Assembly: GCA_003021685.1 (NCBI GenBank)
Contig: PXRO01000006.1
Location: 6,377-70,376 of the forward strand
Length of the DNA: 64,000 bases
Origin: Halobacteriales archaeon QS_4_62_28
Lineage (GTDB): Archaea > Halobacteriota > Halobacteria > Halobacteriales > Haloarculaceae
Direction of reading: 5' to 3'
Part shown: piece after piece, positions 1 to 64,000 of the stretch
Layout: each line of letters begins with the position of its first letter
Position numbering within the stretch: the stretch's first letter is position 1
The notes under the pieces: model-generated
Databases searched by the model: none
Seen by the model: only the letters and a program-made list of their open reading frames with translations
Told to the model about the DNA's origin: nothing
Program-made: the position numbers and the translations under genes

Positions 1-690
1 TTTCGCGCACCGGTCCAGGTCCTCGACGAGTACCGGGAACACGGCGAACTGGGCACCGTTTCCCACGTCGAAGCAGACTACATTCGCCGGCGCGGGATCC
101 CCGGCCGCGGCAGCTGGTTCACCCGGAAAGCGGTCTCCGGTGGCGGCGCTGTCATCGACATCGGTACCCACGCAATCGACATCGGACTCCACCTCATGGG
201 CTTCCCGGACGTCGAGGAAGTTTCGGCCACGACGCGGGCGCAGTTCGGCGAGGAAGACGACTACACCTACCTGAATATGTGGGGCCTCGATCAGGGAGTC
301 GATGGCTTCGACGTTGAGGACTCCGCGACAGCGTTCGTCCGGTGTGCCGACGGTAAGACGCTCTCGCTGGAAGTCGCGTGGGCCAGCAACCGCTATCCGA
401 GCCAGGAACTCGTCGTCCGTGGGGACGAAGCGGGCGCACATCTCGATATGGCCGCCGACTCCCTGACGGTGCTCGATACATCCGCAGCCGGCGAGAGCCA
501 TCACCGCGATACCGAAATCGTGACCGACGGCGAGGAGGCTCACGGAACTGAACAGGAGTACTTCCTCGAACACGTCGCGAGCGGCGAAGCCCCCGAGATG
601 AACACTGTCGAACAGGGCCTGGCTGTCCAGCGCGTGATGGATGCCATCTATCGCTCCAGCGAGACGGGCGAAGCAGTCTCGCTCGATTGA
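1..690 (+). CDS. Gfo/Idh/MocA family oxidoreductase (5' end outside window)
   Basis: Frame open from base 1: ...YIRRRGIPGRGSWFTRKAVSGGGAVIDIGTHAID..., the GGG-x-x-D-x-G-x-H motif of this family. Confidence 0.85.
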   Translation, partial: FRAPVQVLDEYREHGELGTVSHVEADYIRRRGIPGRGSWFTRKAVSGGGAVIDIGTHAIDIGLHLMGFPDVEEVSATTRAQFGEEDDYTYLNMWGLDQGVDGFDVEDSATAFVRCADGKTLSLEVAWASNRYPSQELVVRGDEAGAHLDMAADSLTVLDTSAAGESHHRDTEIVTDGEEAHGTEQEYFLEHVASGEAPEMNTVEQGLAVQRVMDAIYRSSETGEAVSLD

Positions 691-736
691 AAGGAAGACT
701 TAATCGCCGGTGCTGTCAATTTTTGACTGAACTGGT

Positions 737-1813
737 ATGAAAGCGGTCGCCATTCATCGGGACAGCGATACGCCGGAACTCGTTGAAAAACCCCGACCGG
801 AACCAGAACACGGCGAGGCGCTCGTTCGGACACTCCGCGTCGGTGTCGATGGCACCGACCACGAGGTAGTCAGCGGTGGCCACGGGAGATTTCCCGACGG
901 CGCAGACCACATGGTACTCGGCCACGAGGCCGTCGGTGTCGTCGCAGACCCAAACGGCACGGGCCTCGACATCGGCCAGCATGTCGTCCCGACCGTCCGA
1001 CGCAAGCCAGACGGCCAGACGAACGACTACTTCCGCCGATCCGAAGCGGACATGGCTCCCGACGGCCAGTACGTCGAACGCGGAATCGTCGGCGCACATG
1101 GCTTCATGGCCGAGTACTTCACCAGTCCTGCCGACTTTCTCGTCGAGATTCCTGCGTCGCTCGCTCCATACGGCGTCTTCGTCGAACCACTCTCGAACAC
1201 CGAGAAGGCAATCGAGCACGCCTGGGCCGCTCGCTCGGCGTTCGAGTGGAACCCAGAGGCCGCAGCGGTGCTTGGCAACGGTCCCCTGGGACTTCTCACA
1301 CTCTGGCGACTGACCCAGACCGTCGACCGAACCTACTGCGTGGGTCGGCGGGACCGTCCGGACATCACGCTCGATTTCATCGACGAGGTTGGTTCGACGT
1401 ACGTCGATTCGCGGGAGACGCCGGTCGACGAGATTCCGGCGGCCCACGAAGTGGTCGATGTCGTCTACGAGGCGACGGGCTATGCGCCACACGCTTTCCA
1501 GTCCATCGAGGCGCTCGCGCCAAACGGCGTCGCCGCACTACTTGGCATCCCCGACTCCTGGACGTTCGAAATCGACGGCGGTGGGCTCCACACCGAACTC
1601 GTGCTCGACAACAAGTGTCTGATTGGCTCTGTCAACTCCGGGTACACCCACTTCGAGGCCGCCAGAGAGCGCCTCGAAGCGATGCCGACCGACCTGCTCG
1701 ACCACCTCATCACGACCGTGACAGGCCCCGAAAACGTCGCTCCGGCGTTCGTCGACGACGACGATCAGATCAAGGCCGTCGTGGCGTTCGGGGCTCCTCA
1801 GGCGGAAGACTGA
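737..1813 (+). CDS. gdh: Glucose 1-dehydrogenase (Zn-dependent medium-chain dehydrogenase, haloarchaeal type)
   Basis: GVDGTDHE and LGHEAVG zinc motifs, GNGPLG nucleotide-binding motif, ERGIVGAHGFMAEYF. Confidence 0.85.
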   Translation: MKAVAIHRDSDTPELVEKPRPEPEHGEALVRTLRVGVDGTDHEVVSGGHGRFPDGADHMVLGHEAVGVVADPNGTGLDIGQHVVPTVRRKPDGQTNDYFRRSEADMAPDGQYVERGIVGAHGFMAEYFTSPADFLVEIPASLAPYGVFVEPLSNTEKAIEHAWAARSAFEWNPEAAAVLGNGPLGLLTLWRLTQTVDRTYCVGRRDRPDITLDFIDEVGSTYVDSRETPVDEIPAAHEVVDVVYEATGYAPHAFQSIEALAPNGVAALLGIPDSWTFEIDGGGLHTELVLDNKCLIGSVNSGYTHFEAARERLEAMPTDLLDHLITTVTGPENVAPAFVDDDDQIKAVVAFGAPQAED

Positions 1814-1841
1814 TTTGGCCCGTCGGTCAACCGTTTCCCAC

Positions 1842-2894
1842 ATGCCCCGCGACGACCTCCGGAACGCACTGGAGCAGGTCATCACGGTGTTCGACCTCGG
1901 CGAGTACGAGGTGACCGCGTATCTGGCAGTGCTACAGCACGGGGAACTCTCCGCGTCCGAACTGTCCGAACACACCGACATTCCACAGCCACGCGTCTAC
2001 GACACCGTGCGAAGTCTGAGCGACGTGGGACTGGTCGAACTGAAAGACAGTCGACCGATGACGGTGCTCGCAATCGACCCGCGGGAGGCCTTCGAAGACG
2101 TCCAGTCGTCGCTGGACGATCTGGTCGATGACCTCTCGCGGCGCTACACTGCGCCGGCGCGCAAGCCCGAGGCCGTCTCGCTGGTCAAATCCCGCCCGAC
2201 GATTCTGCGGTATCTCGACGACATCATCGCCGCCGCCGAGTACGAACTGATGTTGTCGCTGACGCCGCGACTCCTCGACCGCTTCGAGGACAAACTCCGG
2301 CAGGTACACGACCGCGGTGTCGCCATCGAGATCGTCGTCTCGCCGGCATCGGAGGCCCCACCGGCTGGCGAGTTCGACTACACCTCGCTGGCGACGACGG
2401 TCAAAGGGCGGCGGGGGATCACTACGCCCGTCGTCGCCGTCGCCGACGGGAATTACTCGATGTATGCGACCCGTGAGAGCGTCCGGGGCAACAACGACCG
2501 GTACGGCGTCATCTTCAACCGCTCGGAACTCGGATTCTTGGTCTCTGGCTTCCTGAATACGGTGCTGTGGACCACGGCCGAGACCATCGTCGGGAACGGC
2601 GAGGACCTCGCGTTCCCGCGGCGCTACGGGACGATTCGGCGGTGCATCTCGGACCTGCAGGCCCTCGACGGGGATTTCTACGCGGCCATCGAGGGCCGGG
2701 ACGTGGCGACCGGCGATGCCCGTGTCGTGGAAGGGCGGATCAGCGAAGCCGAGTTCGGGCGCAATCGAGAGGTCGCGACCCTGACGATACAGACCGAGAA
2801 CGGACATGTCGCCGTCGGGGACCGTGTCGCCGCATACGAGGACATCGAGGCCTTCGAAATCAACGTCGGCCGCGGCGAACCGCCCCAGATGTAG
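1842..2894 (+). CDS. TrmB-family sugar-sensing transcriptional regulator
   Basis: N-terminal wHTH LGEYE...IPQPRVYDTVRSL plus sugar-binding C-terminal region; ATG 1842 chosen over TTG 1815. Confidence 0.85.
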   Translation: MPRDDLRNALEQVITVFDLGEYEVTAYLAVLQHGELSASELSEHTDIPQPRVYDTVRSLSDVGLVELKDSRPMTVLAIDPREAFEDVQSSLDDLVDDLSRRYTAPARKPEAVSLVKSRPTILRYLDDIIAAAEYELMLSLTPRLLDRFEDKLRQVHDRGVAIEIVVSPASEAPPAGEFDYTSLATTVKGRRGITTPVVAVADGNYSMYATRESVRGNNDRYGVIFNRSELGFLVSGFLNTVLWTTAETIVGNGEDLAFPRRYGTIRRCISDLQALDGDFYAAIEGRDVATGDARVVEGRISEAEFGRNREVATLTIQTENGHVAVGDRVAAYEDIEAFEINVGRGEPPQM

Positions 2895-2943
2895 CGCTCC
2901 AGTGGCATCTGTTAGCATAGCGCCCCAGTGGCGTCTGTTAGCG
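2892..2943. repeat. Two imperfect 26-bp tandem copies right after the trmB stop
   Basis: TAGCGCTCCAGTGGCATCTGTTAGCA / TAGCGCCCCAGTGGCGTCTGTTAGCG. Confidence 0.8.
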
Positions 2944-2954
2944 TGGCGGCCACT

Positions 2955-2970
2955 TTTTGGCTAACCTAAA
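2955..2970. promoter_or_regulatory. Putative DtxR/IdeR-type operator (1 mismatch)
   Basis: TTTTGG-CTAA-CCTAAA versus TTTAGG-N4-CCTAAA; ends 32 nt before ATG 3002. Confidence 0.6.
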
Positions 2971-3001
2971 GCTCAAGTCACTCCGGCAGAAATCACGGGT
3001 A

Positions 3002-3715
3002 ATGAGTCAGCAAGCAGTGTCTCCCGACGAGGAAGACACGTACACGTTCGACGACCTCACAGTCGTCATGGGGACGTACAACGAGGAGGCGGCCATCGGG
3101 ACAGTATTGAGCGATATCGACGCCGAAACCGACGGCCGGGCTAACGTGGTCTGCGTCGACGGCTCCAGCGACCGGACGCCAGAAATCGCCCGCGAGCACG
3201 GCGCGCACGTCATCGAACAGGAACCACAGGGGTACGGCGTCGCTGTCAGGGCGGCACTGCTCGCGGCAGATCGGCCTGTCCTCGTCACCACCGACTGCGA
3301 CGATACCTATCCGATGGACAGACTGGGTGATTTCCTCGACGGCATCAACGACGGTGCCGACGTGGTCAGTGGCGACCGTCTCTACGACGGTGCCGAGGCG
3401 ATGCCGGCGTTCAACCGCTTTGGCAATCACGCCTTCGCCTTGCTGGCGAGTGCGTTGAGTGGCCGGCGTGTCCACGACACGACCACGGGGATGCGTGCCT
3501 ACCGCCGGACGGTCATCCAGAAGATCGACTGGACGGAAAACACCGGCCTCTCCGCGGAGTTGCTCATCCGCCCGCTGCTGCGCGAGTACGACGTGCGCGA
3601 GACGCCAATCGCTTACGCCGAACGTGCTGGCGAGACGAAACTGGACCCGCTCTCGGGGGGCGCGGCCATCGCGAAATCCATCGTCACAGTCTGTCTGGAA
3701 GAACGCTTCCGGTAG
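3002..3715 (+). CDS. GT2 dolichyl-phosphate hexose transferase-like glycosyltransferase
   Basis: VVMGTYNEE, VDGSSDRT, GYG, TTDCDDTY (DxD), DTTTGMRAY, R-x-GE-TKL motifs of DPM1-like GT2. Confidence 0.85.
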   Translation: MSQQAVSPDEEDTYTFDDLTVVMGTYNEEAAIGTVLSDIDAETDGRANVVCVDGSSDRTPEIAREHGAHVIEQEPQGYGVAVRAALLAADRPVLVTTDCDDTYPMDRLGDFLDGINDGADVVSGDRLYDGAEAMPAFNRFGNHAFALLASALSGRRVHDTTTGMRAYRRTVIQKIDWTENTGLSAELLIRPLLREYDVRETPIAYAERAGETKLDPLSGGAAIAKSIVTVCLEERFR

Positions 3716-3757
3716 TACTACTGGCTCTCCTCCGGCGGTTGCTGATACAGCAGCCAT

Positions 3758-4288
3758 TCAATTGTTGCCGTAACTCCCGGTCCCGCCGGGGTGACCCTGT
3801 GGATTCTCTAACCCGACGAGTTTCCCACCAGTCGGTGACGTATACAGCGCGTACTGCAACTCGTTGACAAGGAGGTAGCGAACGCGCTCGTTGGCCCGTC
3901 CCTCGGGATCCGGATCCGCGGTATCGACGCTGAACTCCCGGAGTAGTGTATCTCGAACGGCTTCGTCGAGTTCGTGAAACGGGGCCGATTCCCACGTCTG
4001 TGCGTAGTCGTCGAGTTCGTCGAGTGCGTCTGCCATCCCGGTCCGGTGCTCGGGACGGTCACGGACTCGGCCGACGACGTACTGCTCGACGAACGATTCG
4101 ACGTTCGCCACTTCGTCCGGGTAGATCGTGTTCGCGAGTGCGTCGAGGGTCCGTCGCTGGCGGTGGCTGAATCCGTCTGTCTCCTCGTTCGAAAGGCGCT
4201 CCCAGGTGAGCGCACCAGCGCCGACGGTGACGCCGCTGGCCCCGAGTGCGATCAGTGCGTCCCGTCGCGTGAGTTCGTATTCTGTCAT
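3758..4288 (-). CDS. Tat-exported gluconate 2-dehydrogenase subunit 3-like protein
   Basis: LTRRDAL twin-arginine signal; TLDALANTIYP, FHELD...RDTLL, LYTSPTG...GHPGG; start overlaps upstream stop (ATGA). Confidence 0.65.
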   Translation of the reverse strand: MTEYELTRRDALIALGASGVTVGAGALTWERLSNEETDGFSHRQRRTLDALANTIYPDEVANVESFVEQYVVGRVRDRPEHRTGMADALDELDDYAQTWESAPFHELDEAVRDTLLREFSVDTADPDPEGRANERVRYLLVNELQYALYTSPTGGKLVGLENPQGHPGGTGSYGNN

Positions 4289-6279
4289 GATGCAGTGAGG
4301 TTCGTCTCGACATCGACACCGTCGATGTGGGCTCCGGGGACGTAGGCCGCTTGGCCACCACACTGGGTCGCGTCGCGACAGACCTCGACGTAAGGTGTCA
4401 GCGCCCGAACGGTCCCGTTCTCGTCGTCGACCGGGAGTTCGAACCGGTAGGTGAAACCGGCACCGGTCCCGTAATCGACGAAAGCCGAGATGAGCACTGT
4501 CTCCCGACCGGAGCGCGGGACGGTCACCGGCGTGACCCGTTCGCCGCTGATCGTCGCCGCCCCCTCCTCAACTGTCAGGTTCAGCGTCACTGTCCCGCTG
4601 GCCACCGCGTTGGTCGTCGTGTATTCACTCCCGTTGTCGCTCGCAAGCCTGACCGAGACGCTCTCTGCGAACTCCGGAACACCGAGCCTGATCGTTCCCC
4701 GAACGCTCTCGCCGCGGACGTGTTCGACGCGCTGGAGGCGCGGTTCGACAGTCTGACCGGCGGTCGGTGCCCACTCGCCGTTGTACGTGTACCGGTAGAT
4801 TTCCCGGTCGGGGAACTGATCGACCACAGCAAACTGGCGCTTTTCGAGCGCATAGACAGTTCCACTGTCGTACCCCGGATCGTTTCGGAGGGTCTGAAAC
4901 GGGTGGCCCAGCCAGTCGCCGTAGGGCGTCGGCAGGAAGACGAGGCTGTCGTCGAGCGAGTGCGATTCGACGGGCTGGTAGGCCTGTTCGTACCGTTCCG
5001 AGACAGCGTGGTTGTCCGCTAGCGGCGCGCTCGCCATCCCGACGCCCGCGCCACCGAAAACCAGCGAACAGACCACCAGGGCGGCGAGGACGTGTCGACT
5101 GGTGGTCCAGGATCGCCCCGCCAGGAACGTCTGGAGCCGGCTCCACGACGCTCGAAGTCCAACGGCACCGAACGCCGCCGTCGGCACGAGCAGGTCGGCG
5201 TGGTAGTACGGTCCCAGAAAGTGGATCAGGCCGTCGCCAGCCCGGTCCAGCGAACCCAGCGCGTTCAGCGTCCCCCAGAAGAAGAGATTGCCGACCGGAA
5301 CTGTCAGGAACAGGCCCGCAAGCGTCGCTTCCTTCGCCGTGATCCCTCGCCGGAGCGTCGCCACGAGGCCGACGAGAGCGGCGAGTGAGCCGAGTGCGCC
5401 CGCGACGACCCATTTCGTTGCCAGTACCCACAGTGCCTCGGCATTCGAGCGAAGCGCCAGTATGGGCGTGTACTGACGGCTGTAGCCCAGTATCTCACGG
5501 CGTCCGAAGCCGATGCCGTCCTGTGGCGCGAAGGCCTGATACGGGAACAGCAGCGGGTCGCCAGTGACGACTGCGTTGTACCCGAGTGTGAGGGCAACGC
5601 CGGCGAGGCCAACCGTTGCGATCACTCCTTGCCGGAGCACGACATGGCGCTCCAGCGTTCGGAGTGTCCAGCAGGCGTGGGCGATGAAGGGCAGTGCAAA
5701 GAGGACGGCAGTGTAGGGCCGCGAGAAGAAGGCGACCCCGACAGCGACACCAGCGAGGGCCGCAGTCCGGTAACTCTCGGTCTGGTCGGCATGGAGGTAT
5801 GCAACGGCAAAGCCGACATTCCATAGCGTGGTCGGAATATAGGGCAGAAACGCTGACGCGTTGACGACAAAGAGCGGGGACGCAAGTAGCAGTAGTCCCG
5901 CCAGCCGTCCGGTCGCCCGGTCGAAGACAGTCGAGACGAGGACGGCGGTGAGTGCAACGACGCCCGCCGCGACGAGTGCGAGTGTAATTCGGGGGCTCCC
6001 CAGTGCCATTCCGACGGCGAACATCGCCGCCGGCACGGGGGCGTACTTGGCGTAGAGTTGCCCACCGTCGTCGACGAAGAACCACGGACGAAACGATTCG
6101 GTGACGGGTGGGTCGAGAAATAACTGCCCCTCACGCAGCATGGCGGCCTGCTGGAGGTAGACGGCTTCGTCGTGATTCGGCGTGTAGTACGGGAAAATCT
6201 GAGTCGAGACGAACGAAACGACCAGCGCGGCGGCAACCGCCAGGCCGACTGCGGCGAGGCGGTGGCGGTGCTGTCTCAT
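4285..6279 (-). CDS. GT-C fold (ArnT/PMT-like) integral membrane glycosyltransferase with soluble C-terminal domain
   Basis: NHDEAVY acidic motif in first external loop, ~11-12 hydrophobic segments, 664 aa. Confidence 0.75.
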   Translation of the reverse strand: MRQHRHRLAAVGLAVAAALVVSFVSTQIFPYYTPNHDEAVYLQQAAMLREGQLFLDPPVTESFRPWFFVDDGGQLYAKYAPVPAAMFAVGMALGSPRITLALVAAGVVALTAVLVSTVFDRATGRLAGLLLLASPLFVVNASAFLPYIPTTLWNVGFAVAYLHADQTESYRTAALAGVAVGVAFFSRPYTAVLFALPFIAHACWTLRTLERHVVLRQGVIATVGLAGVALTLGYNAVVTGDPLLFPYQAFAPQDGIGFGRREILGYSRQYTPILALRSNAEALWVLATKWVVAGALGSLAALVGLVATLRRGITAKEATLAGLFLTVPVGNLFFWGTLNALGSLDRAGDGLIHFLGPYYHADLLVPTAAFGAVGLRASWSRLQTFLAGRSWTTSRHVLAALVVCSLVFGGAGVGMASAPLADNHAVSERYEQAYQPVESHSLDDSLVFLPTPYGDWLGHPFQTLRNDPGYDSGTVYALEKRQFAVVDQFPDREIYRYTYNGEWAPTAGQTVEPRLQRVEHVRGESVRGTIRLGVPEFAESVSVRLASDNGSEYTTTNAVASGTVTLNLTVEEGAATISGERVTPVTVPRSGRETVLISAFVDYGTGAGFTYRFELPVDDENGTVRALTPYVEVCRDATQCGGQAAYVPGAHIDGVDVETNLTAS

Positions 6280-6358
6280 AGTGACTGTTGTAAGTCTTCA
6301 CGGGATTGATCGCACGACGACGTGCGACCGATCCGGTAATCAGTTACAACAGTCACTA

Positions 6359-7489
6359 TCATTCTGTCGGGTACCAGGCCAGCGGATGGTCCGCAGTCAG
6401 GTCGATTTCGACCGGTTCGCCCGGTTTGAAGGATTCGCTGTGGTTGTGCAGACAGTGGACCACGTCGCCGCTGTGCAGTTTCACCCGGTAGACGAAGGAG
6501 GGACCGTTGTACTGGCGCTGAGTGACGTAGCCCTCCGCGGTCGATTCGGCGGTCGGAATCGCCCGGAGGTCGTCCGGTCTGACGAGCACGTCGACCGTCG
6601 CACCGTTGTATGCCTCGACAGGGCCATTGAGGCGATTGGTCTCGAACGTACCGATACCCGTCTCGATGGTGTCGTCGGTGACACGCCCCGAAAGGAAACT
6701 CGCCTGTCCCAGGAAACTCGCGACGAAGCGGGATTCAGGGTTCTCGAACACCTCGGCGGGGTCGCCGATCTGTTCGACGGCCCCGTCGTTCATGATGGCC
6801 ACGCGGTCCGAAATCGAGAGCGCTTCCTCCTGATCGTGGGTCACCGAAATCGCCGTGACACCCGCTCGCTTCAGTATCTCCCTGACCTCTTCGCGCATCT
6901 CGACGCGGAGGCGAACGTCGAGATTCGAGAACGGTTCGTCGAGCAACAGGACCTCTGGCTCGGGGGCCAGCGAGCGAGCGAGTGCGACCCGCTGTTGTTG
7001 ACCACCCGACAGTTGATTGGGCATCTTTTGGCGATGGCGCTCAAGCGAGACCAGTTCCAGCAGCTCGGACACGCGCTGGTCAGTTTCGCGTTCGTCTGCC
7101 TCGGCCAGCCCGAAGGCGATATTTTCCTCGACGTTCAGGTGTGGAAAGAGCGCATAGCTCTGAAAGACGATGCCGACGTTCCGTTCCTCGGGCTTGCGGA
7201 ACGTCGTCTCGTCGGCCACAACCTCGTTTCGTATACTGACCGTTCCCGTCGTCGGTCGTTCCAGTCCCGCGATCATGCGTAATGTCGTCGTCTTTCCACA
7301 GCCAGAGGGGCCGAGGAGTGTCAACAGTTCCCCGTCACGGACCGACAGTGTGAGTTCGTCGACGGCTGTTTCGGGACCGTAGGTCTTGCTGACACCGTCG
7401 AGTGCGAGCACCTCTGCAGAGGGGTCGTCGACGGCCGTCTCGACCGCGTCGAACGCCGCTGTCGTACCGATCTGGGTGTTATCCTGCAT
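6359..7489 (-). CDS. Fe3+-type ABC transporter ATP-binding subunit (FbpC-like)
   Basis: GPSGCGKT Walker A, LSGGQQQR signature, LLLDEP Walker B, VTHDQEEA, TOBE-like C-terminus. Confidence 0.9.
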   Translation of the reverse strand: MQDNTQIGTTAAFDAVETAVDDPSAEVLALDGVSKTYGPETAVDELTLSVRDGELLTLLGPSGCGKTTTLRMIAGLERPTTGTVSIRNEVVADETTFRKPEERNVGIVFQSYALFPHLNVEENIAFGLAEADERETDQRVSELLELVSLERHRQKMPNQLSGGQQQRVALARSLAPEPEVLLLDEPFSNLDVRLRVEMREEVREILKRAGVTAISVTHDQEEALSISDRVAIMNDGAVEQIGDPAEVFENPESRFVASFLGQASFLSGRVTDDTIETGIGTFETNRLNGPVEAYNGATVDVLVRPDDLRAIPTAESTAEGYVTQRQYNGPSFVYRVKLHSGDVVHCLHNHSESFKPGEPVEIDLTADHPLAWYPTE

Positions 7490-9104
7490 TGTATCGTTCA
7501 CGTCGTAGTATCACGACCATCGAGAGGCCAGAGACCACCACCAGCACCAGCGCCGGTATCGCCGCCCGTCCGTAGTAGCCCGCGTCCTGGACTTGCCAGA
7601 TGTAGGTTACGAAGGTTTCGAAACCCGGCGGGCGCAACATGAGCGTCGCCGGCAGTTCCTTCATCGTCGTCAGGAAGACAAGCGCCGCGCCAGCAGCGAT
7701 TCCCGGCGCGACGAGCGGCAAGACCACCTTTCGGAAGGCAGCGAGTGGCGAGTAGCCAAGCGACCGGGCGGCCTCGATATACCCTGGATCTATCTGCAAC
7801 AGCGAAGACTTGGTCGTCCCGACGGCCTGTGGCATGAACCGGACGACGTAGGCGAAGACGAGCAAGAGTACGCTCTGGTACACGAAGGGGAGGTATCGCA
7901 GACTCAGATACACGAGCGCGAGGCCAAGGACGACGCCGGGAACGGCGTAGCCGACGTAGCTCAGGCGGTCAGGGAGCGAACTGAGTCGCGAATCGCTCCG
8001 GGCAGCGAGGTAGGCAAGCGGAAGCGCAACGATGACACTGACCGCCGCGGCACCGGCAGCGACGCTCAGCGAATTCCAGGCGAAGGCGAGTTCGAAGGAC
8101 TGTCCGGTTGCGGAGTAGCCGATACCGCCCCTGATCAACCAGTGCAGGAGAATGCCGACGGGGAGTGCGAGTCCGAGCGTCGCAACGAGAGCACAGAAGA
8201 GGAGTGCTGGCGTTTTCAGCCGACCGAGCCTGATCTCGCCGGGCCGTCTTGATCGACGACTGATGTAGGCCCCGTCACGGCCGGCCTCGATGCGAGATTC
8301 GACGGCGAGGATACCAACAGCCATGACGAGCAACAGCCACGAGAGGACGGCGGCGTAGTCGATCCGGCGCGCGCCGAACTCGTTGTAGATCATCCGTGTG
8401 AACACGTCGTACTGCATGATCGCCGGCGTCCCGAAGTCAGAGAGCGTGTACAGTGCGACCAGCAAGGCTCCGGCGGCGATTCCAGGGGCGATCTGTGGCA
8501 GCGTCACTCGCCGAAACGCCTGCCAGCGCGTCTGATTCAGCGACCGTGCGGCCTCGACTGTCGTGCCATCGAAGGAAAGTAACGCCGCCCGCGTCGTCAG
8601 AAACACGTAAGGGTACGTAAAGAGCGTCAGGACGAGCGTCGCCCCCGGCAGTCCGTACATCGCCGGGATCTGTTTGATCCCGAGTGGAGCGAGGAGGTCG
8701 GCTAGGTGACCCCGTGGTCCGAACGCGGAGACGAACGCAAAGGCTCCGATGTAACTCGGCACGACCAGCGGCAAGGCGCTCGTCACGGTCCAGAACCGTC
8801 GAAAAGGGAGGTCCGTTTGGACCGTCAAGATCGCCAGCGGAACGCCAACGACGACTGACAGCGCCGTCACCGTCGCCACGAGCACGACAGTGTTGGCTGT
8901 CACTGTGACTGTCGTCGAACTGGTGACCAGTTCGACCGCGCGGGCGGGCTCGATCTCGACCGCCCTGAGGAACAGCCAGAGAAGCGGCGAGAGGACGAGG
9001 AAGGTGATTCCGACCGCGACCACTGAGAGCAATCCGGAGGCAGTCTGCTCTGTCGTTGCCCCCTCGGTTTGCTCTGCGACGCGGTCGTAATCACCAGTCG
9101 CCAT
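7479..9104 (-). CDS. Fe3+-type ABC transporter permease (FbpB-like)
   Basis: Two EAARSL(N/G) EAA loops, SDFGTP and KELPATL motifs; start MATGDY at 9104 overlaps SBP stop. Confidence 0.9.
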   Translation of the reverse strand: MATGDYDRVAEQTEGATTEQTASGLLSVVAVGITFLVLSPLLWLFLRAVEIEPARAVELVTSSTTVTVTANTVVLVATVTALSVVVGVPLAILTVQTDLPFRRFWTVTSALPLVVPSYIGAFAFVSAFGPRGHLADLLAPLGIKQIPAMYGLPGATLVLTLFTYPYVFLTTRAALLSFDGTTVEAARSLNQTRWQAFRRVTLPQIAPGIAAGALLVALYTLSDFGTPAIMQYDVFTRMIYNEFGARRIDYAAVLSWLLLVMAVGILAVESRIEAGRDGAYISRRSRRPGEIRLGRLKTPALLFCALVATLGLALPVGILLHWLIRGGIGYSATGQSFELAFAWNSLSVAAGAAAVSVIVALPLAYLAARSDSRLSSLPDRLSYVGYAVPGVVLGLALVYLSLRYLPFVYQSVLLLVFAYVVRFMPQAVGTTKSSLLQIDPGYIEAARSLGYSPLAAFRKVVLPLVAPGIAAGAALVFLTTMKELPATLMLRPPGFETFVTYIWQVQDAGYYGRAAIPALVLVVVSGLSMVVILRRERYNAG

Positions 9105-10288
9105 CAGAGTATTCCGACATCTCGGAGCATATCGACGGTGCCACCGAGGTCCGATAACTCGGTCAGGTCGATGTCTGGCGGGTTCAACTCGTTGATCGAC
9201 GGGAGACCACCGACGGGTTCGACGTCGTCGATCATCGGGTACGCAAAGGTCTGCGTGGCGAAGAACTCCTGTGCCTCCGCCGAGAGGACGTGCCGGATGA
9301 ACGTCTCTGCAAGGTCCTGGTTCTCCGTGCCATCGAGGATCTGTGCCCCCGACGCGTTGACCAGCGCGCCGGCGTCGCCCTCGGTGAAGGCGAGGTCGAC
9401 TGGGGCGTCCGAACGGTCGCTCTGGACGCGAATCGCGTAGTAGTGATTCGCGAAACCAGCAGCCACCTCGCCGTCGGCCGCACTGTTCGAGACGACGAAC
9501 TCGTTGTTGTAAGTGGTCACGCCGAGGTCCTGCATCGAGTTGAGCCACTCCCTGGCCGTGTCGTCGCCCTGAATGACTCGCATCGCCGTCACGAACGACT
9601 GGAACGCGCTGTAACTCGGTGCCCAGCCGAAGGAGTCCCGAAACGCCTCCGTGCCGGGGAACGCCTGGACCGAGGTCGGAACGTCACCCTCGGAGAGTTC
9701 GTTCGTGTTGTAGGAGACGGCCCGGGCGCGCCCGGCAAAGCCGATCCAGCGTCCCTCGCTGTCCTGGAAGTTACCACCGACAAGGTCGAGTGTCTCCGCG
9801 GGAAGCGACACCGCTGCGCCCTCGTTGGCGACGGCACCGAGTGCGCCCGCGTCGACTGCCATGAACACGTCGGCCGGCGTCGACCCGGCGCGGTTCTCCT
9901 CTGCGATCCGGTTTGCGAGGTTGCTCGCCGACTCACGCTGGTGTTCGACGGAAAAATCGGGGTAGATCTGTTCGAGTAGATCGATCAGTTCGAGGTAGAG
10001 ACCGCTCTCGCCGCCGCCCAGGTACATCGTCAACTCTCCCGAGAGGTCGGGGAGGTCCTCGATGCTCGTCCCGCCGGGCGCACCCCGCTGCTCGACGAGT
10101 GGGCTGGACCCACGGAAGTCTTCTACAGTCAGCTCGCTGCTCTCGCCCTCATTGCTCCCGAGGATGCTCGTACAGCCCGCGAGCGCGCCTGTCGCAAGCA
10201 GTCCACTCGTTGCCAGAAAACTACGACGCGACCGCTGTGATGACAGATTTCGACTCGGTTCGTCGTCGCCGTCTCGGTCCGTTCTCAT
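9104..10288 (-). CDS. Fe3+ ABC transporter substrate-binding lipoprotein (FbpA/FutA-like)
   Basis: SRRSFL Tat motif, LAGC lipobox, PADVF, NHYY di-tyrosine iron-ligand motif. Confidence 0.85.
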   Translation of the reverse strand: MRTDRDGDDEPSRNLSSQRSRRSFLATSGLLATGALAGCTSILGSNEGESSELTVEDFRGSSPLVEQRGAPGGTSIEDLPDLSGELTMYLGGGESGLYLELIDLLEQIYPDFSVEHQRESASNLANRIAEENRAGSTPADVFMAVDAGALGAVANEGAAVSLPAETLDLVGGNFQDSEGRWIGFAGRARAVSYNTNELSEGDVPTSVQAFPGTEAFRDSFGWAPSYSAFQSFVTAMRVIQGDDTAREWLNSMQDLGVTTYNNEFVVSNSAADGEVAAGFANHYYAIRVQSDRSDAPVDLAFTEGDAGALVNASGAQILDGTENQDLAETFIRHVLSAEAQEFFATQTFAYPMIDDVEPVGGLPSINELNPPDIDLTELSDLGGTVDMLRDVGIL

Positions 10289-10294
10289 TACGTA

Positions 10295-10312
10295 TTTTAG
10301 GCTCTCCTAAAA
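10295..10312. promoter_or_regulatory. DtxR/IdeR-type operator between TATA box and start of the iron SBP gene
   Basis: Perfect palindrome TTTTAGG-CTCT-CCTAAAA; minus-strand TATAAG at 10320-10315. Confidence 0.8.
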
Positions 10313-10325
10313 CACTTATACCTTA

Positions 10326-11486
10326 CTAATCGTCTGCCGGGACGGCGACCGGTTTGCTATCGATGCTGCCCGGTTCGATGGCATCGAGGCAGGCAAGCCA
10401 GTCGAGCATGTACTCGCCGCAGTGGTTGAGGAAGGCACCGTTCTCCCAGTCCTCGAAGTCGCCGTCGGCGAGTGCCTCGGCCATGGCCCGGAAGACCCCG
10501 GCGTAACTGTCGGCGTCGCCACCGACCGCGTCGATGATCTCCCAGACGTGTTCGTTCAGTTCGAGACCGTGGACCTCGTTTGTGAGGTCCGAAAACGTCG
10601 AGCGCGGAGCCTTGTTGTGCTCACAGAGTGGGTCGCCGTTGTAAATCCGCTTGCCCAGTACGTCGGCCGCGCGCTTGAGGAACAGACCGCTCCAGATATC
10701 GTCGAAGCGGCCCACGTCCCAGCGGTTGTCGTCCATCGGCAACTGGTAGAACGCTGGGATCACTTCCCGGCGGAAGGCCAGGTCCATCGAACAGACGGTG
10801 AGATACTGACCCGGCCCGGCGACGAAATCGGTGCCGTAGTCGTCGGTCGTCGTGCGGGTCTGGGCCTGCCCCCGAAGATCTCCGTCCATCAAGATTCGAA
10901 CTGCATCGAGGTCGGGCACGTTGGTCCAGAGGCCCTGTGAGGCGACCACGTCGTCGACGTGGGCCCGTTCCGTTTCCACGTTTTCGTCCATCGCGGCGTA
11001 AGGATAGCCGCGTGGATACAGGTCGTGATCGGACTGGTAGAGGACGTTGACCCAGCGTTCGTCGGAAGACACCTGCTCGATTTCGCCCTCGAACTGGAGG
11101 TTCGCCATGTGGGTGCCAAAGAAGTCCACGTCGTCGTGGGGCAGGGTATCGTCGTCGATGAAGACGCCGTATTCGAAGTCGTTGGCCCACATGTATAGCA
11201 GCCCAAAGGAGGTCTGTGCGTGACTCGCTGCCGGAATCAGGTGGTCGTATTCGCCGACGCCCGCCGACTCGAACCACTCGGTGCGACGGGCCCCGTCAAA
11301 GACCTCGCCGTCGACGCCGAGGTCGGCGAGCATCTCCTCCATGGCCACCGTGTCACAGAACTCTTCGGTGACGAGGACGAACTCCAGGCGGTCGGTATCG
11401 AACCCGTGTTCGCGTGCGTTGGCCACGTAGGCCTCGACACACTCGTACTCCCTGATCGTCGGGACGATGACGCAAACGTCTGCCAT
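10326..11486 (-). CDS. RGP/GT75-like protein (reversibly glycosylated polypeptide / NDP-sugar mutase family)
   Basis: VIVPTIR, FIDDD, YPRGYPY, GLWTNVPDLDA, CSMDLAFRRE, GRFDDIWSG motifs; ATG 11486. Confidence 0.75.
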   Translation of the reverse strand: MADVCVIVPTIREYECVEAYVANAREHGFDTDRLEFVLVTEEFCDTVAMEEMLADLGVDGEVFDGARRTEWFESAGVGEYDHLIPAASHAQTSFGLLYMWANDFEYGVFIDDDTLPHDDVDFFGTHMANLQFEGEIEQVSSDERWVNVLYQSDHDLYPRGYPYAAMDENVETERAHVDDVVASQGLWTNVPDLDAVRILMDGDLRGQAQTRTTTDDYGTDFVAGPGQYLTVCSMDLAFRREVIPAFYQLPMDDNRWDVGRFDDIWSGLFLKRAADVLGKRIYNGDPLCEHNKAPRSTFSDLTNEVHGLELNEHVWEIIDAVGGDADSYAGVFRAMAEALADGDFEDWENGAFLNHCGEYMLDWLACLDAIEPGSIDSKPVAVPADD

Positions 11487-11500
11487 TCCTGGCCTCTTAT

Positions 11501-11518
11501 CTTTAGGCAACCCTAAAG
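11501..11518. promoter_or_regulatory. DtxR/IdeR-type operator upstream of the RGP-like gene
   Basis: Perfect palindrome CTTTAGG-CAAC-CCTAAAG, 15 nt upstream of ATG 11486. Confidence 0.75.
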
Positions 11519-11699
11519 TAGCTGTCGTTATCCATTCGAGACACACGAAGGCAAGATAGCCAGGAACTCCTATCGTCCCCCGAGATAGTACAATGTACGC
11601 TGTACATATCGACTGTACAAGGAGAACTATTATTTAGCTGCCCTTGGCGTATTCGACTACCATGACCGAACGAGCCGACGGGGGGATACTCGTCGCACG

Positions 11700-12443
11700 A
11701 TGAATCTGGATGATCAGGTCTGCGTCGTCACTGGCGCTTCACGCGGAATCGGTCGAGGTATCGCGACGGACCTCGGTACCCACGGCGCGTCTGTCGTCGT
11801 CAACTATCGCTCTTCGCACGAGGAGGCAGCGGCGGTGGTCGAGTCCATCGAGGCCGATGGTGGCACTGCAATGGCCGCACAGGCCGACGTGGCAAAACCC
11901 GACGAAGTCGAGGCGATGGCGACCGAAGTGCGCGACGCTTTCGGCCCAATCGACGTGCTCGTCAACAACGCCGGTATCACCGTCGACAAGAAGTTCGAGG
12001 CGATGACCCGCGAAGACTGGGACGCCGTAATAGGAGTGAATCTCGGTGGCGTATTCAACTGTACGAACGCCTTTTTCGAGGACATCAAATCGGCCCAGAA
12101 CGGTCGTCTTATCAATATCTCTTCGGTCGTCGGGCAGCAGGGCAACTACGGCCAGGCCAACTACGCGACGACCAAATCCGGACTGTTCGGGTTCACACGC
12201 ACGCTCGCGCTCGAACTCGCAAGCACCGGATCGACGGCCAACTGCGTCTCGCCCGGGTTCGTCGAGACTGACATGCTCGACGAGGTCCCGGAGCGAGTTC
12301 AGGAGAAGATCCTTCGAGACATCCCACTGGACCGGTTTGCGACGGTCGAGGACATCAGCGGTATCGTTAGATTCGTCGCGAGTGAGGAGTCTAGCTACAT
12401 GACAGGACAGATACTCGGCGTCAACGGCGGCATGGAGTGGTGA
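11700..12443 (+). CDS. phaB: Acetoacetyl-CoA reductase / beta-ketoacyl reductase (SDR, PhaB/FabG-like)
   Basis: TGASRGIG, NNAGIT, ISSVVGQ-GN-GQANYATTK (YxxxK), NGG C-terminus. Confidence 0.7.
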   Translation: MNLDDQVCVVTGASRGIGRGIATDLGTHGASVVVNYRSSHEEAAAVVESIEADGGTAMAAQADVAKPDEVEAMATEVRDAFGPIDVLVNNAGITVDKKFEAMTREDWDAVIGVNLGGVFNCTNAFFEDIKSAQNGRLINISSVVGQQGNYGQANYATTKSGLFGFTRTLALELASTGSTANCVSPGFVETDMLDEVPERVQEKILRDIPLDRFATVEDISGIVRFVASEESSYMTGQILGVNGGMEW

Positions 12444-12444
12444 T

Positions 12445-14034
12445 ATGAACCAACGAGATCAAAACCGAGATCGAGAGACGACGGAGCCCGTGTCTGACCC
12501 CATCGAGGAACTGCGCGAGCGCAAGCGAGAGGCCGAACTCGGCGGTGGCAAAGACCGTATCGAGGCCCAGCACGAGAAGGGCAAGATGACTGCCCGAGAA
12601 CGGATCGATTTCCTCATTGACGACGGCACCTTCCACGAGGTCGATCCGTTCGTCGAACACCGCTCGACGAACTTCGGGATGGAAGAGAGGAAATATTCCG
12701 GCGACGCCGTCGTCACTGGCTACGGTTCGGTCGATGGGCGCAAGGTGTTCCTCTTTGCCCACGACTTCACGGTTCTGGGTGGCTCCGTCGGCGAAGTCGT
12801 CGCCGACAAAGTCTGTAAGGTCATGGACAAGGCCATCGAGAACGGCGTGCCCGTGATCGGCCTCAACGACTCCGGTGGCGCACGGATCCAGGAGGGCGTC
12901 GACTCGCTCGTCGGGTTTGCAAAAATCTTCGAGCGCAACACGCGGGCATCGGGCCTGATCCCACAGATATCGGCGATTATGGGACCGTGTGCCGGCGGTG
13001 CGACGTACTCGCCAGCGTTGACCGACTTCACGTTCATGGTCAACGACACCAGTCACATGTTCATCACCGGGCCGAACGTCATCGAGACTGTCACCGGCGA
13101 GCAGGTCTCGAAGGAGGAACTCGGCGGTGCCCAGTCTCACACCTCGAAATCCGGCGTCGCTCACTTCGCCTACAATAGCGAGGAAGAGGCACTGGAGAAC
13201 ATCCGACGGTTGCTCTCCTATCTCCCCCAGAACAACATGGAGGACCCACCACGGGTCAAACCGTGGGACGAACCCGATCGCGAGGTGCCAGAGGTCACGG
13301 ATATCGTGCCCGACGCGCCGCGCAAGCCCTACGACATGACGAAGGTCATCGACAGCATCGTCGACGAGCAGTCCTTCTTCGAAGTCCAGAAAAACTGGGC
13401 ACGCAACGTCGTCATCGGCTTCGCCCGCATGGACGGCCGTTCCGTCGGTGTCGTCGCGAACCAGCCACGAGTGAGTGCGGGGACGCTGGACATCGACGCT
13501 GCCGAGAAGGCCGCTCGTTTCATTCGAACGTGTGACTCGTTCAACGTTCCGATCCTCTCCTTTGTCGACGTGCCAGGATTCATGCCCGGCACCGACCAGG
13601 AGCACAACGGCATCATCCGCCGGGGTGCAAAGCTCATCTACGCTTACGCCGAGGCGACGGTCCCCTTGCTGTCAGTCGTCGTCCGGAAGGCGTACGGTGG
13701 CGCGTACATCGTCATGTCCTCGAAATTCCTCGGATCGGACGTGAACTACGCCTGGCCCGGATCGGAGATGGCGGTGCTCGGCCCGCGTGGGGCAGTCAAC
13801 ATCCTGCATCGCAAGGCAATTGCCCAGGCAGACGATCCCGACGCCAAACGCCAGGCACTGATGGACGAGTTCCGCGAGGAGTTCGCAAACCCGTACGGTC
13901 CCGCAAAACGCGGCTATCTCGACGACGTGATCGAACCGAAAGACACCCGAAAGCGGCTGATCGACGATCTCGACTTACTCGAACGTAAGCGCGAGGAGTC
14001 GCCACCGAAGGACCACGGCAATATTCCACTGTAA
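12445..14034 (+). CDS. pccB: Acyl-CoA (propionyl-CoA) carboxylase carboxyltransferase beta subunit
   Basis: [56 protein letters not shown]. Confidence 0.9.
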
Positions 14035-14036
14035 CG

Positions 14037-14363
14037 ATGTCATCACTCGAATCTCCGGACGAGTCCGACGGCGAGGCCGAAGAGGACACAGTAACCATCA
14101 CGGCCGGCGACCGGGAGATCGACGTGTCGCTCCCGGCCACCGCGTCTGCGTCCGAGGCCGCAGCCATCACGTCGGCTATCGGCGCACACATCTCCGACCA
14201 GCAGCGTGCTGCAGCGGCCGCCGCGGCCAGCCAGTCCGAACCAGAACACGCGAACGAGTGGGTGCTGGAGGGGCGTCTCAATCGCTTTGGCAAGCGCCGT
14301 CGGCCACACAGGGTAAAAAAAGGCGACGAGTGGAAGGCTGCGGGTCGCTCGTTGTACCGATAG
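14037..14363 (+). CDS. Small accessory subunit of haloarchaeal acyl-CoA carboxylase (PccX-like)
   Basis: [12 protein letters not shown] plus two W-x3-GR motifs; directly after pccB. Confidence 0.7.
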
Positions 14364-14372
14364 GGATCCGGC

Positions 14373-14552
14373 CTACGACAGATCCCGGAGCACTTCGAGG
14401 TCACGGGCCGTCTTCGTGAACTCGGCTGTGGGCGCATACCCACTGCACTGGTCACACTGGAACTGCTCGCCAGATGCTGGCAGGTCCTTGACTGACGCTT
14501 CCCATTCAGCGGTACACTCGGGGCACACGAGTTGAATCCAGGCCTCCTGCAT
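14373..14552 (-). CDS. Small CPxCG-related zinc-finger protein (59 aa)
   Basis: MQEAWIQLVCPEC...FQCDQC...EF...RDLEVL. Confidence 0.75.
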   Translation of the reverse strand: MQEAWIQLVCPECTAEWEASVKDLPASGEQFQCDQCSGYAPTAEFTKTARDLEVLRDLS

Positions 14553-14704
14553 GTCCCTGTCTGGCAGGGGGATACTAATATATCTTATCCGAATTCCTGT
14601 AGCGCTGAAACGTGCACGAACGAAAATCAACGATTCGGTGACAGGTCATAGCAAAGACAACTGGAACCACAACGAACACAATACCTCCCCGAGAGGCCCC
14701 TCGT

Positions 14705-15856
14705 ATGGGAGTCGCTATAATCGAAGCGTCGATGACGAAGTTCGGGCAGCGCGACGCCTGGATCTGTGAACTACTCGCAGAGGCAGGCAAAGAGTGCATG
14801 GCCGATTCGTCTGTCGACCCCGACGACGTCGAGCATCTGTACGTTTCGAACATGGCCAGTGGCGAGTTCGAGGGCCGGACCGGCGTGATGAACGCCCTGG
14901 CCCACGACCTGGGCGTCATGCCGGCCTACAGCGAGCGCGTCGATCAGACCTCCTCGTCCGGCGGCGCGGGGATGTACGAAGCCTGGCAGTCGGTTGCCTC
15001 CGGTGCGAGCGACATGACGTTACTTGTCGGCGGCGAGAAGATGACCCACAGAACGACGCCGGAGTCGACCGATGTCATCGCCTCGATCACACATCCCGTC
15101 GAGTACAAACACGGTCTCACGCTGCCCTCGTTCGCGGGATTGACAGCACGCCACTACCTCGAACGGTTCGACGCGCCTCGCGAGTCGCTCGCACGGGTCG
15201 CGGTCAAGAACCACGAGAACGGCGTCGACAACCCGAACGCACAGTTCCAGAAGGAGATTACGATAGAGACGGCACTGGAGTCGCCCGTCGTCGCAGATCC
15301 GCTCCGCCTATACGACTTCTGTCCGATCACTGACGGCAGCGCCGCAATGGTCTTTACGACCGAGGAACGGGCTGCACAGCTCACTGACGACTACGTCGTG
15401 GTCTCTGGCATCGGCGGGGCGACCGACACGCACGTCGTCCACGAGCGTGACGATCCGACGATCATGGGCGGCGTCGTCGAGTCGAGCAAGCGAGCCTACG
15501 AGATGGCGGGGCTGGGTCCGGACGACCTCGACGTGGCCGAACTGCACGACATGTTCACAATCCTCGAGTTCCTCCAGCTCGAAGGCATCGGCGTCGCAGA
15601 GCAGGGGACTGCCTGGGAACTGGCGATGGACGGCGACACGGCAAAAGACGGCGAGTTGCCGATCAACACCTCCGGCGGTCTCAAGTCCAAGGGCCATCCC
15701 CTCGGGGCCAGCGGCGTCGCCCAGGGCGTCGAGGTCTTCGAGCAACTCGTCGGCGAGGCCGGACCGCGCCAGGTCGAGGCAGACATCGGTCTGGCCTGTA
15801 ACGTCGGTGGCTTTGGCAACTGTGTTATCACCACGATCATGGAGGCTACACAATGA
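14705..15856 (+). CDS. Haloarchaeal beta-ketothiolase large subunit, Ser-nucleophile type (PhaA-alpha-like)
   Basis: Thiolase motifs GGEKM, CPITDGSAA, ELHD, KGHPLGASG; QTSSSGG replaces the usual ACASG cysteine. Confidence 0.85.
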   Translation: MGVAIIEASMTKFGQRDAWICELLAEAGKECMADSSVDPDDVEHLYVSNMASGEFEGRTGVMNALAHDLGVMPAYSERVDQTSSSGGAGMYEAWQSVASGASDMTLLVGGEKMTHRTTPESTDVIASITHPVEYKHGLTLPSFAGLTARHYLERFDAPRESLARVAVKNHENGVDNPNAQFQKEITIETALESPVVADPLRLYDFCPITDGSAAMVFTTEERAAQLTDDYVVVSGIGGATDTHVVHERDDPTIMGGVVESSKRAYEMAGLGPDDLDVAELHDMFTILEFLQLEGIGVAEQGTAWELAMDGDTAKDGELPINTSGGLKSKGHPLGASGVAQGVEVFEQLVGEAGPRQVEADIGLACNVGGFGNCVITTIMEATQ

Positions 15857-16215
15857 GCTTCGATGCCCACCAGTGTCCGAACGGTCACGTAACGTATCCC
15901 GGCCACCCTCTCTGTCCGGAGTGTGGCGAGCACCAGACCGAAACTATCGACCTCTCCGAGCGCAGCGGCGAGGTCGTCACCTGGACGACATCGACGGCGA
16001 CGCCGCCGGGCGTCCGAGAACCGAACACGCTGGCAATCGTCGAGTTCGACGTCGCAGGCACCTTCGTTCGCGCGGTCGGCCAGGTCACCACCGAAGATGT
16101 CGAAACCGGCGATATCGTCGAACCAGTCTACGTCGAGGAGTTGCGCGATCCCGAGGCAGGAATCAAGGAACCCGAGAGTCACGAGTGGGACGGCTACCGC
16201 TTCGAGCCAGTATAA
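15853..16215 (+). CDS. DUF35-type Zn-ribbon/OB-fold thiolase small subunit
   Basis: CPNGH...CPECG ribbon then OB fold; ATGA overlap with thiolase. Confidence 0.85.
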   Translation: MSFDAHQCPNGHVTYPGHPLCPECGEHQTETIDLSERSGEVVTWTTSTATPPGVREPNTLAIVEFDVAGTFVRAVGQVTTEDVETGDIVEPVYVEELRDPEAGIKEPESHEWDGYRFEPV

Positions 16216-16261
16216 CGCGTCGGTTTGACGGTTCGAAAAAACTATTTTCTGAGCGAGACGA

Positions 16262-16738
16262 TCAGTCTGCAGTCAGGACCGTCTGCTGGGATTCCCCGGT
16301 CGCCTGCTCACTCAGTCGGTCGAGGCAGTCCTGTACGGACACTGTGGTGGTCTCTGTCGCATGTGGCGTAACGGTCTGAAGTTCGTCGCCTTCATAGAGG
16401 GCAATACAGACGGCCGGGAGGACCAGTTCTGTACGCTTCTCTCCGGTCTCCATCGAGTAGCACTCGCGCGTGTGAAAAAACGGTGTCAGTCGGATGCCGT
16501 TTTCCCGCGCCCATCGTGCGAACTCGTTGTATCGGTCCCGCTCTAGCCCCGAATCTGTGCCTGCAACCGGGATGCGTTTGGCCCACGACGTTACACTGTA
16601 CCCTTCGAGTGGTCCCTCCGCTGTGAGTCGCTCCAGTCGAGCGATGGCCTTCTGGCGGCATTTCTGGGCGGGTGTCGGTAGGGTCTCTCGAACGTACAGC
16701 GCCGCTCGAATCTCCCCGGTCGTCTCTGTCGCGGGCAT
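16262..16738 (-). CDS. Conserved haloarchaeal hypothetical protein
   Basis: Clean ORF with TATA (TTTATAA on minus, ~16773-16767); LYVR...W-KRI...F-W-A...LP-C-A-Y...PH pattern. Confidence 0.65.
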   Translation of the reverse strand: MPATETTGEIRAALYVRETLPTPAQKCRQKAIARLERLTAEGPLEGYSVTSWAKRIPVAGTDSGLERDRYNEFARWARENGIRLTPFFHTRECYSMETGEKRTELVLPAVCIALYEGDELQTVTPHATETTTVSVQDCLDRLSEQATGESQQTVLTAD

Positions 16739-16888
16739 GGGTACTACCCCTTTGTCGGTCGAGCATTATAAAACATTATGTTTATTTCCCTAACACTTTA
16801 GCTCGACAACGAGTCAGTATCTATATTACCGGCTGCGGCCTCAACACTGGTAAATAGTCACCTCTGGACGGTACCAGAATCTGCTGGT

Positions 16889-17485
16889 TTACGGCGATTC
16901 ATCGCCGTTCTGACCGTCTTCGTCCACCATGTCGTCCTTGAGCGACTGGAGTTCCGCGTCGACATCGACCGGAACGTCAGTGTCGTCCTCCCCCCCGAGT
17001 CGGTCGTCGGTCTCGCCGTTTGCTGGCTCTCTCTCACCGTTTGTCCGCTCGTCCAGTCGATTCTCGATGTCTTCCCGGAGCTGGCGAGCCTCTTCGAGCA
17101 ACTCGCGGGCGTCGTCGTTCGATGGCTGTCCCTCGACGGCATCCTGCAGATCCGCGAGCGCGCCATCGAGTTTCGAGAGCGTCGTCATACTGAGTTGTTC
17201 TGCCCGCGCTCGAACGTCACTACTCCCCGACGCCGTGGTCGGCGGGCGGCCGTCGGCCATCCGCAACGCTCGCTGTAGTAGTTTCAGGGCTTCGATGTTC
17301 GACCGCAGCAGGAGGATGGTCGCGGGAATCGCCACGTCACTGGTCAGCCGAAGCAACTCTCGGACCGTGGGCGGGCGCGGCAGCCCCTCCTCTGTCCTGG
17401 GTTCGAACTCGTCTTCGAGTTGCCGGAGCGTCGAGACGAGGTCGCCGACGAGTCGGGCGAGGTCATCGTCACCAGACGTGCTCAT
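16889..17485 (-). CDS. Conserved haloarchaeal helical hypothetical protein
   Basis: PRPPT-RELLR-TSDVAIP, VDVDAELQSLKD; minus-strand TTTTTATA ~30 nt upstream. Confidence 0.7.
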   Translation of the reverse strand: MSTSGDDDLARLVGDLVSTLRQLEDEFEPRTEEGLPRPPTVRELLRLTSDVAIPATILLLRSNIEALKLLQRALRMADGRPPTTASGSSDVRARAEQLSMTTLSKLDGALADLQDAVEGQPSNDDARELLEEARQLREDIENRLDERTNGEREPANGETDDRLGGEDDTDVPVDVDAELQSLKDDMVDEDGQNGDESP

Positions 17486-17527
17486 ACTCGTCCTTGGACA
17501 GTGAGATATAAAAACCCCGTCGAGAGG

Positions 17528-17569
17528 ATTAGGCGTACCAAAATCCTTTTACCTTTAGGCCTGCCTAAG
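17528..17569. promoter_or_regulatory. Tandem pair of DtxR/IdeR-type operators
   Basis: ATTAGG-CGTA-CCAAAA (17528-17543) and TTTAGG-CCTG-CCTAAG (17554-17569). Confidence 0.7.
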
Positions 17570-17577
17570 TTCTGGTA

Positions 17578-17736
17578 ATGGCAACCACACCGGAGCGAGA
17601 GAAGCCCCCTGTCGATCCGACCGCTGAGTCCTCGGTGAGTGCACACAAAAGCTCGCCTGACCGAACTGTCTTCACCGAAAAGGGCAATTCAGACGCATGG
17701 ATTGCGACTGATCTCACCGTTGCCCTCCAGCAGTAA
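17578..17736 (+). CDS. Small 52-aa protein missing from the ORF track
   Basis: MATTPEREKPPVDPTAESSVSAHKSSPDRTVFTEKGNSDAWIATDLTVALQQ; ATG 9 nt after the operator. Confidence 0.7.
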   Translation: MATTPEREKPPVDPTAESSVSAHKSSPDRTVFTEKGNSDAWIATDLTVALQQ

Positions 17737-17913
17737 CATCTCTCAAGACAGGGTTTCACAGACCGGCGACAACTTCGTGAAGGGATTCTCACCAGCGTGA
17801 GAGGGATCGCTGTAGCTGTGATGTTCGGCAACCGTTTAGTTAGATCGCCGCGATCAGCGCTGAGTGAACGAGATCTGATTCTCGTTACCGAGCCAGAGCT
17901 TGCGCTCGACGCT

Positions 17914-18459
17914 CTATTTCATCGCGCCCTCGGTGACGAGGGTGTCGTCTTCGAGGTAGTGCTCGATGTGGTGGGCGTCCTCCTCTGTCTCGACGAGGAT
18001 CTGGCGCAGGATTTCGGACGTCGCGTGATCGCCGAGGTTCGTCGCGAGTTCGACGTGGTCACGGAGCGATTCGATGATCTCGCCGTAGATTTCGAGGTCG
18101 TTTTCCAGTGACGTTCGGATGTCGTAGACGTCCTCGCCTTCAGGGTCGACCGGTGCGTGTTCTTCGGTCGCCTTCCCGCCGGCGATGGGCGTTCCGCCCA
18201 GTGCCTGTGCACGCTCGGCGAGTTCGTCGGCCGCTTCCTCGACGTTCATGGCCGCATCGCCGAGGAACAGGTGCAGGTCGCGGAACTCCGCGCCCTCGAC
18301 GTTCCAGTGATGCTTCTTGAGCTGGTGGTAGAGGACGTAGGCCGACGCCAGGTCAGTGTTCAGCGCGTCGATGATCTGCTCGGATTTGTCCCTGTCGAGC
18401 CGAAGTTCGTTGTCATCGACGGTACCGAACTCTTGCCGGACGGACTGCTGTTTGCTCAT
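17914..18459 (-). CDS. dpsA: DpsA, DNA-protecting ferritin-like protein
   Basis: YHQLKKHHWNVEGAEFRDLHLFL, ADELAER ferroxidase motifs, EEDAHHIEHYLEDDTL. Confidence 0.95.
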   Translation of the reverse strand: MSKQQSVRQEFGTVDDNELRLDRDKSEQIIDALNTDLASAYVLYHQLKKHHWNVEGAEFRDLHLFLGDAAMNVEEAADELAERAQALGGTPIAGGKATEEHAPVDPEGEDVYDIRTSLENDLEIYGEIIESLRDHVELATNLGDHATSEILRQILVETEEDAHHIEHYLEDDTLVTEGAMK

Positions 18460-18606
18460 AGCACTCCGTACTACAGCTGGAATACACTTAAATCTTGGTC
18501 ATCGGGAAAAACGATTTTTGGTTTCGGCAAACCTGATTTCGGGATCCTGCACCATCTGGCAATCAAAACGAGAGTTGTCGAGAGGAATCAACGATAGATA
18601 GTCCCG

Positions 18607-18984
18607 TTATCGAGTCCGGTCCAGCACAATGTAGGTAATACCGTCTGCCGGTTTCGTGGCACTGTCAGTGACGCTGACGACGGTCCGTCGATGGACTTCG
18701 ATCACCGCATCGCGCATTTCGTCGTCGAAGTCCAGCGCGTCCCCGAACTCCGCCCAGACCGTTTCTGGGACCGCGAGGTAGTACGCCGACTCCGTCCGGG
18801 CGAGGAGTGGGTCTTCGTACTGCTTGCGCCACTCGTAGACGATGTTCTCGATGCCCGGGAGGTCCTCGACCGATTGCTGATGTGTCGCCAGCGCGTCGGT
18901 CAGTGACGCTGCCTCGACAGCACGCTCGCTTGCTACCGTCTCGATGTGCTCGCTGTCGAACGGCGCGGGCGTCTCTGCTGTCAT
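18607..18984 (-). CDS. Hypothetical acidic protein
   Basis: ATG 18984 preceded by GGAGG; halophilic composition. Confidence 0.6.
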   Translation of the reverse strand: MTAETPAPFDSEHIETVASERAVEAASLTDALATHQQSVEDLPGIENIVYEWRKQYEDPLLARTESAYYLAVPETVWAEFGDALDFDDEMRDAVIEVHRRTVVSVTDSATKPADGITYIVLDRTR

Positions 18985-19205
18985 CGTCTGTCCCTCCAGT
19001 GGATCCAACAAAAAGCCACCTGATCGCGCGCGTGCGACCGGACGAGCAATTATACCGGTGGACGTACGCAATGATATATTCAGCCCGATGACCGTGACGA
19101 CTGAGACGTATCAAACGTTACGTCCACCGGTATAGTTGCAAATGCTACCGTAGCATGGGAACCAACAGTAGAGTTATTCGGCTACGGGGAGAAGTCACAG
19201 AGAGC

Positions 19206-21302
19206 ATGGGACGCCTCTCTACGCTGTTCGCGCCCGACCGTGTCGCAGTCATCGGTGCAACGGATTCTGACGGGGCGGTCGGCCGCGCGATCACGGAAAA
19301 CTTGCAGGCGTCGTTCGAGGGTGACGTCGTCGCTGTCAACCCGTACAAAGAGACCGTGCTGGGCTTGCCCTGCTACGACAGCGTCACGGAAGTCGACGAC
19401 ATCGACGTGGCTGTCGTCGTCGTCCCGCCCGACATTGCCGTCGATGCGATCCGTGAGGCCGGCGAAGCGGGCATCGAGAACGTCGTCGTCGTCACTGCTG
19501 GCTTCGGCGAGACCGGCACGGAGGGAGCGGCCAGGGAGGAAGCCCTCAGGTCCGCGGCCGCGAAGTACGATCTCAACCTCGTCGGGCCCAACAGCCTCGG
19601 GATCATGAGTACGCCCGTGGGACTCAACGCCACGTTCGGCAACGAGATGGCCACTGAGGGGGGTATCTCTTTCATGAGCCAGTCCGGGGCGTTCGTGACG
19701 GCGGTGCTCGACTGGGCGGCCGGGCGCGATGTCGGCTTCAAGGACATCGTCTCGCTCGGGAACAAAGCGATCCTCGACGAGCGAGACTTCATCGACGAGT
19801 GGGGCGACGATCCAGACACCGACGTGATCCTGGGCTATCTGGAAGACATCGGTGACGGTGGTGAGTTCGTCAGGACGGCCCGTGAGGTGACACAGGACAC
19901 GCCAATCGTCCTCGTCAAGTCCGGCCGGACTGACGCCGGTGCGAGCGCCGCCGCCTCGCACACAGGTGCAATGGCCGGGTCCGAAGCGGCCTACGAGGTC
20001 GGCATCGAACAGTCCGGTGCAATCCGCGTCGAGACCGTCCAGGAGTTGTTCGACTACGCCCAGATCCTCGCAGACCAGCCACTCCCCAGAGGCAAAGAGA
20101 TCGCTATCGTCACGAACGCCGGTGGCCCTGGCGTGATGACGACCGACGCCGTCGGCGACAGTGGTCTCGAAATGGCGGAGCTGACGGACCATACTGTCGA
20201 GAAACTCGCCGAGACGATGCCCGACGAGGCCAATATCTACAATCCCATTGACATCATCGGCGACGCACCGGCCGCCCGGTTCGAGGCGGCACTAGAGACG
20301 GTGCTTGGCGACGACAACGTCGCGATGGCCGTCGTGGTCGCCTGCCCGACAGCTGTTCTCTCTTTCGAAAACCTCGCCGAAGTCGTCGTCGACTGTCAGC
20401 AGGAGTACGGTCTGCCGGTCGCGACGACACTGATGGGCGGCAAGAGCGCCGGTCCTGCGGCCTCGACACTCACCGAATCGGGCATTCCGAACTACTTCGA
20501 CCCGGCGCGTGCCGTCGACAGTCTCGACGCACTGGCTCGCTACGACGACATCCGGTCCCGCGAGTACGTCGAACCCGAGACGTTCGATGTGAACCGGGAC
20601 CGCGCCGGGGAGATTCTGGAATCGGCGGCCAGTCGAAACCAGACCCGTCTGGGCGTCGAGGCGATGGACCTGCTCGACGCGTACGGGATTCCGACGCCCC
20701 ACGGCGAAGTCGTCGACTCACCCGGTAGGGCCGACGCAATCGCCGAGGAGATCGGCGACGAGGTGGTGATGAAAATCGTCAGCCCGGACATCCTCCACAA
20801 GTCCGACATCGGTGGCGTCGAGGTCGGCGTTGCCCCGGAGGACGTCCGGGGCACCTACGAGGACCTCATCGTCCGCGCCCGCAACTACCAGCGGGACGCG
20901 ACAATCCTCGGGGTCCAGGTTCAGGAGATGGTCGATGTCGACGCGGGCACGGAGACGATTCTGGGTGTCAACCGCGACCCGCAGTTCGGGCCGCTCGTTC
21001 TCTTTGGTCTCGGCGGTATCTTCGTCGAGGTCCTCGAAGACACGACGCTCCGGGTCGCACCGGTGTCGAAGCCAGCGGCCCGAAGCATGCTCGACGATAT
21101 CGAGTCGGCACCGCTCCTTCGCGGTGCTCGTGGGCGTGCGCGGGTCGACGAGGACGCACTCGTCGAGACGATACAACGGCTCTCCCAACTCGTTACTGAT
21201 TTCCCTGCAATCGTTGAATTGGACATCAATCCACTGGTCGCAACCGGTGACAGCGCGACAGCAATCGACCTGCAACTCACGCTCGATCAGGAGGAACTAT
21301 GA
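19206..21302 (+). CDS. acdAB: Acetate--CoA ligase (ADP-forming), fused alpha/beta
   Basis: VAVIGA, GPNSLG, SQSGA, SHTGAMAG phospho-His motif, SPDILHKSDIGGV, ELDINPL. Confidence 0.9.
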   Translation: MGRLSTLFAPDRVAVIGATDSDGAVGRAITENLQASFEGDVVAVNPYKETVLGLPCYDSVTEVDDIDVAVVVVPPDIAVDAIREAGEAGIENVVVVTAGFGETGTEGAAREEALRSAAAKYDLNLVGPNSLGIMSTPVGLNATFGNEMATEGGISFMSQSGAFVTAVLDWAAGRDVGFKDIVSLGNKAILDERDFIDEWGDDPDTDVILGYLEDIGDGGEFVRTAREVTQDTPIVLVKSGRTDAGASAAASHTGAMAGSEAAYEVGIEQSGAIRVETVQELFDYAQILADQPLPRGKEIAIVTNAGGPGVMTTDAVGDSGLEMAELTDHTVEKLAETMPDEANIYNPIDIIGDAPAARFEAALETVLGDDNVAMAVVVACPTAVLSFENLAEVVVDCQQEYGLPVATTLMGGKSAGPAASTLTESGIPNYFDPARAVDSLDALARYDDIRSREYVEPETFDVNRDRAGEILESAASRNQTRLGVEAMDLLDAYGIPTPHGEVVDSPGRADAIAEEIGDEVVMKIVSPDILHKSDIGGVEVGVAPEDVRGTYEDLIVRARNYQRDATILGVQVQEMVDVDAGTETILGVNRDPQFGPLVLFGLGGIFVEVLEDTTLRVAPVSKPAARSMLDDIESAPLLRGARGRARVDEDALVETIQRLSQLVTDFPAIVELDINPLVATGDSATAIDLQLTLDQEEL

Positions 21303-22366
21303 ACACGCTACTGGTAACATCGACGGGCGACGGCATCGGCAAGACAGCAATCACCCTGGCACTCGCCAGGCACGCTCAGGCGGCCGGCTACGATGTCGGC
21401 TACATGAAGCCAAAGGGGACGCGGCTACAGAGCGCCGTGGGAAAGACCCGGGACGAGGATCCGATGCTCGCACGCGAGTTGCTCGGCCTCGAAGCGGAGA
21501 TGCACGAGATGGAACCCATCGTGTACTCGCCGACGTTCATCCGGGAGGCGATCCGGGGCCGCGAGGATCCGACTGCGCTTCGAGAGGAAGTGACCGATAA
21601 CTTCGAGACACTCTCCGAAGAGACGGAACTGATGATAATCGAGGGCAGCGGCGACCTCGCAACCGGGAGCATCGTCGACCTGAACGACGCCGACATCGCC
21701 GAGGCACTGGACGCGCGTGTCTTGCTGGTCTCTGGCTACGAATCCGTCGCGACGACCGATGAAGTGCTCGCCAGCGCACGATCCGTCGGCGACCGCCTCG
21801 CGGGCATCGTGTTCAACGCCGTCGCTGACGCGAAGATGAACGAACTCAACGACGACGTGATACCGTTCCTGGATGGTCGGAACGTACCCGTCTTCGGGGT
21901 GCTCCCGCGTGTCCAGGAACTCGCTGGCGTCACCATCGAAGGCCTCGCCCGGAGCCTGGGGTGTGACGTGCTCACGCCGGACATCGACACGAGCACGCAC
22001 GTCGAGCGGTTCACCGTCGGTGCGATGGGCGGCAGCAGCGCCCTCGACCAGTTCCGCCGAACCCGCGACGCTGTCATGATTACCGGTGGCGACCGCTCCG
22101 AGGTCCAGACCGCCGCCCTGGAGGCCGCCGGTATCAAGGCACTCTTGCTCACCGGCGGCTTCCGCCCTGCGAGCGCTGTCCTCGGCCGGGCACAGAAAGA
22201 GGGCGTCCCGATCCTGCTCGTCCAGTCGGACACGCGAACGACCATCGACCGCGTTGAGGACGTACTTGGCTCCGGTCGGACCCGCAACGAATCGACCGTC
22301 GAACGGATGAGTGAACTGCTCGAAGCGAGCGCTGATGTCGAGCACATCCTCTCGCTGGATCTCTGA
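21299..22366 (+). CDS. Phosphotransacetylase N-terminal-like protein (BioD-like + DRTGG domains, no catalytic PTA domain)
   Basis: GIGKT, YMKPKGT, IIEG, ITGGDRS, LLTGG; ATGA overlap with acdAB. Confidence 0.8.
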   Translation: MNTLLVTSTGDGIGKTAITLALARHAQAAGYDVGYMKPKGTRLQSAVGKTRDEDPMLARELLGLEAEMHEMEPIVYSPTFIREAIRGREDPTALREEVTDNFETLSEETELMIIEGSGDLATGSIVDLNDADIAEALDARVLLVSGYESVATTDEVLASARSVGDRLAGIVFNAVADAKMNELNDDVIPFLDGRNVPVFGVLPRVQELAGVTIEGLARSLGCDVLTPDIDTSTHVERFTVGAMGGSSALDQFRRTRDAVMITGGDRSEVQTAALEAAGIKALLLTGGFRPASAVLGRAQKEGVPILLVQSDTRTTIDRVEDVLGSGRTRNESTVERMSELLEASADVEHILSLDL

Positions 22367-22375
22367 TACGGCGAT

Positions 22376-23053
22376 TCACTCACCCCGGAAGGACTCTGGC
22401 AGTGATTCGGCCACAGCGTCGATCAGCGCCGCGCCGTCGTTTTCGAGTCCATCGCCATCGTGAGCGACCGGCGGCAGCGTCGCGACTGGCAGATCGGTCT
22501 GTGCTTCGATCACTGCAGGATTCGTCCGTTCGGCGAGGTCCGTGCCCTCGTACTCGTTGAGAACCACGCCGACGACCGAGACGCCGCGTCGTCGCAGTGC
22601 CTCGGCGGTCAGGGCCGTGTGATTGAGTGTTCCAAGTCCAGACCGGGCGACGACGAGGGTCGGCAGGTCGAGGTCGGCCACCAGGTCGACGACCTCACTG
22701 CCGTCGGCGAGCGGCACCCGGAGGCCACCGATGCCTTCGACGATGGCTACATTACGCGCTTCGATCCGCTCCCGACAGCCAGAGACGATCCGGTCGTAGG
22801 AGAGTGCAGTACTGGTCTCCCGAGCGGCCACCGCCGGAGCGAGTGGCGGGCCGAGTCGTTCGAGACACGTCGCCGCGTCCTCGTCGCCACAGACCTCGAT
22901 GACGAAGCGCGCGTCGTCGTCCTCTGGATACCCCGTCTGACAGGGCTTGATGGCAGTCGCGTCGATTCCCTCGCGGCGAAGCCACCCGACGATACCCGCA
23001 GTGAGGACTGTCTTGCCGACGCCCGTGTCGGTGCCGGCGACGAACAGGCTCAC
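22376..23053 (-). CDS. bioD: Dethiobiotin synthase
   Basis: FVAGTDTGVGKT, KPCQTG, VEGIGG, LGTLNHT. Confidence 0.92.
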   Translation of the reverse strand: MSLFVAGTDTGVGKTVLTAGIVGWLRREGIDATAIKPCQTGYPEDDDARFVIEVCGDEDAATCLERLGPPLAPAVAARETSTALSYDRIVSGCRERIEARNVAIVEGIGGLRVPLADGSEVVDLVADLDLPTLVVARSGLGTLNHTALTAEALRRRGVSVVGVVLNEYEGTDLAERTNPAVIEAQTDLPVATLPPVAHDGDGLENDGAALIDAVAESLPESFRGE

Positions 23054-24264
23054 AGCAACTCCACCGCCTTGCCAGCGGCCGCGAAGGCCGAGAGACAGGT
23101 CTCGACGTCGTCGTCGGTGTGAGTCGCCATCGGCGCGACCCGTAGACGGGAGGTTCCCACTGGCACCGTCGGCGGTCTGATCGCCGGTGCGACGACACCG
23201 CGTTCCCGGACCGCGGTCTCCAGTGCCAGCGCGTCCCGTCGGTCACCGACCATCACCGGCAGGATGTGTGACTCGCCGGCGACCTCGTAACCACTCGCTT
23301 CGAAACCGTCCCGCAACTGCTCGACCGTCGTCCAGAGTCGGTCCCGCTGCTCGCCCTCGCGTGCGATCCGAAGCGCCTCGCGTGCTGCCCCGGCGGCCGG
23401 TGGTGCGAGGCCGGTCGAGAAGACGAAGGTCCGGGCGGCGTTGAGCAGATACTCGATCAGCGCCTCGTCACCGGCGACGTAGCCGCCCTGGCTGGCCAGT
23501 GCCTTCGAGAGCGTTCCCAACTGGATGTCGACCCGGTCGGCAACGCCCTGGTGCTGGACAACGCCGCCCCCGTCCTCGCCGAAGACGCCGGTCGCGTGCG
23601 CCTCGTCGGCCATCACCCACGCGCCGTACTCTTTTGCGACAGCACAGAGTTCCGGAAGCGGTGCGAGGTCGCCGTCCATCGAGAACACGGTGTCGGTGAG
23701 GACCAGCCACGACTCCCCGTCGACGTTGCCGGCCTCGCTGTCTGCCCGCGCGGCCATTCTCCCGGCCAGGTCGTCGGGGTCACAGTGGTCGTAGACGACC
23801 GTCTCCGTGGCACCGATCCGGCACCCGTCGATGATGCTCGCGTGGTTCAACTCGTCGGAGAACACGACATCGGGCCCCAGCGCGTCGATGGTCCCGACGT
23901 TGGCGGCGTAGCCCGAGGAGAAGACGAGCGCCCGCTCGGTTCCCTTGCAGTCGGCGAGGTCCCGTTCGAGCGCGCGATGCAGGGCGGTGTCGCCGGTGAC
24001 GAGTCGTGACGCCCCGGCCCCGGTCCCGACCGTTCGGGCCGCAGTTTCGGCGGCCCGCTGGACCCGGCCGTCGTCGGCCAGGCCGAGGTAGTTGTTCGCC
24101 GCGAAGACGAGTTCCGGATCGCCGAAGTCGATTGCACCGCTTTTCGGATCGTCGGCAAACCGGGTCTTGGACGCGACCGATTCGGCGGGGTTCAGGTGCC
24201 GGCGGAGGTCCCGGGCCTCGCGCTCGCGGAGGCGGTCGTCGAGAGCGAATCCGCGGTCAGTCAT
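23050..24264 (-). CDS. bioF: 8-amino-7-oxononanoate synthase
   Basis: NNYLGLA, GAGASRLVTG, SGYAAN, DELNHASIIDG, FSMDGD, DEAHA, GTLSKA (PLP lysine). Confidence 0.92.
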   Translation of the reverse strand: MTDRGFALDDRLREREARDLRRHLNPAESVASKTRFADDPKSGAIDFGDPELVFAANNYLGLADDGRVQRAAETAARTVGTGAGASRLVTGDTALHRALERDLADCKGTERALVFSSGYAANVGTIDALGPDVVFSDELNHASIIDGCRIGATETVVYDHCDPDDLAGRMAARADSEAGNVDGESWLVLTDTVFSMDGDLAPLPELCAVAKEYGAWVMADEAHATGVFGEDGGGVVQHQGVADRVDIQLGTLSKALASQGGYVAGDEALIEYLLNAARTFVFSTGLAPPAAGAAREALRIAREGEQRDRLWTTVEQLRDGFEASGYEVAGESHILPVMVGDRRDALALETAVRERGVVAPAIRPPTVPVGTSRLRVAPMATHTDDDVETCLSAFAAAGKAVELL

Positions 24265-24327
24265 CACTCGTTTTCTCACACGAGGCGAACTTCAAGGACT
24301 CGGTACCGCAAACCTTGCTGCAGTCCC

Positions 24328-25176
24328 CTATTGTGGCGTGATCGTCACGTCGATTGCCTCGCTCGGATCGGGGTAGCTGTACCCGTCGACGACCTTGTCC
24401 GTCGGGCGGAGTTCGCGGACGACGCCGTTCTCGTCGGGGCCTCTGTCCGGGTTTCCGAACTCCAGTCCCTGGCGCGGGGCCTGATTACAGCCGCCGCTGC
24501 TCGGATCTTCGTTCGGTTCGGTGCCGGCATCCCAGAGGATGACATCGTCCGTGACGGACCCATCAACCGGGGAATCGTCTTCGAACAGGTTGATACCGCC
24601 GGGGCCGGGTGCGAAGAACACGTCGTTCGAGGGAACGAACATCGTCGCAAACGCCAGTTTCTGTCCGGATTCGGCCTCGATGTCGAATTCGAAGGCTCCC
24701 CCGGGGGCGATTGGCGGCGCACCGGGGACCGACCCCAGCGGGTCGTTCGGATCTTCGACGGTGTCCTCGGGTGTCCATGCACCTGCGTGGGCGACGTTCG
24801 GTGTGTTTTCGAGTTCCGTGACGAGCGAATCGTTTTCGGGAGTGCCGCCCGGCCTGCCTGCTTCGGCGATGGCTTCCAGTCCGGAACTGGCGGCCGTGTT
24901 CCGGCCCAGGATCGGGTTCTGCCCGTTGTAGATTCCATAGGCACCCGGCGTGATCCAGACCGCGCCGCCGGTCGATTTGGGTGGGTCCGGTGCCGTGGGA
25001 TACTCGTTTAGCGACGCGACGTTTTCTACCCGGACGGTGAACTGGGTTGGGTCCTGGTTCGTGCCCCGGGAGGCGGCGGATCCAACCCCGGCAAAAGTAC
25101 CTAATGCACCGATTGCAGCTAGTCCACTGAGCGTCTGCCGTCGCGTGACTTCGTGCCGAGAGTTCTGGTCTGACAT
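24328..25176 (-). CDS. Tat-exported Spondin_N-domain protein
   Basis: VTRRQTL signal; A-SGLEA-AEAG, ATMFVPSNDVF, WDAGTE motifs. Confidence 0.75.
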   Translation of the reverse strand: MSDQNSRHEVTRRQTLSGLAAIGALGTFAGVGSAASRGTNQDPTQFTVRVENVASLNEYPTAPDPPKSTGGAVWITPGAYGIYNGQNPILGRNTAASSGLEAIAEAGRPGGTPENDSLVTELENTPNVAHAGAWTPEDTVEDPNDPLGSVPGAPPIAPGGAFEFDIEAESGQKLAFATMFVPSNDVFFAPGPGGINLFEDDSPVDGSVTDDVILWDAGTEPNEDPSSGGCNQAPRQGLEFGNPDRGPDENGVVRELRPTDKVVDGYSYPDPSEAIDVTITPQ

Positions 25177-25443
25177 GGTTGTTGGATTAGCGACTCGGGT
25201 TCGCTTCGCGGCATCCGGAGCCGCTGTCTTTCTCTGGGACCTATCAATGAAAGAATATTTTTCGAACTCTGTACGACATCCGCATACACTCTGTACCAAT
25301 TCTCTCTCGAAAACGCCCACATTTGCCAGGTCGTTCGAGCAAAGACCACTGATCGTTGACCGACACAGCAGACCCACTGACGACGTCATCTGTCCATCGA
25401 GCGGCCGGTATCGAACGCTGCAGCGGAGAAAGAATGGAACGGT

Positions 25444-26520
25444 TCAGAAGCCCGGCATCACTTCGGCGGGACCGTAGACGCCGTAGTCGCCCGCGCGATT
25501 CCGCAGGACTGCGGCCTTCATGTAGCCGATAGCTGGGCCGTTGACGTTCGCCTCCATGCTCGTCGCATCGTCTAGCTGGAAGGTGTTGGTCCCGGTTTCG
25601 CCGTCGAAGGTCGTTCCCGTGACGCTGACCGTCGTCGTCGTGGGCTTCTCGTCTTGGTGGATGTCGAGGATGCCACCGACCGAGACGTCCTCGGCGTCAC
25701 AGACGCCGGCCCGCTCCAGCAACACGTCGTCGGCGTGTTCCATGTCGTGGAACTCCAGACGGCCACCGTGGTCTTGGATCAGGTCCTCGATTTCGTTCTC
25801 GCTCATCTCGCGGGCCGTCTCGATGTCGTACCCGTCGAGGTGGGCGATGTCTTCCCGGACGGTGCCGCGATTGTCCTCGTAGCCGGACTTGAGACCGACG
25901 CCCCACCAGATCTCGACCGATTCGATTTCGACGAACGACTGGGCCGCGAGTGCAGCCGCGCCGGTCAGGAAGCCGGGTGTCGCGCCGGCACCACAGACGA
26001 ACGTGATGCCCGACTCGACGAGCGTCTCCTCGCGGTCTTCGAGCATGCCGATGACCCGGGAGCGCTTGAGCACGTCGATCAGAACACCCTCGTAGTCGGC
26101 CTCGGCGAAGCGCTCGGCGACGCGGGGAATGAAGTCGTGTTCGAGGTTCGGCAGTGCCATCAGAACCGCGTCGATCCGGTCGGATTCTGCGATGATGTCG
26201 CCGATAGGTGTCTCGGTCTTTCGGCCCTGCGCGCTGGCGGTGATCCCCGCTGCATCGCCGTGCTGTTTGACGCCCTCGCTCTGGGCGGCCGCCTGCGCGC
26301 CGCCATCGGCGGCCACGTCCGGGTCGTCCTCGGGGCCGCTCGCGATGTTGCCCTCGGTCGCGTCCAGCAGTTCTCCGACGTCGAGGCCGCCGTGGTCGAT
26401 GGCGACGCCGTTGCGGTCACAGGCCGCGACGGCGGTCAGGCCGTCTTTGTGGGTCGCGACTTCCAGTGTTCGTCTGCCGATACCGCCCGTGCCAAGTACT
26501 GCAAAGCGTGTCTCGTCCAT
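25444..26520 (-). CDS. bioU: BioU-like NAD(P)-dependent enzyme (BioA replacement)
   Basis: GTGGIG Rossmann fold, ALPNL, DVLKRS lysine motif, GAGATPGFLT, REDIAHL, MEHADD, TSM-ANVNGPA; position between bioB and bioF/bioD; no bioA in the cluster. Confidence 0.8.
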   Translation of the reverse strand: MDETRFAVLGTGGIGRRTLEVATHKDGLTAVAACDRNGVAIDHGGLDVGELLDATEGNIASGPEDDPDVAADGGAQAAAQSEGVKQHGDAAGITASAQGRKTETPIGDIIAESDRIDAVLMALPNLEHDFIPRVAERFAEADYEGVLIDVLKRSRVIGMLEDREETLVESGITFVCGAGATPGFLTGAAALAAQSFVEIESVEIWWGVGLKSGYEDNRGTVREDIAHLDGYDIETAREMSENEIEDLIQDHGGRLEFHDMEHADDVLLERAGVCDAEDVSVGGILDIHQDEKPTTTTVSVTGTTFDGETGTNTFQLDDATSMEANVNGPAIGYMKAAVLRNRAGDYGVYGPAEVMPGF

Positions 26521-26547
26521 CTGTTGTAGTCCTCGGTCGTCCGTCGA

Positions 26548-27663
26548 TTAGTCACTCGATTCGGCTTCACTCGTTGCTGTGCCTGCGGCCGTCTCGACGC
26601 CCGGGTCGTCGTCTGTTCGGGCCTTGACCGCCTCCGGGTCGAAGTCGTTCGTGTCCCGGTTTGGCTCCAGTCCGGCCGCTTCGACGATTTCGATATCGTC
26701 GCCGGGGGACTGGCCCTCCGTGGTCAGGTAGTCGCCGGTCAGCATACCGTCAGCCCCGGCCTCGAACGGCAGGTGTTGCTCGTTCTGATCGAGGTTGACC
26801 TCGCGCCCGCCGGTCAGGCGAACGGTCGCCTCGGGGTGAAGGAGTCGGTAGACGGCGATGGTCTCGATGATCCCCTCGGTGGAGATATCTGCCTGTCCAT
26901 CGAGCGTTTCGGCCAGATCCGTCCCGGCAACCGGGTTGAGGATGTTGACCGGGAGCGAGGAGACGCCGATGTCCTGCAGTGCAATCGCGGCGTCGACGCG
27001 GTCGGTCGGGGACTCGCCCATCCCGAGGATCACGCCGGCACAGAGATCCATGCCGGCTTCCTTGGCGACCTCCAGGGTCGACACGCGGTCCTCGAAACTG
27101 TGGGTGTCGACGATTTCCGGGAAGAAACTCGGCGAGGTCTCGATGTTGTGATTGTAATGGTTGAGTCCTTCCCCGGCCAGGATCCTGGCCTCCTCCTCGG
27201 TGAGGATGCCGAGGCTGGCGTCGACCTCTACGTCGGTTTCGTCACGCACGAGCCTGATCGCACGCAGGACCTCCTGCCACTCTTCGGGACGGTTCTCTTT
27301 CGAGACGCCCTTCTCGGCGACGACGATGCCAAAGCGCTGGGCACCGTCGCGCTCTGCCCGCTTTGCGGCGGCCAGTATCTCTTCGGGGTCGAGAAAGCCG
27401 TAGCTCTCGATCCCCGTATCGAAGTGGACCGACTGGGCGCAAAAGCCACAGTCTTCCGCGCAGTTGCCGGCCTTCGCGTTCACGATAGAGCAGGCGTCGA
27501 CGGTCCCGTCGCCGAACTGTGACCGGACGTAGTCGGCACCCGCCGCGAGTTCGTCGACGGGCTGTGCGATCAGTGCCAGCCCGTCGCGGCGATCCAGTTG
27601 TTCGCCGTTCAGTACGCGGGCAACAGCGTCGTCAATCGTCCGGTTACCCGTCTCGTAAACCAC
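26548..27663 (-). CDS. bioB: Biotin synthase (radical SAM)
   Basis: CAEDCGFCAQS, YNHNIET, CAGVILGMGE, PVNIL, RLTGGRE, GDYLTT. Confidence 0.95.
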   Translation of the reverse strand: MVYETGNRTIDDAVARVLNGEQLDRRDGLALIAQPVDELAAGADYVRSQFGDGTVDACSIVNAKAGNCAEDCGFCAQSVHFDTGIESYGFLDPEEILAAAKRAERDGAQRFGIVVAEKGVSKENRPEEWQEVLRAIRLVRDETDVEVDASLGILTEEEARILAGEGLNHYNHNIETSPSFFPEIVDTHSFEDRVSTLEVAKEAGMDLCAGVILGMGESPTDRVDAAIALQDIGVSSLPVNILNPVAGTDLAETLDGQADISTEGIIETIAVYRLLHPEATVRLTGGREVNLDQNEQHLPFEAGADGMLTGDYLTTEGQSPGDDIEIVEAAGLEPNRDTNDFDPEAVKARTDDDPGVETAAGTATSEAESSD

Positions 27664-27741
27664 ACGGTGGATGACAGTTGACGAGCACTTATAGATTCGG
27701 GTCCTGTCGACGAATTTCCCTCCCAGGAACCCATCGACGCC

Positions 27742-29133
27742 TCAGGCGTCGGGGCCCTCGTACATCGACAGCGTCGCCCTCCGGTCGCCGTCCTCGGATT
27801 GCCAAACGATGCGTATTTCGGCAGCGCTCGTGACACCGAGAGTGACGGTATCGCCGGCTCTGACAAGGCCGTCGTCACTGCTAGATCCTTGCCACGGTCC
27901 CGGCCGGGTCTGGTCGACGCCGGAGACGTCGGCAAAGCCGCTTCCGACGAGGTCCAACTGCGATGCAGCGACGCTGTCTCCGCCCTCGTGGGTGACTGTC
28001 AACTCACCCTGATCCGAGTCGGTCTCGTTATATTCGAACGCGAAGGAGACCCGCGGAGCGGTCTGACTCGGCTCTCGTGAGCCCTGTGGCATCACGAGCG
28101 AGAGCAATACCGGCGTCGCGATAGCGGCGAACTCACTGGCGGGCCGAGCGTGACTTACCGTCACCGTCGTGCCGTCGGCCGATACGTCGGTCGCATCCAG
28201 TGCCGTGACGAGTTCCTCGGAGTCGGACATCTCGCTGTCCTTGATCTGCTGTTCTGCCAGCGTCAGCGCGCCCTGGATGATGTCGCTCATGTCGGTGGCC
28301 GCTTCCTCGCCGCTCGCTTCGAGACTGAGCGTGGCCACGCGGTCGCTGCCGTCCTCGTGCACCGATCCGTAGCCGTGGGATGCCTCCGTGAAGACGCTGG
28401 TGTCGAACTGGGAGTTTTCACCCTGTGGCACCTGCGAGTCGATCACTTCGAACGCATAGCGCATATGACCGTCCGCTGTGGCATCGTAGCCGGTTTTCAC
28501 GTCGCCGCTAAGAGGATCCGAGTCGCCGCTCCACACGTCAATTGTCGCCTCGACGTGTGCGGTGGTTCCGATGGAGAAGACACCCTCTTTCAGGACGCCA
28601 ATCGAAGTCGACTGGTCCATCTCTTGATCCTGTCTGTACACCGTCTTGTCACCGTAGGTCTCTTCGGTGTAACTGGTCCCCTCTTCTTTGATAGCCGTGA
28701 GGAACTCCGATTCACTCCACTCGCTCCAGAGCGTGTAGGCAGCGTCCTCTTGCCCCTCACTGCTCTCGTCGAGAGTGCCCGAGAAGACGGTCTTCGACAC
28801 CGACCGCGGGTCGAGGCCGACTTCCTCTTCCATCGTGTCCAGCGCGGCGGTGACGTTTTCGGGGAGGTCCTCGGATTGCATCTCTTCTCGCATCGAAGCG
28901 AGTTCCTCGTTGATGCCCTCTTTGAGCGCACTGTCGGCCAGTAGCGCTGTGACGCTCGTCTTCAGGACGAACTGGGAGTTCCCGGGTACTGTCGAGACAG
29001 CGGCTTTCCCACCGGAACCGGTGATCGCTTCACTCACTGTACTACAGCCACTGAGACCACCGAGCGCGCTCACTGCCGTGAGACTGCCCGCTGTCTGGAG
29101 TATCGTTCGACGGGAGACCTCTTCGTTTGCCAT
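27742..29133 (-). CDS. Tat lipoprotein with C-terminal pilin-like beta domain
   Basis: VSRRTIL, LSGC lipobox; C-terminal APRVSFAFEY...LTVTHEGGDSV...AGDTVT...RIVW. Confidence 0.65.
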   Translation of the reverse strand: MANEEVSRRTILQTAGSLTAVSALGGLSGCSTVSEAITGSGGKAAVSTVPGNSQFVLKTSVTALLADSALKEGINEELASMREEMQSEDLPENVTAALDTMEEEVGLDPRSVSKTVFSGTLDESSEGQEDAAYTLWSEWSESEFLTAIKEEGTSYTEETYGDKTVYRQDQEMDQSTSIGVLKEGVFSIGTTAHVEATIDVWSGDSDPLSGDVKTGYDATADGHMRYAFEVIDSQVPQGENSQFDTSVFTEASHGYGSVHEDGSDRVATLSLEASGEEAATDMSDIIQGALTLAEQQIKDSEMSDSEELVTALDATDVSADGTTVTVSHARPASEFAAIATPVLLSLVMPQGSREPSQTAPRVSFAFEYNETDSDQGELTVTHEGGDSVAASQLDLVGSGFADVSGVDQTRPGPWQGSSSDDGLVRAGDTVTLGVTSAAEIRIVWQSEDGDRRATLSMYEGPDA

Positions 29134-29203
29134 GGCACCACTTTACTGCAACTATGTGATAAACATTCGGATGATTTTCTTCACACTTCTTTCCTGATTA
29201 GTA

Positions 29204-29890
29204 TCACTCACTCCAGTAGTACCACGGCGCGAGCGTCAGGTACGCGATGGCCGCAACGAGCAGCAGGCGTGGAAAGACTCGCTGTATCGCCGTCGGGTCG
29301 ACAATCGCCGCAGCCTGTACGAGGCCGAGTACGACCGCATCGCGGGCACGCAGTTTTGGATACGACACTGGCGCGATCATTAGCACCGAGAGGACGAGGC
29401 TTCCAGCGAGCAACACGGGCACTGGAGCGATACCGGCGAGATACGCGGCTGCGAGAATCGTCGCCGCCAGCGTGTTCTGGATGCCGGGACGCTGCTGGCC
29501 CTCGTCGACGTACACGGTATAGAACGCGGTTCTGAGGACAGAGAGGACGACGAACGCGGCCGGAACCAGGATCAGCACAGCCAGTGTCGTCGGCGTCGCC
29601 GCTGAGACGGGGCCGTACTGGTCCCGGGCGATGCCGAAGACGAACAGCGCGGGCGTCGCACCGAACGATACCACGTCGGTAATCGAATCCAGTAGCGGTC
29701 CGACCGCAGTGTTGCCGACGAACCGAGCAATGATGCCATCGAGCGCGTCAGCGATTGCCGCGAGCAGGATGAGCCGTGCAGCGAGGCCTGGGTCCGTGTA
29801 CGCGACGACGGCCGCAGCGAACCCGATGACGGCGTTGAGAAGTGTGACCGCGTCTGCCACCCCGAGTCGTCGCCGCACCTCCAGGCTCAT
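29204..29890 (-). CDS. pssA: Archaetidylserine synthase (CDP-alcohol phosphatidyltransferase)
   Basis: ADAVTLLNA, DALDG-IAR, G-LLDSITDVVSFG-TPA. Confidence 0.8.
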   Translation of the reverse strand: MSLEVRRRLGVADAVTLLNAVIGFAAAVVAYTDPGLAARLILLAAIADALDGIIARFVGNTAVGPLLDSITDVVSFGATPALFVFGIARDQYGPVSAATPTTLAVLILVPAAFVVLSVLRTAFYTVYVDEGQQRPGIQNTLAATILAAAYLAGIAPVPVLLAGSLVLSVLMIAPVSYPKLRARDAVVLGLVQAAAIVDPTAIQRVFPRLLLVAAIAYLTLAPWYYWSE

Positions 29891-30023
29891 ACTGGCACGT
29901 GTGGGAGGTGGTATATCAACGGTCCGATACGGGTTTGACGACCGTTCCCGACGGTCGTCCCAGAAGGCATATAGGCGTCGCACGGAACCAACGCACGAAC
30001 GCAGACTCCGGGCCATCCCAACC

Positions 30024-31241
30024 GTGAATCCGACAATCGCACTCGAATGTACTCTGTGCGGGCGCGTGTTCGTCCCCGATACCGAGAGACACGTCTGTCC
30101 CGACCACGACGGCGTCGGCGGCATTCTCGATGTCCAGTACGATCAGGCCGGGGCGCGAGACGCGGTTGTCGATCGCCTCGACGACCCGATTGCGGATCTC
30201 TGGGATCTCGCGCCACTTCTCCCGACAGACGGGAACGCCATCGACCTCGGTGCCGGCGGAACGCCACTCCTGTCAGCACCGACGCTCTCCGATCAACTCG
30301 GCGTCACCGTCCATCTCAAGGACGAACGGGGTAACCCGACCGGATCGATCAAGGACCGTGCCAGCGCCGTTCTGGCGAGTCGGGCACTGGCGAGCGACCA
30401 GTCGGTCATCACGTGCGCGTCGACGGGCAATGCCGCGGCGTCACTCGCTGGCTATGCCGCCAGAACGGGACTGGACTGCTGTATCTTCGTTCCGGCAGAC
30501 GTTCCAGAGGGCAAGGCCGTCCAGCCACTCGTCTACGGTGCCGACGTGTACGCGGTCGACGGTGACTACGACGACGCCTTCTCGCTGTGTCGGGCGGTGA
30601 GCGAACAACGGAACTGGTACGACTGCAGTGCAGCGGTCAACCCCTACGCCGTCGAGGGACTCCGGACTGTCGGGCACGAACTGGCCCGACAGACGCACGA
30701 AACCGTCCCGGACTGGGTGGTCTATCCGATGGGCAATGGCTGTGGTCTCGCGGCGACCTGGAAAGGGTTCGACGAGTTCGTAAACCTCGGTATCGTCGAT
30801 GATCGACCGCGGATGCTCGGCGTCCAGGCAGACGGTGCAAGCGCCATTCACGAGCAGTTCTCCCCGGACAGCGACGAGGCGACCGACCCGAACGCGACGA
30901 CGCAGGCCGACAGCATCGACGTTCGCAAACCGCACAACGCAAGGAAAGCCTGTCGGGCACTCGACGCGAGCGACGGCGCGACGGTTGCCGTTTCTGACGA
31001 CGAGATACTCGACGCGGAGCGAACGCTGGGTCGAACCGAGGGCGTATACGCCGAACCCGCCAGCGCGGCGACGCTTGCCGGTCTCCAGCGCGCCGTCGAC
31101 CAGGGACTCGTCGCGCCGGGTGACCATATCGTTCTCGTGGTGACTGGCACCGGACTCAAGGACACCGCGAGCGCGCGAACGCTCGTCGACGGCGTCGAAC
31201 ACGTCCCTCACTCCCCGGATGCCATTCCCGAACGGGAGTGA
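30024..31241 (+). CDS. thrC: Threonine synthase (PLP fold II)
   Basis: ECTLCG, GGTPL, NPTGSIKDR, ASTGNAAAS, PMGNG, EPASA, VTGTGLK; GTG 30024 start inferred. Confidence 0.85.
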   Translation: MNPTIALECTLCGRVFVPDTERHVCPDHDGVGGILDVQYDQAGARDAVVDRLDDPIADLWDLAPLLPTDGNAIDLGAGGTPLLSAPTLSDQLGVTVHLKDERGNPTGSIKDRASAVLASRALASDQSVITCASTGNAAASLAGYAARTGLDCCIFVPADVPEGKAVQPLVYGADVYAVDGDYDDAFSLCRAVSEQRNWYDCSAAVNPYAVEGLRTVGHELARQTHETVPDWVVYPMGNGCGLAATWKGFDEFVNLGIVDDRPRMLGVQADGASAIHEQFSPDSDEATDPNATTQADSIDVRKPHNARKACRALDASDGATVAVSDDEILDAERTLGRTEGVYAEPASAATLAGLQRAVDQGLVAPGDHIVLVVTGTGLKDTASARTLVDGVEHVPHSPDAIPERE

Positions 31242-31268
31242 TCACCCCGCTGATAGGGACGACGATCC

Positions 31269-31946
31269 CTACGACAGCGTCTGGTCGACGTAGAACCGGG
31301 CCACAGTCACGCCGGTCCCGACGACGAGCAAGAGGAGTTGCCACCCGGAGCGAGCGACCGGGAACACGCGGTCGACCGGTTCGTCGTCGGGGGCGTTCTG
31401 ATCGGGATCGGGATCGACGCCCGTACTGACGTTCACTTCTTCCGAGGACCCGCGTGCGACTGTCGTGGGTCCGTCAGTCTGCTGGCCCCCGGACTGCTCG
31501 CTGTTGAGGTCGACGAACGTCTGGACGAGGCCTCGCTGACTGGACAGTTCGACCTTGCCGTCGATAACGTAGAACTGATCGTGCAGTGGCCAGAGCGGAT
31601 TGGCCCCGCCCGCCGAAAACAGATCGAGGCCGATTGCCGAAGCGACGTACACGACGATGGTGACCCAGGTAATGCGAACGCCACGCCGGCCGTACCGCCG
31701 ACGGAGGACGGACGATTCACCCACGTACTGGTCGAGAGCGACGAAAGCAGCGGCCCCGAGTGGAATCAGGAGCGTGTGGAAGACGGTGCGATGGCCGACG
31801 ACCGAGACCAGTCCGATAAACGAATCCAGGTCGACAAATACTACCACACCGAACAAAACGAGGACGGACCGGCGGTCGAATGCCGTCCCCAGTAGCGCCG
31901 CGCCGATAAGACCGGCAAATGCCATGTGAACCACGGTCGAAGGCAT
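31269..31946 (-). CDS. Membrane-bound metal-dependent hydrolase (YdjM-like)
   Basis: MPSTVVH, DLD, HRTVFHTL, LD...G-NPLWP. Confidence 0.75.
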   Translation of the reverse strand: MPSTVVHMAFAGLIGAALLGTAFDRRSVLVLFGVVVFVDLDSFIGLVSVVGHRTVFHTLLIPLGAAAFVALDQYVGESSVLRRRYGRRGVRITWVTIVVYVASAIGLDLFSAGGANPLWPLHDQFYVIDGKVELSSQRGLVQTFVDLNSEQSGGQQTDGPTTVARGSSEEVNVSTGVDPDPDQNAPDDEPVDRVFPVARSGWQLLLLVVGTGVTVARFYVDQTLS

Positions 31947-32290
31947 ACCGAGTCATAGCACGCCAGTTGTGATATACTGTCGGTCGATTCGCCAGCAGCA
32001 ATCGAACAGACACTTCTGGAGCAGGATATCGATGCCCTGTTCATGTACGCTCGTCGGGAGCGAGTCTGTCGCTTTTTCGATCACGTGACACGGGCAGCAG
32101 CCGAGCGCGACGTACGTGGCGTCTACACCGTTGCCGGTGACGCTCTCGACGACGAGGCGTACGCCTCGCTCCAGCGGAGTGTCGACAGGACCGTCAGTCG
32201 TCAGTGACCACGTCGGGGATGTGTCTCGTCCTCGTACGAGCGTCAGACACTCTACAAACAATTAAGGTGCCGGCCGCCAAGCGGAGACGT

Positions 32291-32599
32291 ATGGATCGGG
32301 ACAGCGCTCCCCAGGAGATTACGACGCTCGTCGGTCGTGAAGTCTACTCGAACAAAGGGGTCTTCGTGGGCGAAGTCGAAGACATTCGCCTCGACCTCGA
32401 CAGGCAAGACGTGACCGGACTCGCACTCCACGAACTGAATCGTGAACTCTTCTCGACAGAGATCAACCAGGCACGGGGTGCCATCGTGCCATATCGCTGG
32501 GTACAGGCAGTCGGCGATGTCATCATCGTCAACGACATCGTCGAGCGGTTGCACACGGCAGACGATCAGGCCGACGAAGAAGACGAAGTGACCGCGTAA
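32291..32599 (+). CDS. PRC-barrel domain protein
   Basis: LVGREVYSNKGVFVGEVED, VPYRWVQAVGDVIIV. Confidence 0.85.
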   Translation: MDRDSAPQEITTLVGREVYSNKGVFVGEVEDIRLDLDRQDVTGLALHELNRELFSTEINQARGAIVPYRWVQAVGDVIIVNDIVERLHTADDQADEEDEVTA

Positions 32600-32607
32600 A
32601 CAAGAAC

Positions 32608-34062
32608 CTAATTTCCGTTCGAACTCTCGCTGCTGTCGACGCCCATCGCTTCGAACAACTTCGCTCTGACTGCTTGCTCCGTGAGTTCCAGCAGCGTCTC
32701 TCTGTTGTTCTCGCTCGTTTCGATGCCAGTGAAGATACCGAGCGGAATTTCGACACTGGCATCTGTCGAGTGGCCGGCGGTGTCGCCGATGCCGCCGAAG
32801 GCGTCGTCCAGCACCTTCCCGATGTTCATCCGGATGTCCTTCGAGCGAGCGGCCAGGTAGATCGTGTCGTCAGCAATCGCGAAGACGGCCGTCGTTGTGA
32901 TCCCTTCGAGGTTCAGGAGATGCTGGGCCGCCTGTGCGAGCGCGTCACGGTCACGGATGAACCCGGCATTAGAGACGAGGTGTGACCCCTTCACCTCGCG
33001 ACTTCGGATCGCTTCGGCGAGTACGTCGAGTGTCTCCGGGGACATCGACGGCGACTCGACCTGTTCGAGCGTGTCGTGGTCGGCAAACGGATAGAGGTAG
33101 GCCGCTGCAGTCAGGTCGGCCGGCGTCGTGTCTCGCTTGAAATCCAGTGTTTCGGCACGAATGCCGTACAGCAGTGCCGTCGCGACTTCCTGCTCGAGAC
33201 TCAGTTCGAGTTCCTGGATGTACTTCGTCAGGATCGTCGATGTCGCAGACACGTTCGGTCTGATGTCCTCGAACGTCGCGTCGTGCTCGTGGTCGTGCTC
33301 GTAGTGGTCGACAATGATGTCGACCTGGTCCATCGACGGTTCGCCGCCCTTCGCCGTGTCGACGAGTGCGAACGTGTCGTAGTCATCGAGTGAGACCTCG
33401 TCTCTGGAGACCAGCTCGATCCCGAGCAAGTTGACGAACGCGCGGTTTTCCTGGTGGCCGATCTCGCCCTCGTAGACGATGTCTGCTTCGATGTCCAGAC
33501 TCCCGGCGACAGTCCGGAGTGCGGCCGCCGATGCGATGGAGTCGGGGTCCGGTGATCGATTGACGAGAATCGCCATCCTGCGGTCCGTGTTCTCGATGAC
33601 ATCGGCCAACTGGCTGGCTTTGTACTCCAGTTCGCCCGTTTCGAGCGCGCGCAGCGCAGAATCGGCGATCACTGCGGAGGGATTGATGACCACGTCGGCA
33701 CCGGCCTGGCTCAACTCGTCGGCCGACACCGGATCGTCTGCACGGGCAACGATGAACTGGTTGCCGTCGCTCTCGCGGATGTTCGTCACCGCCTCCGCGT
33801 TCGCCGCCACGTCCGACGAGAGAATGAGCACGACATCCCGGTCGCCCAGTGCCTCTGTGATCTCTCTGTCAGCGATATCGCCGACCTGAGCGTTCAGGTC
33901 CTGATCCCGCAACGCCTCGACACGACCCTCGTCTTGATCGAGGATCAACACGTCCTTCCCTTCGCCCACCAGCTCCTCCGCGACTGCATGGCCTACACTT
34001 CCACACCCGAGGATAGCATACTTCGACATAGAGGCCATGGTAATGCCGCTCACTGTACTCAT
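32608..34062 (-). CDS. TrkA_N + DHH family phosphoesterase-like protein
   Basis: ILGCGSVG NAD-binding domain, PDPDSIASA, VDHY, AGH. Confidence 0.85.
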   Translation of the reverse strand: MSTVSGITMASMSKYAILGCGSVGHAVAEELVGEGKDVLILDQDEGRVEALRDQDLNAQVGDIADREITEALGDRDVVLILSSDVAANAEAVTNIRESDGNQFIVARADDPVSADELSQAGADVVINPSAVIADSALRALETGELEYKASQLADVIENTDRRMAILVNRSPDPDSIASAAALRTVAGSLDIEADIVYEGEIGHQENRAFVNLLGIELVSRDEVSLDDYDTFALVDTAKGGEPSMDQVDIIVDHYEHDHEHDATFEDIRPNVSATSTILTKYIQELELSLEQEVATALLYGIRAETLDFKRDTTPADLTAAAYLYPFADHDTLEQVESPSMSPETLDVLAEAIRSREVKGSHLVSNAGFIRDRDALAQAAQHLLNLEGITTTAVFAIADDTIYLAARSKDIRMNIGKVLDDAFGGIGDTAGHSTDASVEIPLGIFTGIETSENNRETLLELTEQAVRAKLFEAMGVDSSESSNGN

Positions 34063-34185
34063 TGGTATATCTACCCGGTTGGGTCGGAGCCTCTTATATC
34101 AACTGACTTCACGAACGACGGTCCCCTGCACGGGGATTCCGAAAGGAAACCTATTTTACCAGCCCTCCTAAGGTTTGCATGCACT

Positions 34186-34259
34186 GGGCCGGTAGCTCAG
34201 TCTGGCAGAGCGACGGCCTCTTAAGCCGTCGGTCGAGGGTTCAAATCCCTTCCGGCCCG
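34186..34259 (+). tRNA. tRNA-Lys (anticodon CTT)
   Basis: Acceptor GGGCCGG/CCGGCCC, D arm GCTC..GAGC, anticodon arm ACGGC-CT CTT AA-GCCGT, T arm GAGGG TTCAAAT CCCTT. Confidence 0.97.
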
Positions 34260-34405
34260 CTTCTGCGAGGAACAAACGTGACGAGCGAAGCAGTTACAAA
34301 GGGATTTGAACCCTGGAAGTCGCACGCAACGAAGTGAGCACGTCTTCCTTCGGTTCAAATCCCTTCCGGCCCGCTTTCCTACGAACAACGTGAGCAGTGA
34401 AAGCG
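34260..34405. repeat. tRNA-linked repeat with an inverted and a direct copy of the tRNA 3' arm
   Basis: AAGGGATTTGAACCCT (34299-34314) is the reverse complement of the T arm; GGTTCAAATCCCTTCCGGCCCGCTT (34352-34376) duplicates 34238-34262. Confidence 0.85.
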
Positions 34406-34464
34406 TTCGAAGCATGTGAACCGGGGAGGCGTCGCTCCGACCGTGGTCGGTCGACCGCTGGCCA

Positions 34465-34899
34465 TCACAGTTGCTTGATCATCTCGACGTGTGGGATGCC
34501 GGCTTCCTCGAATACGTCGCTGACCGTTTCGTAGCCCAGACGCTCGTAGAACCCTTCGACGTGGGTCTGTGCGTGGAGTTCGAGGCGTTCGAGGCTGCGG
34601 TCGCCGGCCAGCAACTCGATCCTGTCCATGACCTGGCGACCGATCCCCGAATCGCGGTAGTCGGCGAGGACGGCGACTCGTTCGATTTTCCCGATCGTTT
34701 CGTCGATGACTCGCAGTCGGGCCGTCGCAACCGGTTTGCCATCCTTGCGGGCCAGAACGTGGTCGGCATCCGGATCCTTGCCGTCGATTTCGATTGCCTC
34801 GTCGACACCTTGCTCTTCGACGAACACGTCGCGCCGGACTTCGAAGGCGGGTTCCAGATCGGCGTCGTCTGGCAGTACGACGACCGTCGCGTCTGTCAT
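34465..34899 (-). CDS. GNAT acetyltransferase (ElaA-like)
   Basis: VRRDVFVEEQ, ERVAV..YR.SGIG, LHAQ..VEGFYERLGY, F-EAGIPHVEM. Confidence 0.9.
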   Translation of the reverse strand: MTDATVVVLPDDADLEPAFEVRRDVFVEEQGVDEAIEIDGKDPDADHVLARKDGKPVATARLRVIDETIGKIERVAVLADYRDSGIGRQVMDRIELLAGDRSLERLELHAQTHVEGFYERLGYETVSDVFEEAGIPHVEMIKQL

Positions 34900-35156
34900 A
34901 CCGTATCACAGTCGCCACGTGGTCAAAACCGCTTGGGCGCGGGCAGCTATAGTGGCATCTGCACGTCTTCACTCACCTGATCGCACGACCGCGTGCGACC
35001 GGATGAGCAATCGGTTGCAAAAGCTACGATAGACCAGTGGTTCGACAGCCAGATGCTTCCAGCGGGATCTTCCTGTCGAATGACTGTTTGCTACAGGCGA
35101 AGCGTCTCTCGGTAGCCAAGCCAATGATATATCTGCGAGCACTGCAAAGCGCGGGC

Positions 35157-35366
35157 ATGGCTGATTACACCACTGTTTCCATCCCGAAAGACCTGGCTGA
35201 TCGCGTCGAAGAAACCATCGAAGGGACGAGTTTCTCCTCGACGAGCGACCTCGTTCGCTTCATGCTCCGCAGCATCGTCATCCAGCACCAGCAAAGCGGC
35301 GAACTGACCGAGGCGGAGTTCCAGGATATCACCGAACAGTTGCAGGACCTCGGCTATATCGAGTGA
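35157..35366 (+). CDS. Ribbon-helix-helix (CopG-like) small regulator
   Basis: YTTVSIPKDLADRV..GTSFSSTSDLVRF..L-DLGY. Confidence 0.85.
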   Translation: MADYTTVSIPKDLADRVEETIEGTSFSSTSDLVRFMLRSIVIQHQQSGELTEAEFQDITEQLQDLGYIE

Positions 35367-35777
35367 TCAATCGAGCACTTCTTCGGGGGGTTCGGCGTCG
35401 ATGATCGTCAGTTCCTGCTCGACACCGCGGCGGTCGAAGGCACCGATTGACTCTTCGTCCCACGGCGGGATTGCGACGAAGATGACTTCGTGCAGGTCGT
35501 CTTCTTCCGTGACGGTCATCCGACCGGTCGGATGTGAGACGAAGCGACCGTCGGACTGGGCGACGGGTGTCCCGAGGTCGTAGCCAAACACCGCGCTGAC
35601 GGAGTTTCCGGCACTCGGCAGATAGAAATGGGTAAACACCTGTGTTCCGGGGTCGAGTCCCGTCTCGGAGAGTTCCCCTGCAGGCGTGGTTGCGATGGAG
35701 ATCGTCACGTCTTCCGGATCGGCGTCGCTAGCGAGACGCAACAGCGTTTCGACCAGTCCACGTGTCGCATGAATCAC
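35367..35777 (-). CDS. Conserved hypothetical protein (possible JAB/MPN-like fold)
   Basis: TRGL..LLRLA..DP, FTHFYLP, FVSHPTG..DD, FDRRG; GTG start inferred. Confidence 0.6.
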   Translation of the reverse strand: MIHATRGLVETLLRLASDADPEDVTISIATTPAGELSETGLDPGTQVFTHFYLPSAGNSVSAVFGYDLGTPVAQSDGRFVSHPTGRMTVTEEDDLHEVIFVAIPPWDEESIGAFDRRGVEQELTIIDAEPPEEVLD

Positions 35778-35829
35778 ACTTGCACTTTGGTGTCGACCAG
35801 TATAATGGCATCGCCGGTGTGGCCATCGC

Positions 35830-36510
35830 CTACCCGAGCAGGAAATCGCGGGCCGTTTTGACGTAGAGGGCGGGTGTCCGTGCCCGGGACCCATCGATGG
35901 CGTCGTGGAGGGCCTCGGCCGCGTCCTCGTGGATTCCGTCCCCGTGGCTCACGAGAATCCGCTCGGGCGAGAGGCGGTCGAGACGGCGTGGCGGCAGGAG
36001 TCGTAACATCGGATGAACGCCGAGTCGCTCGGTGCTGGTCAGGAAATACGGCGATGTGCCGACTGATTCGGGAACGATCAGGGTACCGGTATCCTCTCCG
36101 TAGAGTGCTGCTTCCTTCCAGAAGCTGTTGTTCTTGATTTCGTGGACACCGTAGCCGGTATTCCCTAGTTCCGTCCGGGCCTGTTCGACCGGTGCATCGA
36201 GGTCGTCGGGGACGCTCTGCATGAAGTGGGGCACATGAACCGACACCCCGTGACGGTTCGCGATGGTCACCGAATCGCGCTTGTGGCGGTCCAGCAGTAC
36301 GACGACGCCGGCTACCTCGCCGAACTCCGCCAGCAGGTCGTCGAGGCCGTCGAAATCGACCGGGTCGACGACCCAGACAGCGCCGTCGACTTCGATTGCG
36401 TGGCTCGCTCGCTGCATCGTCTCGTCTGGATACGCGATCCAGCCGACACCGTGTTCCCAGCGGTCGATTTCGCGCCACTTCGTCGCCGCTCCGGAGGCTT
36501 TCATCGGCAT
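35830..36510 (-). CDS. Metallo-beta-lactamase-fold-like hypothetical protein
   Basis: WVVDP, LDRHKRD, ILVSHG. Confidence 0.65.
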   Translation of the reverse strand: MPMKASGAATKWREIDRWEHGVGWIAYPDETMQRASHAIEVDGAVWVVDPVDFDGLDDLLAEFGEVAGVVVLLDRHKRDSVTIANRHGVSVHVPHFMQSVPDDLDAPVEQARTELGNTGYGVHEIKNNSFWKEAALYGEDTGTLIVPESVGTSPYFLTSTERLGVHPMLRLLPPRRLDRLSPERILVSHGDGIHEDAAEALHDAIDGSRARTPALYVKTARDFLLG

Positions 36511-36624
36511 GGGTGTACTTAGTGCTTGAGCCGGATAAAACAGCGAGAACGGGCAAGCCGTCGGCGGTTATTGTTCAGATTACCGAAGCAAACTCTTTGA
36601 TTGTATTGTGTGAACAGCCAGAGT

Positions 36625-37305
36625 ATGCTCGGCGGCGCTCGATGGCTTACCTTGGAAGTGAAGTACCTCGACCGTGCCCGGTCGTTCTACGAGTCGGCGC
36701 TGGATCTCTCGGTTGCCAGCACGTCCGAGAACCGTGTCGCGTTCGAGGTCGGGAACGGCGAACTCCGGTTACAGGCACCCGGTCGGGTCCCGCGCGGCGG
36801 CCTCCACACTCATTATGCCATGACTGTCTCGCGGTCGTCGTACGACGACTGGTACGACCGGTTGGCCGACCGGTTCGACCTCCGGGAACACCAGTTTGGC
36901 GACACTCGATCACTGTACTGCTACGATACCGAGGGCAACTGCGTCGAACTCGGGGAGCGCGAGCGCCGGGGGTCGGCGGTCGGTGACATCTTCGAAATCG
37001 TCCTCGAAGTCGAGGACCTGCCCTCGGCCGTCGCCTTCTATGAGCGCCTCGGGTTCGACGTGGTCGACAGGGGCGCGAACCGAAAGCGGGTCCGGCTGAC
37101 GACCGGCGAGGTCGATATCGAACTCTGGGAACCACATCTCGGTCTCGCCGACGCTCGCGGCGGCGTCCACGTCGACTGGGCCATCGCGGCGCGGGATCCG
37201 TCGGCGGTCTCAGACCGCGTCGCTGCCGATGCGCTGAACATCGAAGAGACTGCCGCTGGCGTGCGAATCCGTGACCCCGACGGGCACTCCCTGACACTCG
37301 CGTAG
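36625..37305 (+). CDS. VOC/glyoxalase family protein (two domains)
   Basis: Repeated LEV..L..A..FYE, RGG-H, DTEGN/DPDGH. Confidence 0.85.
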   Translation: MLGGARWLTLEVKYLDRARSFYESALDLSVASTSENRVAFEVGNGELRLQAPGRVPRGGLHTHYAMTVSRSSYDDWYDRLADRFDLREHQFGDTRSLYCYDTEGNCVELGERERRGSAVGDIFEIVLEVEDLPSAVAFYERLGFDVVDRGANRKRVRLTTGEVDIELWEPHLGLADARGGVHVDWAIAARDPSAVSDRVAADALNIEETAAGVRIRDPDGHSLTLA

Positions 37306-37332
37306 CGTCGCTGTTCGCCCGCGCTCGGTCCG

Positions 37333-37632
37333 TTACCCGAGTCGGTTCGTGTCGATTTCGATACCCGGTGGAGTGACGATCAGGAACCCACGGAAGTGCA
37401 TCAGTTCGCCGCCCGATTCTTTGATGTCGCGCGCGAACCCGGCCGCAAGTTCGTTCAGGTCGCCCTCGACGTTCAGGACGAGGACGGCACCGCTCTGAAC
37501 GGTTTCGAGCCACTCGTCTGGGCCGGTTTCGCCGTCGAGCACGCCGAGGACGATTCGACTTCCTGTGCCCGGGTCGTCGTCGTTCATCTGGTCTTCGACT
37601 GCCTGCAGGTCCAGTCCCTCGAAATCAGTCAT
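37333..37632 (-). CDS. Conserved haloarchaeal small protein (SepF-like C-terminal pattern)
   Basis: IVLGVLDG, L-VEGDLNELA-GFA, LMHFRGFLIVTPPG. Confidence 0.65.
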   Translation of the reverse strand: MTDFEGLDLQAVEDQMNDDDPGTGSRIVLGVLDGETGPDEWLETVQSGAVLVLNVEGDLNELAAGFARDIKESGGELMHFRGFLIVTPPGIEIDTNRLG

Positions 37633-37884
37633 ACCACACCTCTCGTCGGCAAGCGAAAAAAATCCTCCTGTCTGCTCTCTTTTCGGTTGCACACTGTCCG
37701 TCGCCGACGGTACGCCGTATACGTGCTGCAACTGTCCGACGCCCCGGGGCCAGTGTACCTGTCGAGCGTATATCACTCTTTCTGGCGACCATGACATAAC
37801 GACTCACGAATCCGTTGCAGTCTGGTGGTTTCGGCTCAGTAGATTCCAGTCAGTGACGTATCACTCCCGAGATGCATGGATAGG

Positions 37885-37892
37885 TTTATATG
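37885..37892 (+). promoter_or_regulatory. TATA box of the leuA transcript
   Basis: TTTATATG at -34..-27 from ATG 37919, the same spacing as other leaderless genes in the window. Confidence 0.7.
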
Positions 37893-37918
37893 GTCGGAGT
37901 GTCCTGTTTCAGTCGAGT

Positions 37919-37996
37919 ATGTCCAACAACACAGAGGGCACGTCGGATTCTCCGGCGGATCGAGTTCTTCCAGGGTACACTGGATTCCACTTCTGA
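37919..37996 (+). other. Leaderless 25-codon ORF overlapping leuA out of frame (candidate true N-terminus via +1 frameshift)
   Basis: MSNNTEGTSDSPADRVLPGYTGFHF*; single Leu codon CTT at 37967. Confidence 0.6.
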
Positions 37997-39143
37997 GATC
38001 ACAGAAGCACGCATTTTCGATACGACGCTCCGTGACGGTGAGCAATCGCCACGGACGTCGTTTAGCTACGAAGACAAACGAGAGATCGCAGCGGTTCTGG
38101 ACGATATGGGCACCCACGTCATCGAGGCCGGGTTCCCGGTCAACTCCGATGCGGAGTTCGAGGCCGTCCGGGACATCGCCGAAGCCAGTTCGGTGACGGT
38201 CTGTGGGCTGGCACGCGTCGTCGAGACGGACATCGAGGCCGCGCTCGATTCGGGCGTGGACCTGGTACACACGTTCGTCTCGACCAGCGACATTCAGCTA
38301 CAGGACTCGATGCACGCGACCCGTGACGAAGCCTTACAAAGCGCCGTCGACGCCGTCGAGCGCATCACGGAAGCCGGTGTCGAGTGCATGTTCTCGCCGA
38401 TGGACGCCACGCGAACCGACGAGGCCTTCCTCGTCGACGTGATCGAGGCCGTCTCGGCGGCGGGTACCGACTGGATCAACATTCCGGACACCTGTGGTGT
38501 CGCGACGCCACGTCGGTTCTACGACCTCATCGAGATGGTCGACGCACAGACCGACGCTCGAATCGACGTGCACACGCACGACGACTTCGGGCTTGCCTCG
38601 GCCAACGCGATTTCCGGCTACGAGGCAGGCGCAGCACAGTCACAGGTCAGTGTCAACGGGATCGGCGAACGCGCCGGCAACGCGGCCTACGAAGAGGTCG
38701 TGATGGCACTGGAGAGCCTGTACGATGTCGATACGGGAATCGACGCCACGCGCATCACCGAACTCTCGGCGATCATCGAAGAGAAGTCGGGCATCGACGT
38801 GCCCGCGAACAAGCCGGTGGTGGGTGCGAACGCGTTCTCCCACGAGAGCGGGATCCACGCCGCGGGCGTCATCGAGAACTCCGATACGTTCGAGCCTGGA
38901 GTGATGACCCCCGAGATGGTCGGGGCAAAACGCCAACTCGTGCTGGGCAAGCACACTGGTCAACACTCCGTCCGTGAGCGACTCGTCGATGCGGGCTACG
39001 ATCCATCTGACGAACACGTCAGGGAGGTCACTCGCCGGGTCAAGGACTACGGGGCCGAGAAGAAGCGCGTCACGATGACGGAGCTACAGCGCTTCGCCGA
39101 CGACGTGGGCGTCCCAGAGGCCGAAGAGGAGGTCCGCGTCTAG
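37919..39143 (+). CDS. leuA: 2-isopropylmalate synthase family (LeuA); start problematic, see findings
   Basis: IFDTTLRDGEQ, IEAGFP, INIPDTCG, HTHDDFG, GIGERAGN, HESGIH, LGKHTG; lacks the C-terminal regulatory domain of long LeuA; coding frame is that of 37890..39143. Confidence 0.9.
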
Positions 39144-39308
39144 GGATGTCCCCCCGACCGGTTCACCAGCGTGGCAAGCGACGGGTGTCTGGCATCCCCG
39201 TGTCCGGACCCACGCGCCCGGAAGTCGCTGTGTGCGAGCAGCTAATTGCTGTTTGCCAGCGTGTGTTACGGAACCCTTATTATCCGGCGCGTTCTGACAC
39301 TCGACGTG

Positions 39309-39395
39309 ATGACAGCGCAGGCTGCACCCGGCGTTCGTTCCGTGGGCAGCCGCGCGTCCGTACTTCTTCGCGGCGGTATCGTAGGGGCTCTATAG
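39309..39395 (+). other. Putative ilvB leader peptide (28 aa, V/L/I-rich) with stop-codon hairpin
   Basis: TTATTAT at 39277-39283; MTAQAAPGVRSVGSRASVLLRGGIVGAL*; GGGGCT-CTAT-AGCCCC hairpin over the stop. Confidence 0.6.
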
Positions 39396-39518
39396 CCCCC
39401 ACTACATCTACTTCAACGACCGTCGGACCGGTTTTCCAGTACACAGCAGAGATCACAGCAATGCAACAACACACCACAGCAACACCGTATCGAGCACACG
39501 AGTATCGGGGTGAGACCG

Positions 39519-41279
39519 ATGAGTGAACGCGCGTCGGTCCAGCAGGACGACCAAGCAGAGAGCGAGGCGACCGAAGCCCAGGAACCCGTCACGACGGGTG
39601 CCCAGTCAGTGATCCGTGCATTGGAAAACGCGGGTGCCGAATACGTCTTCGGCGTTCAGGGCGGGGCCATCATGCCCGTCTACGACGCGCTGTACGATTC
39701 TGACATCGGCCACGTGACCATGGCCCACGAGCAGGGGGCCTCCCACGCTGCTGACGCCTACGGCATCGTCTCGGGCGAACCGGGCGTCTGTTTTGCAACC
39801 TCGGGACCGGGGGCGACCAACCTCGTCACCGGCCTCGCAGACGCGAACATGGACTCGGATCCGGTCATCGCCCTGACCGGCCAGGTCCCGACCGACTTCG
39901 TCGGGAACGACGCCTTCCAGGAGACGGACACGGTCGGCGTCACGCAGCCAGTCACCAAGCACAGTTACTTCGCCGACGATGCCGACACCGTCGGCGACGA
40001 AGTCGGTGAGGCCTGGGCACTCGCAAACGAGGGTCGCCAGGGCCCGACGCTGGTCGACCTGCCCAAGGACGTTACCAAGGGAGAGACCGATGTCGAACCG
40101 AGCGGACCAGAGAAACCCGACACCTACGACGTTCCCGAGGAGGCCGACGACGAGAACGTCCAGGAAGCCGCCGACGCACTGGCAGCTGCCGAGAAGCCCG
40201 TGATGCTCGCGGGCGGCGGCGTCATCAAGGCAAACGCCTCGGACGCGCTCCGTGACTTCGCCTTCGAGTACGAGATTCCGGTCATCACGACGATGCCCGG
40301 CATCGGCTGTTTCCCGGAAGATCACGAACTCTCTCTGGAGTGGGCGGGCATGCACGGCACCGGCTACGCCAACATGGCAATTACGAACACCGACTGCATG
40401 CTCGCAATCGGGACCCGCTTCGACGACCGCCTGACCGGCGGCGTCGATACCTTCGCGCCCGACGCAGACATCATCCACGTCGACATCGACCCGGCCGAGA
40501 TCAGCAAGAACGTTCACGCCGACTACCCGCTGATCGGGGACGCGCGAGACACGCTCCGGCAACTGTACGACGCGATGCCGGCCGCACCCGACGCTGACGG
40601 GTGGCGTACACAGGTCCAGAAGTGGAAAGCAGAGTACCCGATGGACTACTCGACGCCCGACGACGAACCGCTCAAGCCCCAGTACGTCGTCGAGCGGTTC
40701 AGTGATGTCACACCCGACGATACGATTGTCTGTACGGGCGTTGGCCAGCACCAGATGTGGGCCTCCCAGTTCTGGGAGTACACCGAACCCCGCACCTGGG
40801 TCTCCAGTCACGGACTGGGGACGATGGGCTATGGCGCACCGGCAGCAATCGGCGCGAAACTCGCTGCACCGGATCAGGAAGTCGTCTGTTTCGACGGCGA
40901 CGGCTCGTTCCTGATGACGGTCCAGGAACTCTCGGTCGCGGTCCGGGAGAACCTCGACATCACCTACGTCATCCTGAACAACGAAGCAGTCGGGATGGTC
41001 CGACAGTGGCAGGACGCCTTCCACGAGGGGCGTCGGATGGCCTCCGAGTATCCCTGGATTCCGGCGTTCGACAAACTCGCCGAGGCCTTTGGCGCTCGCG
41101 GGTTCCGCCTGGAAGACTACGACAACGTCGAGGAGACCATTCAGGCCGCGCGCGAGTACGACGGCCCCTCGGTGATCGACGCGATCATCGACCCCGCGGA
41201 GAACGTCTACCCGATGGTTCCGAGTGGCGGCGACAACGGACTGTTCGCGCTGAGTGAGCAACATCTGGAGCAACTATGA
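39519..41279 (+). CDS. ilvB: Acetolactate synthase large subunit
   Basis: HEQGASHAAD, TSGPGATN, GMHG, RFDDR, GQHQMW, GDGSF TPP motif; SD GGGGTGA. Confidence 0.95.
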   Translation: MSERASVQQDDQAESEATEAQEPVTTGAQSVIRALENAGAEYVFGVQGGAIMPVYDALYDSDIGHVTMAHEQGASHAADAYGIVSGEPGVCFATSGPGATNLVTGLADANMDSDPVIALTGQVPTDFVGNDAFQETDTVGVTQPVTKHSYFADDADTVGDEVGEAWALANEGRQGPTLVDLPKDVTKGETDVEPSGPEKPDTYDVPEEADDENVQEAADALAAAEKPVMLAGGGVIKANASDALRDFAFEYEIPVITTMPGIGCFPEDHELSLEWAGMHGTGYANMAITNTDCMLAIGTRFDDRLTGGVDTFAPDADIIHVDIDPAEISKNVHADYPLIGDARDTLRQLYDAMPAAPDADGWRTQVQKWKAEYPMDYSTPDDEPLKPQYVVERFSDVTPDDTIVCTGVGQHQMWASQFWEYTEPRTWVSSHGLGTMGYGAPAAIGAKLAAPDQEVVCFDGDGSFLMTVQELSVAVRENLDITYVILNNEAVGMVRQWQDAFHEGRRMASEYPWIPAFDKLAEAFGARGFRLEDYDNVEETIQAAREYDGPSVIDAIIDPAENVYPMVPSGGDNGLFALSEQHLEQL

Positions 41280-41875
41280 CCGGAGAAATGCCCGGACCGG
41301 CCCCGGACGAGCGAATGCGACCGGCGGGGCGGCGCAACACCCAGGGTATTCGCATCGATCCAGAAGCGGAGGTCACGCACGAGCCACGACAGGCCGTGCT
41401 CTCCGCGCTGGTGGAACACGAACCGGGCGTCCTCGCGGAAGTGTCCGGGCTGTTCAGTCGCCGCCAGTTCAACATCGAGAGCCTGACTGTCGGTCCGACG
41501 GAGGACGACGACGTGGCCCGCATGACCATCGTCATCGAGGAACCACAGCCCGGTATCGAGCAGGCAAAAAAGCAACTGCAGAAGCTCGTGCCGACGATTT
41601 CGGTGACGGAACTCGCACCGGAAACGACCCGTCGAGAACTCGCGCTGATCAAGGTCAGCGGCGAGAAACCCGACGACGTGAACGCCGTGGCGGAGATGTA
41701 TGGCGGTCAGGCGGTCGACGTGACCGCCGACTCCGTGACCGTCGAGTTGACCGGGAGCCAGCAGAAAATCGACGCCGCAGTCGAAGCGTTCGACCAGTTC
41801 GACGTGCACGAAGTCGTCCGGACTGGAACCGCAGCACTTGAGAGAGGGGGCCACACACTGGAAAACGATGACTGA
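41276..41875 (+). CDS. ilvN: Acetolactate synthase small (ACT) subunit
   Basis: [34 protein letters not shown]. Confidence 0.95.
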
Positions 41876-42893
41876 CGAATTTACCACGGACGTACACTAC
41901 GACGACGACGTCGACGAATCGTACATCGAGGACAGGACAGTTGCAGTCCTGGGTTACGGCAGCCAGGGCCACGCACAGGCCCAGAACCTCGACGACAGCG
42001 GTGTCGACGTTGTCGTGGGCCTCCGCAACTCCTCCTCCTCGCGGGCCGCCGCCGAGGAAGACGGACTGCGCGTCGCGACGCCGGCAAGCGCGGCCGCGGA
42101 AGCCGACATCATCGTGATGCTGGTTCCGGACACGGTCCAGCCCGCAGTGTACGACGCCATCGAGGACGGTCTGGACGCCGGTGACACGCTCCAGTTCGCC
42201 CACGGCTTCAACATCCACTACGGCCAGATCGAACCGTCCGAGGACGTGGACGTGACGATGGTCGCGCCGAAGTCGCCGGGCCATCTGGTCCGACGAACCT
42301 ACGAGCGCGGCGAGGGAACCCCCGGTCTGATCGCCGTCGAGCAGGACGCAACCGGCGACGCGCGCCAGGAAGCACTGGCCTACGCAAAAGCAGTCGGCTG
42401 TACGCGAGCTGGTGTCATCGAGACGACCTTTCAGGAAGAGGTCGAGACGGATCTGTTCGGCGAGCAGGCCGTGCTGTGTGGCGGCGTCACCGAGATGGTC
42501 AAGGTCGGCTTCGAGACGCTCGTCGATGCGGGTTACTCCCCCGAGATGGCCTACTTCGAGTGCCTGAACGAGCTCAAACTCATCGTCGATCTGATGTACG
42601 AAGGCGGCCACATGGAGATGTGGAACTCCGTCTCCGACACCGCCGAGTACGGTGGGCTGACCCGCGGTGAGGAAGTCATCGACCGCGAGGGCATGGAAAC
42701 GATTCTCGAAGCGGTCCAGAACGGCGAGTTCGCTCGCGAATGGATCGCCGAGAACCAGGCGAATCGACCGGCCTACAAGCAGTATCGAGGGGCCGAACAG
42801 GACCACGAAATCGAGCGAGTCGGCGCTCGCCTGCGCGAACTGTTCGCGTGGGACGAGGCGGCCGACAAACACGAAGCACCAGCAGACGATTGA
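41868..42893 (+). CDS. ilvC: Ketol-acid reductoisomerase
   Basis: [46 protein letters not shown]. Confidence 0.95.
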
Positions 42894-42894
42894 C

Positions 42895-43134
42895 ATGAGC
42901 AAAATGAGCGACGTGGACCACACACATCCACACACGGACGAACCGTTCGGCGCTGCCTTCCGTCGCGGCCCGGCAGTGGCAGCCGACGGCGGGAAGCGAG
43001 ACGACGGATCACAGGCAGAGAACGACGAACAAACGAACGACGAGACGATGGAAGACGTCGACCACGAGTCCCCGAGTGAAGGCGCTGACCGCGCTTTCGA
43101 GCGGGGCACAGAGGGACGCACGGATTCAGTATGA
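42895..43134 (+). CDS. Small acidic hypothetical protein within the ilv/leu operon (79 aa)
   Basis: Two similar halves M-DVDH..P...F-RG; stop overlaps leuC ATG. Confidence 0.65.
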
Positions 43135-44552
43135 GTTCAGGAACGCTGTACGACAAGGTCTGGGATCGCCACAAGGTGACGACCCTGCCCAACGGGCAGG
43201 ATCAGTTGTTCGTTGGCCTCCACCTCATCCACGAGGTCACGAGTCCCCAGGCCTTCGGGATGCTCAAAGAGCGCGGCCTCGACGTCGCGCGCCCGGACCT
43301 GACCCACGCGACGGTCGACCACATCGTCCCGACGGCCAACCAGGACCGGCCATACGCAGACGACGCGGCCGAGACCATGATGGCCGAACTCGAAGAGAAC
43401 GTCCGTGACGCCGGCATCCAGTTCTCCGACCCGACGACGGGCGACCAGGGAATCGTCCACGTCATCGGGCCGGAGCAGGGAATCACCCAACCCGGCAAAA
43501 CGATCGTCTGTGGTGACAGCCACACCTCGACCCACGGTGCCTTCGGCGCGCTGGCCTTCGGGATCGGGACCAGCCAGATCCGGGACGTGCTGGCGACCCA
43601 GACCATCGCGATGGAAAAGCAGCAGGTCCGGAAAATCGAGGTCGACGGTGAACTCGGCGAGGGCGTCGAGGCGAAAGACATCATCCTCGAAATCATCCGC
43701 CGACTGGGGACCGAGGGCGGCGTCGGCTACGTCTACGAGTACGCCGGCGAGGCCATCGAGGACCTCGGCATGGAAGGACGGATGTCGATCTGTAACATGT
43801 CCATCGAGGGCGGCGCTCGCGCGGGCTACGTCAACCCCGACGAGACCACCTACGAGTGGCTGGCCGAGACCGACTACTTCCGGGACCGTCCCGAGAAATT
43901 CGACGACCTCAAGCCCTACTGGGACTCGATCCGCAGCGACGAGGACGCCGAGTACGACGATATCGTCAGGATCGACGCCAGCGAACTCGACCCGGTCGTG
44001 ACCTGGGGGACCACCCCCGGGCAGGGCATCGGTATCGACGATCCGATTCCAGCGCCCGAAGCACTGGACGAGGACAAGCAAGACACCGCCCGACGTGCTC
44101 AGGAACACATGCGCGTCGAACCCGGCGAGACGATGAACGGCTACGACATCGACGTGGCGTTCCTGGGGTCCTGTACCAACGCGCGACTGCCCGACCTCCG
44201 TCGGGCCGCCCGTATCGTCAAGGGTCGCGAAGTCCACGACGACGTGCGTGCGATGGTCGTTCCCGGTAGCCAGCGCGTCCAGAAGGCCGCCAAAGCGGAA
44301 GGTCTGAAGGACATCTTCGAAGCGGCCGGCTTCGACTGGCGCAACGCTGGCTGTTCGATGTGCCTGGGGATGAACGAAGACCAGCTAGAGGGTGAGGAGG
44401 CGTGTGCCTCCTCCTCGAACCGGAACTTCGTCGGCCGCCAGGGCAGCAAGGACGGCCGCACAGTCCTGATGAACCCGCGGATGGTCGCCGCAGCGGCGAT
44501 CACCGGCGAAGTCTCTGACGTGCGCGAACTGAAGGAGGTGAATCTGGCGTGA
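43131..44552 (+). CDS. leuC: 3-isopropylmalate dehydratase large subunit
   Basis: [38 protein letters not shown]. Confidence 0.97.
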
Positions 44553-44643
44553 GCGAGACGCGACGCGTCTCGGAAACGCGAGCGGGCCAGGCCCGCAAGC
44601 AGCACGTGCGATCACGCCGGTGCAATACGTCGGGGGTGGTCGC

Positions 44644-45288
44644 ATGACTGACGCGACAGAAGACATCCCGGAAGTCGACTACGTCTCCGGGACCGGTGTG
44701 CCGATCCGGGGCAACGACATCGACACCGACCAGATCATCCCGGCGCGGTTCATGAAGGTCGTTACCTTCGACGGCCTGGGTGAGTTCGCCTTCTTCGACC
44801 TGCGCTTCGATGACGACGACAACCAGAAGGACCACCCCTTCAACGAAGAGCGATTTCAGGACGCGAACGTCGTGGTGGTCAACAACAACTTCGGCTGTGG
44901 CTCGTCGCGCGAGCACGCTCCCCAGGCGCTCATGCGCTGGGGCATCGACGCCATCATCGGCGAGGGCTTCGCCGAGATTTTCGCCGGCAACTGCCTGGCA
45001 CTCGGCATCCCGACTGTCACCGCCGACCACGAGACGATCAACGCGCTCCAGCAGTGGGTCGACGACAACCCGAACGAGGAAATCGAGGTCGATGTCGAGA
45101 CCGAGACGGTCAGCTACGGCGGCAACGAGATCGGTGTCAGCGTCGACAACGCACAGCGCCAGGCCCTCGTCGAAGGTATCTGGGACACGACGGCACTGAT
45201 GAAGTCGAACAGGAACGCGATTGCCGAGACGGCCGCGTCGGTGCCGTACGTGGAGCAGACCCGTGCGGAGTTCGAGACGGACGACTGA
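44644..45288 (+). CDS. leuD: 3-isopropylmalate dehydratase small subunit
   Basis: DIDTDQIIPARF, NFGCGSSREHAP, FAEIF-GN. Confidence 0.95.
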   Translation: MTDATEDIPEVDYVSGTGVPIRGNDIDTDQIIPARFMKVVTFDGLGEFAFFDLRFDDDDNQKDHPFNEERFQDANVVVVNNNFGCGSSREHAPQALMRWGIDAIIGEGFAEIFAGNCLALGIPTVTADHETINALQQWVDDNPNEEIEVDVETETVSYGGNEIGVSVDNAQRQALVEGIWDTTALMKSNRNAIAETAASVPYVEQTRAEFETDD

Positions 45289-45427
45289 GCCAGTGAGAGC
45301 GTCGGCTCGAACCCTTCGTCGGCCGTCTCGCTGAGGCGGACGACTGAGCCAGTGAGAGCGTCGGCCCGAACCCTTCGTCGGCCGTCTCGCTGAGGCGGAC
45401 GACTGAGCCAGTGGGGATGTCGGCCCG
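45278..45427. repeat. 59-bp tandem repeat, ~2.5 copies, each with internal dyad symmetry
   Basis: Units start at 45278, 45337, 45396: CGGACGACTGAGCCAGTGAGAGCGTCGGC(T/C)CGAACCCTTCGTCGGCCGTCTCGCTGAGG. Confidence 0.9.
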
Positions 45428-45609
45428 CTCTCGTACGTCTCTGATCTGGCAAAACAGACCAGTAAGCTAACGCGACTCGCAGACCCTATCCGTAATTCTC
45501 ACATTTGATAACGGAGACGGTGAGGTGATCGCGTACGGCGGATCGATGCCTTCGTCGGATGCATCAGTAACTGCTGTGTAACAAATGGCAAGCAGGTGCC
45601 GAACACCGT

Positions 45610-46251
45610 ATGGCAACTCTGGATCACAGCAGACAAACGTCGCTGACAGCACTCGTCACGACCACCCGTGTCCTGCTGATACTGCTGTTTACGCTCGTCG
45701 AGGTGGTCGCACTGGTAATCTGGATTGACATTCTCCAGGGGGAACCACTCGTGTCCGGGGCGGCGTTCGTCGGATTCGGTATTCTGAGCCTCGGACTGGC
45801 AATCGGGCATCTGCTGGCTGATTTCACGATCAACGGGCTCGATCTTTCGGCCCCAGCCTGGACTATTATCGGATTTAGTATCTCCGAAGCGGCAATCTGG
45901 GGTATCTGGCTGGCTATCGCCAGCGGCGCAACGACCGTTCACGGATTCGTGTTGGCGACGGTGGTTCTCGCTCTCCTGTTGATCCCCCAGCATACGATGG
46001 AGGACAGCGCGTTTCGAGGTGATCCGCCGTTCCGTTCGCTGCTTGATCCTGGCACTGCCGGATTCAGCGTGATCAAAGCCGCTGGTGCGACAGTCTGGAT
46101 GATGCTCGTACTCTCGCCCCGGATTGTCGCTGATCTGCTCGCATCAGTCGGACTCGGGTCTCTCGATCCAGCCGTCGTCGGGTTTGGCGTTCTCGCGCTG
46201 GCACTGTTTACTGGGCACAACATCGAGATTAGCTACGCACTGACCAGATGA
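45610..46251 (+). CDS. Hypothetical 6-TM membrane protein, paralog 1
   Basis: 213 aa, hydrophobic, colinear with next ORF. Confidence 0.75.
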   Translation: MATLDHSRQTSLTALVTTTRVLLILLFTLVEVVALVIWIDILQGEPLVSGAAFVGFGILSLGLAIGHLLADFTINGLDLSAPAWTIIGFSISEAAIWGIWLAIASGATTVHGFVLATVVLALLLIPQHTMEDSAFRGDPPFRSLLDPGTAGFSVIKAAGATVWMMLVLSPRIVADLLASVGLGSLDPAVVGFGVLALALFTGHNIEISYALTR

Positions 46252-46327
46252 GACCATGAGAGTGTCCGGATAGCATCCCCCCGGTAGGCTCTTGATAACT
46301 AATTGATGTAATCCTCTCAGGTGAGCT

Positions 46328-46969
46328 ATGGCAACCTTCGAGCGCGGTGAGCGCAGCGCACTGTCCGGGATCATCACGACCGGACGCGTCCTGTTGATTC
46401 TGGTGTTTACCGGCATCGAGGCGGCCACACTGGCTATCTGGCTCGCTTTCGTCGAGTCGGCCCCGGCTCTGTCATTGATGGCACTTGTCGGTCTCGCAAT
46501 CCTGGGCGTCGGACTCGTGGTCGAACACGTCCTGACGGATATCGCCGTCAACGGGTTCGATCTCTCGCTACCGATCCTTCCGGTCATCGGGATCAGCGTC
46601 TCGGAGGCGATCCTGTGGGGCATCTGGCTCGTGATCGCAGAGCAAATCGGTGGCCTCGATGGCTTCGCCGTTGCGGCCGTGTTCCTCGCTGTGACGCTCG
46701 TTCCCCAGCACACTATCGAGGACAACATTCTCCGGGGTGGTGACCCGTTCGCCAGACTGTTCGACCTCGGGACCATCGGATTCAGCGTGATTGAATCGGC
46801 CGGCGCGACTGTCTGGCTCCTGTTCGTGCTCCGCCCGGAACTGGTCGCTGACCCCCTTACGCGGGCTGGACTCGGTGGCGTCGACCCTGCTGCCGTCGGA
46901 CTCGGTGTGCTCGCTCTCGCCCTGCTACTCGAACACAACATCGGCGTCGCCTACTCGCGCCGTCGATAA
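46328..46969 (+). CDS. Hypothetical 6-TM membrane protein, paralog 2
   Basis: 213 aa, SD AGGTGA, colinear with previous ORF. Confidence 0.8.
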   Translation: MATFERGERSALSGIITTGRVLLILVFTGIEAATLAIWLAFVESAPALSLMALVGLAILGVGLVVEHVLTDIAVNGFDLSLPILPVIGISVSEAILWGIWLVIAEQIGGLDGFAVAAVFLAVTLVPQHTIEDNILRGGDPFARLFDLGTIGFSVIESAGATVWLLFVLRPELVADPLTRAGLGGVDPAAVGLGVLALALLLEHNIGVAYSRRR

Positions 46970-47022
46970 GCTAGCGACACGCTATCGACACCCTCTTTTC
47001 GTCCGGCAGACGACGTATCGTC

Positions 47023-48003
47023 ATGACTCACGAGATTGCCGTGATTCCGGGCGACGGGATCGGACAGGAGGTCACACCTGCCGCCGTCGAAGTGCTGGGA
47101 GCGCTTGGCATCGACTTCCAGTTCGTCGAGGGCGAGGCCGGTGACGCCGTCGAGGATGCGACTGGTGCGGCGCTCCCACGGGAGACGCGAGCGATTGCGG
47201 CCGACGCCGACGCGACGCTGTTCGGTGCGGCCGGCGAGACTGCGGCCGACGTCATCCTCCCGCTCCGCCGGGTCGTCGGTTCCTTCGCCAACGTCCGTCC
47301 GGCGGTGTCCTACCCCGGTCTGGACGCCGTCCAGCCAGGGACGGATCTCGTGTTCATTCGGGAGAACACCGAAGGCGTCTACAAGGGCATCGAGTCCGAG
47401 GTCGCCGACGGCGTCCGGACCTGCACCCGCGTCATCACCGAGTCGGCATCTGGGAAAATCGCCGAATACGGGTTCGAGTACGCGAGGCAAAACGGCTACG
47501 ACGACGTTACAATCGCCCACAAAGCAAACGTCATGCGCCAGACCGACGGCCTGTTTCTCGATACGGCAGAGCGCGTCGGCGAGGACCGCGGTATCGAGTA
47601 CGAGACGGCGCTGATGGACGCACTGGCGATGCATCTCGTCATGCACCCGGAGGACTACGGCGTCGTCATCTGTCCGAACCTCGCGGGTGACATGCTCTCG
47701 GATCTGGCGGCCGGTCTCGTCGGCGGCCTCGGTCTGTTGCCGAGCGCCAACGTCGGCGAGGACAACGCGCTGTTCGAACCGGTCCACGGGTCCGCACCCG
47801 ACATCGCGGGCGACGGGGTCGCGAACCCCGCCGCGATGATCCTCTCGGCGGCGATGCTGCTGGATCATCTCGGCTACGACGAGGACGCCGACCGCGTCCG
47901 AACGGCCGTCGAATCCACGCTCGAAGACGGCCCGAAGACACCGGACCTCGGTGGGGCGGCAACGACCGAGGAAGTGACGGCCGCCGTTATCGAGGGCCTG
48001 TAA
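47023..48003 (+). CDS. leuB: 3-isopropylmalate dehydrogenase
   Basis: [51 protein letters not shown]. Confidence 0.9.
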
Positions 48004-48114
48004 ACCGAATCGACAGGCAGATAGCGAGCACTCGTCCCCTGCCGTACGTCATTTTCGAGCAAAAACGAGCAGCAACGATAGAAAGTAGTAAGTTGGCTGA
48101 CGGCGAATCGCTGA

Positions 48115-48882
48115 ATGATGCTTCCAGCCGAGCGAAAGCAGCGGATCGTCGAACTCGTCACCCAGCGTGACGGCTGTTCTGTCGCTGAACTCGCGGCGGA
48201 ACTGAACTTCTCGAAGGCAACGATCCGCAGAGACCTGCAGGAACTCGAAGACGAGGGGCGAATCGAGCGCTCCCACGGCGGTGCGGTGCCGGCCTCCTCG
48301 GTTGGACAGGAACGATCGTACGGACAGCGCGAAGTCGACCGGTTCGACGTCAAGGAGGCAATCGGTCGACGGGCGATCCAGCTCCGGGAGGACGCACAGG
48401 TCGTCTCCTTCGACGCCGGGACGACGACGATGGCCGTCGCTCGCGCAGTCCCGGAGGGAGCCTCGTTCGAGGCCGTCACCAACATGCCGGGCCTCGCGAC
48501 GGTCCTGCTCGAACGCGGCGTCGACGTGACCGTCACTGGCGGCTCACTCCGGCCCCGGACCAGGGCGCTGGTCGGTCCCACGGCCGAGTCGTTCCTCGAT
48601 GACCACCACGTCGATTTGCTCTACATCGGTACCAACGGCATCGACGCCGAGGCCGGACTGACGACGCCGAACGAGGCGGAAGCGGCGGTCAAATCCCGGC
48701 TGGTCGACCACGCAACGCACGTCGTTCTGGTCGCCGACAGTTCGAAGTTCGACGGACAGTCCTTTGTCACCTTCGCCGGTCTCACCGAGATCGATACACT
48801 CGTGACCGACACCGAACCAACCGGCAGGCTCGCTACCCCGCTCGACGACGCCGGCGTCACAATCCTGCTAGCCAATTCATGA
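48115..48882 (+). CDS. glpR: DeoR/GlpR-type transcriptional regulator
   Basis: S-ATIRRDL, RSHGGA, DAGTTT, DSSKF; upstream of pfkB. Confidence 0.88.
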   Translation: MMLPAERKQRIVELVTQRDGCSVAELAAELNFSKATIRRDLQELEDEGRIERSHGGAVPASSVGQERSYGQREVDRFDVKEAIGRRAIQLREDAQVVSFDAGTTTMAVARAVPEGASFEAVTNMPGLATVLLERGVDVTVTGGSLRPRTRALVGPTAESFLDDHHVDLLYIGTNGIDAEAGLTTPNEAEAAVKSRLVDHATHVVLVADSSKFDGQSFVTFAGLTEIDTLVTDTEPTGRLATPLDDAGVTILLANS

Positions 48883-49787
48883 TCCTCACCGTAACCTACA
48901 ACCCAGCAGTCGACCAGACGATCACGTTCGACGAACCACTGGAACCGGAGGTAGTGAACCGCGCGACCGATGCACGGTTCGATGCCGGCGGTAAAGGTAT
49001 CAACGTCTCGCAGTTCCTCACGGAGATGGGCACCGAGACCCTCGCGACCGGCCTGCTGGGTGGCTTCACCGGAACGTTCATCACCGACCAGTTAGCCGAC
49101 GCGTCGATCCCGACCGACTTCGTCGAACTGGACGAACCGACACGACTCAACACGACCGCACTCGCGGCCGGGACCGAGTACAAGATGAACCAGAACGGCC
49201 CGTCAGTCGGTGCCGATGTGGTCGAGGACCTCGTGGCGACGATTGCCGACCGCGACCCGGACCGCGTCCTCGTCGGTGGGAGTTTGCCCCCGGGACTCAC
49301 GACTGACGCCATCGACCGGGTCACGTCGGCCGGGTCCTGGCAGACCGCAGTCGACGTGAGCGGGGACCTCCTCCGGGAACTCTCCGCCGAGTACGCGCTG
49401 TGCAAGCCAAACCGCGAGGAACTGGCCGAGGCGACGGACATGGCCGTCGAGACCATCGAAGCGTGTGCGACGGCCGCAGCGTCGTTCCGAAACCAAGGAT
49501 TCGAGCGCGTCGTCGCCTCGCTCGGCCCTGACGGGGCAGTGCTGGCCGGACCTGACGGCGTCGTCCACGCTAAACCGCCGGAAGTGGACGTGGTCGATAC
49601 GGTCGGTGCTGGCGATGCACTGCTCTCTGGCGTTCTGGCCGCACTCGAACGGGGCGATAGCGACGAACTCGCGCTTGCGACCGGTGTGACTGTCGCCGCC
49701 CACGTCGTCGAACAGGCCGGCACTGGTGTACCCGCCCTCGATAGTGTCTTCGAGGAACGAACCGCCGTCGAAACGCGCTGGCTGTAG
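48879..49787 (+). CDS. pfkB: 1-phosphofructokinase
   Basis: MILTVTYNPAVD, GGKGINVS, KPNREEL, DTVGAGD. Confidence 0.88.
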   Translation: MILTVTYNPAVDQTITFDEPLEPEVVNRATDARFDAGGKGINVSQFLTEMGTETLATGLLGGFTGTFITDQLADASIPTDFVELDEPTRLNTTALAAGTEYKMNQNGPSVGADVVEDLVATIADRDPDRVLVGGSLPPGLTTDAIDRVTSAGSWQTAVDVSGDLLRELSAEYALCKPNREELAEATDMAVETIEACATAAASFRNQGFERVVASLGPDGAVLAGPDGVVHAKPPEVDVVDTVGAGDALLSGVLAALERGDSDELALATGVTVAAHVVEQAGTGVPALDSVFEERTAVETRWL

Positions 49788-49836
49788 TGCGGGCTACCGG
49801 TACGGTCGATAGCAAAAACGGACGGCGGTCAGCGAT

Positions 49837-50967
49837 TCACTCGCTGCCGTCGAACTTCGCTTCGTAGCTCTCGATGAAGGCAGTGACGCGCTCGATGGAC
49901 GGTGGCTCGCCGTGGCGAACGAATGCCCCGGCAACGGCGTTGCCGACGACGACAGCGCCCGCAGGGTCGACACCGGCGACCAGTGCCAGCGCCAGACCGG
50001 CGTTGAAGTGGTCGCCCGAACTCGTCGTCAGTTCGGGGTCGTCGACCGATGGGACTGCGACGCTGGTCGTACCCTCGGGCGTCACGACGAGCGACCGATC
50101 GATGCCATGCGAGACGAACAGCGAGATGTCGAGCGTCTCGAAGACGACTTCGGCCTGCCGCTCGATAGACTCGCCCTCGACATCGGCGTCGGTCTCTGCG
50201 AGGAGTTGCGTCTCCACGCGGTTGGCCGAGACGACGACGCTTGCTACTTCGTTGAGCCGTCCAATTGCGGCCTTCCCCTTCTGGAGGCGTTCGCCATCGA
50301 GTTTGCGCACGTCGCCAGGGTCGACCAGCACTGTCTCCGGCGGGTCGGCGACGTCGCCCCAGAGTTCGGCGAGGCCGTCGAACACGTCCGGGAGGTCCGG
50401 CGTCTCTGCCCAGTACCCGGTCCCGAGCAACGCGGCACCATCGAGGCTGGTCCGGAGTGTCTCGCGGTCGACTGTTTCGCACAGTCGTTCCCAGTCCAGT
50501 TCCATGGTATCGCCGTTCTCGATGAGCATCAGTTTGCCGTCGTTGAACTCGACGGCGTCGGTAGACCCCGGCTCACCGAGGGTGTGCAGGTCGTACTCGC
50601 CGAACTCTTCGGCGAAGACGTCCAGTATCGGATCGCCGTACATTCCGATCATTACCGGATCGAAACCCCAGTGGCCGAAGGCGCGACCGAGGTGACTCGT
50701 GTGTCCACCCGTTCGGGTGCCGTCCTGGAGCCACTCGAACGACAGCGAGCTATCGGCGGCGACGGAGGCCTGCACGCGGTCGCCATAGTCGGCAAGCGTG
50801 TCCAGTCGGTCGTAAGTCTCGGGATCGCTGCGGTCTGCGACGACTTTGCGGACGTTGTCGACGTAGCCATCGAAACCGAAGACCACGCGGTCCGCTGGTG
50901 GTGTTTCGGGCAACTGTGCGCGTGCGCTCGCAACTGCGCGGGCAGTTTCGTCGTCGAACGTACTCAT
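49837..50967 (-). CDS. Divergent PfkB-family carbohydrate kinase (candidate ketohexokinase)
   Basis: GFDGYVD, RTGGH, EFNDGKLML, TTSSGDHFNAG. Confidence 0.7.
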   Translation of the reverse strand: MSTFDDETARAVASARAQLPETPPADRVVFGFDGYVDNVRKVVADRSDPETYDRLDTLADYGDRVQASVAADSSLSFEWLQDGTRTGGHTSHLGRAFGHWGFDPVMIGMYGDPILDVFAEEFGEYDLHTLGEPGSTDAVEFNDGKLMLIENGDTMELDWERLCETVDRETLRTSLDGAALLGTGYWAETPDLPDVFDGLAELWGDVADPPETVLVDPGDVRKLDGERLQKGKAAIGRLNEVASVVVSANRVETQLLAETDADVEGESIERQAEVVFETLDISLFVSHGIDRSLVVTPEGTTSVAVPSVDDPELTTSSGDHFNAGLALALVAGVDPAGAVVVGNAVAGAFVRHGEPPSIERVTAFIESYEAKFDGSE

Positions 50968-50991
50968 GATATGGGCCTCGTCGTCCGGCCT

Positions 50992-51774
50992 TTAGAGTAC
51001 TTCGTCCGCGCTTGCCTCCTCGAAGACGACCGCTTCGAGTTTGTCGAGAATGGCGTAGGGGTCGTCGCGCTGCCAGACGTTGCGGCCGACGGCCAGTCCC
51101 GAGACGCCGGCGTCGATGCAGGACGCGACCAGTTCGAGGAACTCTCGATCCGAGGTCTTCGATCCGCCAGAGAGGAGGACGTTCGTCCCGGCGGCGGCGT
51201 CGACGGCGTGGGCCATCGCGTCCTGACTGCGTGGGTACTTGACCTTCGCGAAGTCAGCGCCCAGTTCCAGGGCGATGCGGGCAGCGTAGGCGATCGTATC
51301 GCGGTCGCGGTGTTCCTTGATCGCCTGGCCGCGCGGGTAGGACCACATCGCAATCGGGAGGCCGTGCTCGCGGGCCTGCTCCTGGACCGGCCGGAAGTCC
51401 TCGAACATCTCCGGTTCCTTGTTGACGCCGGGATAGATGGTGTATCCGATGGCGTCGGCACCGAGTTCGGCCGCGTACTCGACCGACCAGTTCTGGGGCG
51501 AGTACGGTTCGCCCATCCAGAGGTCTGAGCCGCCGTTGAGCTTTGCCAGCAGATTCACGTCGTCGTCGTAGCTCGGGTAGTAGGTCTCTGTCAGCCCTTT
51601 CCCGACTGCGAGCGCCGTCACGGCGTCGTGGGTCGCCATGTCGAACGCTTCCGTCGGGTCGAGGCGTTCCTCGACGCCACTGAACTGCTTGGGACCGTGT
51701 TCGAGTCCGTGGTCGTGGGCGAGCACAATCGTCTTTCCGTCCCTGACAAGTGGGGAGTCATTACTGACTTGCAT
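50992..51774 (-). CDS. fba: Class I (archaeal/DhnA-type) fructose-bisphosphate aldolase
   Basis: AHDHGLEHGP, WSYPRG, ELGADFAKVKY (Schiff-base Lys), SGG, GRNVWQ. Confidence 0.9.
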   Translation of the reverse strand: MQVSNDSPLVRDGKTIVLAHDHGLEHGPKQFSGVEERLDPTEAFDMATHDAVTALAVGKGLTETYYPSYDDDVNLLAKLNGGSDLWMGEPYSPQNWSVEYAAELGADAIGYTIYPGVNKEPEMFEDFRPVQEQAREHGLPIAMWSYPRGQAIKEHRDRDTIAYAARIALELGADFAKVKYPRSQDAMAHAVDAAAGTNVLLSGGSKTSDREFLELVASCIDAGVSGLAVGRNVWQRDDPYAILDKLEAVVFEEASADEVL

Positions 51775-51872
51775 GGAAAGACGTTCTCCCGACGATCACA
51801 AAGCGCTTTCGAATATGATTGTTTCGTATTGTTTCCGTTCGATTGTGTGCCGTTCGGCTCCTGAACCAGTTC

Positions 51873-52322
51873 TCACGCGGTGTTCTGGCTGCTGGCCAGT
51901 TCACAGATGGCGTTCCAGCGGCCACTGGCTTCGATTTTCTCTTGCAGGCGTTCGCAGTACTCCGTCGCGAGTGTTTCGGCTTCGTCGAGCCGCTTGTCAG
52001 AGCCGCCACCGCCCAGGCCCAGTGCCTCCTTGACACCATTCAGGATACCGCCCGAGCTACTGGTCGACTTCCCGCCACCACCGCCCATCGGCCCCTGCTG
52101 GGCGACCCGGTCGAGTTCGGGCATGATCGTGGGCAGGTTCGACGTGTCCGGGACGATCTGTGCTTCATCGGGGTCCTCGGGATGCTCGATTTCGAATTCC
52201 AGGGCGGTCATCACGAGACTCCATTGCTGGTTGGAAAACGAAGACGCTGTCACGCGGTCGGTGAACTCGTTGTCCAGTTGCATCCGTTCGGCGGCGATCG
52301 AACTAGTCCAGTCCTCGTCCAT
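51873..52322 (-). CDS. Conserved haloarchaeal hypothetical protein
   Basis: W...I.AERM..D.EF, FSNQQWSLVMTA, Gly-rich linker. Confidence 0.7.
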   Translation of the reverse strand: MDEDWTSSIAAERMQLDNEFTDRVTASSFSNQQWSLVMTALEFEIEHPEDPDEAQIVPDTSNLPTIMPELDRVAQQGPMGGGGGKSTSSSGGILNGVKEALGLGGGGSDKRLDEAETLATEYCERLQEKIEASGRWNAICELASSQNTA

Positions 52323-52391
52323 GACGGATCGTTCGGGGGGCCGCTGTATCAGCCTTTCCCGACCATAGCGACAATGACGGGCCGAACGCGT

Positions 52392-52790
52392 CTAGAGGGC
52401 GCTGTCCTGAACGCTGATATCGGCGTGGAGTCCCTCGCGGAGCGCCGAGTGGACGTGACAGATTTCCTCGCCGAGGGACACGATCTCGTCGATGTCGTCG
52501 CCGAGGTCTGCTTCGACGTGGATGTCGAAGGAGATGGCCGAGAGGTCGTCGTCATCGTCGATGTCGGCCTCGACGTGGACTTCGACCGTCCCGATGTCGT
52601 CGTAGCCGTTCTTGTCGGCGGCCACGCGGAACGCCGGGATGTAACAGGAGGCGTAATCGGCGGCAAGTACCTGATTGGGATCCGGACCGTCCTCACTGAG
52701 TGCGTCGACGACCAGTTCCCACTCGTCGTCGATGACGTTGCTTGTCGTGAACCCTTCCTCGCACGTACTGGTGACTTCGATATCTGCCAT
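52392..52790 (-). CDS. OsmC/Ohr family protein
   Basis: GPDP...ADYASC, ICHVHSAL two-Cys pattern. Confidence 0.85.
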   Translation of the reverse strand: MADIEVTSTCEEGFTTSNVIDDEWELVVDALSEDGPDPNQVLAADYASCYIPAFRVAADKNGYDDIGTVEVHVEADIDDDDDLSAISFDIHVEADLGDDIDEIVSLGEEICHVHSALREGLHADISVQDSAL

Positions 52791-52906
52791 TGCAGTCGGG
52801 GGATCGAACGCCTCCACCCTAAACGTTGGTTCTCGTGCAAACCGATGGGGGTTCGTTCGATGCTCGTCACCGGATTTTAAAGACGGTGGCGACCGAACCG
52901 GCCGGT

Positions 52907-53806
52907 ATGGCACGATCTGTTGGGTTCATCGGTCTCGGCGCGATGGGCGAGCCGATGGCGTGGAATCTGGCCGACGCGGGCTTCGATCTGGTCGTCTACA
53001 ACCGGACGACTGAGAGAGAGCGCCCCTTCGCGGAGGCCGGTATCAGTGTCGCCGACTCACCGGAACACCTGGTCAAGCGCGTCGACGTGGTCTGTCTGAT
53101 GGTCTCGGACGGTGACGCCGTGACAGAGGTTCTGGAGCGGGAGTTCGGCGTCCTCGACGGGATCGACGAGTCCACAACGCTAATCCAGATGAGCACGGTC
53201 GGGCGCGACGAGACGATGGCAGCGGCAACTGCCGTCACGGACGCCGGCGGGCAGTTCCTCGATTGCCCGGTCTCCGGAACGGTCGGTCCCGCCCGCGAGG
53301 GCACGCTCGTCGGTCTGGCGGGTGGCGACGACGCGGTCATCGACGACGTGGACCCGGTGCTCGAAGCGATGTGTGACCCCGTCGTCCGCTGTGGCGAGGT
53401 CGGTCAGGGGACGAGCATGAAACTATTCATCAACCTCCTTCTCGGGGATCTGATGGGTGCCTTCGCTGAAGCGCTGACTTTCGGTGTCAGCACCGACCTG
53501 GCTATCGAGGATATGCTCACCGTCGTCGAGAACGGCGCGGTCGACTCGCCGCTGTTTACCGCCAAGGGCCAACAGATCAGCGAGGGCGACTACGACCCCC
53601 GGTTCCCGGTCGACTACCAGTTCAAGGACCTCGATCTCGCGCTGGATCTGGCGAGTGACGAACGCGTCCCGATGTCCGTCACGGCCGCTGCTCGTGAACT
53701 GTTCAGTGGCGCACGCGCCGACGATCACGGTGACGAAGACATGGCCGCGGTGATCAAATATCTCGCCGAGACGGCCGATGTCGATCCGTCTGCTTCGGAC
53801 GAGTAG
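52907..53806 (+). CDS. Beta-hydroxyacid dehydrogenase (3-hydroxyisobutyrate/6PGD family)
   Basis: GFIGLGAMG, YNRT, DCPVSG, KL-IN, KDL-LA. Confidence 0.88.
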   Translation: MARSVGFIGLGAMGEPMAWNLADAGFDLVVYNRTTERERPFAEAGISVADSPEHLVKRVDVVCLMVSDGDAVTEVLEREFGVLDGIDESTTLIQMSTVGRDETMAAATAVTDAGGQFLDCPVSGTVGPAREGTLVGLAGGDDAVIDDVDPVLEAMCDPVVRCGEVGQGTSMKLFINLLLGDLMGAFAEALTFGVSTDLAIEDMLTVVENGAVDSPLFTAKGQQISEGDYDPRFPVDYQFKDLDLALDLASDERVPMSVTAAARELFSGARADDHGDEDMAAVIKYLAETADVDPSASDE

Positions 53807-54520
53807 CTACAGGTCGACAGTCTCGTCGCCGTCGAGGACCCGAACGTCGGTGTCGCTGCCGGTCGCTTTGACTTCTCTCCTGAAGTCCTCGGGGTCCTGT
53901 TCGATCGGTGGGAACGTATCGTAATGCATCGGGAGCGCGTGGTCGACGCCGAGCCAATCGACGGCGATTGCCGCCTGCATCGGTCCCATCGTGAAGTGAT
54001 CGCCAATCGGTACCGCCGCGGCGTCCGGTTCCAGGTACGGTCCGATCACTTCCCGCATCTCGGTCATCAGACCGGTGTCGCCGGCGTGGTAGAACGTCGT
54101 CGACTCCGTCTCTGAAACCTGCGTCGGTTCCGTATCCGAGATGATGAACCCGGCCGGCATCCCGCCGCCGGTCGACCCGTAGGACGTTTCCATCCCACTG
54201 GTGTGGTCGGCCCGATGCATCGTCACGTACGCGTCACCGAGTTCGACGGTGCCACCGAGGTTGAACCCGACTGTGTCGTCGATACCGTAATTGTCCTCGC
54301 AGTATCCGACGAGTTCCGGGAGTCCCGCGATGGTCGCTCCCTGGAACCGGTCGACATCTGCGATGTGGTCCATGTGGCCGTGAGTGAGGAGGACGTATTC
54401 GGCATGGACTTCCTCCGGGTCCAGGTCCGTCTTCGGATTGTCGAAGAACGGATCGATGAGCAACGATGTGTCCCCGACAGCGACGTGCCACGTCGAATGA
54501 CCGTGCCAAGTGAGTTCCAT
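53807..54520 (-). CDS. UPF0173-type metal-dependent hydrolase (MBL fold)
   Basis: [37 protein letters not shown]. Confidence 0.9.
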
Positions 54521-54627
54521 GATTCATCGAACGCTACTCGTGGCTGTGACTTAAGCGTGTAGTCGGGCGATATATTTTCCAGGCCGAAACCGATCACCCC
54601 AAGAATCGTTCACGGACGGACATCGTA

Positions 54628-54765
54628 TCAATCGTCGTCTGTCGCCTCATCCTCGCGCCGTTCGCTCAGGTGTTCCCAGATCTCGGTGCAACCACAGCCG
54701 TCTTCGACAGAGTCGAGATGGTCCGTCGTCGATTCGATTTGTTTACTCAAGATGTGAGTAACCAT
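54628..54765 (-). CDS. Small 45-aa CGC-motif protein missing from the ORF track
   Basis: MVTHILSKQIESTTDHLDSVEDGCGCTEIWEHLSERREDEATDDD. Confidence 0.65.
   Translation of the reverse strand: MVTHILSKQIESTTDHLDSVEDGCGCTEIWEHLSERREDEATDDD
54743..54761. promoter_or_regulatory. Palindrome matching the haloarchaeal TrmB motif TACT-N7/8-GAGTA
   Basis: TTACTCA-AGATG-TGAGTAA. Confidence 0.6.
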
Positions 54766-54827
54766 GTGTGGCCGACGACAAATACGTTTCGGCCGGTTTT
54801 TATATCGTTCGCGGCGGAGTGTCGACT

Positions 54828-55688
54828 ATGGGCGACGGGGCCGAGGATATCTTCGACCTATTCGGACTGACGGAATACGAAGAGACGGCACTGACCGAAC
54901 TGCTTCGTCTCGGACAGACGACAGCACCGAACCTGGCCGAAGCAACAGGGGTTCCGAAGGCCCGTATTTACGGCGTCCTCGACGCGCTCTCGGACCGTGG
55001 TTTCCTCAAGATCGTCCCCGGCCGGCCCAAGGAGTATCAGGCCAAGCCGCCGGCAGAGATTCTGGACCGTGCAACGGAAAACCAGCGCCAGTCCTACGAG
55101 GAGTTCGAGACCGCCGTCGAACAGCGCCGAGACGCGTTCCTCTCGGAGTACGAACCCCGCTACGAGCGAGCGAGTGCGTCCATCTCTCCGGCCGCGGAAC
55201 TCTTCCACGTCGTCGACGTCGGCGAACCAAGCGAGCGAGAGACCCGCCACATCTACGAGCAGGCCACGGAGCGGGTCGTCGTCATCTCGAAAGCCTTCGA
55301 GTACTTCGACGCCGTCCGACCGGCGTTCGAATCTGCGCTCGAACGAGACATTGATATCTCTGTCCTTCTGTTAGCGCCGGATCACCTCTCGGCGGAGAAC
55401 CGCGAGATACAGTCCGAAGTTGTGGGCGAACTCGGGGGATATGACGATGTGGATATTCGTTTCAGTACCGAGCGACTCCCCTGGCGGGGAACGTTCGCCG
55501 ATCCGAGCATGGATTACGACAGCGGCACTGCGATCCTGCTGGTTCAGGAAGATGAGATTCCCAATCACATGCGCCAGGCCGCTATTACGGAGAACGGTGC
55601 GTTCGTCGCTGGGTTGAAGCGATACTTCGATCTAGCCTGGGAGTACGAGAGTGACTCGCTGCCAGAGGTAAGGTCATTTGAGGAATAG
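54828..55688 (+). CDS. TrmB-family regulator at the border of a glycosylation island
   Basis: GLTEYE, TTAPNLAEATGVPKARIYGVL, GRPKEY. Confidence 0.85.
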   Translation: MGDGAEDIFDLFGLTEYEETALTELLRLGQTTAPNLAEATGVPKARIYGVLDALSDRGFLKIVPGRPKEYQAKPPAEILDRATENQRQSYEEFETAVEQRRDAFLSEYEPRYERASASISPAAELFHVVDVGEPSERETRHIYEQATERVVVISKAFEYFDAVRPAFESALERDIDISVLLLAPDHLSAENREIQSEVVGELGGYDDVDIRFSTERLPWRGTFADPSMDYDSGTAILLVQEDEIPNHMRQAAITENGAFVAGLKRYFDLAWEYESDSLPEVRSFEE

Positions 55689-55762
55689 CTGTTCTTTAGA
55701 AGGAAAATCCACTTTTGATAGAGATCACGGAGTATATATTGTTCCCAGTGAGACGAACAAGC

Positions 55763-56881
55763 ATGCGTGTCCTCTATCTTACTGAGGAGGCCATCTCCTT
55801 TTCAGGTGCGATGGTCCGAGGAGGCGCAATTCACGTCCGCAACGTTGTTAACGGGCTTCGTGAGCGGGGTCACAACGTTACTCTGCTTGATTGGAGCGAC
55901 ACGTCAGAACGTCCGTTTCAGATATCGGTGGCTCCACGGAGCCGGTTCGTTGAGGGCCCGTTCAGGACATTTGTCCGTGCAGTCGAGTTCGGACGTCGGC
56001 AGTCCGTCGATGTGATCATCTCGAAGACCCGAAAAACCTATTTCCCGGGACTGGTCGCAGCACGACGGTTGGGGGTTCCCCACGTCGTCCACGTTGGTTC
56101 GAGTCTTGATCCACCCGTCGACAGCATCCTTTCTCGTTTAAATCTTGAATCTTTCGTGGCGCGGTTGCGGGCACCGCACGATGCTTATTTTGTCGTCTGT
56201 GACCATATCGGCTCACAACTACCGGAACAGGGAGTTGACACCGGTCATATATTTAACGTGCGCAATGCGGTCGATATCGAACGCTTTCATCCTACAACTG
56301 TCCCCACCTCTCTCGCTGACCGGTTCCAGACACCTATCGACCAGCTGAACGGCACACACATTTTGGGATTTGTCGGCGGTCTCCAACCCTACAAAGGTCT
56401 TGAGGACCTGGCGGCTGCGCTTGATCGAGTTGAGGCCGACTGCCACCTCTTGGTGGCCGGAGATGGTCCCGAACGCAATCGACTTGAACGCCGTTTCGAC
56501 GAGCGAGCAAGATTCCTAGGGGCGGTCCCCTACGACCAGATCCCAGCGCTCTACCACGAGTTCGACACGTTCGTTCTCCCCTCCCACACCGAGGGGCTGC
56601 CCCGAGTCATCCTCGAAGCGCAGGCAACTGCGACGCCCGTGATAGCGACTCGGGTCGGTGGCGTCCCCGAGGTCGTCAACAATGGTGAGACTGGACTACT
56701 CTGTGACACGCAGGACTCCGATGCACTCGCTACTGCCATCGACCGGTTGGCCGCCGACCCGACCGAGGGTAAACGCCTGGGTGAGGCCGGTCGCGATGCC
56801 ATTAGCGAGACTTACTCTTGGGACTCGCTCTACGGCAGGTACGAACAGTTCCTGACGGAGGTTGTCGATGTCTATGGATGA
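55763..56881 (+). CDS. GT4 glycosyltransferase
   Basis: NAVD..RF, KG, GDGP, PSHTEGLPRVILEA (Ex7E). Confidence 0.9.
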   Translation: MRVLYLTEEAISFSGAMVRGGAIHVRNVVNGLRERGHNVTLLDWSDTSERPFQISVAPRSRFVEGPFRTFVRAVEFGRRQSVDVIISKTRKTYFPGLVAARRLGVPHVVHVGSSLDPPVDSILSRLNLESFVARLRAPHDAYFVVCDHIGSQLPEQGVDTGHIFNVRNAVDIERFHPTTVPTSLADRFQTPIDQLNGTHILGFVGGLQPYKGLEDLAAALDRVEADCHLLVAGDGPERNRLERRFDERARFLGAVPYDQIPALYHEFDTFVLPSHTEGLPRVILEAQATATPVIATRVGGVPEVVNNGETGLLCDTQDSDALATAIDRLAADPTEGKRLGEAGRDAISETYSWDSLYGRYEQFLTEVVDVYG

Positions 56882-58514
56882 GGACGATTCAGATTCGGAT
56901 ATTGATGGCAATATCGACCCTGAATCGAATGACGATGCGTCCGGTAGCCAGACAGACAACGTCGTGAGCGATAACGAGACTGGTGTAGGGACAGATCAGG
57001 CTATCCGCGACATAGTCAAAGGAGCCGGCGTAGTGTACGGTGGCCTCGTCGTCGAGATCGTCGTCGCTTTCCTCGCGCAGGTATTGGCGGCACAGTATCT
57101 CTCTGTCAGCGACTTCGGGGGGGTTACCACGGGCGTAGCACTGCTTAACATCGGGGCCATCGTCGGATCACTTGGTCTCGGCCGCGGAATGACCCGGTAC
57201 TTTCCACGCGTTGGGCGCGACAAGCGTGGACAAATCGCCAGAGGGGCTTACTTGTTATCGATCCCAGTAGGCCTCGTAGTTGGCGCGCTGGTGACATTCA
57301 ATGCCGAGTTTATTGCTTCTTCGGTGTTGGGGGACCCGACTATCAGCCCTAGCGTTCGCATCTTCGGCGCAGCCATTCCATTCGCTTCGACACTCCACGT
57401 AACTATCGGCGCTATCAGAGGGCAAAAAGTCTCGCAGTACCGAGTATACATCGAAAACATCCTCCGCCCTGTTGTCAGGTTCAGTCTCGTCATTACTGCT
57501 GTTCTCTGGGGGGCTGATCAGGCAGGATTTGCGAGCGCGTACGCCGTTCCGTATGTTGTCGGCGCGATCTTTGCTCTTGTTCTACTCTTTCGGTCACTCC
57601 CTGAAACTACCGACGACTGGTCTATTGACATCACCTTGACTCGGGATGTTTTACGGTACTCCCTCCCGTTTATTATGTCCCGCGCATCCGGGTTCGTTTA
57701 TCGTAGTGCGGATATTTTTCTCATCATCTACTATCTTGATAGTGGTGCTGTCGGAATTTATGGGGTCGCCTACGCGGCAGCACGGTTATTGAATCTATTC
57801 TCGACCGCCTTCAATTTCCTCGGCGCACCGGTCTCCTCGGAGCTAGAGTCTGGTGGCGGCATTGGTGAGGCCGTCAAGGTAAACCGCTTGATGTTGCGGT
57901 GGCTAACCATTATCTCTATCCCAGCATTAGTTCCATTCTTGTTTTTCCCAGGAGAATTTATTTCTGCTATCTACGGGGTGCGGTACGCCGACGGAGCGAT
58001 GGCACTGACCATCCTCGCCGTTGGGTTCGCAATCCACAATGTTCTAAGCGCCCAGGGAAGCATTCTTGAAGCACTTGGACGTTCACGGCTCATCGCATTC
58101 AACTCCGTGGTGAGTGCGGTGACAAACGTCGGAATTAACATTGTGTTAATCCCACAGATTGGTATTGAGGGTGCGGCCATAGCGACGGTTGCTTCCTACC
58201 TTCTCATGGATCTGCTATTGGTCATGGAGGTACGGTACCTGACTAACTCGAACCTGCTGACTCGCAAAGTCCTCGCCCCGATGTTGCTCGCCGTTCCTTT
58301 GCTTGCTGTAACCTGGTTGCTCTCACCTCGTATCCCCGGAACGCTGCCATGGCTTGTGGTCCTTGGTATTGTGTTCACCGCTATTTACTTACTCGCTATC
58401 ACCCTTGTTCTCGGTGTTGAGACAAAAGAGGTGATGCTCGTCAAATCTGTTGAGGAGCAGTATGGTGTGGACCTCGGTCCTATCACTTGGATTGCGAAAC
58501 GCTTCTCGAGATGA
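56868..58514 (+). CDS. Wzx/MATE-like oligosaccharide flippase
   Basis: ~13-14 TM segments, G-YGVA, N..LIP.IGIEGAAIAT. Confidence 0.88.
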   Translation: MSMDEDDSDSDIDGNIDPESNDDASGSQTDNVVSDNETGVGTDQAIRDIVKGAGVVYGGLVVEIVVAFLAQVLAAQYLSVSDFGGVTTGVALLNIGAIVGSLGLGRGMTRYFPRVGRDKRGQIARGAYLLSIPVGLVVGALVTFNAEFIASSVLGDPTISPSVRIFGAAIPFASTLHVTIGAIRGQKVSQYRVYIENILRPVVRFSLVITAVLWGADQAGFASAYAVPYVVGAIFALVLLFRSLPETTDDWSIDITLTRDVLRYSLPFIMSRASGFVYRSADIFLIIYYLDSGAVGIYGVAYAAARLLNLFSTAFNFLGAPVSSELESGGGIGEAVKVNRLMLRWLTIISIPALVPFLFFPGEFISAIYGVRYADGAMALTILAVGFAIHNVLSAQGSILEALGRSRLIAFNSVVSAVTNVGINIVLIPQIGIEGAAIATVASYLLMDLLLVMEVRYLTNSNLLTRKVLAPMLLAVPLLAVTWLLSPRIPGTLPWLVVLGIVFTAIYLLAITLVLGVETKEVMLVKSVEEQYGVDLGPITWIAKRFSR

Positions 58515-58734
58515 TTGAATCGCGGTTGACGTATCCCGGGTTTTCTTAATCGGCACTTTGCATATTTGACTGCTTAAAAATTTTATATACAAATATAGCT
58601 GTTAGATGTTTATGATCGTCGAATCATTCTATAAAATGCAGTTTAGTCCCTACCTCTCTAGGTAACGTTTCTTCATCTAATGCTTGATTAGGTGGGTGTC
58701 GGTTGTATACCGGTGGATGTAAATAATGATACAT

Positions 58735-59430
58735 TCAGCCCGGGGGCCGTGACGGCTGAGAAGTATCAAGCGTTCCGTCCACCGGTATAGGAAGATTTGG
58801 ACCGTCAGAGCCAGTGTTTCACGCTTTGTTGGCTGCCCCGCCAGAACGAGTGGAAGCGGTCAATGCGCATGGTGACGGTCTGGAACCACCTTTTGATGTA
58901 GTTCAGGTATTCATAGTTGGGATGGCCGCTCAATTTGTAACGAACGCGGCCAGTCAGATAGCCGGCAGCATCAACGAGAAGTTCCGTATTGGAAATATCT
59001 TTTTTCCAGTGAACCGACGTGGAAACGTCGCCCCCGGAAGCATTCTAATTCCGATATTCGAACAAGAGCGTCGCTTTCGTTCACTCTATGGGGTCAGTCC
59101 TGAGGCAACTGAACACCGCTACCTCCAAGAACCACTTCTCCTCGTCATTGACTTCGACTCGTTTCTCATCAACTGCGCCCCGCGAATGCGCCGCAGTCGG
59201 GGGCTAGCTCTAGTATTCGGCGAGAATCTCTTTTCAGTACCAGATGATTTGATAACAGTGATTGACACCTAACCAGGCCAAGACAGTCGCAACTTCACGC
59301 AACGGTAATCACATTGAATGAAGTCGAACAGCGAAACAACGGACGGATGTTGGTGGTGCTCGTTCTCTTGAGCGTCTTGATTGTTTACGTATAACCATTT
59401 TCCATTTTTTAGCAGGTCTTCAACTGTCAT
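58735..59430 (-). mobile_element. Degenerate IS6-family transposase (pseudogene)
   Basis: Minus-strand fragments FAVRLHS, AVDEK, LVDAAGYLT, WFQTVTMRIDRFHSFWRGS with stops and frameshifts. Confidence 0.8.
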
Positions 59431-59492
59431 AGATACCATTCCCTACAACCTATTTGTTTCTCAAACAGTTCAAATAAATAGTGTTGGTTGAT

Positions 59493-60290
59493 TTACCCTC
59501 TTTGTTCATCTTGATATAAATATTTATACGATATCTTTTTAATAAATTTAGGGAGTAAGATAGCATATAACATTAATTTCCTTCTAACAGGAAATGATGA
59601 TCGGGTAATAGCTAACAAGCCACAGACGGTATTTGATAAAATAGATTGTATTGGAGAAGTATTTCCTTGGACACTATTTTCCCGTTGATATACAGTCACA
59701 AGTTCTTTATCAATATTTGCCAGTCTAAACTGGAGTAATCTAGTCCATAGCTCATAATCTTCCCAACGATAGTCGCGGTAGCCACCAACCTTTTCAACTA
59801 AAGAACGGCGCATCATAACTGCCGGATGGACCAGTGCCGAAGCATCAATGAGTTTTTTTTCAATCTCTCTGTGCGTTGTCGGCTTTCTGTCACTCCACGA
59901 CTCTCGTGTGCTTGGGTAGATACGCTTAACCGCAGTACCCACAGCAGCAACTTCTGGATTTGAGTTGAGAAATTCCACCTGACGTTCAAAGCGTTTAGGG
60001 TGAGAAACTGTATCAGCATCAACTCTGGCAATGTATTCTCCGTCAGCTTCCTTGATCCCCCTATTGAGTGATTGAACAATTCCCTTAGAATGCACTAATG
60101 AAATACGGCTGTCTGAAACCGAGTTGACGTATTCAATGGTACCGTCGGTTGACCCTCCATCAAGAATAATTACTTCAAAATCACTATATGTCTGTTTTAG
60201 TACTGACTGAATGCATTTCTCAATATAATCAGCATCATTCAATGTCGGGAGTAAAACCGAAACCTGATAATTGTTTTGGGACTCAGACAT
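59493..60290 (-). CDS. GT2 glycosyltransferase, AT-rich
   Basis: VSVLLPTLN, LDGGSTDGT, LNRG, ARVDAD, HPAVM, EDYELW. Confidence 0.88.
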   Translation of the reverse strand: MSESQNNYQVSVLLPTLNDADYIEKCIQSVLKQTYSDFEVIILDGGSTDGTIEYVNSVSDSRISLVHSKGIVQSLNRGIKEADGEYIARVDADTVSHPKRFERQVEFLNSNPEVAAVGTAVKRIYPSTRESWSDRKPTTHREIEKKLIDASALVHPAVMMRRSLVEKVGGYRDYRWEDYELWTRLLQFRLANIDKELVTVYQRENSVQGNTSPIQSILSNTVCGLLAITRSSFPVRRKLMLYAILLPKFIKKISYKYLYQDEQRG

Positions 60291-60301
60291 ATCTGAGATC
60301 C

Positions 60302-60660
60302 TCAATCTTTTTTCCACGTCATTTGAGATCTCTCTGACCTCAATTGTGCTTGGAGCAAACTAATGATGTCATTATTAAAACTCTCAATGTTGTTTTTCAC
60401 ATTTATCATCTGTTTCCTCTCTTCAATTTCTGGCGCTTGTTTATATGTGTCTTGGGAATTCCAGACTGATTCATAAACGATAGAGAGATCATCGTCCATT
60501 TTGAAAATGCATCGAAGAGATCTTCTTTTTCAAGTCTTTTCTCAACTAGATTGTACTCCCACTCCTTTCCGATAAATAGTGTTAAACCATTTGAAACGAT
60601 GACATCGTAGCTTGAGTCGACGAATTTGAGGGCTGAAATTCCGATAACGCCTGTTGGACT
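60302..60660 (-). pseudogene. AT-rich 3' remnant of a gene truncated by the adjacent IS
   Basis: Short broken frames ending next to the GT2 start, abrupt composition change at the IS boundary; product not identifiable. Confidence 0.4.
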
Positions 60661-60683
60661 GCATAATGCGAGCTTATCATAGA

Positions 60684-61207
60684 ATGCACTGTTTTCGGCT
60701 CGAAGAGAATTACAGCTACCGTGAAACGCCGAATCGGTTGGAGTACATGGCGGAGATCCGTGACGCCCTTGACCTTTATCAAGACCATCTGCCGGATCAC
60801 ACAACGATCTACAAATCGTTTGACCGGCTCGAAATATGGGTTTGGCGGGCGCTGCTACGCATTTCCGCGCAGCAGCACCCGCAGTCTGGCCGCGCCGCAT
60901 CTCTTGTCGTCCTTGACGTACACATTTCGGCCCGGTGGAAACACGATACGAAGACCGGGCCGCAGGTCGTCCGCCGGAATGCGGACAACCTGCTGTCCGT
61001 GGCTGCTGACAAGGCATTACACAACTGGATCACGAAATACGAGTTCTATGCACTCGGTGTCGAGCCACTCATCTTACAGCGTGGATCGAGACCGTTGACA
61101 TAAGGTCACAATGCGCTCATCCGAGCAAAAGGTTACTCTCAGCGCTGGATGGCCGAGACTTCGTATTCGACAATGAAGCGCTCGCTCAGCGATACCGTGC
61201 GAGCGCT
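60684..61207 (+). mobile_element. Degenerate IS5-family transposase (internal deletion and stop)
   Basis: SYRETPNRLEYMAEI, PDHTTIYKSFDR, WRALLR, HDTKTGPQ, ADK, then after TAA at 61101 YSQRWMAETSYSTMKR. Confidence 0.8.
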
Positions 61208-61226
61208 CTTTTCGCCAGTATACGGG

Positions 61227-62084
61227 TCACTTCCCGTGGCTATCATATAGGTCACTCGCCGAAACGAACGCTGATGACTCGATAGGGTTGAGCAACCGCT
61301 CGGCGCGCTTACGGAACACCGCACCGCTGTTTGACAATTCTTCGTGGTACACAGTCGCATCGTAGGGGTGCATGTACATTGAGAGGCCCGACACCGTGTC
61401 CCGGAGCCATGAGAGGGCGTGTAGCCCGGAACAACCACGTCTATCAGTGCGTAGATTATTCGCTGTCGCTGTAAGGTTACGGTCCGGGAATAGCCGCAGG
61501 CCGGTTAACGAAAGCAATGGTGGTCGACCGTATGTCGTCGGCAATTCAAAAAGCCCTGATTCGAGTATAAAAGGGTCCCGTCGGCTGGTGAGCGAATCTG
61601 GGAGATAGTCGGTGTACCGAACATTGATGGAGGAATCCATTTCGAAACCAAGATCTGCGAGAACGGAGAACGTCGCTTTGTTGGCACTATGTCGACCGGC
61701 ACGAAACGCGGTTATCTCGTGTTCGGATATCTTTGCTGCCCGAGCGAGCGCGATCCGGGTCTCAGTGATCAGTTCACGCTGGCGGTCTTTGTCTAGTTCT
61801 GCCAACTGGTCGTGCTCGTGGCCGAACTCCCGAGGATGGACGTGGACACCGATCTCGTGATCGGCCGCGAGAGCATTAATTACGCCTGGCAGTTCTGTGG
61901 CGATTCGGTGAGTCGCATAGACGTTCCCACGTGGGATCACCTGATCGAACCAGTCCATCGCCCCAGCGACGCCATCAAGGCTATCGTCCTTGTTCGGCTC
62001 CAGATCAACTGAGAATGCGATCCAGTCTGGCATCAACGGGAGGTAGGCGGTCACTGATATTTTGTCTTGTCTTTGGACACTCAC
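61227..62084 (-). CDS. Polysaccharide deacetylase family protein
   Basis: SVDLE, HEIGVHVH, FRAG, DSS, YMHP; start may be ATG 62033. Confidence 0.8.
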   Translation of the reverse strand: MSVQRQDKISVTAYLPLMPDWIAFSVDLEPNKDDSLDGVAGAMDWFDQVIPRGNVYATHRIATELPGVINALAADHEIGVHVHPREFGHEHDQLAELDKDRQRELITETRIALARAAKISEHEITAFRAGRHSANKATFSVLADLGFEMDSSINVRYTDYLPDSLTSRRDPFILESGLFELPTTYGRPPLLSLTGLRLFPDRNLTATANNLRTDRRGCSGLHALSWLRDTVSGLSMYMHPYDATVYHEELSNSGAVFRKRAERLLNPIESSAFVSASDLYDSHGK

Positions 62085-62096
62085 GCGTACAAATAG

Positions 62097-63191
62097 TCAG
62101 ATCTGTTTAGCAGTTTCGACAAGTGAGTTAGCGTACTGCTTGCGCAGGCGGTCTGGGTTGAACCGCTCGCCAAGCGCAATTGGATCGTAGTCCTGGGTGA
62201 GCAATTCAGGCAACTCCGTGGTTTTTTCGAAAGTAGCGCTGGCAACCAGTGAACAGTCACCCACATCGCGGGCGACGGTAGGGGTACCGCAGGCTGCCGA
62301 CTCCAGCAGAACGTTAGGCAGCCCCTCGATAAGAGACGGATGGACAACTAAGTCGGCAGCGCGGTAGTAGTCCGCTATCTTGGTGAAGTCAACCCGACCG
62401 AGTGGCTTGACACCGTGTGTTGCTTTAATTTCTTCACGCATCGGTCCTTCGCCGAGGACATACCAGCGGAAGGGCTTGCCGCGGTCATATAGCGTCTCGG
62501 CGGCTTTGATGAGTGCAGGTATACCTTTGCGTTTTGTGAGCCGACCAACCGTTAGGAGGACACGCTTGCTGGTCGGAAAGCCGACTTCCTGTGAGAGTTC
62601 TCGTTCACGCTCTACCGGAACTGGCGAGAACTGCTCACGATCAACCGGCTGTGGAATCTCGACAATTTGCACGTTATCGGCGCGCTTCGCTATCTCTGAG
62701 CGGCCGTATGGCCCGAGGACGATGACTCGGTCACTCCATTGTATCGGCACACGTCCGATGACGTTGTTCAGGCCGAACGTCTTCACTCTGTCCATGCCTG
62801 AGGAGAACCGAAACTCTCGGAAATTATCGCCTGCGAATCGAGTGACGACAGGCGTGTCGGTCCGCTGGCCTGCAATCGTCGTTGCACAGCCATGTAGAGG
62901 GAACTTCGTCACCTGAAAAAGAAGATCGATCTGGTTTGACCTCGCATACTGAGTGATGCCGCTCGTGAGCGTTTTGAGTGTATTAATCGCACGGCCCGGC
63001 TGGTCAAAGCCTGGGTCATAATCATTGTACCCCTCAGGAACATTAATTTCGTCTTGTAATAGGAGTGTGAGTTCGAATCGAGTAGAATGTGTTTCGAGAA
63101 GGTCCTTGAGATTATTCAGAAACGTTCTGACGTTCCCCGGCAGACGTGTTCCACCGACGATGCCGACGTGAACAGGGGTTGCCGAACTCAT
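62097..63191 (-). CDS. GT4 glycosyltransferase
   Basis: VGRLTKRKG, GEGP, HPSLIEGLPNVLLES. Confidence 0.88.
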   Translation of the reverse strand: MSSATPVHVGIVGGTRLPGNVRTFLNNLKDLLETHSTRFELTLLLQDEINVPEGYNDYDPGFDQPGRAINTLKTLTSGITQYARSNQIDLLFQVTKFPLHGCATTIAGQRTDTPVVTRFAGDNFREFRFSSGMDRVKTFGLNNVIGRVPIQWSDRVIVLGPYGRSEIAKRADNVQIVEIPQPVDREQFSPVPVERERELSQEVGFPTSKRVLLTVGRLTKRKGIPALIKAAETLYDRGKPFRWYVLGEGPMREEIKATHGVKPLGRVDFTKIADYYRAADLVVHPSLIEGLPNVLLESAACGTPTVARDVGDCSLVASATFEKTTELPELLTQDYDPIALGERFNPDRLRKQYANSLVETAKQI

Positions 63192-64000
63192 ATCTTCGTT
63201 TTTTGTTTAGAAAACTGATCGTTGATCGCTGATGTCTCGTATGTTTGTCCAGCAGTGGAACATAACTTTTCGAATGTTGTTAAGCCGTCAGCCAATTCCA
63301 TACAGGCGGGATGTGCGAGCACTGTCGCTATTTCATTTTCTTCGTTCCATCGTTGGATGCTTTCGAAAACCCAATTGAGCCATTCGTTCGGTTTGTACGA
63401 AGAATTGCCAAATGGGCCTTCAAAATCTCCCTTTGAAACGAACTCCGGCGTGCGAAAGGAATGGTAGACGTGTTCGTGATCCGGCGGTGTGTTGACGGGT
63501 ACTACCGTCACGCCGTCTTCTTGACGCACTCGCTGGTCCGGACCGATAGCGTCAGAGAAGTGTGTAATACCGTGTAACGCCAGCAGCGAAGCAGTGTACT
63601 CGCCGTGGCGATACGCGTGATCACGCCACGCGGTGACATTTACATCGAGTGATTCCAGCACGTCGATAGTCCGCTCGATCTCCCAGGACTGGAACCACTT
63701 CGGCCCGTTCCACGACCCGATTCGTCCACCCGTCATTTTCTCGAGCGCACGCCAAGCGGTGTGAACCGGTGTGGTGAACGCCCAGTAGTTGTGCCCACCG
63801 ATTTCGACGTTGTCCATCGCAGCTAATCGTTTCATCGCGTCGGGTTCCTCGGCAACACACTTCCCGGTACAAAAGAGCGTCACGGGAACATCGTACTCGG
63901 CGGCAATCTCTGCGTATTCGATGGCTGCCTGGACTTCAGTCCCGTCGAGATACGACTGGTCGCGTGTTTCCATCGACATGTGATGGACATCACCCGTGAT
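63188..64000 (-). CDS. Polysaccharide deacetylase-like protein (5' end outside window)
   Basis: Frame open to window end (ITGDVHHMS...), TLFCTG, EIGGH, LAHP. Confidence 0.75.
   Translation of the reverse strand: MTGDVHHMSMETRDQSYLDGTEVQAAIEYAEIAAEYDVPVTLFCTGKCVAEEPDAMKRLAAMDNVEIGGHNYWAFTTPVHTAWRALEKMTGGRIGSWNGPKWFQSWEIERTIDVLESLDVNVTAWRDHAYRHGEYTASLLALHGITHFSDAIGPDQRVRQEDGVTVVPVNTPPDHEHVYHSFRTPEFVSKGDFEGPFGNSSYKPNEWLNWVFESIQRWNEENEIATVLAHPACMELADGLTTFEKLCSTAGQTYETSAINDQFSKQKTKI

Follow-up and report, generated by a model that had tools for sequence, protein, structure and literature searches.

We found that the leuA gene in the window (the whole 64,000-nucleotide stretch of haloarchaeal DNA that was analysed) has no usable start codon of its own and overlaps a short upstream reading frame (uORF), a layout that is a real and widely conserved feature of haloarchaeal leuA. 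When the three readings that invoke a +1 ribosomal frameshift are taken together, such a shift is very likely required for LeuA to be made. Comparison of orthologous sequences makes it probable that the shift senses leucine, with a P-site GTT codon slipping while an A-site CTT codon waits for its tRNA, and that this controls LeuA synthesis. A little less firmly, we consider it likely that a single ancient +1 cassette is shared by haloarchaea and many methanogen-type relatives and comprises a stimulator, a slippery P codon and an exchangeable A codon, which is Leu in leuA and Ile in cimA.

Layout of the leuA locus and identity of the enzyme

The features of the locus are collected in Table 1. 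Between 37890 and 38110 the only ATG, GTG or TTG codons in the leuA frame are ATG 37890, GTG 37899 and ATG 38106, and the catalytic motif DTTLRDGEQ lies upstream of the last of these. In the window genome the frame of the enzyme stays open from 37890 onward. The ORF that begins at ATG 37919 has 25 codons, ends with the stop codon at 37994–37996 and contains a single Leu codon, CTT 37967. When the window sequence was re-checked, all coordinates that an earlier sequence-only reading had given for the leuA 5′ end were correct. The codons CTT, GTT and CGA are rare in the window genome, where they make up 5.6%, 9.0% and 15.6% of the codons for their amino acids, and a tRNA-Leu(GAG) is present.

Table 1. 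Features of the leuA locus, in window coordinates
Feature	Position	Strand	Comment
TATA-like box TTTATA	37885..37890	+	34 nt 5′ of the uORF ATG; putative function
uORF, 25 codons, −1 frame relative to the enzyme	37919..37996	+	Predicted source of LeuA residues 1–16
5′ hairpin, 7-bp stem	37941..37957	+	3 nt gap to the E-site codon; predicted +1 stimulator
GATC, complementary to the 16S rRNA 3′ tail GAUC	37958..37961	+	Possible internal SD-like contact; reaches the first E-site base
Predicted E-site codon CGA (Arg)	37961..37963	+	Arg in 145/145 loci in frame 0 (CGA/CGG)
Predicted slipping P-site codon GTT (Val)	37964..37966	+	+1 codon beneath is TTC
Predicted sensed (hungry) A-site codon CTT (Leu)	37967..37969	+	Leu in 146/146 haloarchaeal loci
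LeuA-type catalytic ORF, +1 frame, 391 codons after the shift	37968..39143	+	Predicted fusion of 407 aa; without the allosteric domain
3′ hairpin of the sequence-only reading	37969..37984	+	Intact in 52/146 loci; probably incidental
ilvB, ilvN, ilvC, leuC, leuD (pathway context)	39510..45288	+	ORFs and family matches

The names LeuA and CimA were assigned from homology, phylogeny and gene context. A family search placed only the HMGL-like and HCS_D2 domains in the window protein. The allosteric domain PF08502, which marks the long form, was absent from it and present in L151, L242, L243, L245 and L260. The top NCBIfam match was 2-isopropylmalate synthase with 462 bits, short of the cut-off of 517, and the protein scored under all curated NCBIfam LeuA cut-offs; the gene was recognised as leuA by its HMGL-like catalytic domain within a leu/ilv cluster. 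Close relatives of the protein include that of Halomicrobium katesii (93% identity). In a tree of 38 proteins, haloarchaeal leuA joined a methanogen-type group 1 with support 100/98, and the cimA-like paralogue joined group 2 with support 100/99. The Haloferax protein HVO_1510 has been listed as LeuA from its 47% identity to MJ1195 (PMC8305020). The sequence-only reading had pointed to the missing Leu-binding domain; PF08502 is indeed absent from the window protein, but L242, L245 and L260 carry it together with the same layout, so its loss is not the reason for the switch. One long-form gene, from the same order (L214 / L260 in genome G003), combines the allosteric domain with the methanogen-like site CGT TTT TTG G and branches in the tree beside the short haloarchaeal LeuA group.

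Start codons and uORF across haloarchaeal leuA

A total of 160 haloarchaeal leuA loci were gathered, and 146 remained after one that was too short and 13 exact duplicates had been dropped. These loci are kin and not independent, so the counts are descriptive and overstate the independent support. An ATG in the −1 frame was found in 146/146 loci, 39–72 nt 5′ of the shift site and always at a distance that is a multiple of 3, and 129/146 had no canonical in-frame start between this uATG and DTTLRDGEQ. The sequence-only reading had claimed that a +1 shift is needed from the leaderless-positioned ATG and had looked to a conserved ATG lying out of frame and a missing in-frame start across Halobacteria; both counts back that claim. 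In 42/146 loci the enzyme frame contains a stop codon at the uATG or past it, and sporadic in-frame ATG, GTG or TTG codons fell within the uORF in 13/146 and past the site in 5/146. The best TATA-like hexamer began 33–35 nt before the uATG in 118/146, and a hexamer at that distance from an ATG is the geometry of a leaderless mRNA.

The same-genus loci L002 and L003 have the same spacing as the window, no in-frame start and an in-frame stop within the uORF. As general explanations, this excludes both a 1-bp assembly error, which had been named as something that could undo the argument, and the use of ATG 37890. The uORF contained no further Leu codon 5′ of the site in 140/145 loci, and its stop codon shifted in position, lying 7–12 codons past the P codon.

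Position of the frame change

The two frames were compared over 145 loci, leaving out the long-form gene L214. Over 37961–37969, frame 0 encodes Arg-Val-Leu in all 145 loci with synonymous changes only, and the +1 frame over the same bases shows non-synonymous changes (E/G 5, F/L 1, F/S 1), preceded one codon earlier by I/V/N. From the third +1 codon past the site onward the pattern is reversed, with Gly and Thr in 145/145, each written with four synonymous codons, while frame 0 varies. This reversal places the switch between the Leu codon and about 37974. The P codon was GTT in 145/146 haloarchaeal loci and the A codon was always a Leu codon (CTT 144, CTC 1, TTG 1; n=146). Leu was encoded as CTT-C in 143/146, and the 0-frame codon after it was any of seven, so no fixed slow A-site codon stands behind CTT. 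L136 is an exception in that it has TTG (Leu) as its +1 A codon.

Among 59 methanogen-type leuA genes the P codon was always NTT (TTT 39, CTT 16, GTT 4) and was followed by a pyrimidine in all of them, and the A codon was TTA in 27, CTT in 23 and CTA in 9. Re-pairing in the +1 frame is full for TTT and CTT, and two of three pairs are kept for GTT-C, TTT-A and GAA-A. The sequence-only reading had taken CUU for the slipping P-site codon, and the 36 orthologues with TTA or CTA, which are unable to re-pair in +1, speak against this. Together with the variable codon after Leu and a preceding codon that is NTT or GAA, with two equal end bases, they are most simply read as slippage of the preceding codon in the P site. 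On these comparisons the slipping codon is most likely GTT, and Leu is most likely the sensed A-site codon. The most likely junction is then R-V|F-Q-G, as in ...DRVFQGTLDST, the second of two peptides that had been offered; the first, ...DRVLQGTLDST, is disfavoured. The slip from GUU to UUC drops the first-position pair and is weaker than the CUU to UUU slip of prfB.

Orthologues outside the haloarchaea and the Leu/Ile mirror

The non-haloarchaeal sample was drawn from other classes of the phylum and comprised 78 group-1 and 69 group-2 non-redundant loci, reduced from 90 and 74 by removing one that was too short and otherwise duplicates. Five of the genomes were tested for mcrA; it was found in four, and three of these have the layout. 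To find the site without reference to the A codon, we scored loci with a profile of the 12 nt that end with the P codon and counted those that reached a score of at least 6 and had a uORF start. The A codon found in this way was Leu in 59/59 group-1 leuA genes and Ile in 55/56 group-2 cimA genes (ATT 52, ATC 3). No position in the other two frames reached the profile threshold in any locus, and of six aksA-like control genes none reached it and all had ordinary in-frame starts.

Eight further group-1 loci, all with Leu, fell short of the threshold; two group-2 loci had Ile yet no uORF start was found in them. The layout was absent in 11/78 group-1 and 11/69 group-2 loci. L346, in group 2, had a good profile score but TAT (Tyr) at the A codon and no uORF start. 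In L343, L346, L347, L348 and L350, all cimA-like, AGG GAT/AAT is kept, the sequence beyond differs and Ile is not in register; these sites are possibly altered or lost. The cimA-like gene L379 (G296) has CTT (Leu) at the predicted A site, which could be a natural change of the sensed amino acid or reflect a different role of the enzyme. In G293, G296, G299, G304, G313 and G316, leuA and cimA are arranged head to head with about 330 bases between them.

Of the sampled loci, 24 in group 1 and 27 in group 2 have an enzyme frame that closes within 35 nt on the upstream side, with no canonical start before the motif. In group 1 the +1 Phe codon beneath the P site is TTC in 23/23 loci where TTT would turn the A codon into Phe (next +1 codon TT-), and TTT, giving the A codon TTA, in 27/36 loci where the next +1 codon begins with TA. 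Group 2 keeps TTA in 55/56 loci and never has TTG, though TTG is equally common in these genes. The Leu/Ile mirror is thus not a by-product of the +1 protein. It also backs, on comparative grounds, the earlier suggestion that LeuA synthesis may be gated by an amino acid.

The only other close paralogue in the window genome is the cimA-like gene on contig C37, with its uATG at 66486. At this locus (G000:C37:66486-66560; L151:1487-1561, +) a uORF stands in the −1 frame, the hairpin keeps the register seen in leuA, and the site reads CGT-GAA-ATT-C. The A codon of haloarchaeal cimA was ATT (Ile) in 29/30 loci, 24 times after GAA and five times after TTT; the exception, L174, has no shift site. Many haloarchaeal cimA genes have an in-frame GTG or TTG downstream, so the missing start is less clear-cut than in leuA. 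Disruption of HVO_0644, the Haloferax paralogue, led to isoleucine auxotrophy (PMC8305020). L162, L170, L173, L178 and L181 form a second haloarchaeal cimA class with a very short uORF and the site CGN TTT ATT C, which resembles the methanogen-type sites.

Candidate stimulators

A joint gapless alignment of the 5′ hairpin reached only 72% pairing, as it mixed two loop lengths, and we afterwards divided the alignment by loop length. The long loop has three more bases, so the uORF frame is kept. In the short-loop set (n=46) 94.4% of cells were paired, with three pairs showing double changes, and in the long-loop set (n=26) 93.4% were paired, with five pairs changed on both sides. The covariation score was matched by 0/500 shuffles in either set, although relatedness inflates such scores. 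The same hairpin register was found in 24 cimA loci. By folding energy alone the window hairpin was not significant (z −1.36); over the 146 haloarchaeal loci the median z was −1.63, with 50/146 below −2, and in the methanogen-type loci (median z 0.14 and −0.3) no sign of a hairpin emerged. A search of 37700–38200 with Rfam covariance models returned one chance-level match (E 0.97), away from the site. The motif GAGG at window position 37934–37937, immediately 5′ of the hairpin, hardly varies among the short-loop leuA sites; in cimA, GAGGATAGAG stands 5′ of the hairpin.

The sequence-only reading had drawn attention to a different structure, the 3′ hairpin TCCAG-GGTACA-CTGGA. It can form (−7.3 kcal/mol, z −1.94), but it was rejected as a stimulator since it is intact in only 52/146 orthologous loci, and the hairpin that is conserved lies 5′ of the site. 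In published work, a hairpin adjoining the E site stimulates +1 shifting and downstream structure attenuates it, and an upstream hairpin boosts the +1 shift in vitro where the hungry codon is one for Cys (PMC6321510, section 2.7 for the latter).

The bases leading into the E codon, which are complementary to the 16S tail, are GATC in 92 and GGTC in 47 of the 146 haloarchaeal loci, and in methanogen-type loci an SD-like AGG-GAT precedes the E codon. In relatives, the tail sequence was confirmed to be the 3′ end of 16S rRNA. The computed energy of a duplex with this tail was lowest at −12..−3, with means of −8.6 kcal/mol for methanogen-type leuA and −6.5 kcal/mol for cimA; the haloarchaeal mean was −6.4 at −12..−3 compared with −5.5 kcal/mol at another offset. 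A possible SD-like contact thus appears weak in haloarchaea and stronger in the methanogen-type loci.

RNA, transcription start and peptide data

RNA reads were taken from a relative, the organism of genome G028, in four runs from at most two studies, covering 6–26% of each run. Neither the leuA site, with about 50 sense reads, nor the cimA site, with about 320, had an indel or joint listed over it in these reads. The sense depth of leuA dropped to 2–4 reads upstream of the ATG. Coverage of cimA was strong 5′ of the uATG, so cimA is not simply leaderless in this organism. At L175:1900-2100 RNA coverage in the opposite direction was strong across the 5′ portion of the cimA coding sequence, peaked at about 285 in run X22 and dropped close to the shift site; it is possibly an antisense RNA.

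For Haloferax, the transcription start was mapped 2–4 nt downstream of the ATG, with positional uncertainty cited by the authors (PMC8305020). If the mapping is accurate, this speaks against the model. Peptides of HVO_1510 were detected upstream of Met-93 (PMC8305020, supplement), and the in-frame peptide 43-61, inside which the site lies, was missing although coverage was high (PMC8305020). Its absence fits a shift inside that peptide.

Proposed mechanism and alternatives

In the mechanism that we propose, ribosomes would initiate at ATG 37919, whose leaderless position is observed, and read 16 codons. As GTT enters the P site, the hairpin may refold behind the E site, or GATC may pair with the 16S tail, or both, favouring a forward slip; the hairpin is seen to be conserved, and E. 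coli work in vitro suggests its stimulating function. With plentiful Leu-tRNA, CTT would be decoded and translation would terminate at 37994, giving a 25-residue peptide. With scarce Leu-tRNA, peptidyl-tRNA-Val would slip from GUU to UUC with two of its three base pairs intact. UUC would then be read by tRNA-Phe, and the predicted product is an enzyme of 407 residues, 16 from the uORF and 391 from TTC 37968 onward, with the junction R-V|F-Q-G-T-L. The same switch, with an isoleucine codon, is predicted for the cimA paralogue. A slip in the P site with Leu or Ile in the A site gives the right sign, since less charged tRNA would yield more enzyme.

An unlikely, though the least unlikely, alternative is that LeuA begins at an in-frame non-AUG codon and that the uORF regulates it merely by stalling at the Leu codon. 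The candidate starts would be the CTG 8 nt before the uATG, ATC 37959, CTG 37980, or ATC 37998 by re-initiation. An in-frame CTG has been offered for Haloferax (PMC8305020), the P−5 codon is ATC or ATT in 58/59 methanogen-type leuA genes, and an Ile codon follows the uORF stop in the window. On the other side, the CTG at −8 is present in 9/146 loci and that at the 37980 position in 62/146, the haloarchaeal P−5 codon is GTC in 47/146 and AAC in 6/146, and the Ile before the motif is replaced by TTC or GTN in 21/145, while the uORF stop moves as described above. Protein-type selection on the +1 residues G-T-L begins directly after the site, and the undetected peptide 43-61 (PMC8305020) also argues against an in-frame start. 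It is improbable, and more so than a non-AUG start, that the shift takes place with CUU in the P site and tRNA-Leu(GAG) re-pairing on UUC, to give R-V-L|Q-G. CTT-C is nearly universal in haloarchaea, the tRNA is present, and prfB and Ty1 are known to have CUU in the P site (PMC6321510, PMC5009743); yet most methanogen-type orthologues have a Leu codon that is unable to re-pair, haloarchaea also use CTC and TTG, the 0-frame codon behind it varies, and both the invariant NTT or GAA codon before it and the Leu/Ile mirror would be left unexplained.

Equally improbable is a real frameshift that works at a fixed ratio and damps LeuA synthesis without responding to leucine. The rarity of CTT, GTT and CGA means that the site could always be slow, but nothing in a fixed ratio would make leuA hold on to Leu, and cimA to Ile, through changes of synonymous codon when the 12 nt before them are nearly identical. 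Correction of the frame at the RNA level is very improbable, whether through slippage of the polymerase, through editing or through the hairpin being spliced out as a 16-nt intron. A run of six T is common in methanogen-type sites, and the hairpin plus one base amounts to 3n+1 nt; against this, the haloarchaeal site is without a homopolymer run, and no indel or joint was listed in the four runs of the G028 organism, which is not known to have been starved of leucine and in which leuA depth was low. The hairpin was likewise rejected as an archaeal intron, as no spliced joints were listed in these runs at that low leuA depth. Scarcely credible is an assembly error or ordinary translation from ATG 37890 or GTG 37899. 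The open enzyme frame in the window genome would permit such translation, but the spacing is identical in 146/146 loci, L002 and L003 are without either codon and have an in-frame stop, and both codons lie in or just past the TATA-like box.

Relation to known systems

The leuA site is likely a prfB-like +1 frameshift serving as a hungry-codon amino-acid sensor. As in prfB, a short 0-frame ORF overlaps a main +1 ORF that has no start. The methanogen-type site, AGG-GAT / CGT / TTT / TTA-C, stands in the same register as the prfB site. Probably shared with prfB are also a slippery P-site codon and a slow A site as the sensor, and possibly an SD-like duplex before the E-site codon (PMC6321510, PMC5009743); prfB itself has UAU in the E site and CUUUGA (PMC6321510). 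The leuA system differs in that the A site holds a sense codon for the end product of the pathway and not the stop codon, read by the gene's own product, that defines prfB. Its A codon is Leu or Ile, with the uORF stop following 7–12 codons past the P codon, and haloarchaea add the covarying 5′ hairpin. Nor does leuA follow the CUU-AGG-C pattern of Ty1, because the following codon is variable and CUU is replaced by TTA or CTA in 36/59 orthologues.

The bacterial leu/ilv attenuators use a leader ORF with the cognate codon to report the aminoacyl-tRNA level to biosynthetic genes; they depend on several such codons and on RNA switching ahead of a gene that has its own start. A leuL-like leader is not what was found at leuA, with its one Leu codon (140/145) and no separate start (129/146). 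Antizyme is similar in having a metabolite-responsive +1 shift that acts as both sensor and effector in a feedback loop (PMC5009743). In the E. coli hungry-codon cases, too, limitation of A-site aminoacyl-tRNA promotes the shift and an upstream hairpin stimulates +1 shifting (PMC5009743, PMC6321510), but those are experimental or error events, and the 2016 review, in the parts that concern such shifts, states that no natural starvation-specific hungry-codon trans-frame protein was known (PMC5009743).

For leuA itself, Pfeiffer and Dyall-Smith (2021) treated Haloferax volcanii leuA2 (HVO_1510) as an open annotation issue (PMC8305020). The gene belongs to the same orthologue set and has the missing start and the conserved out-of-frame ATG (PMC8305020). 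They mentioned ribosomal slippage, speculated that translation occurs only under leucine shortage, and left undecided between a CTG start and slippage (PMC8305020). The sequence-only reading knew of no description of such a mechanism for archaeal leucine biosynthesis. The idea of a regulatory +1 frameshift at leuA was anticipated as this 2021 speculation and is now directly testable; in the passages of PMC8305020 that deal with the gene, neither a shift site nor a stimulator or sensed codon is named, nor is a mirror in cimA or any methanogen orthologue mentioned. A search of the open-licence literature, with subscription papers outside its scope, turned up no paper that deals with the site, its stimulator, the mirror in cimA or an experimental test. 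A 2021 review of archaeal recoding names the −1 fucosidase, cases from viruses and one suggested for magnesium chelatase; it contains no word starting with 'leu' (PMC8211752). A case of this kind is absent from the relevant passages of that review and of the 2016 one (PMC8211752, PMC5009743). The main text of Gelsinger 2020 (PMC7261190) contains no mention of frameshift, leuA, HVO_1510 or HVO_0644.

If the mechanism holds, the cassette would be the first hungry-codon frameshift of natural origin to turn on a biosynthetic enzyme, would form a counterpart to attenuation in archaea, and would fill gaps in both recoding reviews (PMC8211752, PMC5009743). It would explain how leucine and isoleucine synthesis are coupled to tRNA charging in these archaea and settle the published annotation problem, and it would mean that many genomes have incorrect N-termini for leuA and cimA. 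The predicted junction is an exact peptide that can be searched for in existing proteome data. The cassette would also offer a compact, codon-programmable amino-acid sensor for archaeal genetics.

Other observations in the window genome

A scan of the whole window genome for leuA-like layouts, with a crude filter that accepted ATG only, gave 23 candidates, among which only leuA and cimA combined a full TATA score with a hairpin of about −11 kcal/mol. Directly upstream of the leuA promoter lies a divergent gene for a DUF5779 (PF19091) protein, at window position 37336-37632 on the minus strand.
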